In this document: positions 1 through 64,000 of the stretch, one piece after another | Layout of the letters: each line of letters opens with the position of its first letter | Position numbering within the stretch: the stretch's first letter is position 1 | Source: Gammaproteobacteria bacterium | Lineage (GTDB): Bacteria > Pseudomonadota > Gammaproteobacteria > UBA1113 | Reading direction: 5' to 3' | DNA length: 64,000 bases | Assembly: GCA_965230425.1 (NCBI GenBank) | Contig: CBDDKW010000008.1 | Location: 73,667-137,666 of the forward strand | Notes under the pieces: model-generated | Database searches by the model: none | Seen by the model: only the letters and a program-made list of their open reading frames with translations | What the model was told of the DNA's origin: nothing | Position numbers and translations under genes: made by a program

Positions 1-11600: not shown

Positions 11601-14600
11601 TAATAAATTAGTCAGTTCATCAAGAAAATCGTAATATAACCAGAGGTAGGGTTGTCCATCAATATTTGTCTCACGAATTTTAATTAATGTCAGTTGTATG
11701 GTTTTTATAGTATCAGTTAGCTCATCTGATAGGCATTCTTTGAGTAAATCATTCAATGTTGCTGCTGAGTAAAGTAAATCATAATCAATGTATTTTATTA
11801 TCTGTAAATAATTAATGTTATTTACTAGCTGAAGAAAGCTATTACATAGATTAAAAACAGTCGTGTGTGAGGATGTTGCCAATGTTCTCGATATAGACAG
11901 ATAATCACGATAAAATAAGGTTTCTGCATCAGATGAAATAAGCTCTAACAGCGATTGTTTTTTAAAAGTATCTAGTGTTAGCTGCTTATGAACGTAAATT
12001 TCCTTTGCAAGTAAAAAACGCATGAATTGATCGCGTCGTAATGATAGGCAACTACGGAAATCATCGAGATAGAGTTTTCCATCACGGTAAAAGAATAAGT
12101 GTCCGGTAAGTTCATCAGCGTTAAGCCATTGTAATCGGTCTGTTATTGAGGTGAGTGTAGTAAGATTGAGGCGAAGTCTGCATACTTCACTATTGAATTT
12201 AGCAATCAGAGCTTCAAAATAGCCTCTCACAAAGATAATGCGACCAGAAGAGATGATTGCATCAGGACTAATAATAAAAGCGTATTCTAATGATGGTCGC
12301 GATGTTTGTAACAAATCTATAAATTGACTTAATAATAGACACTGGTATTCAGCTGGTGGCTGACCCAAGTAGTTTTGACACGACTGCAAGACCTGTTTGA
12401 GTTGAGTATGTAGCTCCTCAGGCTGCAGTGGTGTACTCTGCATAAAGCTATTTTCAGTATATAGCTCTTCTAACTTTTGTGGTGTCTCATTGATAACAGA
12501 AATGGGACGTAATTCGTTATCGTGATCAATTAACTTTTGCAAGTTTTCATTGCTAAAACGTAGAGAAGTTATCCAGGATTGAATTTCATCATGTTGCCAG
12601 CACCACGCGTTAATATCTGCATTGATACTTTGCGATAGGGCAAAAATACGTATGAATGCGATACGATAATTTATAGACTCTTCATCAGTGAGCAATTCAT
12701 TTAAATACTCATCTAAATCTATGGAAAATAAATCATCATCAAGTAGCTTATTAATGAATGCATCAGCTCTGCTGTTGATTACAGGGAAAATTTTGCTGCG
12801 TAATTTATCTATTCTCTTTAGTGTAGCGGGTTCAAGTGCGATTATGTGTTGTGTGAGTCCGAAAAATAAATTGATAAGACAAGTCTGATAAGGACTAAGT
12901 CGGTTATGTGCTTTATGGATGTTACGAGCTAAATTTCCAATAGTTTCACCTACGTTAATATGTGCCTTTAATATGTGAAGTCGCATAAACGCAAGTTGTT
13001 TGCCTTTAATATTAGCGTCGGCATGGGCTTTAATGATGGATTGTTGATATAGATAGGGTAATGACGTATTTTTGAGATTATCTAATAAAAACTTATAAAT
13101 ACCAGCATAACTTATTACATGAGCATAACTTATTACATGTTTTGTGTCGGGTACGTTTGTGAAAATCTCCCAGATAAGTTTAAGCTCAGCCAGTATAGGT
13201 TTAACGACTACGGTGCTATCACCGGGGTTGTTTGGTATGCTAGTGAGCTTATCAATATAACTGTTAAATAAATCTTTCATTTTTTCTATGAAAATTTTAT
13301 TAACATTTATGGATATATGATGTCTTTTTAAGTAAATGATTATCTGATTTTGCAAGAAGTTTATGAGATTGATAACATATTCTCGAGCTTCATCGTTGTG
13401 GCTAAGCGTCTCTAAATTAGCAAAGCTAAGCTTTTCTATTAATGCGGTATTTAGTGTCTTGTTAGTAGTGAATGTTGCAGCAGCATACTCTAGTTTCTTT
13501 GATATGATAACTTCATTATCATACTCAATATTTGCAAAGGATTCGGTAAGCGATAAGGGAAGTGTATAATGTTGACCTGAAAAAGTGTTCCAAGTTAGTA
13601 TTTCAAGGACATTCAGCACTACATCAGGATTGTCTTTTGCACGTAATAGACTATGAAGCTTTAATTTTAATGGTGGGTAACAATCAAGTAGTAGCGCAGG
13701 TTCATAAAAATAAACTGCATGCTGCCAGCAGTAATAACGTATATTAGATTCTGCATGTGTACAATAGCTGAGTAACACCCATAAAGTCACTGCCCATAAC
13801 TTTTTTACTTCAGCGGTATTGGGAAGGTCATTGTTATCATGATGATTTAATATTTCTAAAAATGCTAATAGACTATCGGGTGTGTTAGAGATATTAGACT
13901 TAGCAATGCTAATTATAAGGTTAGGATTTACTACGTTATCTAAAAGATATAATGCTAATAAATGCCAAGATAAGCGAGATTCGCATGATAATTCGCCTAA
14001 GTTATTAATAAGCCCATCTTGTTGCGCATGAGCTATACGTAGTACCTGTTTTTGAATATTAGATGATAAGCTTTCAAACTCAGTTGACAGAAGGCGTGCA
14101 CTACCCAAGCAAGCAGAGGGAGCAGGGTGCTCGAGTGTAGCATATAAAAATGGAAGTAGTTCGGGTGTTTCATCTATTAGCTCATCTGTAGATATTATAT
14201 AGTTTAAAAATCTTATTATAAATTCACTAGTAAAATCAGAATGATTTTTGATGACAAATTGAATAGCTAATTGGTTAACCACAGATAGATCTTGCACATT
14301 TTCTAAAATAGATACCTTCGTTTGCTTTAATTCTAATATATCAGCGGTCTGCTCATGAAATAGGCTAAATATTATATTTCCTTTAACTAAGTTTGTTTCA
14401 TCAGTTAGTCTTTTAATGATTCTTTTAGTGGTTGGATGACTGGGCGCTACAAAATAATTAACTAATTTCCTCGTGATGCATTCAAGCCGTGGCAATCCAC
14501 TAACAAGTTCTAGTATAGTGTCTAACATTCCATCATTTGTAGTTTGGTATAGGGATATTAATACATCAGCAATTGCTGCTAAGTTTTTTTCACTATATTG

Positions 14601-17600
14601 GCCTATATAAGTTAATAATTCTAAGCTTTTAGTTTTTGTTTTTAGGTTGGGTGAAATCAGGTTTCTAGACAGTGCTTCTGCAATAAGTTTGCTGTGTTTA
14701 GATAATATTGATTCCTCTTGATCTAACTTATCTGATGCCTCAGATTCCTGAGACTCTAATTCTTGTTCTGACATCGCTGTTAAATAAAGTGCATTTGCTT
14801 GCTCAAAACGGTCATCGGCATTGAGACTATACAAATTTTCAGTGGTCATATCAGTTTGACGACTATCTTGCATATCATGGGTTTGTAAAACTTGATATAG
14901 CCTGCCTTTTTGATCAATATCTAATTCTCTTTGATGTAGTTTTAAAGTTGTAACAATGTCATATTCGCTATTAGTCAATAACCTTTTTTCACCTAAATAT
15001 TCGAGATTTATAAGTAACTGCTCGAGTATAAACATCTTCTCAGTATTTTCCGCACTGGGCAGTCGATTAAGGTATAAGTCAATAATTCCAGTATTACGGC
15101 CATGCTCTGTAATAAATTTAGCAATATGACTCTCTGTCTCTAGGTATAATTCTGTAGATTTAGTAAAATCAAGAATTACATGAAAGCAGGTAAGTATAAG
15201 TGCTGCATCATACCCTTGCCTTGAAGAGTGTGCCAAGATAAACTGAAGAGCAATAAATTTTAAATCATTTGTTTGCAGGCAATCGAAGTATACTTTAACT
15301 AATAATTTACTAGATGATTTAAGCAGTTTGAGTAAAATATTGTAATATTCATTATAGTTCTCATTACCAAAATCGAATTGTTGGTTGAAATCAAAAGATG
15401 TGTGTGCCAAAAAATAATTTAAGATGTATTTTAAAACAACCGTTAGAGAGAGTAGAGTAGGTTTGTTTTCAATGATAGTTTTAAGTATTACTGGCGGCAA
15501 ATCCAAATGAGCTATATCAGAATCAGAAAATACTTTTCTACTACCGTTATGAGCTGTAAAGTAAATAACATATTGTGCAGAGATTTTTTGAAAATCAGCG
15601 TCACTTAATAGACATTGTTTCGTTTGTAATAGTCGAGTAATACTATTACTGTAAGTAAAGTTAGTTGCTGTTCCTATATGGCTAATGAGTATTTTTTTTG
15701 TTTTTTTTGTCAGCTCTGAGTTATTAAATCGTAATGCATTACGTGCGATGGCTAGCATAAGTGATAGTTCAGCGTCTTTTAGTAATGAATAACATAATGT
15801 ATGTAAAGCAGACAGCATACTTTCATTGACGCCAGGAATATGCTTTAAATGGAAAATAGCGAAATTATCAGCGTGTAAACATATTTCTATATGCGAGCGT
15901 AATAATGCAAGCAATTCATTCCAATAGTTAGCGTTGATACCTTTATTTTTAACTAACAGATTGATGGCAACCCAGCGTAGCAGAGGAGTGGGAGGATGAA
16001 CGCATTGTTGTAGTGTACTAGAGTTATCAACAATAGATTCTATCACTTTTAATGATTCGTCTTCAAGAACTAAACCACGTAAATGGCGATACAATTTACA
16101 TGCATGTTGACTAAGATTATCATCGAGCAAGTGTGAAATGAATGTATGCATTACAGCTTCATTAACAATATCTTGTTCAATTAAAAAAATTAGAGCGCTA
16201 GCTTGTACCTCTGAAGACGTTGATTTAAGCTGATTTAAACTTAGCTCAGTGATATCTAGTCCACGCATGGATGTTAAGCCATGCTGCCATACTGCATAGT
16301 TTGTTTGGGCTTCTTCAACTGAGTTGAAGCGAAATTTTAGTTTTGTCAAAGAATTACTGACATCATAATGTAATACTTGCGCTAACTCTAAAATATTATT
16401 TTGCTGTTCCCGTGAGCCCCGCGTAAAGGTTTGATCACAGTGCTGTTCAAACCACAGTGTCACATGAGGTGAGGTGAGAAGTTGGCGAGATTTTTCAATA
16501 ATTAAAGCAGAATAAGTGGAATATTCTGCGGATGAAAATCGCAGGGCATAAATCGTAATAAGCTGCTTGAATAACACACACTCGATGTCTTTATCTGATA
16601 AGATTAACTCAATACTTAGGGGCGTACGGTTGCTTTCCTTATTCCTTTTTTTAATATTTTCAATGTATTTATAGATTTCTATGAAAATAACACAGGTCTC
16701 ATGTGAGGAAATCGGTTGATTTAGAACTGTAATGAAAGTTTCTTTAATTAAATTAATGTTATCTACGTAGATAATAAGTTTGTCGAGTAAAATAAATAAA
16801 GGGTATTTAGCCGTAACATCAGCTCTAGCAGTCAAAGATTTGGTATAGACTAAAGATGTAAGCTGCTGTAATAACGTATGGTCGTAAATGCCTAACTCTA
16901 TGCAACAATTTAAGCCAAAGGCTTTAATTGATAAATCATTATGCTGCCATACATGTAGGAGTCGGCTTTTTATTGTTGATTTATCCACACAACGATGTTC
17001 GAGTAAATTGTGCCAAACAGCTTGCCGTAGCTCTTCTTCGTTAAGGGTCAGATAAGTATAATATAAATCTTGGACTGTAGGGTCAAAACTTAATTCGTTA
17101 GCAAGTTGTTCTATGGCATGAAGACGTTCAGTACATGGCAAATTTGAATCATTAATAATCGTGATCCATTTTTCAGAATTTTCTTGTTTGGCAACAAGCT
17201 GAGCCAGCAAAAAACTTGCCCATGTAGGTGTGTTTTTATTGTCAACAATTTTTGTTAATTGTCTTTGTAATCCAGAATACTCTACTAATTTTGGGGTGAA
17301 TTGTAGACAGTGTATATAGGGCTTACGATATTTTTCTAATTTAGAATTTGTATCCGTATGATAGATTAAATGTTCAGTAAATATAAAGAGTTGACTACAA
17401 ATATAGTCGCGTGAACTTTCAAATGTGTCATTTCCTAGATTAGAATAAGGCGAGATTTCATCACGGCTCATTACTGCTAATAAGCCACGGTCATCAGCAC
17501 TCCATATACTGTCCCAGCCTTCATCTAATGCCCGCATAACTAGGAATAGTAGTTCAGGATCTTCATGCAGTGAGCCAGTATAAAGCTTTAATAATTGTAC

Positions 17601-20600
17601 TAAATAAATTTCCAAAATATCTCTTTTAAGCAAGCCAGCAAAGAATTGATACATGACTGCATAACGGTCATCACGAATATTTTTTATCAAGTTATGGATT
17701 TTTTTGTCGTCATCTGTCTCTACTGCTTCATTGAATAATTCTTTAAGCCGTAACGCTGCGAAGTATTCTTGAAAAGTTAAATGAATAAAGGAGAAATTTC
17801 TTTGTGCGATTTGCTTTCCGTCAACGTCGATGACTCTGTCATTGAGTATATTGATGAAACCTAAGTCGCCAAGCTCATCAAATAAGCTCTCATTTAAGTC
17901 AAGTAGTTCTAAATCCGTAGTATTTATAGCAGCTATGATATCATCTTCGGAAAAAATGATTTTATTGTCCAGCAGACATTGATAAGCTAGCCTGGCTAAC
18001 ATAGGTTTTATTTTTTTTAGTAGTTTCGCATAGTTATTTTTATGGGGTACTCTTTTTGCAGAAATTTCATATAGGCGATCGACTATTTTTGTATAGAATT
18101 GGGTAAGGCTAGTGTCTTTTGCACCCTCCCGATTACTTTCAAACATCCCACGTTGCCAAATTATACAGGTTAACGCAAGATTCACAGGAATGTGGCAAGT
18201 AGACCACAAGCTTAAATTGGCACGAAGTATTCCCGTAAGTATACTTGCATCTTCTCCAGAGCGATTATTTAGTTGAAAAATTTTACTAATATAATCTTTA
18301 ATATCGCGATTATTAAATCCCATTAATTGATAACGATTTTCTGGTTTAATTGTTGCTGTTTGTTTTGTACTTCCTACTGCATGTGGGCGAGATGTTATGG
18401 CTGAATTTTGTTTTGTAAGTAAGGATTCAAGAAATTTCTTCTTCCGTTTACGTAAGTGATCTGATGAATTTTCTATTTCTTCTTTTAAATCAGCAATTAT
18501 TTCGTCCAATCCATCCCAGATAAAGTAGCTTTTGTGCGTTCTCTCATCAAGAATCAATGCAATTGAATTTGGGTCTAGATTTTCATACACTATCGTTGAT
18601 TTTTTATTTTGGATTTGCATTTTTATAGCGTGGGAAATGAACGCAGCTATTTCTTGGTTTAAATATTTTTCTAAATCAGCATCGGATGCATGTAAGTACT
18701 TTTCACTAAATTTAAATGTGTTAATATGGCGTAGTTGTACCCAGAATAGATATTTAAAATCCTTCAGATAAGTGCCTAAGGCCCATTCATGGGCTAAATG
18801 CTTACAAAAGGTACTCTTACCGATCCCTGCACGACCAATAACCAATAGTTGCTCAGAACAAGTAAAAAGGTTACTCATGCTGACTTCGGCGCCTGATTGA
18901 AAAATATCTTCATAAGAATGAATTGCTTCTAGATGCCCATGAGTTCTATTATTACTCGGAGAATTTTCTGAGAGGCGTTGAGTTTCAAATTCAGTTTGCT
19001 TTTTATCATCAACGATTGCTAAATGAATATAGCTATCTCTCACGTGTTGAGGCGTATCATAAATAGGTAATTTTATGGTGGCTTCACGGTGGTAGTAGTC
19101 TTTTAAATCTCGCGTTACGGCATCAAGTTTCTCATCCAGCAGAGAAATGGGTTTAGTTGTTAATGAGATAGCATCTGGTATAGGTAGCTGTGGTGATGAA
19201 TGATATGGTCGCTGTTCAGTGACGAATGCTGCGGTAAGAGATTGGTTACCTTGAGCTAGATGGTGGTCAATTTCATATTTACCCATCCCATAGATACTGT
19301 GCATAGGAGAACTATAAGGTGCTTGATTCAGTGTTGTGAGTGAGGGTGATTTTTCTAGTTCAATACTGCATTTTTGATCGGCAACTACATCCAATTCTAT
19401 TTCTGACAATGATTGCGGTTGTTCTTGTTTTGTGGATAAAGTTACTGTCTGTGAGCTAAGAATTTGTACTTCGTCGCAAACATCTTGACTTAGATGGGTA
19501 AAGTTGCCGAAGAAATTTTTCTTCTTAGCTACATCTTGTTCAAGAATAGAGTAACTTCTTAATAAATTAATACAAGTCGTTGGTTCGACGGCATTATTGA
19601 GTAGGGTTATATTATTTTGTAGAAGAAATGCATGTAGCTTGTCGCCTAAACTGAGCAGTAGTGCATCAGTATTCTCAAAAAAGTGTATGCTTGGCAATAA
19701 GTGTAAATGACATAAAATAAATTCACGAATTCTCGGTTCTTTTCTAACTAACGGCTTTCTAAATTCTAAACAAAAGTAACAAAAAAGTGCGTGGTCTAAT
19801 TTTTCTTCGTGCTGGATTGTGTGAACAATATGTTCCTGTGTAAACGTGTATTCGTCGAATAAATTGGCTAATTCAATTAATGAACAATAGTCGTTGTCTG
19901 TGAGGTAATAGTTAAGTAGCTCACGTCTTGTTTGTTGAATGTTTTCTCGCATTTCACATGAAGTAATAGATATAATTCTATTTAAACTCTGTTGTAATAT
20001 AACAATATTGTCCCGGTTTATGGGATTTTCGGTTTGCATCAATATTTCAATGACGGTATGGATATAACGGGTAATAAATTGTGATAATTGCTGTAGTATG
20101 GTTTCAATTGCCTGGATGCAGCCGCCAAAATTTTGGTTATGGTGTTGACTACACTTAGTCAAGTGTGAAAATATTTTAATAATTAATGTGCTTTTGAATT
20201 CTTCATTTTTAATAGTAGGGATTACTAAACTAGCAGACTGTCGCTCGAGTAGATTATCACTGTAAATACTATCATATAATATAGTCAGCAACTCATCACG
20301 AGAGTATTCGCAATCATGAAATTGCGCAAGTAGCAGGTAAAACTCAATCAGTACATAATCTAAATTTACCTGTCTTATCTCACTGTGTATTATCCTGAAA
20401 TTTTGTTCTGTAAATAGCTCACCTATATCATGCAGGTACCTCGCGCTATTGCGAATAATATTGGGATGATGTTGAGCTAGATTTTGTTGTAGGGTTGTTA
20501 GTATGGTAGGTTGCTGAGATACACCTAATAATTTCAGACCATCCCAAGCAAATTGGCTATGACTTTCAGTGCTGCGCCCAGTTAATATGGCATAGGTTCG

Positions 20601-26639: not shown

Positions 26640-28637
26640 ATGCACGGATCGCGTTCTATTCCTGAAATCACCCTGCGAGCGATTATTCTCGCCATTATTT
26701 TAACCATTATCTTAGGTGCTGCGAATGCGTACTTAGGCTTGAAGGTAGGCTTAACAGTATCAGCGTCAATACCTGCTTCAGTTATTGCGCTGGGTATTTT
26801 ACGGTTTTTTAAAAATTCCAATGTGCTTGAAAGTAATATTGTACAAACGGCAGCATCGTCCGGTGAGGCTTTAACTGCCGGTGTTGCGTTTACCTTGCCT
26901 GCTTTAATTGTCATTCATCATTGGACGCATTTTGGTTATTTGGCTACAGCGGCTATTGCGATGGTGGGTGGAATTTTAGGTGTGTTATTTTCTGTGCCCT
27001 TAAGACGTGCCATGCTGCATGATCCTGCATTACGTTTCCCTGAAGGAACGGCTATCGGTACCGTTTTAAAAGCCCATGATATGGAAGCTGGCAATATGCA
27101 TAATTTGTTATATGGTGGTGGCGTGGGTGCTGTCATCGCATTCTGCCAGGGTGGTATAAAAGTATTATCTGATAGTTTAAATGCTTGGGTAGTAGAAGGA
27201 TCTACTGTGTTTGGTACGAGTATTGGTTTTGCTCCTGCATTGATTGGCGCCGGTTATATCATTGGTGTGAATACGGCATTGAGCATTTTATTAGGTATAT
27301 TCTTGGGTTGGGTTGTGGGTGTACCGATTATTTCACATTTTCATCCTATAGCAAATCTTACGGATTCAACCAGTATTGCGATGACCTTATGGGATCAATA
27401 TATTCGCTATATTGGTTTAGGTACCATGGTTGTTGGTGGTGTTTGGGCGGTGATTGTATTAGTTAAACCCATGATACAGGGGGTGAAAGCATCTATGCAC
27501 GCTTTACATCAAGAGCGTGCAGGTACAGCGGCAACTGAGCGAACTGAAAAAGATATCCCACTCAATTATGTGTTGTGGGGAAGTTTGATCGCGATTATTC
27601 CGGTGTATTTTATTATTCAGTATGCAGGAACTAGCCATATTCCACATATATCTACAGGATTGCATTACAGTGTTAATGGCGTTGGTGTGTTATTTGTATT
27701 GCTGGGTGGTTTTATTTTTGCATCAATTTGTGCGTATTTTGCTGGGTTAGTTGGTTCATCCACAAGTCCAATTTCCAGTATGGCGTTGATTGCATTAATT
27801 GTTGTGTCGTATGCGCTGGTTTTCTTAATGAGTCAGTATATTTCTCTCACTGCGCAAAATGCTGAGTCAGCCGCGATTGCTGGAACAGCAATTATTATTA
27901 CGGCACTGATCGCTGCAGTGGCCGCTATTAGTAATGATACGATGCAAGATTTAAAAGCAGGTTACATGGTGGGGGCAACACCTTGGAAACAGCAAGTGAT
28001 GTTAATGATTGGTGTGATTGTTGCAGCCTTAGTTATGCCGGTTATTTTACAATTATTGTTTGATGCCTATGGATTAGGTGGCGTATTCCCTAGACCCGGT
28101 ATGGATCCATCACAAATGTTATTAGCACCGCAGGCAGGATTAATGGCGGCGGTAGTCACGGGTATTATTACTCATAATGCCCATTGGAATATGGCGATGA
28201 TAGGTGTTGCTATTGGCATTGGTGCACTCATTGCTGATGTAATATTAAAACCTAAAGGTTATCGAGTACCGATTCTTGCTGTGGGGATTGGTATTTATTT
28301 ACCGGTTGGTACCGCATCCCCATTAGTTATTGGCGGTATATTATCTTATTTTGTGAATCGACAAATAAAACGTCGTAGTAAAAAATTAGCTGATGCCGAA
28401 CAAGGACAACAGTTTGCAAACAATGCTCATCAATGTGGTTTGATGATCGCCTGTGGTTTAGTGGCAGGCGCCGCCATCACGGGGGTGCTATTAGCTATAC
28501 CTTTTGTCATTAGTGGTAATTCCGATGTATGGGATATTGTGCCTAAGCAAGATGTCGTCTATACCAGTATTGCCAGTTTAATCGTGACCTTATTGTTGTG
28601 CTACTGGGTGTATCGGCGCGTGATCGGGGTAAAATAA
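26640..28637 (+). CDS. OPT-family oligopeptide transporter
   Basis: About 665 aa and highly hydrophobic, with the OPT-superfamily topology and conserved N-terminus (EITLRAIILAIILTIILGAANAYLGLKVGLT). Start chosen at the ATG preceded by GGAAG. The ORF tracker started 24 bp earlier. Confidence 0.85.
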   Translation: MHGSRSIPEITLRAIILAIILTIILGAANAYLGLKVGLTVSASIPASVIALGILRFFKNSNVLESNIVQTAASSGEALTAGVAFTLPALIVIHHWTHFGYLATAAIAMVGGILGVLFSVPLRRAMLHDPALRFPEGTAIGTVLKAHDMEAGNMHNLLYGGGVGAVIAFCQGGIKVLSDSLNAWVVEGSTVFGTSIGFAPALIGAGYIIGVNTALSILLGIFLGWVVGVPIISHFHPIANLTDSTSIAMTLWDQYIRYIGLGTMVVGGVWAVIVLVKPMIQGVKASMHALHQERAGTAATERTEKDIPLNYVLWGSLIAIIPVYFIIQYAGTSHIPHISTGLHYSVNGVGVLFVLLGGFIFASICAYFAGLVGSSTSPISSMALIALIVVSYALVFLMSQYISLTAQNAESAAIAGTAIIITALIAAVAAISNDTMQDLKAGYMVGATPWKQQVMLMIGVIVAALVMPVILQLLFDAYGLGGVFPRPGMDPSQMLLAPQAGLMAAVVTGIITHNAHWNMAMIGVAIGIGALIADVILKPKGYRVPILAVGIGIYLPVGTASPLVIGGILSYFVNRQIKRRSKKLADAEQGQQFANNAHQCGLMIACGLVAGAAITGVLLAIPFVISGNSDVWDIVPKQDVVYTSIASLIVTLLLCYWVYRRVIGVK

Positions 28638-28680
28638 AGACTAAATTCAGAATATATACAAAATGCGAGGAGTATAACTA

Positions 28681-28926
28681 ATGAATATTATCAGCATGAC
28701 CAGCCAAGAATTCAACCAAAATATGGGTAAGGCAAAGTATGCCACTGCCAGCGGGCCTGTGTTCATTACAGATGGCGGTAAACCTACCCATGAATTAATG
28801 AGTATACAGGATTATCAACAAATTACTGAGGAACACGCTAGTATTGTTGAGTTGTTAGCGATGCCAGAAGCAATCGATATTGAGTTTGTGGCACCCCGTT
28901 TGGATAAACTGTTCTTAATATTCTAG
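28681..28926 (+). CDS. Phd/YefM-family (prevent-host-death) type II antitoxin, orphan
   Basis: 81 aa. The N-terminus (MTSQEFNQNMGKAKYATASGPVFITDGGKPTHELMSIQDYQQI) follows the Phd/YefM pattern. The C-terminus (LLAMPEAIDIEFVAPRLDKL) resembles the toxin-binding tail of VapB-like Phd antitoxins. No toxin ORF follows; only a 13-codon stub (MRGRLSFYFDGR) precedes the convergent gene. Confidence 0.6.
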   Translation: MNIISMTSQEFNQNMGKAKYATASGPVFITDGGKPTHELMSIQDYQQITEEHASIVELLAMPEAIDIEFVAPRLDKLFLIF

Positions 28927-29007
28927 GAAGAACCTAAGTCAAATATATTGATTGTGATGAGAGGTAGACTTTCTTTCTACTTTGATGGTAGGTGATAGCT
29001 TATATTT

Positions 29008-30138
29008 TTAGGAATAAACATGAATCAACGTGCTTTTAATCAAAGGATCGATAATTCTATATTCGCCAGAAGCCAGCCGCTCAATATAATCTAATTCTTC
29101 TAAAGCCTTTAATGCTTGTACAACGGAGCTACTTGTTAAACCTAACCTTAATAAGCTTTCTTTACTAGATAAGCTATTATTGTTGCCTGAAGCTATTTCA
29201 CAGAGTAATTGTATTTGTGTTGATGAGCGACGCGATAATTCAAGCCGTATGTCTTTATGTTTTTGTAAAATATATTCATGCCATGCTTTTTCAACATCAC
29301 TTATTGTCGGTAACTTATTATCACAGCGTAACCAGACTTCCGTACATAGTAAATATACATAGCGCGGATGACGATCAGATAATGTTAGAATCTTTTCAAT
29401 GATATTATCCGGGAGTACTTTCCCAAGTGTCTTTTGTGATACTTTTTTCAGATAAGTGACGTAGTAAGATGCATCAATACGATCTAATCTGATCTCATCA
29501 CATAATGAGTATAAAGGACGAGAACGATCGTTAAAAATTTTATTGAGCATTTTACGGCTGCTGCCAGAGAAGATAAATACTACATGCTTACATTCTTGGG
29601 CAAAATGTCTTACTGCGCCTTCAATGGCTTTACCAGCGTTAGTTTCTAAAATTTCTTGGAATTCATCGATATAAATGATAGCTTTCATTTTTCGTTTTTC
29701 TAGGATGAACTCTAGCGCCTCTAATACATCAAGTATATTCTGTGGTACAGTTTTTGGATTATGGGGAATTAATTCTAGCGTGGCTCCTTTTATACCTATT
29801 GTCCACTTCTTATCAGCTTTTTTGAAAAATTCTCTTAAGACATTAAACCACTGTTCTGGACCTGAGGTAATTTGTTGTATAACTGAGCTGACGCCAGTAA
29901 TAATTTTATCGCCAATATCAATTTCATTAATTGCAACAAATAAATCGATTTCACTGTGTGGTAATTCAGTTTTTTGAATGGCATGTTTTGCTAGGCTCGT
30001 TTTTCCATATCGCCTAGGGGCTATTAAGACTGTGTGTGCGCCTTCATGAATGTTGCCAATTAGTCGTTTTAATTCTTTAAGCCTATTGAAAAAAGGAACG
30101 CCTTTTGCGACGCCCTTAGGGAAGTATCGTCTAAACAT
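29008..30138 (-). CDS. ATP-binding protein, archaeal-type ATPase (PF01637/DUF234-like) with C-terminal wHTH
   Basis: 376 aa with Walker A VLIAPRRYGKTSL and Walker B-like IIYIDEFQ. The C-terminal ALKALEELDYIERL resembles a winged-helix domain. Confidence 0.65.
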   Translation of the reverse strand: MFRRYFPKGVAKGVPFFNRLKELKRLIGNIHEGAHTVLIAPRRYGKTSLAKHAIQKTELPHSEIDLFVAINEIDIGDKIITGVSSVIQQITSGPEQWFNVLREFFKKADKKWTIGIKGATLELIPHNPKTVPQNILDVLEALEFILEKRKMKAIIYIDEFQEILETNAGKAIEGAVRHFAQECKHVVFIFSGSSRKMLNKIFNDRSRPLYSLCDEIRLDRIDASYYVTYLKKVSQKTLGKVLPDNIIEKILTLSDRHPRYVYLLCTEVWLRCDNKLPTISDVEKAWHEYILQKHKDIRLELSRRSSTQIQLLCEIASGNNNSLSSKESLLRLGLTSSSVVQALKALEELDYIERLASGEYRIIDPLIKSTLIHVYS

Positions 30139-30196
30139 CTTTACCTCAAATATATGCTGGCCATGCTATTTAGGTAAGTATAACTCAATTACATCT

Positions 30197-30275
30197 AAGT
30201 TAAAGCCTTTTAAGTTAAAACGATTTAAGTTAAAGCCCTTTAACTTAAAGAGCTTTGAGTTAAAGCATTTTAACC
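30197..30275. repeat. 15-bp tandem repeat array (~5 copies: aagttaaagcctttt / aagttaaaacgattt / aagttaaagcccttt / aacttaaagagcttt / gagttaaagcatttt)
   Basis: Directly visible in the promoter region upstream of the ATPase gene (start 30138) and downstream of prlC. It produces the artefactual periodic ORF KLKPFKLKRFKLKPFNLKSF at 30050..30289. Confidence 0.85.
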
Positions 30276-30401
30276 TAGAGAAGAAATAAATCTATACCCC
30301 ATATAAATAATTGATATTTATACTATTTTTAACCATGCCGACGCTGGGTTGTATTTGTACAGCTTCTGCGATTTCTATAAAATAACAAAAAAGAGCAAAA
30401 T

Positions 30402-32438
30402 TTAAGCAATCCCACTATGTCTCAATAAGGCATCAATATTGGGTTCACGTCCCCGAAAAGCAACAAATAAATCCATGGGTTTGGCAGAACCGCCTTTTTC
30501 CAAAATGCAGTGTAAGAATTCCTGGCCTGTTTGTTGGTCAAAGATACCGTTTTCTTCAAATTTAGAAAAAGCATCACTAGAGAGAACTTCCGCCCATTTA
30601 TAACTGTAATAGCCAGCAGCATAACCCCCAGCAAAAATATGTGAGAAACTATGTTGAAAGCGATTAAATTCAGGAATAGGTACAACAGCAGTTTCTTTGC
30701 GTACAGCATCTAAGGTTTCTTGTATGCGAGCACCTTTTTCAGGGGAGTAATTTTTATAAATATAAAAGTCGAATAAGCTAAATTCCACTTGACGTACCAT
30801 TTGCATGGCAGATTGGAAGTTCTTAGCCGCGATCATTTTATTAAATAATTCATCAGGGATAGGTTCACCTGTTTCATAATGCCCAGAAATAAGTGCTAAA
30901 GCTTCTTTTTGCCAACACCAATTTTCCATAAATTGACTAGGTAACTCTACTGCGTCCCACTCCACACCATTAATACCTGAGATATCTAAATGGTCGATTT
31001 GGGTCAGCATATGATGTAGACCATGACCAAATTCATGGAATAAGGTAATGACCTCTTCATGAGTGAATAAAGCGGGTTTATTTGCAGAGGGGCCGGCAAA
31101 ATTACAAACTAGATAAGCCACTGGGATTTCAATATCACCTTGATGATTAATATGACGTTGACGACAATCATCCATCCAGGCACCACCGCGTTTATTGGCC
31201 CGGGCATAGAGATCAATATAAAATTTACCGCGTAGCTGGTGTGTAGCATCATAAACTTCAAAGAAACGTACATCAGGATGCCAGGTATCAATATTTTTAA
31301 CTTCATTGATGTTCATACCATATAATCGCCCAACAGTAGCAAACATCCCGGATAATACTTTGTCCTCTGGAAAATAAGGGCGTAATTCCTCTTGCGATAA
31401 ATGATATTTATGTAATTGTAATTTCTCACTGTAGTAGGGGATATCCCAAGCTTTTAATTCAGGCATATCATGATGTCGTGCTGCAAACTCGCAAAGTTCA
31501 GCGAAGTCTTGTTTTGCCTCTGCATAAGAACGTTGGCGTAGATCCTTAAGAAAATTAATCACGGTATCGCTATCATCTGCCATTTTCGTTGCCAGCGAAT
31601 AATCAGCATAATTATCAAAACCCAGTAGCTGAGCAATTTCATGACGACAGCGAACAATGTTATTCATTACTTCAGAATTATCCCACTTTCCGGCATTCGG
31701 ACCTTGATCTGAAGCGCGAGTAGCATAAGCAGCATAAATCTCTTCGCGTAATGAGCGTGAATCGGCATAGTTCATCACCGCGTAATAGCAGGGAAATTCT
31801 AATGTCAGTACCCAGCCTGATAGATCACGTTGTTGGGCTACAGCATGTGCTGCTTGTTTCGCATGCTCTGGCAAACCGGTTAGTACTACTTCCTCAGTAA
31901 TATGTTTGGACCAAGCATCAGTGGCATCTAAGAGATTTTGCTCAAATTTAGTAGTTAATTCAGATAACTCTCGTTCTAATTGTTGAAAATGCTGCTTGTC
32001 AGTATCATTCAAGCCAATGCCAGATAAACGAAAGTCGCGTAGAGCATCATTAATAACTTTCTGTTTTGTAGCATCAAAGTCTGCAAATTCAGGTGACTCA
32101 CTGATAGCAACGAAAGCGTGGTATAGCTTTTTATTATGACCTAACTCGGTGTGATAATCTGATAACTTGGGCAAGCATTGCTGATACGCTGCTCGTAATT
32201 CTTCTGTATTAACCACTGAGTGCATGTGTAATACGGGTGACCAGGTATTGTGTAAGCGAACATCTAGTAATTCTAAAGGATGAATCAAGTTCTCCCAAGT
32301 AAAACTATCTTGCTCTAATAATCTATTAATTGCTTGGCGGTTTTCCGCTAAAATATGATCAATAGCCGGTTCTATATGCCCAGGCTTGATTTCACTAAAT
32401 GCAGGTAAAGAATGTGATTGCAGTAACGGGTTTGACAT
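30402..32438 (-). CDS. prlC: Oligopeptidase A (M3 family zinc metallopeptidase)
   Basis: 678 aa with the HEFGHGLHH zinc-binding motif and overall M3A architecture. The N-terminal MSNPLLQSHSLPAFSEIKP is typical of OpdA. Confidence 0.92.
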   Translation of the reverse strand: MSNPLLQSHSLPAFSEIKPGHIEPAIDHILAENRQAINRLLEQDSFTWENLIHPLELLDVRLHNTWSPVLHMHSVVNTEELRAAYQQCLPKLSDYHTELGHNKKLYHAFVAISESPEFADFDATKQKVINDALRDFRLSGIGLNDTDKQHFQQLERELSELTTKFEQNLLDATDAWSKHITEEVVLTGLPEHAKQAAHAVAQQRDLSGWVLTLEFPCYYAVMNYADSRSLREEIYAAYATRASDQGPNAGKWDNSEVMNNIVRCRHEIAQLLGFDNYADYSLATKMADDSDTVINFLKDLRQRSYAEAKQDFAELCEFAARHHDMPELKAWDIPYYSEKLQLHKYHLSQEELRPYFPEDKVLSGMFATVGRLYGMNINEVKNIDTWHPDVRFFEVYDATHQLRGKFYIDLYARANKRGGAWMDDCRQRHINHQGDIEIPVAYLVCNFAGPSANKPALFTHEEVITLFHEFGHGLHHMLTQIDHLDISGINGVEWDAVELPSQFMENWCWQKEALALISGHYETGEPIPDELFNKMIAAKNFQSAMQMVRQVEFSLFDFYIYKNYSPEKGARIQETLDAVRKETAVVPIPEFNRFQHSFSHIFAGGYAAGYYSYKWAEVLSSDAFSKFEENGIFDQQTGQEFLHCILEKGGSAKPMDLFVAFRGREPNIDALLRHSGIA

Positions 32439-32895
32439 GATGAATACCTAATTTTAAACGGATATGAAAAATTCAGCTAAAGACTAAAACCCTAGCTTAA
32501 ATCTAGCTGAAATACAAACAAGAGATGCACGGAGTAGCTGAATAGTGGGTAAAAATATGAAATGTTCGTTTAAAGCTAAATATAGCAATTGAAGTCGATA
32601 TCCGCCTATCAAGGATAAACTAAGACATACCAGGACCGTTATATCTTATTAAATAACAGTGTGAACAGCCGTAAACTAACAGAAAAAATATAAAAAAATC
32701 ACGTTAAATTTTTCTTAAAATAAAATAAAAGTTTATATTTCACATCAAAAATAGTTTTTTTATAAAAAAACTGCACAAATATGTACAAAAAGCTTGCAAA
32801 TATTTGTTTTTTTATTATACTCACATGCGTTTTTGCATTTCGTTTTATGAACAAGTGCAGAAATTGTTTTTATTTTTACTATACGAGGTTTGATA

Positions 32896-33554
32896 TGGCA
32901 CGTAAGAAAACTGCTACATCCAAAAAAGTAACGCAAGCGAAAGCTAACCCTGTCACTGCATTAAAACAAAAAATGCAAGCAGCTAAAGCCAAGCATGCGC
33001 AAGTACAAAAGCAACTAAAGGACCAAGTCGCTAAATTAAAAGCGGAGCTTAAAACCCAAGTTGCTAAAGTAAAGGATGCAGCTTATCAGCAAGGTATGCA
33101 AGATGCATTAACCATGGTTGAGAAACGTGTTCAAGCACGTGCTAAATTAATGGTTGCGGCTGAGAAGAAAATTGAAAAGGAATTAGCAAAGAAATTTGTT
33201 GTTAAAGCTAAGAAAACGGCTAAAAAAGCCAGTGTTGCAAGTAAAACAGCAAAAAAAGCTAAAGTAAGTACTGCAAAACGCGGTCGTAAGCCTGCAAGTG
33301 CTAGCAAATCAGCAAGCACGGCAAGCAAAACCGTTAAAAAAGCTAAAGTAAGTACTACAAAACGCGGTCGTAAGCCTGCAAGTACTAGCAAATCAGCAAG
33401 TACTGCAAGCAAAACCGTTAAAAAAGCTAAAGTAAGTACTGCAAAACGTGGTCGTAAGCCTACTATTGCAAAAAGCCGTACTACAAGTAGCGCAGTAAAA
33501 GGACGTAAAGTTGCTAAAACTGCAAAACGTGCAGCTAGCAAATCAGCTAAATAA
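32896..33554 (+). CDS. Histone H1-like, lysine/alanine-rich DNA-binding protein (Hq1/Hc1/AlgP-like) with internal 28-aa tandem repeats
   Basis: Start at ATG 32896, preceded by GAGGT. The ORF tracker's 32781 start runs through an AT-rich promoter. The protein is rich in K/A/T/S with KKAKVSTAKRGRKPASxSKSASTASKTV repeated about 2.6 times. Confidence 0.75.
33252..33470. repeat. 84-bp coding tandem repeat (~2.6 copies) inside the histone-like gene. It is a potential VNTR.
   Basis: The unit aaaaaagctaaagtaagtactgcaaaacgcggtcgtaagcctgcaagtgctagcaaatcagcaagcacggcaagcaaaaccgtt is repeated at 33252, 33336 and 33420 (partial) with a few substitutions. Confidence 0.85.
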
Positions 33555-33690
33555 TTACATTTGATCTCTCGAGGCTTGCCTCAAGGGATTGTATGTTTAG
33601 CATTTCTCATAGAAGGCTGGCATTGCCATTCGCAATGCCAGCTTTTTGTGGTTTAATAGGACACTGTTGCCTGATTATAAGGACATACAT

Positions 33691-34212
33691 ATGAATATCA
33701 GATCCTTTCAAAATATTAATCCTCACATTGATCCTTCCGCTTATATTGACCCCGCTGCAATGGTGATTGGTGAAGTAAACATCGGGGCTGATACCTCAGT
33801 ATGGCCAATGGCAGTTATTCGTGGTGATGTGAATCATATTCGCATAGGTGCACGTAATAGCATCCAAGATGGCTCAATTCTACATGTCACTCATAAACGT
33901 GAACAAAATCCCACAGGCCAACCATTGATTATCGGTGATGATAATACTATCGGTCATCGGGTTACTTTGCATGGTTGTACGGTACATGATCTTTGCTTAA
34001 TTGGCATGGGATCAATCATTATGGATGGCGTTGTACTCGAATCGGAAGTGATCTTAGGTGCTGGTAGCTTAGTTACTGAAAATAAGATATTAGAAAGTGG
34101 TTATCTTTATATGGGTACGCCAGTTAAAAAAATACGCCCCTTAACAGCAGAAGAGAGAGAGTTCCTACCTTATAGTGCGCAGCACTATGTGAAAGTGAAG
34201 AATCAGTATTAG
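33691..34212 (+). CDS. Gamma-class carbonic anhydrase family protein (YrdA/PaaY-like hexapeptide-repeat protein)
   Basis: Left-handed beta-helix hexapeptide pattern (IDPSAYIDPAAMVIGEVNIGADTSVWPMAVIRGD..IRIGARNSIQDGSILH). Start at MNIRSF, preceded by AAGGA. Confidence 0.8.
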   Translation: MNIRSFQNINPHIDPSAYIDPAAMVIGEVNIGADTSVWPMAVIRGDVNHIRIGARNSIQDGSILHVTHKREQNPTGQPLIIGDDNTIGHRVTLHGCTVHDLCLIGMGSIIMDGVVLESEVILGAGSLVTENKILESGYLYMGTPVKKIRPLTAEEREFLPYSAQHYVKVKNQY

Positions 34213-34243
34213 GCATAATAGGCTCTGTGCTGTAGAAAGAGTT

Positions 34244-34382
34244 TTGTCATTTCGAATAGTGGCGATAGCTGCCGTGAGGGATCTCCCGATGATTTGACTG
34301 CCTAGTTATAACATAATTTCATGTCAGCTAAACTATCAGGAGATTTCCCGCTGCGGTTTACAGCCACAACTCGAAATGACAA
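34244..34382. repeat. Dispersed MITE/REP-like element, full copy with ~50-bp imperfect inverted arms (34244-34298 and 34334-34382)
   Basis: Left arm ttgtcatttcgaatagtggcgatagctgccgtgagggatctcccgatgatttgac. Right arm tatcaggagatttcccgctgcggtttacagccacaactcgaaatgacaa, roughly the reverse complement of the left arm. It lies between yrdA and aroE. Confidence 0.75.
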
Positions 34383-34404
34383 CATAGTTGATGATGACAG
34401 CTTA

Positions 34405-35247
34405 TTATGAAGATATGTTCCTGATTTGTGTAATAACTCGATTTGTCTCCGGACGAACTTGACGCCATATATAAAATGCATCAGCGGCTTGTTCCACAAG
34501 CATGCCTAAGCCATCATGGCATTGCTGCGCGCCCATTTCTTTTGCCCAATTGAGAAAGGGGTATTCTTTCTTACCATACATCATGTCATAACAAACCGTT
34601 GCAGAGGTAATAATGCTAGCGGGTAATGCCAAGCTGCTATTTTGTAAGCTCGCAGTCGTTGCATTAATCACTAAGTCAAAGTGCTGATTTAATATAGCAT
34701 TATCAGGATCCATACTACATGCCTGTATACTGCCCGCAGATTTAAACCAATCTGCTAAATCATGGGCCTTTGTCTCTGTGCGATTAGCCACAACAAATAA
34801 TTGTGGCTTTTCGGCAAGTAGAGAACCAGCCGCGGCAAAAGCAGCACCACCGGCACCTAATAGTAATATCTTTTTATTATGAACAGTGTACTGATGATTT
34901 TGAGTTAAATCGCGTATTAGTCCTGAACCATCGGTGCTGTCACCACTGAGAATGTTATTTTCACCCACAATGCTCATGGTATTAACTGATTTTGTTAGTT
35001 CGGCTATATCACTGCGCTGTTGTGATAAAGACCATGCCTGTTGTTTAAACGGCGTGGTAATATTAAAACCTTTACCACCTGAAGTAATGAAGTCAGCAAC
35101 AGTCTGCTCAAACTCGTCAAGCGGTGCAAGTATTTTTTCATAATGAATATGCTCGCCAGTTTGCTCAGCAAACAGATGGTGAATTTGTGGTGATAGACTA
35201 TGTTCGACTGGGTGGCCGATGACGGCATAACGATCAGGGTGTGTCAT
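34405..35247 (-). CDS. aroE: Shikimate dehydrogenase
   Basis: 280 aa with an N-terminus YAVIGHPVEHSLSPQIH and an NAD(P)-binding GAGGAAFAAA motif. Its start overlaps the priA stop (TAATG). Confidence 0.9.
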   Translation of the reverse strand: MTHPDRYAVIGHPVEHSLSPQIHHLFAEQTGEHIHYEKILAPLDEFEQTVADFITSGGKGFNITTPFKQQAWSLSQQRSDIAELTKSVNTMSIVGENNILSGDSTDGSGLIRDLTQNHQYTVHNKKILLLGAGGAAFAAAGSLLAEKPQLFVVANRTETKAHDLADWFKSAGSIQACSMDPDNAILNQHFDLVINATTASLQNSSLALPASIITSATVCYDMMYGKKEYPFLNWAKEMGAQQCHDGLGMLVEQAADAFYIWRQVRPETNRVITQIRNISS

Positions 35248-37535
35248 TAATACATCTCCATGGGGTCAACATCAATAGACCAACGGATTTTATTGGCTAT
35301 TTTGGCTTGTTCGACACGACTTATTAATTGCTTTAGCATCTTTTGTAGTCCTTGCCGTGATGAGGCTTGAATTAATAGTTGGTAACGGAAGCGGCCAGCT
35401 CGTTTCTCCATAGGTGCAGGCACCGGGCCATATAAACAGATAGTGTTATCGATTAAAGCGTTAGCGATATTTGCAACTGACTTTAGAAAGTCATTGGGAG
35501 CAGATTGCTGCATACCTTCCGCACGTACCAGGGTCATGAATGAATAAGGTGGCAGTAATGCTGAATGGCGCTCATTGAGTGCGGCTTCAGTAAATTTTGT
35601 GTAATCATGTTGGATTAGCTCTTGCAATAAAGGATGTTCAGGGTTTTTGGTTTGAATTGCCACATGTCCGGCTTTATCGCCGCGACCAGCTCGGCCTGAT
35701 ACTTGTGTGAGTAACTGTGCCATGCGTTCGGGGGCACGAAAATCTACACTGAAGAAACCACTATCCGCATCTAAAATTGCAACCAAAGTAACATTAGGAA
35801 AATGATGACCTTTTGCCAGCATTTGAGTACCCACTAAGATTTGGCTTTCTCCTTGATTAATACTTTCAAGTTTAGCTTGTAGTGCTTGTTTGCTACGCGT
35901 AGTGTCTCGATCAATCCGAGTAATTTGTGTCTGCGGAAATAATTCTATTAAAGTTTGCTCTAAGCGTTCAGTGCCAGCGCCTAATGGTTGCAAACTCTTA
36001 CTTGCACATTCTGGACAATGGGTATCAATATTGCGTGTGGAGCCACAATGATGACATTGTAAGTAACTTGGAGAATAATGCATGGTCATACGTGCATCAC
36101 AACGGCGACAATTGGCAATCCAACCGCAGCTATTACAAATTAAGCAAGGAGCAAATCCACGTCGATTTAAAAATAATAAAACTTGCTGCTGTTGCTGTAA
36201 ATGTTGTTTAATTAAGCCAATTAATTGCTTCGATAATCCACCCTGTAATGATTGATTACGAGTGTCAATGAGTTCAAAGCTCGGAGGTTTTGCATTACCC
36301 GCACGTGCAGATAATGTTAAACGCTGATAACGGCCGTTGCTAACGTTGTAAATACTTTCTAAGGTTGGCGTAGCCGATCCTAAAATAACAGGAATATTGT
36401 CTAAACGTCCGCGAACCACGGCTAAGTCTCGTGCTGAGTAACGGAAACCATCCTGTTGTTTAAAGGATAAGTCATGTGATTCATCAATAATGATGATTCC
36501 AGGTTGAGCTAGAGGAGTGAAAATAGCCGAGCGTGTACCAATAATAATTTTAGCTTGGCCAGATTTTGCAAGTAGCCATGCATCTAAACGCTCACGGTCA
36601 GTTAATCCCGAATGAAATACAGCAATAGGTACGCCAAAGCGTCGCTGAAAACGGGCCACAGTTTGTGGGGTTAAACCAATTTCGGGCACAAGGATCAGTG
36701 CTTGTTTGTTTTGGCTAAGTACTTCAGCAATGCATTGCAAATATACTTCGGTTTTACCGCTACCTGTCACGCCTTGTAAAAGAAACGTCTGGAATTGTTC
36801 CAGCTGTTCACAGATGGCGGCAACAGCGTGACTTTGGTCAGTATTGAGAGATAAGGCAGGCTCTGTCGTTGTTACACATCCCAGTGCTGGTTGTCTATCT
36901 TGGGTAGATTCTTGTAATAAGTTTTTACTGCAGAGGCTATTTAATACAGGTGTTGTGATCCCAAATTGCTTAAGCTGTGTCACAGTTAATCCTTGCGGAT
37001 GTTGACAAAATAATTGCCATGCAGCCAATTGTTTTGGCGCACGTTTGAAATCATCGGCTGATGTGGCATGGCCTGTAGCATTTAATGCCCATAGGCGTTG
37101 TTGTTTAAATTGTGCTGGCTCTCCCTGACGCAATAAGATGGGTAAGGCATTACCGATGACTTCGCCAATGGGGTGGTGGTAATAATCGCTAGCCCACTGG
37201 GCTAGCTGCAACAGGTTTTCATTTAGTACAGGTTGCTCATCAAGTATGCTGTGAATAGGTTTAAGCTTATGGATAGGTACATCAGTATGATTGTCTGTGC
37301 TTAACAATACAGCCGTGAGGCACTTATTACGAAAAGGTACCTTAAGTCGTATACCTGGTGTCAATGTGCAGTCTTCGAGTCTTTTAGGTAATAAATAGTC
37401 AAAAGTTGAACGCAGGGGTGTGGATAAGGCAACCTTGAGAATGGTGTGAGTCAGTTGCTTGGTTGGCTTTGCCGTTGTTTGCAAAGTAAGCACTTTTTCA
37501 GTATCGACTAACACGTTAACAATATTCCTGCACAA
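35247..37535 (-). CDS. priA: Primosomal protein N' (replication restart helicase PriA)
   Basis: DEAD/H helicase motifs (GVTGSGKTEVY, DESH), a Cys-rich zinc-binding region (CNSCGW...CRRC...CHHCG...CPEC) and a PriA N-terminal 3'-binding region (KVALSTPLRSTFDYLLP). The true start may be the GTG ~37493 rather than the 37535 ATG. Confidence 0.9.
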   Translation of the reverse strand: MCRNIVNVLVDTEKVLTLQTTAKPTKQLTHTILKVALSTPLRSTFDYLLPKRLEDCTLTPGIRLKVPFRNKCLTAVLLSTDNHTDVPIHKLKPIHSILDEQPVLNENLLQLAQWASDYYHHPIGEVIGNALPILLRQGEPAQFKQQRLWALNATGHATSADDFKRAPKQLAAWQLFCQHPQGLTVTQLKQFGITTPVLNSLCSKNLLQESTQDRQPALGCVTTTEPALSLNTDQSHAVAAICEQLEQFQTFLLQGVTGSGKTEVYLQCIAEVLSQNKQALILVPEIGLTPQTVARFQRRFGVPIAVFHSGLTDRERLDAWLLAKSGQAKIIIGTRSAIFTPLAQPGIIIIDESHDLSFKQQDGFRYSARDLAVVRGRLDNIPVILGSATPTLESIYNVSNGRYQRLTLSARAGNAKPPSFELIDTRNQSLQGGLSKQLIGLIKQHLQQQQQVLLFLNRRGFAPCLICNSCGWIANCRRCDARMTMHYSPSYLQCHHCGSTRNIDTHCPECASKSLQPLGAGTERLEQTLIELFPQTQITRIDRDTTRSKQALQAKLESINQGESQILVGTQMLAKGHHFPNVTLVAILDADSGFFSVDFRAPERMAQLLTQVSGRAGRGDKAGHVAIQTKNPEHPLLQELIQHDYTKFTEAALNERHSALLPPYSFMTLVRAEGMQQSAPNDFLKSVANIANALIDNTICLYGPVPAPMEKRAGRFRYQLLIQASSRQGLQKMLKQLISRVEQAKIANKIRWSIDVDPMEMY

Positions 37536-37905
37536 TCATTAAAAGAGTGAGTGAATTATCCTGATTGTGGCTTGCAAGGACAAGTAGAATTTGATATTGG
37601 GGCAAAATTTCTGTGGATAACTTTGTGGTTAATTTTTGAATTTTTCGCACAAAAAAAATTAAGTTATCCACATTAAATTGCCAAAGTTTAAACAAACCAA
37701 ATTTAATCTTTATTAATCAATAAGTTATAGGTTATTCGCCATAAAGATTAGATAATCTATTGATTTGACTATAGATCACTACTGCGTGTGGATAAGTATT
37801 TAGCGGCTGACCTTTTGGTTAGGTGACTGAGTATAGCTAGAAAAGCTTGTCAATCATGCTATGTTTGGTGGCATAATACAGCAGCATCGATCAAGGACTA
37901 TCAAA

Positions 37906-39057
37906 ATGGATTTTCAATTAAGTGCTGAACAATGCACTATGCAAAAGATGGTGTCAGATTTTGCTCAACAAGAAATGGCGCCACATGCCGCTAAGTGGGA
38001 TGAAGAAAAAATTTTCCCTAAAGAGGTCTTGCGTAAAGCTGCGAGCTTAGGCTTAGGCGGTGTTTATGTAAAAGAAGATGTGGGCGGATCAAATTTACCG
38101 CGCCTTGATGCGGCAATTATTTTCGAAGCGTTAGCAAGAGCCTGTCCATCAACAGCGGCTTACCTATCCATTCATAATATGGTGGCGTGGATGATTGATG
38201 CCCATGCTAGTGATATACAACGGCAAAAATGGTTGCCCGATATTGTCAGTATGCAAAAATTCGCGAGTTATTGTCTTACCGAACCGAGTTCAGGTTCAGA
38301 TGCGGCCTCATTAAAAACCACAGCGCGCTTAGAAGGTGACTGTTATGTATTGAATGGTTCTAAAGCTTTTACGTCAGGTGGTTCAGTCAGTGATGTATAT
38401 GCCTGTATGGTACGCACGGGTGAAGCTGGAGCAAAAGGTATCTCTTGCATTCTTGTAGAAAAGGATACGCCAGGACTGAGTTATGGTAAGCAAGAAGTTA
38501 AGCTGGGTTGGAATAGTCAGCCGACCAGTATGGTGTTTTTTGAAGAGTGCCGTGTTCCTAGGGAAAATCTTATTGGTGAATTAAACCGTGGTTTTAATAT
38601 TGCATTATCAGGATTAAACGGTGGTCGAGTTAATGTAGCGGCATGTTCATTGGGGGGCGCCAGTGAATGTTTGCATTTAGCACGGAAATATCTCAGTGAG
38701 CGTGAGCAATTTGGTAAGAAGTTACAGGATTTTCAAGTTCTGCAATTTAGGCTTGCCGATATGTATACAGAGTTAGAAGCTGCGCGTTTAATGGTGCATC
38801 GAGCTGCGCATGCCATTGATACAGAACATCCAGAGACACCGTTATTTTGTGCCACGGCAAAACGTTATGCAACAGATGTGGGTTTTGAGGTGTCGAACCA
38901 TGCACTGCAAATGTTTGGTGGTTATGGGTATTTAAGAGAATATCCCATCGAGCGGTTTTTCCGTGATTTACGTGTGCATCAGATTTTAGAAGGAACCAAT
39001 GAAATTATGCGCGTCATTGCTAGCCGACGTTTGCTAGATGATAGTTTTATACTGTAG
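37906..39057 (+). CDS. Acyl-CoA dehydrogenase (short/branched-chain, likely isobutyryl-CoA dehydrogenase)
   Basis: MDFQLSAEQ start and conserved ACAD regions (YCLTEPSSGSDAASL, QMFGGYGY). It is clustered with an enoyl-CoA hydratase and a 3-hydroxyisobutyryl-CoA hydrolase (valine catabolism). Confidence 0.85.
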   Translation: MDFQLSAEQCTMQKMVSDFAQQEMAPHAAKWDEEKIFPKEVLRKAASLGLGGVYVKEDVGGSNLPRLDAAIIFEALARACPSTAAYLSIHNMVAWMIDAHASDIQRQKWLPDIVSMQKFASYCLTEPSSGSDAASLKTTARLEGDCYVLNGSKAFTSGGSVSDVYACMVRTGEAGAKGISCILVEKDTPGLSYGKQEVKLGWNSQPTSMVFFEECRVPRENLIGELNRGFNIALSGLNGGRVNVAACSLGGASECLHLARKYLSEREQFGKKLQDFQVLQFRLADMYTELEAARLMVHRAAHAIDTEHPETPLFCATAKRYATDVGFEVSNHALQMFGGYGYLREYPIERFFRDLRVHQILEGTNEIMRVIASRRLLDDSFIL

Positions 39058-39083
39058 AAAAGCTGTTATTTATAAAAAGTATG

Positions 39084-39140
39084 TTGTCATTTCGAGTCGT
39101 GGCTGTAAAGCCGCGGCGAGAAATCTCCTGGTGGCTTGAC
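39084..39140. repeat. Dispersed MITE/REP-like repeat, solo arm (ttgtcatttcgagtcgtggctgtaaagccgcggcgagaaatctcctggtggcttgac)
   Basis: Matches the arm consensus of copies at 1861-1977, 34244-34382 and 47138-47255. It lies 27 bp after the ACAD stop. Confidence 0.75.
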
Positions 39141-39180
39141 TAACTCAAGAATAGATAAAAACTGTAAAAAAGGAATAAAC

Positions 39181-39964
39181 ATGAACTACACAACCCTCAC
39201 TACAGAGCAAAAAAAACAATGGTATACAACTGATCACCATCAATCGCCCCGATAAACTAAACGCTCTAAACGATAGTGTACTCACAGAGTTAAATCATGT
39301 CTTTACTGAAGCAAAGCAAGATCAAGCTGTTAAAGGTCTAATTATTACTGGTGAAGGTAAAGCATTTTGTGCTGGAGCTGATATTAATCGCTTAGCCGAA
39401 ATTGATGCTAAGGAAGGCGTTGCCTTTGCAAAACAGGGCCAGCAAGTATTTCGATATTTAGAAACCTTAGGTAAACCATCTATTGCTGCAATCAATGGAT
39501 TTGCCTTTGGTGGTGGCTGTGAATTAGCTATGAGTGCCACTCTACGGATTGCTGCCGAAAAAGCCATGTTCGGTCAACCAGAAGTAAAATTAGGTGTTAT
39601 ACCGGGTTACGGTGGCACACAACGCTTAGCGCGATTAGTAGGTAAAGGCCGAGCTTTAGAACTATGTCTTACAGGACGTTTTATAAAAGCAGAAGAAGCA
39701 TTACAGTGGGGTTTAGTGAGTCAAGTCACAACAGCAGAAGAATTATTATCAACAGCAGAAACCACATTGCAAACTATTTTAAACATGGGACCTATGGCTA
39801 TAGCTAGTGTTATGCAAGTGATCGATGCTGGTTATGATATGACCTTAGATGATGCCTTACACCTTGAAGCTATACAATTCGGCTTAACCTGTGCCACTGA
39901 AGATAAACACATTGGTGTGAGTGCATTCTTAGAAAAACAAGAACCAGAATTTAAGGGTAATTAA
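39181..39964 (+). pseudogene. Enoyl-CoA hydratase (crotonase family) with a +1 frameshift in an A8 homopolymer (39209-39216)
   Basis: Frame 1 gives MNYTTLTTEQKKQWYTTDHHQSPR*. Deleting one A gives ...EQKNNGIQLITINRPDKLNALNDSVLTELNHVFTEAKQDQAVKGLIITGEGKAFCAGADI...GGGCELAMS..., contiguous to the end at 39964. The ORF tracker caught only the 3' part, 39530..39964. Confidence 0.85.
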
Positions 39965-42612
39965 GCAAAACTTATGCTGCGCGTTCTAACCGGTATTTGA
40001 TGGGTTTGAGCAGGTCTTCTAAACTGCCACGTTTGATTCTCGCTTGGGCCTGCATCGGATGATGTGCTTTTCTCATTGATTAGTGGTGAAGATGGATGTA
40101 ATTGCGGAAAATTGCGAGGTGAGAAAGCTCGACGTGTTATTACTGATGTCGTAGCTGTCCTTTGTTGCCGGTCAGAGATTGCAAATTCTGCTGAATTTTC
40201 ATTGTCAACAAATGTACCTTTACATCTGGTTTTGTTTGCTATCGCAGTTTCCATTTTGATAAAATCATCAATTCTTGTCGTGATATCTTCTTGATTTAAC
40301 GTAGTTCTAGCTGCCGAAGAATAATTTAAAACGGCAGCGCATCTATTAAGAAAAAGTAATTTATTTTCTTTTATTAGTGTGGCATAGACTGAGTAGAAAT
40401 AAATGTTATTAGCGAAGCTAGCTAAATGTCTAATATAGTCCTCAGGAAGATTAGATGTAAAAGCTAATTGCTGCTGCTGGTTGAGTCTTTCTAATAGAAA
40501 TGCAAATTCCTTTGCACCGGGAATTATTTTTATTAGTACCTTGGGCCCGCAAATTTCAAGTATTCTTTTATATGTATCAGTGGGATGCTTTATTAGTAGT
40601 TCGTCAGCAAAGTCTCTTATGCCAACACCGTTAAGAATTTCTATGATAGTGTCGTGAGTGAGTGCCTGCCGAAGCACCGGATACTGCCCTTCAGTCACAT
40701 GAGAAAACAACGCACAGAGAGATAAAAAATCCGGAATGAGTTTTTTTATAAATATATTGCCTAATACCTGAAAAACTGCTGCCCAGCTGTCAGGATTAAA
40801 TTGTTTTATAAAACAACCAAGACTGCTTACGTTTGGTAAAAAATGGTAAGCAACCAGTCGTATTAATGCAAATTGCGCAGGTCCAGAGAGCATTGCTAAT
40901 AATTCGAAAGCATTTTCGAAAGTTTTGATAGCATTTTTTAAAAGAGATTCTCCTAATAAGCGCCACATAGTGTGATGCTTGTTATTAGGAACAACTTTAA
41001 ATAGCATCAATAGATTTTTATGATTATAAATAAGTTTTTCTTGAATAAAACGCAGGCTAAGTGCTCGAATTAAGTACTGGTAATATCGACTATCCCATTG
41101 GTCTAATATACTCAGGAATGTATCTCGGTTAGATAGTATCTTTTTTACGATGGTATTTGCTTTTGCTAGCTTTTTGTAGAGTTTATTTGCAGAAATCTCC
41201 CAGTTATCCCATCGATGAAATAGTATAAATTCCAATATAACAATAGTGCACCCATCATTGATGATTGCATTTAGCTTATCTTCGACGTTTTGGGTGAGAA
41301 AGGTTTCATTACTGATAGTCTGATATAGCTGACAGACAGCATTATTATTAGATATGAATTTGCCATTATGGTGTAATGGATGTGGTGGACGCTGTGGGTC
41401 CATAAGTGCAGTTTCTAACTCTTTGTGCGACTCAGAATAATTAACTGCAGCCATATTTTCTGAAGATTGACCATTTAATTTCAAGCAATAGAGTTCTGGA
41501 TACTCGCTTAATAGCTCCAATAACGTATTACCAATTTGATTAGTGCAATCAATAATTTCGCGACTACGTTTTAGTTCTAATTCTATATACTTCTTTTGAC
41601 CAATAGTAATCGGTGTATATTCAGCACAACTATTAAAAAGTACAAGCAAATGAAATATTAAAGGTGCATTTTCACCATAGTGTTTTGTTCGTAGTTTGGA
41701 TAATGAAACACGCGTTAGACTAATAACGGTGTCTTTATCTCTGCTGACTTCTTGAGTCTGTAGGTCTTCTCGAGGGATTTTCATCCAGACATCGTAAAAA
41801 CGCCTAATAGCTTGAAAAGTTAAATTAGAATCAGCCTGCTTATCGGCAGCCATTCCTCTATCGCTGATAGAGCCAGCAAGTAAATCATTAGCTAGCATTT
41901 CAAGCTGTTTGCCAAAACTATTTTCATCTTGTTGGTTGAGGTATAATTCGTCTAGAGCGTCATAATAAACACGGCTATGTGCACCACAACTATAACGTAA
42001 AATTTCTCGTTCTGCCTCATCTAGTTCAAAAGGGCTATCATCAGAAAATAATCTTGCTGGAGAATTTGTAGCATATTCAAATATCTCAAGTATTGACAGT
42101 AAAGTATCATCATAACCTAAACAAAATAATTCAGGTTGGAAATTTCTCAATCCTTTTTCTCTTGTCTCAGTTGCATCCATTAAGCTTGTGTTTACATCAG
42201 CAGGGCCTATTACTTTGGTCACTGTAGGCATTAGCAGAGAACAAATTGCTTCGTCTTCTGGCACGATGATATTTGCAACTAAACGGCCTAAAAGATTATT
42301 CGGAAGAAAAGGTTGCGATGTATAGTTAAGAGGAGAATTTTTTGTTAAAAACCAATGAGCAGATAATAGCGTTCTTAGTAAATAAACAGCGTCTGATTCA
42401 TCAATTGTATTATTAAGCCTACGTTGGACAATAGATATTAAGGCAGTAGAAAGTGCAACAAATTCTTTTCTAGCTTCTTTACGTAATGATGTGGAGATGC
42501 CATTAACCACAACCTCATCATCATTTAGCGTATCGAATGCATGATCATTTTCTAGAATTTGTGTTTGTAGTTTACGTAATTGACTGAGTAAGCGCTCAAA
42601 ATCAAAGGCCAT
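39961..42612 (-). CDS. Hypothetical 883-aa protein, no recognisable domain (candidate secreted effector)
   Basis: Long uninterrupted ORF with Ser/Thr/Asn-rich termini and no motif I can assign. It is inserted within the valine-catabolism cluster. Confidence 0.55.
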   Translation of the reverse strand: MAFDFERLLSQLRKLQTQILENDHAFDTLNDDEVVVNGISTSLRKEARKEFVALSTALISIVQRRLNNTIDESDAVYLLRTLLSAHWFLTKNSPLNYTSQPFLPNNLLGRLVANIIVPEDEAICSLLMPTVTKVIGPADVNTSLMDATETREKGLRNFQPELFCLGYDDTLLSILEIFEYATNSPARLFSDDSPFELDEAEREILRYSCGAHSRVYYDALDELYLNQQDENSFGKQLEMLANDLLAGSISDRGMAADKQADSNLTFQAIRRFYDVWMKIPREDLQTQEVSRDKDTVISLTRVSLSKLRTKHYGENAPLIFHLLVLFNSCAEYTPITIGQKKYIELELKRSREIIDCTNQIGNTLLELLSEYPELYCLKLNGQSSENMAAVNYSESHKELETALMDPQRPPHPLHHNGKFISNNNAVCQLYQTISNETFLTQNVEDKLNAIINDGCTIVILEFILFHRWDNWEISANKLYKKLAKANTIVKKILSNRDTFLSILDQWDSRYYQYLIRALSLRFIQEKLIYNHKNLLMLFKVVPNNKHHTMWRLLGESLLKNAIKTFENAFELLAMLSGPAQFALIRLVAYHFLPNVSSLGCFIKQFNPDSWAAVFQVLGNIFIKKLIPDFLSLCALFSHVTEGQYPVLRQALTHDTIIEILNGVGIRDFADELLIKHPTDTYKRILEICGPKVLIKIIPGAKEFAFLLERLNQQQQLAFTSNLPEDYIRHLASFANNIYFYSVYATLIKENKLLFLNRCAAVLNYSSAARTTLNQEDITTRIDDFIKMETAIANKTRCKGTFVDNENSAEFAISDRQQRTATTSVITRRAFSPRNFPQLHPSSPLINEKSTSSDAGPSENQTWQFRRPAQTHQIPVRTRSISFA

Positions 42613-42867
42613 AGGATTATTCTCATTCTTATCTGCCTGCGATAAAAATCATAAGCAGCTTCATCGTTCTCTGGAAGTATATTTCAAGATATTCTTAATG
42701 GCTACGTAATATATAGTAAAGAAGTTAAGAAAACATTAAGAACTGAGAATAAATTTTTGTATGAACGCAATTGGATTATTTATAATAAATAATCCAATCG
42801 GTCGTTAGCTTTATCGCGACTTATTATTTGGTTAGTATTACTTGTCGGTCGTTAGTTTTATCGCGAT

Positions 42868-43839
42868 TTATTGTTTAGTCAGTGTCATTTGTGCGTTAGA
42901 ATCATTTCTTGCTGTTGTTGGCTTTTCAATAAATCGATTATTAGGTTTCGCTAATTCAACAAGAATAGATTCTTCAAAATAAGTTAAACCAACCATTGGA
43001 TCGAATAGCTGATATGAATCTCTAAGCGTGCGTAAGTTTGCAATAATACTGTGGTCTAATTCCTCAAAATTTTTCAGTGCCCGTGACTCAACTAATGCTG
43101 CTGTATCACTCTTGATATTCTCTACCAAGATTTTAGGTATTTCTTTGTGATTAGGATCATCAAGTAAATCCTTGAAAGAATCATTTTGATAGGCAAGTAA
43201 AATTGTCCTAGCATAGTCTGTTGCCATGCTGTCTGTATAATTTGTGGTAGAAGCACAAACCTGATGAATGATGGCGACTATTTTTTTAATACACTTATCG
43301 ACCATGCTTTTTGTTATAGTTGTACACATCAAGCTACAGCTATCTGTTTCAGAATATAGATCAGATATACGTTGCGAATCATCAAGCGCTAAATCACGAC
43401 TTTTGACAGGAACTTTAAAGAGTTTAACTCCTAGAATACCACTTCTTAAAGTTTGCGTTATAACATGATTTTTTTTAAATGCAGCTTTAACATTAGCAAC
43501 AGTTAATGCTAAAAAATCATGACCATCGTAGCGTAAACATATGCTTGGGGTTACTGGGCACTTAATGATTAATTCTATAGATTTCAATTCAGGTATACAT
43601 ATACAAAAATGTTTATCATTTTTAGAATAAATAGTACTGACTTTTTGTGAGTCTTTAAGGAGTTTTCCATCTTTAATACATTTAATATCGATCAGTATAT
43701 CCTTACATCTCTTTTTAATGGCAGGATGTGTGTGTAAATCGCGTTTCAAATCGGCGATAGTTAGTGATGATAATTGTTTATCATCATAATCTAGTACGAG
43801 ATCCTTAGTATAATAAAATGGAATAATTAAACGTGGCAT
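42868..43839 (-). CDS. Hypothetical 323-aa protein, possibly two ubiquitin-like beta-grasp segments at the N-terminus (speculative)
   Basis: Segments LTIADLKRDLHTHPAIKKRCKDILIDIKCIKDGKLLKDSQKVSTIY and LTVANVKAAFKKNHVITQTLRSGILGVKLFKVPVKSRDLALDDSQRISDLY have a ubiquitin-like spacing of hydrophobic and charged residues. There is no firm family assignment. Confidence 0.45.
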   Translation of the reverse strand: MPRLIIPFYYTKDLVLDYDDKQLSSLTIADLKRDLHTHPAIKKRCKDILIDIKCIKDGKLLKDSQKVSTIYSKNDKHFCICIPELKSIELIIKCPVTPSICLRYDGHDFLALTVANVKAAFKKNHVITQTLRSGILGVKLFKVPVKSRDLALDDSQRISDLYSETDSCSLMCTTITKSMVDKCIKKIVAIIHQVCASTTNYTDSMATDYARTILLAYQNDSFKDLLDDPNHKEIPKILVENIKSDTAALVESRALKNFEELDHSIIANLRTLRDSYQLFDPMVGLTYFEESILVELAKPNNRFIEKPTTARNDSNAQMTLTKQ

Positions 43840-44209
43840 TATGCTACTCCTCAGTAATGACAGCTAATGGATTAGATATGTTAGCTATCTAGTGTTTCTA
43901 GACTTGAAGAAGATGTGCTGATCTGAAATACAAGCGCGAAACACGTATTGTTATTCTTATATGTTCAAAGAGTTTGCATTATACTGGTGTTTAAAAAAAA
44001 TCGTTACGGTGAAATTAGCCGTATTAAAGCATCGATGGCAAATACAGTTTATGAATATCAGAAACTTACCAATCAAGAGTAAAGAGACAATATTACCTTG
44101 TAAAAAGTCACAGTTTGTTCATTTATTACCTTTCTTTTTTTTAATTTTTGTTATTTTTTCCCTTGTGTTTTTTTAATTTCCGTCTAATTTACTGATTAAT
44201 AAGATTTTT

Positions 44210-45076
44210 TTAACGTTGAGTGATTTCAATAAACTCTACTTCATCTTCTCTGATATCTTTTTGTAAAAAACGCGCAGCGATGCGCGTAAAACGCTCAGGG
44301 GCATCGGTTGCAAGGAACTCAATGGTTGGTTCTTGGGTAGATTGACGTTGTAGATTTTTCTCCAGCAATAATTGCTGTACTGCATGGGACGTGGTATGCG
44401 CTGAATCCACTACGCTAATATCAGCACCAGCAATTTTTTTAATGGTTTGCGCCAGTGCAGGGAAATGCGTACAACCTAAAACGATACAGTCAGGGCTTAA
44501 ATCTTGTTGAGGTATTAATAGTGGTTGAATATATCGCTCGGCAACTGCTTCAGCGATAGGACCTTCAGTCCAACCTTCCTCAGCAAGTGCAACGAATAAA
44601 GAACAACTTTGCGAGATGACTTTATAGTTAGGTTGTCTCGCATGAATGGCAAGTTCATAGGCACGATTTTGCACGGTGCTTTCAGTCGCAAGGACAAGAA
44701 TATCACCGTTTCTTGAAGCTTGACATGCAGCTTCAGCCCCAGGTTCCACTACACCAATAACAGGTATTTCTAAAAAATCTTTTGCTAAAACGGGTAAAGC
44801 TGTGGACGCGGCTGTATTACAAGCAATTACTAATAATTTGATCCCACGTTCGACTAAATAATGTGTTGCCTGTTGTGCATAACGTGTTACGGTCGATGCG
44901 CTTTTTGTGCCATAGGGTAAACGTGCTGTGTCACCTAGATAAATAAAAGATTCATTGGGCAGCAGAGTTTGCAGTGCCTTTAAAACAGTTAATCCACCTA
45001 CACCAGAATCAAATACTCCAATAGGTTGGTCGTTGTAGTGCTGAATAGTTTTCATCATCTTGAACCTTATTTGCAA
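44210..45076 (-). CDS. murI: Glutamate racemase
   Basis: PIGVFDSGVGGLTV N-terminal motif with conserved Cys-containing motifs (IACNTAS and GCTHFP). The start may be at the internal MMKT/MKT. Confidence 0.9.
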   Translation of the reverse strand: MQIRFKMMKTIQHYNDQPIGVFDSGVGGLTVLKALQTLLPNESFIYLGDTARLPYGTKSASTVTRYAQQATHYLVERGIKLLVIACNTAASTALPVLAKDFLEIPVIGVVEPGAEAACQASRNGDILVLATESTVQNRAYELAIHARQPNYKVISQSCSLFVALAEEGWTEGPIAEAVAERYIQPLLIPQQDLSPDCIVLGCTHFPALAQTIKKIAGADISVVDSAHTTSHAVQQLLLEKNLQRQSTQEPTIEFLATDAPERFTRIAARFLQKDIREDEVEFIEITQR

Positions 45077-45134
45077 AAAAACCTCTTATTGAATTATCAA
45101 AGCTATAAGAGAATAATAGTTCTTACACTGTATA

Positions 45135-45422
45135 TTAATTCTTTTGATCTATAAATCTAATATCTAGTTTTTTTCCTAGGGCGTGAGCAATTTTGAATAA
45201 TGTAGATAGACGAATGTCCTCTGCATGATTTTCAAAGCGCGATATTGCAGGTTTATGAGTGTGTAAACGATCTGCTAATTCTTGCTGACTTAAACCACTA
45301 TTAAGTCTGAGTTGTTTTAGTATAATACCAATTTTAAATTCATTAAATCCTTCATCATAATCAATTGCAAATTCAAGATCTTTTGATTTACGCTTTTTTA
45401 TATATGATTTTAAGTCACTCAT
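45135..45422 (-). CDS. XRE-family HTH antitoxin (HigA-like) of a higBA/Gp49-type TA pair
   Basis: 95 aa with an HTH ([30 protein letters not shown]). Its ATG overlaps the TGA of the upstream toxin fragment (ATGA). Confidence 0.75.
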
Positions 45423-45934
45423 GATAGTCTCCGCTTTAAGTAGTCACCTTTACGTTTTTCAGCCAATAAGATTTCAGATTTTGGCGTTTTTTGTGTTTTC
45501 TTCTGAAATCCATTAGTAACAATATATATACCCATAGTATCTCATATTTAGGGCTTTCTAGCATGTTCTTTTCCGCCAGCTAATGACTTTAAATTTTGCC
45601 AATAGCCAACTATTACCTGCAATTTAAAGTCTTTATCTAACGAAAAATCTCTGTCCTATAAAACCCTAAATATGAGATACTATGGGTATAAGTCTTTAGC
45701 AAAAAAGAAGCCGAGAAGTCTAAAAATATTATTACCCTGTTGAATTCTGACTTCCCAAATATCATCTGAGCCAACGATTTTTTTAAAATACTGTCTAGGT
45801 AATACAGGTAATTCTTCAATAAGTTGTAAGACCCAGATAACTTTTTGAGCATGTTTGGCTGATAAACTATCTAAAAATTCAGCTACAGGACATAGCCCTT
45901 GTTCTGTTTTGAAAAAATTGACTGTACGTTTCAT
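45419..45934 (-). pseudogene. HigB/Gp49-like (RelE/ParE superfamily, PF05973-type) toxin gene disrupted by a MITE insertion
   Basis: N-fragment 45680..45934 reads MKRTVNFFKTEQGLCPVAEFLDSLS...IWEVRIQQGNNIFRLLGFFFAKDLYP*. C-fragment 45420..45526 reads ..[36 protein letters not shown]. Removing 45529..45687 plus one TA joins them in frame as ...[23 protein letters not shown]..., matching the Gp49 consensus. Confidence 0.85.
45527..45689. mobile_element. Non-autonomous MITE (~159 bp) with 25-27-bp perfect terminal inverted repeats and a TA target-site duplication (Tc1/mariner or IS630-type footprint)
   Basis: Left TIR ta|tacccatagtatctcatatttaggg (45527-45553). Right TIR ccctaaatatgagatactatgggta|ta (45663-45689) is its exact reverse complement. 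No internal ORF. It is flanked by TA on both sides, and excision restores the toxin ORF. Confidence 0.85.
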
Positions 45935-46031
45935 ATTTTAATGTTAATATATATGTTAACCTTTGTAAAGTACAAGACACTTAAATCATTGTTAAGTATA
46001 CTTGCGTAATGATGCTAGTATGGAGTGCTAA

Positions 46032-47108
46032 ATGACAACAAATCACGATATTATCTTTGAAGAAATTTCCGGTAATGGCGGTAGTGTTGGACTCATTACC
46101 CTCAATCGCCCAAAGAGTTTGAATGCCTTAACCCATGCTATGTGTTTAGCACTGGATAGCAAGTTAGCATACTGGCAGGATAGCAAGCATATAAAAGCCG
46201 TCATTATCCGTGGCGCAGGGGAGAAAGCCTTCTGTGCCGGTGGCGATATCCGCCACATTTACCAAAAGGGTAAAGAGCACGGTATTGAAGAAGCACGCCA
46301 ATTCTTCCATGATGAGTACCGTATGAATCATCGCATTCATAATTTCACTAAGCCTTATATCGCCTTACTCGATGGTATTACCATGGGGGGAGGCGTCGGC
46401 GTCTCCATTCATGGCAGCCACCGCGTTGCCACAGAGCGATTTTTATTCGCTATGCCTGAGACCGCTATTGGCTTCTTCCCTGATGTGGGTGGTTCTTATT
46501 TTCTTTCACGTTTGGCGGGTGAGCTAGGTATTTACCTAGGTTTAACCGGTACGCGATTGAATGCCAGTGATGCCATGTTTGCTGGCTTAATTAACGAGTT
46601 TACTTCTAGTGTACATGTGCATGAAATTATTGATGCCATTGCTGGAACTAATTTTTCAGAAGAAGCAAAAGAGCGTGTAACGCATATCTTACATGAATTT
46701 TCAGTAAAGACTGAATTATCTGAACTTGCCACTCATAGTCATCAAATTGATGAATTTTTCTCTGCCGATACAGTTGAAGCAATCATAACTCGCTTAGAAC
46801 AGGATAATAAACCCTGGAGCCAAAAGGCTTTATCACAGTTAAAAACAAAATCACCTACTAGTATGAAAATTACATTACGTCAGATCCGAGAAGGCGTTGC
46901 TTTAAATTTCGATAGTTGCATGCAAATGGAGTATCGACTTTGCCAGCGTATTTTAGCTGCTCACGATTTTTATGAAGGTGTACGCGCTGTACTACTTGAT
47001 AAAGATAACACACCCATATGGCAACCAGCAACGCTAGCAGAGGTAGATGAGGCGACTATTGATAGTTATTTTCAGCCTTTAGAGGAAGGTGAACTGCTGT
47101 TTAATTGA
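46032..47108 (+). CDS. 3-hydroxyisobutyryl-CoA hydrolase (crotonase-fold, HIBCH)
   Basis: 358 aa with crotonase-fold motifs (ITLNRPKSLNALT, AVIIRGAGEKAFCAGGDI, IALLDGITMGGGVGVS). It is larger than a hydratase, with the typical HIBCH C-terminal extension. Confidence 0.85.
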   Translation: MTTNHDIIFEEISGNGGSVGLITLNRPKSLNALTHAMCLALDSKLAYWQDSKHIKAVIIRGAGEKAFCAGGDIRHIYQKGKEHGIEEARQFFHDEYRMNHRIHNFTKPYIALLDGITMGGGVGVSIHGSHRVATERFLFAMPETAIGFFPDVGGSYFLSRLAGELGIYLGLTGTRLNASDAMFAGLINEFTSSVHVHEIIDAIAGTNFSEEAKERVTHILHEFSVKTELSELATHSHQIDEFFSADTVEAIITRLEQDNKPWSQKALSQLKTKSPTSMKITLRQIREGVALNFDSCMQMEYRLCQRILAAHDFYEGVRAVLLDKDNTPIWQPATLAEVDEATIDSYFQPLEEGELLFN

Positions 47109-47137
47109 TAATACGCTGTTATAAATACGACAGTGTA

Positions 47138-47255
47138 TTGTCATTTCTAGCGTAGCGAGAAATCTCCCGATGATTTAGTGAACATGAACAGAGGTTTATT
47201 CTAAGTAGTCAAATCATCAGGAGATCCCTCATGCTTCACATTCGGGATCTCCTGA
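47138..47255. repeat. Dispersed MITE/REP-like repeat copy with an internal deletion in the left arm and a diverged right arm
   Basis: Left arm ttgtcatttctagcgtagcgagaaatctcccgatgatttag. Right arm gtcaaatcatcaggagatccctca... It lies 30 bp after the HIBCH stop. Confidence 0.65.
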
Positions 47256-47282
47256 ATACTTAGGTAACTATAACAAAGAAAA

Positions 47283-47948
47283 CTACTCTATAATATCAAC
47301 TGACTTACGATTCAATACATGCTTCAAATAGTAAGCTTGATGCTTTGACAACTTTGCCACAGATAGGTAATTATCAATAAATTTTTCTATCCCATAATTT
47401 TTAAACGCAGCGATATCGGTATCATAGAATATCATATGCCGTAAATTACGAATACGATGCCAAATATTCAAAGGCTTATGACGAACTTTCAGATCTGCAA
47501 TATCAATTAAATAAAATTGTGCTTCATCATTTCGCAAAACATTACCTAAATGAATACCACGAAAAAAAATCCCTTGATAGTGTAACTGGGCGATATAAGT
47601 AGCAAGTTCAGTCAGAATTACTGGATTTGACGCGGAGACTAAATGGCGTACTTCCTCACCTGGTACTTTGGGATAGATCACCAAGTGTATATTCTCTTCA
47701 GGACATGAAAACGTTTGTTCAACATGAACAGCCGGAATATGTAATTGTGCCAAACGGCGAGAATTACGACTAAAACGTTGTGCGTGAGGGCGTAGTTTAC
47801 TAGAAGAGAATTTCTTCTTGCGCGGGTAGAATATTTTCACAATCTTATTATCGGCCGTTTGCAAAATTTTGGGGCCGTACTTGCAATCTGCTAAAACGAC
47901 CGCTGACTCGCAAAGAGCCTTGTATTCAAGCGCTGACATCTTTTGCAT
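47283..47948 (-). CDS. Lipopolysaccharide-kinase (Kdo/WaaP/InaA)-like protein-kinase-fold protein (tentative)
   Basis: 221 aa. GIFFRGIHLGNVLRNDEAQFYLIDIADLK resembles the catalytic-loop/DFG region of Kdo/RIO-type kinases with substitutions. Confidence 0.4.
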   Translation of the reverse strand: MQKMSALEYKALCESAVVLADCKYGPKILQTADNKIVKIFYPRKKKFSSSKLRPHAQRFSRNSRRLAQLHIPAVHVEQTFSCPEENIHLVIYPKVPGEEVRHLVSASNPVILTELATYIAQLHYQGIFFRGIHLGNVLRNDEAQFYLIDIADLKVRHKPLNIWHRIRNLRHMIFYDTDIAAFKNYGIEKFIDNYLSVAKLSKHQAYYLKHVLNRKSVDIIE

Positions 47949-48125
47949 AAGGATATAGAACCATTCCCAACTAGTCTGTTCGATTCTGCCATTGTAGGCG
48001 CCGCAACCGACCCACTATCGGCCAAAATCAGCCAAAATAAAATCCCCGAGGCTTGCCTCGAGGATTTTATTTAACGATAATAGAGCTTATCTTAACACAC
48101 TATTAGATATAAGCCCGGAATTTTT

Positions 48126-49133
48126 ATGCAATCAACATACACAGGTCAATTCCCGCAAACCCGACTCCGGCGGTTACGCCAAAATCCACAAGTTCGTCGC
48201 CTTATTAGTCAAGCGCACTTGTGCAAGGAAGATTTTATCCTGCCACTCTTTATCCGCCATGGTCAACAGCAGAAACAGCCAGTCGCAAGTATGCCAGGCC
48301 ATTATCAATGGAGTGTGGATACCTTAGCGGCGGAAATAGAAACAATTGCTAAACTAGGCATACCCGGAATATTACTATTCGGTATTCCAGAACATAAAGA
48401 TCCTGCTGGTACAGATAGCTATTGTGAACAGGGCATTATTCAGCAAGCTATTCGTCTGGTAAAAGACGTTGCACCTGAATTACTGGTGATTACCGATGTG
48501 TGTTTTTGTGAATACACCGACCATGGTCATTGTGGCATTATGAATGACAGAACTGGCCAAATAGATTTAGACAATGATGCCACACTTGAGCTATTAGCAA
48601 AGCAAGCATTGAGTCATGTTCAAGCAGGTGCTGATATAGTAGCGCCCAGTGGTATGATTGATGGCATGATCGGGACTATTCGCACTGCTTTAGATGCAGA
48701 GAATTATCAGCATATCCCTATCATTAGTTACGCTGTAAAATACTGCTCAGCTATGTATGGACCTTTCCGTGAAGCGACAGAGGGAGCACCGCAATATGGT
48801 GATCGCAAAAGCTATCAAATGGATCCCGCTAATGCGGCAGAAGCCTTACGCGAAGCCGCGCTTGATATAGCTGAGGGTGCTGATATGCTCATGGTCAAAC
48901 CCGCAGTCAACTACCTTGATATTATTCGTGATGTAAAACAAGCACATCCTGGTGTACCACTATCGGCTTATCAAGTGAGCGGTGAATATGCCATGATCAA
49001 AGCTGCCGCAGCTCAAGGTTGGATCGATGAGCGCAAAGTTGCCTTAGAACAATTACTCTCAATTAAACGCGCCGGTGCAGATTTTATTTTTAGTTATTTT
49101 GCTAAAGATGCTGTGAATTGGTTGGCAGATTGA
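48126..49133 (+). CDS. hemB: Porphobilinogen synthase (delta-aminolevulinic acid dehydratase)
   Basis: RLRRLR N-terminal motif, a metal-binding Cys cluster (DVCFCEYTDHGHCG), the active-site Lys region (MVKPA) and SGEYAM. Confidence 0.93.
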   Translation: MQSTYTGQFPQTRLRRLRQNPQVRRLISQAHLCKEDFILPLFIRHGQQQKQPVASMPGHYQWSVDTLAAEIETIAKLGIPGILLFGIPEHKDPAGTDSYCEQGIIQQAIRLVKDVAPELLVITDVCFCEYTDHGHCGIMNDRTGQIDLDNDATLELLAKQALSHVQAGADIVAPSGMIDGMIGTIRTALDAENYQHIPIISYAVKYCSAMYGPFREATEGAPQYGDRKSYQMDPANAAEALREAALDIAEGADMLMVKPAVNYLDIIRDVKQAHPGVPLSAYQVSGEYAMIKAAAAQGWIDERKVALEQLLSIKRAGADFIFSYFAKDAVNWLAD

Positions 49134-49591
49134 GATTTAATATCTAAACGTATTTAAACCTCCCATTTCTATAACTCTAAAGATTATGACTAAAAGTGTT
49201 ACCTATATCTGAATAGAGTGCAGTTCTGTGGGTATTTTCCAGTATCGCATACAAAATTTTTTAATGTATTGTACTAAGCCTATTACCACGTGAAGTGAAC
49301 AGCCTAGCATTTCCTTAGTCGATGCATGTTCTTTCAGTGCTATTTTTCATGCAACTCTGCATTCTAGCTAATTACAAAAATAATTGATCATGAATAGTTG
49401 CGTTTAAAATATTTCTGAACTATTATACCGATCGTTCGAAAGAAAAAATAATAACAATCACTCAGTTCAGTACGGCATTACAGATGGATAATTAGATACA
49501 TAAAAGTTCAAGAGAATTTTTTATTAACCACTCCTGTACCTAATATTTATGTACAGAAGTATCTCTGACAAGAGAATAAGGAGATCAATTT

Positions 49592-52165
49592 ATGCCATTA
49601 ATTAACGACGTTAGAAAAGTAGTCACGCGTTTATCTTCGGATCCTGCATGGAAACGTGTTTTTGCAAAGACGAAATTAAATATCACTACGCAAATGACGG
49701 ATGCAGAAGTTGCGGCACAATTAACAACATCACTTAGTACTGGTGAACTCACCGCGCTTAGACAATTGTCTGGTTTTAAAGATATGGCTGCAGAAGCCAA
49801 ACAATTAATAACGCCTGGAAAACCAGCTCGCAGTATTTTATACCATGCTTTAGCATCACCCAACATGACTAACGATGGTCAAAATAATGAAATGACGCAA
49901 TGGCCAACACAGGATGAATTAGTCAGTGTGGAAAATTATGTCTATGCGAGTGCAAAGCGTTCATTAGATGATGTTAAACGATCAGCAACAAAGTTAACAG
50001 GTGATAATACACCAGAATTAGGCGTTGTTGTGTTTGCAACGGAATATAGGCCAGCACATAAAACGCCACACCGAAAACATGCAGATATTTGTTTTTCTCG
50101 TACAGGTGTTGCAAGAGTGGGAACTATTGATACAGGTTATGATGGAAAGTTAAGAGGCTATTGGCCTGTGGATGAGAGTCAGCCCCATGATTTTGGGATA
50201 GTACCCGTTAAGTATGATGCTTATGTTGCTGTTAAAGTGCGTAAAAGTCTTGCAAATAATAAGGGTTTTGAATTTGGTCCTCCACCTAATATTGCTGCAA
50301 TTGCTGATGGTTCAAAACAACCAGATAGCAGTTTTGAATTTTGGGTACCACTACATAAATTATTTAATGGTAGTGAATGTTTACGTGGTGAGAACTTACA
50401 GTGTGAGCTAAATGCACAGCATGTTAATGAAAAAATTAAACGTTTTCATCTGATGATGAAGAAAATCGGAGTTAACGCAGGGCATAATAATGATGATCTA
50501 ACCAAAGCTCCATTTACGATTACAGAGGACTTAGCCACAGTGAAATATAGTACTGATAAGGCTAGTGCTTGGATTACACCAAAGCCACAGCCATTTGTTA
50601 AAGTTGCTGAGGATGAAGACGGTAACAAAGTTAGTTTTATTGTGCCTCAAGAAAGGAATACTAATGCATCTCCGAACGAACCATCTGTAAGAATTTTTGG
50701 CCGAGACAGCCAAGACCGGCGTATATTATCTTCAACACTCGAAATGCGTACTAATAATGTCAAAATGAACCCTGTAACGAATATGCCAATATTAGACGAT
50801 GATGGTGATTTGATACCAGTTGGCGATCGTCCAGGCCCAGAATATATTCATATACGTGAGGATGATGTGCTAGGTGATTTAAACCAAGTTGATTCAGTGG
50901 ATTTGGCAAATTCGAGACAACTACTGAAAGAAGGTCGTCGAGCAATGCATTTTGCCGATACGACTGCAGATGGATGGGTTTCATTGAAACTTAGTGGCAG
51001 CAATGCTTTAGCCAATTTAGTTCACGTTAATGCATATTCATTAATAGGTGCTCCTGATTTTTATCCACTGGTAGATCAACGTGATATTCTCGAATGGAGA
51101 CAGGCCAATAGCAATAACCCTAATATTTTATTTTTCCGTGAACCGGATGCTTTATCTGAAGATAGACTCCCACCTAATTTAACGCTACCAGGGGCTTTTG
51201 ATAATGATGCAGAGGTGGAGAATCCTGTTGTTACTGCGATTATTACTCAAGCTGAAGAGAGTCGTACTGGACCTATACGTAGGCATATTGATAGTGAATT
51301 TAAAATTTCTCAAAATACATTGCCTGATGCAGCCGCTGGTTTATATGCTCCAGGTTGGGTTGTTAGCTTTGATGTCAATGAGCAAAAGCAAGGGCACCTA
51401 GCTGCCTATGGTTTAGGTAGCCCATTTCCAGAAGATGCTAAGCTCTGTGCCGCACTCAATGGTTTTTGGCCAGCAGTAGCACCTGATACTACACGGACTT
51501 TTGCACGAGAAGAGCTATTTATTAATAATCAACTCGCTTCGAGTACAACTGTACCAATGACAGATGATGAAATTAGTAGTGATTTGTCATGGGATGGTCT
51601 ACAGGGACCTAATATTATTCCAGGTGGCACAGTTCCTCAAATTGAGCATCCAAGTTTTCTGTATGCTGACTACACCAAAGATACAGAAAAAGGTAAATTT
51701 TCTATGGTGAAGACCAGTAAAATGACGAGTGCTGAATACAAGCGTCGTATCTTGACTATGGGTGCGGTAAGAAATTATCTAGCTAAACATGTTAGGGATC
51801 TACAACTACCATCTGGCGGCCCTAACTTTGTAGTTGGCATTTCAATTGTGAATTTCTCCTTAGAGCCCAGCACTCATGCTAGTGTTCAGGATGCGCAAGA
51901 CAGAATTAGTGGATTAAACTTTAGTAATGAAGTCTACCGATTTGTCTTTGTGCGCTACAATGAGCCTATCCCTCAGAACAGGGGTGCTGGCTTCGATCGT
52001 CCTCATCATAGACTTAGAGCCAGATTTAGTCAGCAAGTAGAGTTGCTAATTGATGGTAAGAATCGTGATTTGATCTGTGTGAAAAGCATTAATCATGGGG
52101 AAGGCGCAAATCTTGATTGGACTAGGGATCCTGCATCTGCAGCATCACCTGTACCAGCACTCTGA
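49592..52165 (+). CDS. Hypothetical 857-aa protein, first gene of an AT-flanked 3-gene island (no recognisable domain)
   Basis: Long ORF preceded by AAGGAG and separated by 18 bp from the following FAD-oxidoreductase gene. No P-loop, His-cluster or signal peptide that I can identify. Confidence 0.6.
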   Translation: MPLINDVRKVVTRLSSDPAWKRVFAKTKLNITTQMTDAEVAAQLTTSLSTGELTALRQLSGFKDMAAEAKQLITPGKPARSILYHALASPNMTNDGQNNEMTQWPTQDELVSVENYVYASAKRSLDDVKRSATKLTGDNTPELGVVVFATEYRPAHKTPHRKHADICFSRTGVARVGTIDTGYDGKLRGYWPVDESQPHDFGIVPVKYDAYVAVKVRKSLANNKGFEFGPPPNIAAIADGSKQPDSSFEFWVPLHKLFNGSECLRGENLQCELNAQHVNEKIKRFHLMMKKIGVNAGHNNDDLTKAPFTITEDLATVKYSTDKASAWITPKPQPFVKVAEDEDGNKVSFIVPQERNTNASPNEPSVRIFGRDSQDRRILSSTLEMRTNNVKMNPVTNMPILDDDGDLIPVGDRPGPEYIHIREDDVLGDLNQVDSVDLANSRQLLKEGRRAMHFADTTADGWVSLKLSGSNALANLVHVNAYSLIGAPDFYPLVDQRDILEWRQANSNNPNILFFREPDALSEDRLPPNLTLPGAFDNDAEVENPVVTAIITQAEESRTGPIRRHIDSEFKISQNTLPDAAAGLYAPGWVVSFDVNEQKQGHLAAYGLGSPFPEDAKLCAALNGFWPAVAPDTTRTFAREELFINNQLASSTTVPMTDDEISSDLSWDGLQGPNIIPGGTVPQIEHPSFLYADYTKDTEKGKFSMVKTSKMTSAEYKRRILTMGAVRNYLAKHVRDLQLPSGGPNFVVGISIVNFSLEPSTHASVQDAQDRISGLNFSNEVYRFVFVRYNEPIPQNRGAGFDRPHHRLRARFSQQVELLIDGKNRDLICVKSINHGEGANLDWTRDPASAASPVPAL

Positions 52166-52183
52166 TAATCGCTGTTAGAGCAT

Positions 52184-53212
52184 GTGATAATGCAAGTAGA
52201 TTATGATGTTGTCATAATAGGGGCAGGTCCAGCAGGTACAGCGGCGGCTATTACTGCCGCTATTGCTGGACTTAGTGTCTGTATCGTCGAGCGTGAGCAA
52301 TTCCCACGCTATCGTCCTGGCGAAACACTGCATCCAGGCATTGAGCCGTTATTAAAGCAGCTTGGTGCTTGGGATGAAGTGTTAGCTGCTAATTTTGTGC
52401 GACATCCAGGTATCCAAATGCAATGGGGTACGAATGAGCCTAGTTATCAGACATACAATGACGAAGCGGATTGGCATGGTTTTCAAGCTATTCGCTCACG
52501 TTTTGATGCTATTTTATTGCAAAGGGCAAGATCACTCGGTGTTTGTATCTATATGCCTGAACGAGCAGTAGCAGTGGCGGAGCATAAAGATCATACTCTT
52601 CTCACAACGGATCAGCAGCAAATATCAACACAGTATTTAATTGATGCCAGCGGTAGTTGGCATTGGCTTGCACGCCAGCGCGATATTGCCTTTACGGATT
52701 TATCATCTCCTTTATTTTGTCGATATGGTTATATCAATGAAATAGCAGATGATGATTTTGCCCACGTGCCGATGATCTGTAGTGATGAAGCAGGTTGGTT
52801 ATGGTTAGCCAATGTTGGCGATAAAACTTTACAATGGACAAAGTTGTTCTGGGAGCCGCAGAATGCGCAATCAGCAAAAGCAATACCCGAGCAATTAAAT
52901 ACACTGGGAAAGCAGGGTAAAACCTATGGCGCAGATGTCACTTGGCGTTATGCCGCAAAGTCTACTTGGAATAAATATTTTCTTGTAGGTGATGCTGCAG
53001 GTATTTTAGATCCGGCATCATCCCATGGCGTATTGCGTGCAATTATGTCGGGGATCTACGCCAGCGATTTAATCAGTAAACAGCAACGACTGCAGTTTGA
53101 TGATCAAATATTTACTCAAGAATATGATGCATGGCTGAAAAATTGGTTTCACCATGATGTGGAAAAACTCGATGAACTATATAAGGAGGTTAATATTCAC
53201 TGGTCTACTTAG
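52184..53212 (+). CDS. FAD-dependent oxidoreductase (GR2-type / halogenase- or geranylgeranyl-reductase-like flavoprotein)
   Basis: N-terminal Rossmann dinucleotide-binding motif DVVIIGAGPAGTAAA, a second FAD-contact motif GDAAGILDPASSHGV and a halogenase-like W-x-W segment (GSWHWLA). Confidence 0.75.
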   Translation: MIMQVDYDVVIIGAGPAGTAAAITAAIAGLSVCIVEREQFPRYRPGETLHPGIEPLLKQLGAWDEVLAANFVRHPGIQMQWGTNEPSYQTYNDEADWHGFQAIRSRFDAILLQRARSLGVCIYMPERAVAVAEHKDHTLLTTDQQQISTQYLIDASGSWHWLARQRDIAFTDLSSPLFCRYGYINEIADDDFAHVPMICSDEAGWLWLANVGDKTLQWTKLFWEPQNAQSAKAIPEQLNTLGKQGKTYGADVTWRYAAKSTWNKYFLVGDAAGILDPASSHGVLRAIMSGIYASDLISKQQRLQFDDQIFTQEYDAWLKNWFHHDVEKLDELYKEVNIHWST

Positions 53213-53264
53213 TCTATATAGTAAGAACAAATAGGATTTTTTTAAACTTTTAAGGAGTGCTGTT

Positions 53265-54809
53265 ATGGCTTTAGATATAAATGATGCAAACAAAAATGGT
53301 ATTGATCCCTTAGATCCTGCCTTAGCTGGGATCCAAGGTAATATTATTCGTGGTCATGATCGTGAACATGCGAATTTTATTTTTCTTAATTTTAAAGGTA
53401 GTACTGCTGCTGAAAAAACCAAAGCTAAAGGCGTGATTAAAGCCTTTGCCATGCGCCATATAACTACTGCATTGAATCAACATAAAACTCAGCAGGCAAG
53501 AGCGGAAGCAATAAAGGAAGGCAGAGAGTTCACAGAACTACCTTTTGCTCATGTGGCTTTTTCTAAGAGTGGCTATGATTTTCTTGGTTTAACCTCACCA
53601 TCTGCAAATCAGTTAAGCGCCTTTAACAAGGGTATGGGTGGTACAGATGGTGATTGGAAATCATTGAATGATACAGGCGAATCTGCTCAGGATAAGTGGG
53701 ATAAAGGTTTACAGGAAGAGTCCCATGCGATGATTATTCTAGCGCACAATGATGAAACAATGTTAACCCTTGAAATGGCTAAAATAAAAGCTTTATTTTC
53801 AGAGGTAATTGATAATGACGCACTCCACGTTGAACATGGCTTTGTCTTGAGAAATGATAAAAAAGATGAACATGGCAAAGGCCAAGTGATAGAGCATTTT
53901 GGTAATCCAGATGGGATCAGTCAACCGTTATTCACCAAGCCAGAGATTGCTGCACAAACTCGTCAGAAATGGGATCCCAGTGCGCCTTTAAATCTAGCTT
54001 TAAGGCCGGATCCACACGCAAAAGATGGTGATGAGTCAGGCTTTGGTAGTTATTTTGTTTTCCGTAAACTGGAACAAAATGTTAAAAAATATCATGCCGA
54101 ATTAACAAAATTAAAAGATGAAGCAGGTAAAGATGCTGAAGGAGAAGTTAATATAAGTGAAAGCTTAGGTAACGCTTATGCCATTGGACGCCATGAAAAA
54201 GATGGTGTTCCGGTAGTCACTCATGAAACGCCAGATCCAAGTGCAGCAATGAGTAATGATTTTAATTATAATGATGATCCAGACGGTAATAAATGTCCTC
54301 TACACGCTCACATCCGTAAAACCAATCCGCGCGGTAGTGGTGGCCGTGGTGAGAGCTTAGACCAGGAGCGTGAACACCGTATTGTTCGACGAGGTATTAG
54401 TTATGGTGTTGATATCTCTGAAGTACCGCATCCAGAAAAAGGTTCTGGTTTGTTATTCATGTGTTATCAACGTGATTTAGATAATCAATTTCGTTTTATG
54501 CAGCGCATGTGGGCTAATGCAGATAATTTTCCATTTAAACAAGATGCTAATGGTCAGACTATACCAGTAGGTGTTGATCCTACCATTGGTCAAAATAGTG
54601 GCACGACTAAACAGCAATGGCCTAGGAAATGGGGTAATGCAGCAGCAGGTAAAGCTAAGTTTGACCTTAGAGAAGTGGTGACTACGAAAGGTGGTGGTTA
54701 CTTCTTCTCACCTTGCATGTCTATGCTGAATAATCTTGCTGATGACGCAGATATGCCAGCAGAGCAGCCTGCAACACCTGCCATACCGGTTCCAGGAGCC
54801 GGGACCTAG
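53265..54809 (+). CDS. DyP-type (dye-decolorizing) heme peroxidase, long (C/D-class-like) form
   Basis: N-terminal GIQGNIIRGH (DyP QGNIL box), a GxxDG-region equivalent (HFGNPDGISQPLF) and proximal-His motif HAHIRKTNPRG. 514 aa is typical of class C/D DyPs. Confidence 0.8.
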   Translation: MALDINDANKNGIDPLDPALAGIQGNIIRGHDREHANFIFLNFKGSTAAEKTKAKGVIKAFAMRHITTALNQHKTQQARAEAIKEGREFTELPFAHVAFSKSGYDFLGLTSPSANQLSAFNKGMGGTDGDWKSLNDTGESAQDKWDKGLQEESHAMIILAHNDETMLTLEMAKIKALFSEVIDNDALHVEHGFVLRNDKKDEHGKGQVIEHFGNPDGISQPLFTKPEIAAQTRQKWDPSAPLNLALRPDPHAKDGDESGFGSYFVFRKLEQNVKKYHAELTKLKDEAGKDAEGEVNISESLGNAYAIGRHEKDGVPVVTHETPDPSAAMSNDFNYNDDPDGNKCPLHAHIRKTNPRGSGGRGESLDQEREHRIVRRGISYGVDISEVPHPEKGSGLLFMCYQRDLDNQFRFMQRMWANADNFPFKQDANGQTIPVGVDPTIGQNSGTTKQQWPRKWGNAAAGKAKFDLREVVTTKGGGYFFSPCMSMLNNLADDADMPAEQPATPAIPVPGAGT

Positions 54810-54845
54810 TGGTTCTTAAAAAACGCTAGGTTACCTATCTTCCAC

Positions 54846-54882
54846 AAAACCCCATGGCAGCCAGTTATGGGGTTTTGTTTTT
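54846..54882 (+). terminator. Rho-independent terminator after the DyP gene
   Basis: aaaaccccat / ggcagccagtt / atggggtttt stem-loop followed by gttttt. Confidence 0.8.
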
Positions 54883-55092
54883 AATATTTACATTTCATTA
54901 AGTCTAGCAAAAAATTCTTTTTTAATTGAAATTAATATTCTTTATATTATAATTTGATTCTATACTATACTGTAAAGTCGTGATTGGTCAGTATATTAAT
55001 ATATTTTATATTATTTTAAATAATAACAAGTTTTGACTTGTGCTCGTGTGGATGCTATGCTATTTTTATATTACAAGTTAAAGCTTGTGCTT

Positions 55093-55300
55093 ATGAGGAG
55101 TACAAGCCTAGTGGATGGTAAATCAGTGATTAAGCAGCTACAAAAAAGCTGATTGGATACATGTTAGTACACACGGTAGCCACCATAAGCTTAAAAAACT
55201 GGGGCATCCGTCAATTATTGTGCCAGTGCATGGGAAAAAAGATTTAAGAATAGGCACATTACACAATATAGAAAAAGTAACTGGTATAAAACTAAAATGA
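55093..55300 (+). pseudogene. hicA: hicA mRNA-interferase toxin, frameshifted in an A6 run (55142-55147)
   Basis: Frame 1 gives MRSTSLVDGKSVIKQLQKS*. With one A removed it continues ADWIHVSTHGSHHKLKKLGHPSIIVPVHGKKDLRIGTLHNIEKVTGIKLK*, which has the HicA signature (GSHH...HPxxxVTVPHPKKDLxIGTL). Confidence 0.85.
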
Positions 55301-55311
55301 GGTGATAAAAA

Positions 55312-64000: not shown

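Follow-up and report, generated by a model that had tools for sequence, protein, structure and literature searches.

The 64,000-nucleotide stretch of DNA analysed here (the window) carries on its minus strand a toxin-antitoxin operon with the layout of the HigB/HigA modules, in which the toxin gene comes before the gene of an HTH antitoxin and the two overlap by 4 nt. The antitoxin gene (45135..45422, minus strand) encodes an intact 95-aa protein of the HTH_3 (Xre) type, recognized by the Pfam HTH_3 profile with E = 2.8e-13. The toxin gene lies upstream of it, and the overlap is the tetranucleotide ATGA at 45419-45422, in which the toxin stop codon and the antitoxin ATG are combined. The toxin gene of this operon is interrupted. 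Its 5' part, identified from the ORF list and its translation, occupies 45689..45934 (minus strand) and corresponds to codons 1-82 of a restored 117-aa toxin of the Gp49/HigB family; the 3' part, with codons 83-117 and the stop codon, is found at 45419..45526 on the same strand, and the two parts share one frame. Inserted between them is a long imperfect palindrome of 160 nt (45529..45688, assigned to neither strand), a MITE-like non-autonomous transposon; its GC content is 34%, versus 38.7% in the window. The locus belongs to the core chromosome: murI lies directly downstream of the antitoxin gene, a gene for 3-hydroxyisobutyryl-CoA hydrolase lies directly upstream of the toxin gene, and argS, priA, aroE, an acyl-CoA dehydrogenase gene, hemB, ahcY, metK and tkt are all nearby.

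The palindrome is bounded by two perfect inverted copies of one sequence (27/27 nt; 45527-45553 versus 45664-45690; TATACCCATAGTATCTCATATTTAGGG), and these arms can be extended to 35 nt at 94% identity. No other inverted repeat with a span of up to 600 nt in the whole window comes close to this pair in strength. The 25-nt core of the pair is found exactly two times in the 64 kb and not once in 100 dinucleotide-preserving shuffles. The outermost nucleotides of the arms are two TA dinucleotides, one on each side of the element. The left copy (45527..45528, assigned to neither strand) is part of codon 82 (TTA) of the restored gene and would represent the target-site duplication, and the right copy is located on the other side of the element at 45689..45690 (likewise without strand). 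The terminal inverted repeats (TIRs) proper are then the left one, TACCCATAGTATCTCATATTTAGGG (45529..45553, plus strand), and the right one (45664..45688, minus strand), which is its perfect reverse complement. Thus, the perfect repeats of 25-27 nt announced in the original prediction are recovered, with 25 nt for the TIR itself and 27 nt when the flanking TA is counted. The element begins with TACCC and finishes with GGGTA (45529-45688), so that its ends are of the TACCCATAGTATCTCA type. These boundaries were set by the inverted arms together with the sole excision length that fits the homologues of the toxin, as described below.

The inverted symmetry between the two halves of the element continues well past the TIRs: 61 of the 82 positions in their alignment match, and the inner arms reach a score of 12, compared to -8.4 +/- 3.7 in shuffles. 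Folded as DNA, the element forms one long imperfect hairpin (-36.1 kcal/mol, z = -11). Six-frame translation finds stop codons in all six frames, at least three in each, and no more than 35 consecutive codons are open. The element therefore has the small size and the lack of coding capacity that are expected of a MITE (160 nt), as well as the terminal inverted repeats (25 nt, perfect), and a promoter and terminator scan detected no outward promoter or terminator-like site inside it. Bacterial MITEs have been described as elements of 100-400 bp that encode no protein and possess TIRs of 4-30 bp, TA termini and stable stem-loops; the size, TIR length, TA ends and stem-loop of the element described here agree with this published description (PMC5896051, PMC2229807).

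The effect on the toxin gene can be read directly from the translation. The toxin ORF (45934 to 45680, minus strand) encodes 84 aa and ends in FFFAKDLYP, with the TAG codon at 45682-45680 inside the element; as stated in the original prediction, it stops after two codons within the right arm. The 3' part retains GFxKKTQKTP, the most conserved motif of the family. This remaining C-terminus had been assigned to another frame, but both halves in fact share one frame, 162 being 3 x 54, and a single-frame translation from 45934 to 45419 contains both toxin pieces with four in-frame stops between them. In addition, an ATG at 45535-45533 in the left TIR opens a 38-aa ORF (45535 to 45419) across the toxin C-terminus; nothing suggests its expression.

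Deletion of 162 nt in any of three registers (45529-45690, 45528-45689 or 45527-45688) produces a single ORF of 117 aa. The earlier expectation that excision restores the toxin is thus borne out, the product being matched by PF05973 over its full length and by the homologues without gaps, although the recipe offered at that time needs correction: removal of 45529..45687 and one TA takes away 161 nt and results in a frameshift, and the correct operation is removal of 45529..45688 (160 nt) and one TA. Excision of 160 nt, as would follow from a TATA or AT duplication, was likewise rejected because of a frameshift, and excision of 159 nt because it leaves an extra residue present in no homologue. 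Only the 162-nt excision fits the homologues. Since a multiple of three has a prior chance of one in three, restoration of the frame is weak evidence when taken alone; the strong evidence, of a comparative kind, is the gapless fit to the homologues and the rise in Pfam coverage.

In detail, translation of the excised locus and its alignment to PF05973, a check proposed together with the original prediction, gave an end-to-end match above the gathering score: the restored protein covers positions 1-89 of the 90 in the profile (E = 3.4e-23; 81.9 bits with a cut-off of 23.9), whereas the truncated 84-aa product covers only positions 1-60 of 90. Aligned to nine homologues (62-71% identity), the restored toxin shows no gaps and retains all residues that do not vary between these proteins. 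Downstream of the break, the invariant residues include F89, K91-K92-T93-Q94-K95-T96-P97, E100, I101, E105, R107, K108, Y111 and R114. The KTQKTPK motif can be aligned with the solved HigB toxins 6AF3 of S. pneumoniae (E = 2e-4) and 7NBU/7AWK of M. tuberculosis, and by this sequence similarity the restored protein is a candidate for ribosome-dependent mRNA cleavage that the antitoxin would neutralise.

An uninterrupted homologous operon is available in another organism (locus L082), where a 116-aa toxin and a 93-aa HTH antitoxin are encoded with a 4-nt overlap. The DNA of L082 is 69% identical to that of the window and aligns without gaps across the insertion point (window, GACTTATATATTGTT; L082, GATCTATTTGTTGTA). 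Moreover, the toxin homologues have lengths of 113-138 aa in the 119 others listed of 1924 matches. Because L082 is intact and the homologues have the lengths of uninterrupted genes, the 160 nt are an insertion and no part of the family. The comparison of filled and empty sites, which had been suggested for orthologous loci in relatives, was made with a homologous, not orthologous, operon (L082) and with the nine proteins. Both L082 and these proteins align across the insertion point without gaps. For the neighbouring 3-hydroxyisobutyryl-CoA hydrolase, the loci that surround its relatives were fetched, and no orthologous empty site was present there.

The direct repeat with a period of 162 nt is TATA, found at 45525-45528 and 45687-45690, and the symmetric ends of the element allow two solutions, namely 160 nt with a 2-bp TA duplication or 162 nt with no duplication. 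Both models yield an identical excised product, and the sequence alone does not separate them. The TA dinucleotides on both flanks lie within an ATATATA run, where TA is expected by chance, and are weak evidence by themselves. Duplication of TA is nevertheless the parsimonious reading, since TIR-bearing DDE transposons make duplications, and the flanks are supportive of a duplication and no proof of it. The insertion point is the TA in TTA/TATATT, that is, codons Leu82-Tyr83-Ile84 of the toxin gene, and the predicted empty site spans GCTAAAGACTTATATATTGTTACTAATGG.

The insertion itself and its exact boundaries are established, as are the restoration of the ORF and the intactness of the antitoxin, and we have high confidence in the reading of the locus as a toxin gene that received a MITE-type element and whose product was truncated by it. 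On this reading, a 160-nt non-autonomous transposon landed at a TA in a chromosomal HigB/Gp49-family toxin gene, presumably moved in trans by a DDE transposase that has TA as its target and duplicates it. The stop codon brought by the element leaves a toxin of 84 aa, deprived of 35 C-terminal residues that include the invariant F-x-KKTQKTP...E-I...E-x-RK motif. As this conserved C-terminal motif is lost, the truncated toxin is most likely inactive, and the term disarmed used in the original prediction seems reasonable. The event is probably recent, because the TIRs are identical and neither half of the toxin gene has any other lesion.

A different origin of the palindrome would involve no mobile element: it could be a local product of template switching or replication error, or it could form part of the operon as a conserved structured RNA or as a regulatory hairpin. 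The transcript hairpin is indeed very stable, as the RNA fold of the region as part of the toxin mRNA reaches -87.1 kcal/mol over 221 nt (z = -10.8). However, there is no similarity between the element and its flanks, its boundaries are sharp with TA on each side, it is absent from L082, and the listed homologous toxins have the lengths of uninterrupted genes. Rfam covariance models gave no match at the gathering score in the whole window. Matches to plant miRNA precursors, which are long hairpins, scored 38 bits versus 119 required and were rejected as an RNA family. Thus, neither Rfam nor L082 points to a longer conserved structured RNA, the finding named at the outset as contrary to a mobile element, and we regard a non-mobile origin as exceedingly improbable.

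Searches for relatives of the element were conducted at several levels. The 64-kb window holds this one copy and no other. The exact 20-nt TIR core has no match in 185,579 species-representative genomes and none in viral contigs, and blastn of the whole element against plasmids and phages retrieved only matches of 25-33 nt with E of ~0.5, which are not significant. Peptides from all six frames of the element were joined end to end and compared with 5.8 billion protein clusters, which gave nothing at E <= 10; this is a weak test, given the many stops. In the JGI metagenomes the 20-nt TIR core has one match (L001), with 21 nt shared and no similarity on either side. By our own estimate, about one chance match is expected for an AT-rich 20-mer in a collection of this size. 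With only 21 nt in common, L001 was rejected as a second copy and treated as a chance match or, at most, as a solitary end. The negative results for genomes, viruses, plasmids and phages therefore speak against a wide distribution of the element, and they bear on genomes other than its own.

The single copy seen across the collections searched would suit a private relic, in which a full-length IS entered the toxin gene and subsequently lost its interior in place. Against such an origin, the halves of the element are inverted beyond the TIRs (61/82), a feature typical of hairpin MITEs and unexpected for the unrelated interior of an IS, and we consider it unlikely. With respect to the insertion of a MITE, the copy number of bacterial MITEs is known to go down to one per genome, and gene inactivation by MITE insertion is documented (PMC10969869).

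The element may have been mobilized by a transposase of the IS630/Tc1-mariner type, which is the most likely one. No transposase family was matched by the 30 window ORFs of at least 150 aa that were scanned, from which a 5455-aa ORF was left out, and searches of the genome, viral, plasmid, phage and metagenome collections with the TIR core or the element retrieved no IS whose ends match. TA is the only link to IS630, and insertion at TA with its duplication is not exclusive to that family. Tentatively, the element may be MITE-like and yet moved by an enzyme outside the IS630/Tc1-mariner group, either of the IS5 group, some members of which also generate duplications of 2-4 bp, or of another kind. 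No IS630-like ORF is present among the window ORFs scanned, and the Correia elements, for which a review cites no matching IS, share the same architecture of ~155 bp, ~24-bp TIRs, TA termini and TA duplication (PMC2229807). According to that review, similarity to IS ends was not looked for or not found for most bacterial repeat elements (PMC2229807). On the other hand, it is experimentally established for the IS630 family that insertion occurs almost exclusively at TA, that this TA is duplicated and that ends of ~24 bp suffice in cis (PMC2170065), and RUP is a precedent for a bacterial MITE driven by IS630 (PMC2229807). An IS630-type enzyme thus continues to be our preferred candidate.

The neighbouring genes give an indication of the host. 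The closest ArgS protein is 64% identical and comes from a Legionellales MAG, and the closest hydrolases (~50% identical) belong to MAGs of Coxiellaceae, Legionellaceae and alphaproteobacteria. Because the relatives of both ArgS and the hydrolase are distant, the host appears to be a deep-branching gammaproteobacterium; it is probably Legionellales-like and without close sequenced relatives. In none of the relatives examined is a toxin-antitoxin pair located beside the hydrolase gene. The neighbours also include proteins with no match in the NCBIfam scan and an ankyrin-patatin protein. Ankyrin-patatin proteins are typical of intracellular bacteria.

Among the known systems, the Correia/NEMIS elements of Neisseria are the most similar. 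Their long form is the closest architectural match, with ~155 bp and perfect or near-perfect TIRs of ~24-26 bp (PMC2229807), and it has in common with the element described here the size, the TA termini and the lack of a continuous ORF; its TA duplication has a putative counterpart in the window element. The transcript of Correia/NEMIS elements is a long stem-loop, reported as a target of RNase III (PMC2229807). The comparison is one of architecture: the Correia long form is almost exclusively intergenic and has many copies, whereas the window element is located in a gene and was seen in one copy, and the hosts are Neisseria in one case and a probable deep-branching Legionellales-like gammaproteobacterium in the other. 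RUP of Streptococcus pneumoniae and other IS630-derived MITEs are also small TIR elements at TA, and their mobilization in trans by an IS630-family transposase has been proposed. The link between RUP and IS630-Spn1 is TIR similarity, whereas no partner IS was found for the window element in the collections searched, and the TIRs of the latter are 25-27 nt long as compared to 9 contiguous base pairs in RUP.

Within the Legionellales, the only described MITEs that we found in a literature search are QMITE1 and QMITE2 of Coxiella burnetii. They reside in an intracellular gammaproteobacterium and resemble the window element in forming a hairpin, in having TIRs of 21-29 bp and in overlapping or altering annotated ORFs (PMC5896051). 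In contrast to the 2-bp TA, the 160 nt and the single observation of the window element, QMITE2 has direct repeats of 7-9 bp, QMITE1 is ~400 bp long, and these elements are present in 45-78 copies. Further, the QMITEs of C. burnetii act at the 3' ends of genes that are functional; the window element instead interrupts its gene at codon 82 of 117. The Rickettsia palindromic elements (RPEs) are, like the window element, palindromes inside protein-coding genes, with sizes of 100-150 bp, and the window element together with its duplication (162 nt) is divisible by three. However, RPEs are read through in frame and are incorporated into the protein, whereas the window element truncates the protein, with four in-frame stops in the frame of the host gene and stops in the others; an in-frame coding insertion of the RPE kind was rejected on these four in-frame stops.

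The antitoxin was claimed to be left intact, and our data agree with this: in addition to the HTH_3 match (E = 2.8e-13), the protein is colinear along its length with the 93-aa antitoxin of L082 in an alignment made by eye. GGAG is found 6 nt upstream of the antitoxin ATG, and because of this site of its own the antitoxin does not depend on translational coupling. It can presumably still be read from the operon transcript with its own Shine-Dalgarno sequence. Transcription of the antitoxin gene now has to pass through a perfect RNA stem of 27 bp, and stems of this kind have been reported as targets of RNase III in Neisseria (PMC2229807). A candidate operon promoter, TTTACA-17-TAACAT, lies upstream of the toxin ATG at 45941..45969 (minus strand); it is a consensus match only, and promoter-like sites around the locus are no more numerous than in shuffles. 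The imperfect palindrome GTTAACATATATATTAAC, which was read from the sequence, overlaps the candidate promoter and is a possible antitoxin operator. Taken together with the truncated toxin, the interrupted module would function as an orphan antitoxin.

The locus is therefore interpreted as a clean insertional inactivation of a toxin gene by a miniature transposon that left an orphan antitoxin behind. Such an event is among the expected ways in which toxin-antitoxin modules on chromosomes degenerate or are brought under control. Hairpin MITEs with flanking TA are familiar from the time of the Correia elements onwards, and the knock-out, although clean, is ordinary and raises no new question for transposition or toxin-antitoxin biology. 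A much stronger reading would make the element a still active representative of an undescribed MITE family confined to one lineage, with its position in the toxin gene serving as a reversible gate: excision at TA followed by precise repair would bring back an intact toxin beside an expressed antitoxin, and the MITE would then be a switch for a toxin-antitoxin or abortive-infection module rather than a dead-end knock-out. The perfect TIRs, the unblemished toxin halves and the lack of relatives in the searched collections are compatible with such a gate and give it no positive support, and we think it very improbable.

The insertion draws attention to a mobile-element sequence that had escaped annotation, in a gammaproteobacterial lineage that is poorly sampled and probably intracellular, and the TIR sequence is usable as a probe for the partner transposase. 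Finally, the 84-aa protein is identical to P0001 in a public protein collection, where P0001 is a singleton; this public entry is thus a truncation product.

The toxin gene, a member of the HigB/Gp49 family split by the 160-nt MITE-like hairpin at 45529-45688 (hereafter the 45529 element), has only one promoter-like site upstream of its ATG, and the -10 box of this site is overlapped by the imperfect palindrome GTTAACATATATATTAAC (45941-45969, minus strand). This palindrome is a plausible candidate for the antitoxin operator. Another HTH_3 protein, of 154 aa, is encoded at 55312-55776 on the plus strand; no Gp49-like partner was seen adjoining it.

Twenty-one nucleotides identical to the inner part of the 25-nt terminal inverted repeat of the 45529 element, ACCCTAAATATGAGATACTAT, were found at positions 42-62 of the metagenome contig SDBT01401778.1. 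This contig is 1.8 kb long and AT-rich, and on either side of the match it has no similarity to the element. The match is probably due to chance; less likely, the contig carries a single, isolated terminus from an element of the same kind. The window contains one more stretch with the shape of a hairpin, about 139 nt long (34244-34382); its 20-nt arms are 90% complementary and lie 99 nt apart, and its DNA fold has a z-score of -3.7. It lies in the gap between an ORF at 33646-34212 (plus strand) and aroE (34405-35247, minus strand), shares no sequence similarity with the 45529 element, and is not flanked by any obvious duplication. This stretch may be a further palindromic element of small size, or else may serve as a terminator in both directions.

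At 30196-30274, in the intergenic region between the minus-strand ORFs 29008-30138 and 30402-32438 (the latter encoding a peptidase M3), lies an array of about 4.7 units of the 15-nt repeat TAAGTTAAAGCCCTT, which can also be read as nested inverted repeats and resembles a protein-binding site present in several copies. A tandem repeat with a longer unit (33237-33461; 2.7 copies, 92% matches) is located inside the plus-strand ORF 32781-33554, for which a Pfam search gave no match; its period of 84 nt is a multiple of three, and therefore it forms an in-frame 28-aa repeat.

The 3-hydroxyisobutyryl-CoA hydrolase gene directly upstream of the toxin is close to hemB (46032-49133), and the same linkage recurs in dozens of alphaproteobacterial (Reyranella-like) loci among those fetched around its relatives. 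The alphaproteobacterial relatives of the hydrolase, at about 45-50% identity, are as close as the Legionellales ones. Transfer of the two linked genes from one lineage to the other is possible.

An 818-aa protein (23007-25463, minus strand) has both ankyrin repeats and a patatin-like phospholipase domain. Such an architecture is eukaryote-like and is typically found in intracellular bacteria. This protein and the 64% match of ArgS to a Legionellales metagenome-assembled genome together suggest that the source is a host-associated, Legionellales-like organism without a close sequenced relative. A quarter of the window is occupied by a single minus-strand ORF of 5455 aa (5682-22049).

What the first reader, a model, noticed from the sequence alone, without database searches (positions are those of the whole stretch)
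49134..54882. AT-flanked three-gene island: 857-aa unknown protein, FAD-dependent oxidoreductase and DyP-type peroxidase
Three tightly spaced co-directional genes (gaps 18 and 52 bp) sit between hemB and a hicAB module. A 450-bp very AT-rich leader precedes them and a clean rho-independent terminator closes them. DyP peroxidases and flavin oxidoreductases are both oxidative enzymes. The large first gene has no recognisable domain. It could be the substrate, scaffold or partner of an oxidative modification or detoxification pathway. There is no EfeU/EfeO or encapsulin shell gene nearby, so the known DyP contexts do not apply.
Basis: partly seen in the sequence, partly recalled or inferred. Interest (0 to 1): 0.7.

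Follow-up and report, generated by a model that had tools for sequence, protein, structure and literature searches.

The report
Hidden LodA-like oxidase–maturase–peroxidase operon
The 'unknown' 857-residue protein is a very distant relative of the LodA/GoxA quinone-cofactor amino-acid oxidases, its flavoprotein neighbour is most likely the enzyme that builds its cofactor rather than a halogenase, and the DyP peroxidase probably uses the hydrogen peroxide it makes; together they reveal a large family, unannotated in the databases and papers searched, and a possible natural role for a bacterial DyP.

Summary
Three co-directional genes (A 49592-52165, B 52184-53212, C 53265-54809; gaps 18 and 52 bp) follow a 458-bp AT-rich leader and end at a strong terminator.

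B resembles the CTQ maturases LodB, GoxB and QhpG. It lacks the halogenase catalytic Lys (His in 63 of 66 relatives, never Lys) and the WxWxIP motif. C is an intact class C/D DyP.

A-B is a near-obligate pair (74 of 76 informative loci, six or more phyla plus Nitrososphaerales archaea). A haem peroxidase joins it in about 15-20% of loci, either a DyP or an unrelated animal-type peroxidase.

Best reading: B matures a quinoprotein oxidase A, whose H2O2 feeds C.

Caveats: the canonical CTQ Cys and Trp positions are not demonstrably conserved (A has its own invariant D615-x3-C619-x6-W626 and W667). The isolated C-terminal half did not recover LodA. No activity is known. This is a new variant of a known kind.

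The parts
49134..49591 (+). 458-bp AT-rich leader between hemB and gene A. It contains the AAGGAG ribosome-binding site at 49578-49583. No known RNA element and no strong sigma-70 consensus on the + strand were found.
   Evidence: GC 0.31, lowest 2.8% of same-size windows; Rfam none; promoter scan
49592..52165 (+). Gene A, 857 aa. It is a member of an unannotated family (~1087 representatives at 50% identity) that is a remote homologue of the LodA/GoxA CTQ oxidases. Proposed role: quinoprotein oxidase and protein substrate of B.
50105..50125 (+). Codons 172-178, GVARVGT. This block matches the N-terminal GIARVGN block of the LodA family.
   Evidence: Best hhalign local hit; motif present in 100 of 120 family-A sequences; R175 and G177 invariant
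51434..51469 (+). Codons 615-626: invariant D615-x3-C619-x6-W626, immediately after the LGSPF block. This is a candidate site for a protein-derived Cys-Trp cofactor (inference).
   Evidence: Invariant in 120 sequences. The D-x3-C pattern is shared with GoxA D678-x3-C682 and QhpC D33/W43 (C37 from memory). A forced alignment puts C619 opposite GoxA T589 rather than C682, so equivalence is unresolved.
51590..51598 (+). Codons 667-669: invariant W667-D668-G669. This is the alternative candidate Trp, aligned (low confidence) with the GoxA TKW670MGIPW675 block (W670).
52184..53212 (+). Gene B, 342 aa. FAD-dependent monooxygenase of the LodB/GoxB/QhpG type. Proposed role: maturase that hydroxylates a Trp of A.
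   Evidence: Pfam FAD_binding_3 and Trp_halogenase; NCBIfam LodB 2.5e-31 (full-length), QhpG 3.4e-31, GoxB 2.7e-27, CmlS 1.4e-33 (FAD domain only), all below their cut-offs; immediately downstream of A in 74 of 76 informative loci
52400..52405 (+). Codons R73-H74 of B. His74 occupies the position of the halogenase catalytic Lys. Arg73 is invariant.
   Evidence: Alignments to CmlS and 8zop; 66-member family census: His 63, Lys 0, Arg73 66 of 66
53265..54809 (+). Gene C, 514 aa. Class C/D (class V) DyP-type haem peroxidase with catalytic residues intact, and no Tat signal.
   Evidence: Pfam DyP_N and Dyp_perox_C; TIGR01413 114.8 bits, above the 100.5 cut-off; PDB 5c2i AnaPX 1e-80 and 4g2c DyP2 2e-65; D216, H349 and R375/376 invariant in 11 cluster-linked DyPs
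54844..54878 (+). Intrinsic terminator closing the operon.
   Evidence: 15-bp stem, 6 GC pairs, 5-nt loop, T-run (sequence)

Best explanation
Genes A and B are a very divergent version of the lodAB/goxAB system. A is a quinoprotein oxidase whose catalytic cofactor is made from its own residues (a tryptophan-derived quinone, probably cross-linked to Cys619). B is the dedicated FAD monooxygenase that hydroxylates the precursor Trp of A. Once mature, A oxidises an amine or amino-acid substrate with O2 and releases H2O2. C, a cytoplasmic class C/D DyP, is an accessory that consumes this H2O2, either to protect the producer or to drive a second oxidation, as an oxidase-peroxidase couple. Shown: operon anatomy; fold-level and collinear-motif homology of A to LodA/GoxA; loss of halogenase features in B; near-obligate A-B pairing; recurrent recruitment of two unrelated haem peroxidase families; intact DyP catalytic residues. 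Inferred: that A carries a quinone, which residues form it, that A produces H2O2, the substrate, and the role of C.
For: (2) Sequence: hhalign's four best local matches between family A and a bona fide LodA-family profile are collinear, with chain score 97.3. Only 3 of 200 shuffles reach that score, 0 of 200 give a four-member chain, and the reversed control scores 16. Five blocks (G.AR.G[NT], DGW, [AP]P[DN]F, A.G.F, LG[GS]PF) occur in the same order in both families.
(3) Partner: B matches LodB full-length (1-347 of 361) and QhpG over most of its length (1-286 of 423) at 1e-31. QhpG and GoxB are themselves structurally closest to the halogenase CmlS (PMC7876137), which explains B's halogenase hits. 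The halogenase Lys is His in 63 of 66 B relatives and never Lys, and WxWxIP is W-x-W-x-A.
(4) Genetics: B lies immediately downstream of A, usually overlapping its stop codon, in 74 of 76 informative loci from Cyanobacteria, Actinobacteria, Firmicutes, Acidobacteria, Proteobacteria, Bacteroidota, Myxococcota and Nitrososphaerales. This is the same pattern as lodA-lodB (PMC4417212).
(5) Peroxidase: 12 of 80 loci (10 of the 50 with good flanks) carry a haem peroxidase in the cluster. It is a DyP in 8 loci and an unrelated An_peroxidase (PF03098) in 4, in several gene orders. The alphaproteobacterial A-B-An_peroxidase order mirrors the window's A-B-DyP.
(6) Precedents: 22 LodA-like proteins carry catalase-like haem domains (PMC4417212). 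The DyP DtpA acts as a peroxidase on H2O2 from the cross-linked-cofactor oxidase GlxA (PMC4736821).
(7) Candidate cofactor residues D615-x3-C619-x6-W626 and W667 are invariant in 120 sequences.
Confidence: 0.55

Rival explanations
1. Small-molecule pathway. A is a novel biosynthetic or catabolic enzyme with no protein-derived cofactor. B is a tailoring monooxygenase acting on the same small molecule, and C is a further oxidative step (for example pigment or natural-product formation or detoxification).
For: No canonical CTQ Cys/Trp alignment. A few loci lack B. Cytochrome P450 and 2OG-oxygenase genes lie within a few kb of the Scytonema A-B pair, though separated from it by opposite-strand genes. 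Group-A flavin monooxygenases usually act on small aromatics (established knowledge).
Against: The fold of A points specifically to CTQ oxidases. B matches the protein-modifying LodB, GoxB and QhpG as well as any small-molecule enzyme. A-B start/stop overlap is conserved from archaea to bacteria, while every other neighbour varies, which argues for a two-protein unit rather than a pathway.
Confidence: 0.2
2. The haem peroxidase is a maturation factor rather than an H2O2 consumer. Like the di-haem MauG in TTQ biogenesis, or DtpA in GlxA maturation, the DyP uses H2O2 to carry out long-range oxidation or cross-linking of A's precursor residues together with B.
For: MauG precedent for haem-dependent tryptophylquinone formation (PMC11951088; PMC7876137). 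DtpA is required for GlxA maturation under Cu limitation (PMC4736821). DyPs form surface Tyr/Trp radicals capable of protein oxidation (PMC10646903, abstract).
Against: Only about 15-20% of A-B loci have any peroxidase, so it cannot be generally required. Two unrelated peroxidase folds substitute for each other, which fits a generic H2O2-dependent chemistry better than a specific protein-protein maturation role.
Confidence: 0.15
3. B is a flavin-dependent halogenase, as PGAP labels its homologues ('tryptophan 7-halogenase'), and it halogenates a residue of A or a metabolite.
For: Pfam Trp_halogenase 6.7e-19. The best PDB hits are the halogenases CmlS, 8zop, ChlB4 and PltA. The W-x-W pair is retained.
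Against: The catalytic Lys is replaced by His in 63 of 66 family members and is never Lys. The 'IP' of WxWxIP is replaced (invariant Ala, then a variable residue). B lacks the C-terminal domain of CmlS (342 aa against 570). QhpG, a proven hydroxylase, gives the same halogenase-like hits and keeps the W-x-W pair.
Confidence: 0.05
4. Chance adjacency. The DyP is functionally unrelated to A-B in this genome and only shares a transcript.
For: Most A-B loci lack a peroxidase. The window's DyP is closest to AnaPX-type enzymes. The only three A-B loci surveyed whose DyP resembles the window's this closely are L034, L065 and L070.
Against: For a gene present about once per genome, adjacency in 12 of 80 independent species loci across five or more phyla, with two unrelated peroxidase families and several gene orders, is far above chance (roughly 0.1% expected; my estimate). 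Here there is a 52-nt gap, a shared strand and a single terminator.
Confidence: 0.05

Closest known systems
LodA/LodB (L-lysine epsilon-oxidase and its maturase, Marinomonas mediterranea) and GoxA/GoxB (glycine oxidase), the 'LodA-like' CTQ quinoprotein family (Pfam PF17990 + PF18417)
   Different: There is no detectable match to the family's Pfam or NCBIfam models, and about 10-16% identity in structural alignments. The canonical CTQ Cys (after PWQxDxxSC) and Trp are not found at aligned positions. Instead an invariant C619 sits 7 residues after the LGSPF block, with W626 and W667 as candidate partners. Family A occurs in Nitrososphaerales archaea and is common in Bacillus and Cyanobacteria, where the LodA-like family was reported absent or rare. 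Substrate and activity are unknown.
QhpG / QhpC of quinohemoprotein amine dehydrogenase (peptidyl-tryptophan dihydroxylase and the CTQ-bearing gamma subunit)
   Different: There is no radical-SAM QhpD, no protease QhpE, no small gamma-subunit gene and no haem c domain. The target here would be a residue of a large protein, not of an ~80-aa cross-linked peptide.
GlxA-DtpA of Streptomyces lividans (copper radical oxidase with a Cys-Tyr cofactor, plus a DyP)
   Same: An H2O2-producing oxidase with a protein-derived cross-linked cofactor is functionally coupled to a DyP-type peroxidase that uses its H2O2.
   Different: GlxA is a copper enzyme unrelated to A. DtpA is a Tat-exported class A DyP, whereas C is a class C/D enzyme with no signal peptide. 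The genes there are not in an A-B-C operon.
AnaPX (Anabaena Alr1585, PDB 5c2i) and DyP2 (Amycolatopsis sp. 75iv2, PDB 4g2c), class C/D (V) DyPs
   Same: These are the closest solved relatives of C (E 1e-80 and 2e-65). C has the same two-domain architecture, GXXDG Asp, proximal His and distal Arg.
   Different: Those enzymes were characterised as isolated dye or Mn peroxidases. Whether their own genes sit next to an A-B pair was not examined here.

Membership tests
LodA/GoxA family CTQ-dependent oxidases (gene A) | Significant match to Pfam LodA_N (PF17990) / LodA_C (PF18417) or to NCBIfam LodA/GoxA models | tested here: not met
   0 families for A at E<=0.01. 0 LodA hits for 32 family members at E<=10. 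Genuine LodA-family proteins all carry PF17990 and/or PF18417.
LodA/GoxA family CTQ-dependent oxidases (gene A) | Overall fold of LodA/GoxA | tested here: met
LodA/GoxA family CTQ-dependent oxidases (gene A) | Conserved sequence blocks of the family in the same order | tested here: met
   Four collinear hhalign hits, chain score 97.3. 3 of 200 shuffles reach it and 0 of 200 give four members. Five-motif census. Each hit alone is weak (P 0.02-0.3).
LodA/GoxA family CTQ-dependent oxidases (gene A) | Cys and Trp aligned with LodA C516/W581 (PlGoxA C682/W697) that form CTQ | tested here: inconclusive
   A forced profile alignment puts C619 opposite GoxA T589, and finds no Cys opposite C682 and no Trp opposite W697. 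Family A has its own invariant D615-x3-C619, W626 and W667.
LodA/GoxA family CTQ-dependent oxidases (gene A) | Adjacent lodB-like flavoprotein gene | tested here: met
   B is 18 nt downstream here, and immediately downstream in 74 of 76 informative loci.
LodA/GoxA family CTQ-dependent oxidases (gene A) | Quinone cofactor and O2-dependent amine/amino-acid oxidase activity releasing H2O2 | not testable with these tools
   Needs protein chemistry.
LodB/GoxB/QhpG tryptophylquinone maturases (gene B) | FAD-binding GxGxxG fold, ~340-430 aa, without a halogenase C-terminal domain | tested here: met
   GAGPAG at residues 13-18. 342 aa. The LodB model is covered 1-347 of 361, whereas only 4-339 of 570 of CmlS is covered.
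LodB/GoxB/QhpG tryptophylquinone maturases (gene B) | Score above the equivalog cut-offs for LodB, GoxB or QhpG | tested here: not met
   109, 96 and 109 bits against cut-offs of 400, 400 and 240. B is a distinct subfamily, not an orthologue of any of the three.
LodB/GoxB/QhpG tryptophylquinone maturases (gene B) | Obligate genetic coupling to the protein it modifies | tested here: met
Flavin-dependent halogenases (gene B) | Catalytic Lys (CmlS K71 / PrnA K79) that forms the chloramine (the role of this Lys is from established knowledge) | tested here: not met
   It aligns to His74 of B. Among 66 relatives: His 63, Pro 2, Tyr 1, Lys 0.
Flavin-dependent halogenases (gene B) | WxWxIP motif | tested here: not met
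   WLWLAN here. The family pattern is W-x-W-x-A-[KR]. The W-x-W part is shared with the hydroxylase QhpG.
Geranylgeranyl reductase family (gene B) | Score above the TIGR02032 cut-off | tested here: not met
   100.2 bits against a cut-off of 158.8.
DyP-type peroxidases, class C/D (V) (gene C) | DyP_N + Dyp_perox_C domains; TIGR01413 above its cut-off | tested here: met
   (114.8 > 100.5). The closest structures are 5c2i and 4g2c.
DyP-type peroxidases, class C/D (V) (gene C) | Distal Asp of GXXDG, distal Arg, proximal His | tested here: met
   G213-N-P-D216-G217, H349 and R375/R376 are invariant in 11 cluster-linked DyPs. The assignment of roles to these residues rests on established DyP knowledge (abstract of PMC8248431).
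EfeB / class A DyP or encapsulin-cargo DyP (gene C) | Tat signal with EfeU/EfeO neighbours, or an encapsulin shell gene plus a C-terminal targeting peptide | tested here: not met
   EfeB model 48 bits against a cut-off of 428. The N-terminus MALDINDANKNG has no RR motif, and the C-terminal tail is Pro/Ala-rich (the targeting-peptide consensus used for comparison is from memory). No such neighbours were found.

The most novel reading that the evidence does not exclude
Family A is a second, previously unrecognised branch of the tryptophylquinone-oxidase superfamily. In it the cross-linking Cys has moved to a different active-site segment (C619, just after the LGSPF block that corresponds to the GGxFHPG block of LodA/GoxA) and pairs with W626 or W667. 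That would be a new architecture, or even a new chemical type, of protein-derived quinone cofactor. The family is spread from Thaumarchaeota to Bacillus. In a subset of lineages it is wired to a haem peroxidase, which would give class C/D DyPs a physiological H2O2 source.
Probability: 0.3. Interest if true: 0.8.

Novelty: new variant of a known kind. Interest (0 to 1): 0.66.

Why it matters
1. It would add a family of about a thousand sequence clusters, present in roughly 400 species genomes and including archaea, to the small set of enzymes that make a catalytic quinone from their own tryptophan. That set is currently MADH, QHNDH and LodA/GoxA. The cofactor here may have a differently placed cross-link.

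2. It corrects a systematic mis-annotation. The partner genes are labelled 'tryptophan 7-halogenase' or generic FAD oxidoreductase, which misleads genome mining for halogenated natural products.

3. The natural roles and H2O2 sources of bacterial DyPs are, to my knowledge, still largely unknown. A conserved genetic link to a putative H2O2-generating oxidase makes that question testable by experiment.

4. LodA-type oxidases are antimicrobial and biofilm-dispersal factors and are used in biosensors. New substrate specificities are likely in so divergent a family.

Tried and rejected
- **Direct sequence searches:** phmmer of A and a 32-sequence profile against PDB sequences gave nothing.
- **Pfam at E<=10 on 32 members:** nothing, apart from two non-significant QH-AmDH_gamma hits at E 0.15, which I do not use as evidence.
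- **Short-segment probe:** the 41-residue D-x3-C-x6-W segment against the PDB gave only chance matches.
- **Standard hhalign of family A against the LodA family:** probability 1.2%. Only the collinear-chain analysis with shuffle controls gave support.
- **Locating the CTQ residues:** a forced alignment of the cofactor region was low-confidence and did not place a Cys or Trp at the canonical positions.
- **Localising the fold similarity:** modelling residues 411-857 alone gave a poor model and no LodA hit.
- **AlphaFold-database fold searches:** not available.
- **Reciprocal neighbourhood test from the DyP side:** the metagenome scan returned one distant locus and was uninformative.
- **Host taxonomy from hemB:** unresolved. 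The nearest named relatives are 63-67% identical and are Planctomycetota MAGs plus one Gammaproteobacteria MAG. The genome was not recovered in the scan of the 185,579-species collection (best match 38% identity).
- **Leader and operon checks:** no riboswitch or other regulatory RNA in the leader. No defence-system membership (PADLOC).
- **Domain fusions:** they did not include peroxidases.
- **Rejected:** halogenase; geranylgeranyl reductase; EfeB or encapsulin context.
- **Literature:** searches found no prior description of this family or of a tryptophylquinone-DyP link.

Full report
**Observation**

The window carries three co-directional ORFs:
- A, 49592-52165, 857 aa.
- B, 52184-53212, 342 aa, with a GTG start.
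- C, 53265-54809, 514 aa.

The gaps are 18 and 52 nt. AAGGAG ribosome-binding sites precede A and C. Upstream lies hemB (ALAD, 2.5e-144), followed by a 458-bp spacer. The spacer's GC is 0.31 against 0.387 for the window, within the lowest 2.8% of same-size windows. Downstream, a 15-bp-stem terminator sits at 54844-54878. After it come an intact hicB and a hicA that is split between two reading frames. The leader contains no Rfam family.

The flanking genes are housekeeping: 3-hydroxyisobutyryl-CoA hydrolase, hemB, a PrpD-like protein, RsmE, AdoHcy hydrolase and SAM synthetase. The three genes have ordinary GC (0.41-0.44). 'Operon' is therefore justified, but 'island' is not demonstrated.

**Gene C**

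C is a DyP-type peroxidase. It has DyP_N and Dyp_perox_C domains, and it scores 114.8 bits on TIGR01413 against a cut-off of 100.5. Its closest solved relatives are the large class C/D enzymes AnaPX (5c2i, 1e-80) and DyP2 (4g2c, 2e-65). The GXXDG aspartate (D216), the proximal His (H349) and the distal Arg (R375/376) are invariant in 11 DyPs found next to A-family genes. C has no twin-arginine signal and scores far below the EfeB model (48 bits against a cut-off of 428).

**Gene B**

B is a group-A-like FAD monooxygenase. Its best NCBIfam hits, all below their cut-offs, are:
- CmlS halogenase, 1.4e-33, covering the FAD domain only (4-339 of 570).
- LodB, 2.5e-31, full-length (1-347 of 361).
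- QhpG, 3.4e-31.
- The geranylgeranyl-reductase superfamily, 1.7e-28 (100 bits against a cut-off of 159).
- GoxB, 2.7e-27.

LodB, GoxB and QhpG are the flavoenzymes that build cysteine tryptophylquinone (CTQ). The QhpG structure paper reports that QhpG and a GoxB model are both most similar to CmlS (PMC7876137). That explains the halogenase-like hits.

The halogenase hypothesis fails on its defining residues:
- The catalytic Lys (the second K of CmlS 'VKKPS'; the K of 8zop 'QRKYG') aligns with His74 of B.
- Among 66 B relatives this position is His in 63 and never Lys.
- WxWxIP is W-x-W-x-Ala in the family.
- Arg73 is invariant.

QhpG likewise has an Arg (Arg70) and a W-x-W pair (Trp181/Trp183) that are needed for activity. 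I did not align those positions to B directly.

**Gene A**

A has no Pfam or NCBIfam domain. Neither A itself nor a 32-sequence profile hits any PDB sequence.

A belongs to a sizeable family in which every named member is annotated 'hypothetical protein':
- 459 hits in the 90%-identity clustered collection.
- 1087 representatives at 50% identity with E<=1e-3, and 573 at E<=1e-30.
- Relatives in 407 species genomes.

The window protein is a divergent, insertion-bearing member, 36-40% identical to its nearest relatives.

All three are components of CTQ enzymes. Independently, the six best Foldseek hits in the whole PDB are LodA chains, although the statistics are marginal (E 2e-3 to 2e-2, low TM-score).

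**Sequence-level test of the fold result**

I obtained a genuine 'LodA/GoxA family CTQ-dependent oxidase' gene from a Bradyrhizobium plasmid (L089). I anchored it to the PlGoxA crystal sequence, collected relatives (all carrying PF17990 and/or PF18417), and built a family profile (A3).

Default hhalign is not significant (probability 1.2%). However, its four best local alignments are collinear (query 175, 413, 521, 662 against template 19, 195, 360, 549) and fall on conserved blocks:
- TGVARVGT with xGxARxGN.
- GDGW...APDFFP with NNDGWHDD...PPNFGP.
- LPDAAAGvF with LxxWAxGDF.
- YxxRVLaM with YxxRIxxM.

The chain score is 97.3. Only 3 of 200 column- or block-shuffled controls reach it, none gives a four-member chain, and the reversed control gives a single hit of 16. 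A motif census shows the same five blocks in the same order in both families, with LG[GS]PF present in 119 of 120 and 29 of 32 sequences.

I conclude that A is a true but very remote homologue of LodA/GoxA, beyond the reach of current family models.

**The cofactor question**

From the alignment I read PlGoxA's site as D678-x3-C682-x14-W697; the Asp678 numbering is confirmed by PMC7876137, while the identity of C682 and W697 as the CTQ pair rests on that register and my recollection. LodA's CTQ pair is C516 and W581. QhpC has D33 and W43, with C37 from memory.

Family A has only two invariant cysteines, C263 and C619. It has invariant D615-x3-C619-x6-W626 directly after the LGSPF block, and a further invariant W667-D-G.

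A forced alignment between the flanking anchors is of low confidence. It puts C619 opposite GoxA T589, next to the invariant W590 of the GGxFHPGxELTW block. It puts W667 opposite GoxA W670, in the TKW670MGIPW675 block. It finds no Cys opposite C682 and no Trp opposite W697.

So the canonical CTQ positions are not demonstrably conserved. If A carries a tryptophylquinone, its cross-link is probably arranged differently.

**Gene neighbourhoods**

I surveyed 80 species-level loci plus 7 others with my own ORF calls, phmmer and tblastn.

B lies immediately downstream of A in 74 of 76 informative loci, typically overlapping its stop codon (offsets of about -50 to -3 nt; up to about 350 nt in most other loci). 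The phyla include Cyanobacteria, Actinobacteria, Firmicutes, Acidobacteria, Alpha- and Gammaproteobacteria, Bacteroidota, Myxococcota and Nitrososphaerales archaea. It is absent only in L059 and L070. Among the additional loci it is also absent in the Bacillus cereus-group loci L006/L007.

Unbiased clustering of all flanking ORFs found no other widely shared neighbour.

A haem peroxidase is in the cluster in 12 of 80 loci, or 10 of the 50 with adequate flanks:
- DyP in Acaryochloridaceae, Altericista, three Pyrinomonadaceae, Bacillus, Paenibacillus and Sporosarcina (a partial gene).
- The unrelated animal-type haem peroxidase PF03098 in Modestobacter (immediately upstream; also seen in L003) and in three alphaproteobacteria. 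In those three the order A-B-peroxidase mirrors the window's A-B-DyP.

A Bacillus thuringiensis plasmid carries DyP, then A ('hypothetical protein'), then B ('tryptophan 7-halogenase').

Replacement of one peroxidase superfamily by another at the same locus, in several gene orders and phyla, argues that the selected property is peroxidase chemistry itself. The simplest source of that selection is H2O2, or an oxidisable product, made by A.

Precedents:
- 22 of 168 LodA-like proteins are fused to catalase-like haem domains (PMC4417212).

**Mechanism proposed**

1. B hydroxylates a precursor Trp of A, as LodB, GoxB and QhpG do. This is inferred from homology and from the obligate pairing.
2. A quinone forms and is cross-linked to C619. 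This is inferred, and the identity of the residues is unresolved.
3. Mature A oxidises an amine or amino acid with O2 and gives an aldehyde or keto acid, NH3 and H2O2. This is inferred from the LodA/GoxA chemistry described in PMC4699246.
4. C reduces the H2O2 while oxidising a co-substrate. That protects the cytoplasm or extends the chemistry. This is inferred from the neighbourhood statistics.

Rivals and my estimates:
- A small-molecule pathway with no protein-derived cofactor: 0.2.
- A MauG- or DtpA-like maturation role for the peroxidase: 0.15. It is disfavoured because about 80% of loci lack a peroxidase.
- A true halogenase: 0.05. It is rejected on the Lys and WxWxIP tests.
- Chance adjacency of the DyP: 0.05.

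**Novelty**

The architecture (oxidase plus dedicated flavoprotein maturase) is that of the known LodA-like systems, so this is not categorically new. Family A does, however, lie outside every current model of that family, and it lacks the canonical CTQ residue alignment. It occurs in archaea, and it is frequent in Bacillus and Cyanobacteria, where LodA-like genes were reported absent or rare. It shows a recurrent peroxidase linkage that I did not find described in the searchable literature. I rate it a new variant of a known kind, with interest of about 0.66.

**Limits**

- No member has been studied biochemically.
- The host organism is unplaced.
- The cofactor residues are unresolved.
- The similarity of A to LodA/GoxA rests on one full-length AF2 model plus weak but collinear motif matches.

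Noticed in passing
window 55081-55311 (+), upstream of hicB 55312-55776: hicA is split over two reading frames. 'GKSVIKQLQKS*' is in one frame and 'ADWIHVSTHGSHHKLKKLGHPSIIVPVHGKKDLRIGTLHNIEKVTGIKLK*' is in the next. This is either a frameshifted (inactivated) toxin gene beside an intact HicB antitoxin, or a sequencing error.
   Followed up: partly
window 48126-49133 (+) and 49134-49591: hemB (porphobilinogen synthase, haem biosynthesis) lies directly upstream of an operon that encodes a haem peroxidase. No terminator is predicted between them, and no strong sigma-70 consensus was found on the + strand of the leader. Read-through co-expression is possible, or the adjacency may be coincidence.
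   Followed up: no
proteins P0353, P0373, P0446, P0334 (family-A members); loci L006 4639-5928 and L090 8390-9877, 10883-11860: Some family-A proteins carry N-terminal fusions: S8 subtilase (two cases), a ferritin-like domain PF12902 (one) and a peptidoglycan-binding domain (one). S8 peptidase genes also flank the Bacillus A loci. This hints at proteolytic processing, or at an extracellular or cell-wall location, in some lineages.
   Followed up: partly
L003 11337-12335 (-), L006 2170-3354 (-), L014 ~6463-7653 (+), L064, L067, L072: A DUF8225 (PF26676) gene recurs next to A-B or A-DyP clusters in Actinobacteria and Firmicutes. It may be a further accessory component. There is no homologue adjacent in the window.
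   Followed up: partly
L048, L058, L085 (Nitrososphaerales MAGs): Family A, with B immediately downstream, occurs in ammonia-oxidising-archaeon-type MAGs. The LodA-like family was reported absent from Archaea (PMC4417212). This could be horizontal transfer or mis-binning, and was not examined.
   Followed up: no
L090 6992-8029; plasmid hits H1, H2, H4, H17, H28: RefSeq/PGAP names several B-like plasmid genes 'tryptophan 7-halogenase'. Those confirmed as B-family at 41-45% identity are H1, H2 and H4. The family lacks the halogenase catalytic Lys, so this is probably a systematic mis-annotation. H17 and H28, at ~26% identity, were not examined.
   Followed up: yes
window 47283-47948 (-): A 221-aa ORF between the enoyl-CoA hydratase-family gene and hemB has only weak kinase-like hits (Bud32 1.4e-4, Kdo kinase, LanKC). 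It may be a small atypical kinase of unknown function.
   Followed up: no
whole window: The host is poorly sampled. The three window proteins looked up (A, C, hemB) are singletons in the 15-billion-protein collection, all seen on one 242-kb contig. hemB's nearest named relatives are 63-67% identical (Planctomycetota MAGs and one Gammaproteobacteria MAG). The genome was not recovered in the scan of the 185,579-species collection.
   Followed up: partly
L089 3844-4908 (Bradyrhizobium septentrionale plasmid pBs162S2c): A genuine LodA/GoxA-family gene here is only 354 aa long and is flanked by IS1380 transposases. It is probably a truncated remnant next to an intact lodB-like gene.
   Followed up: no
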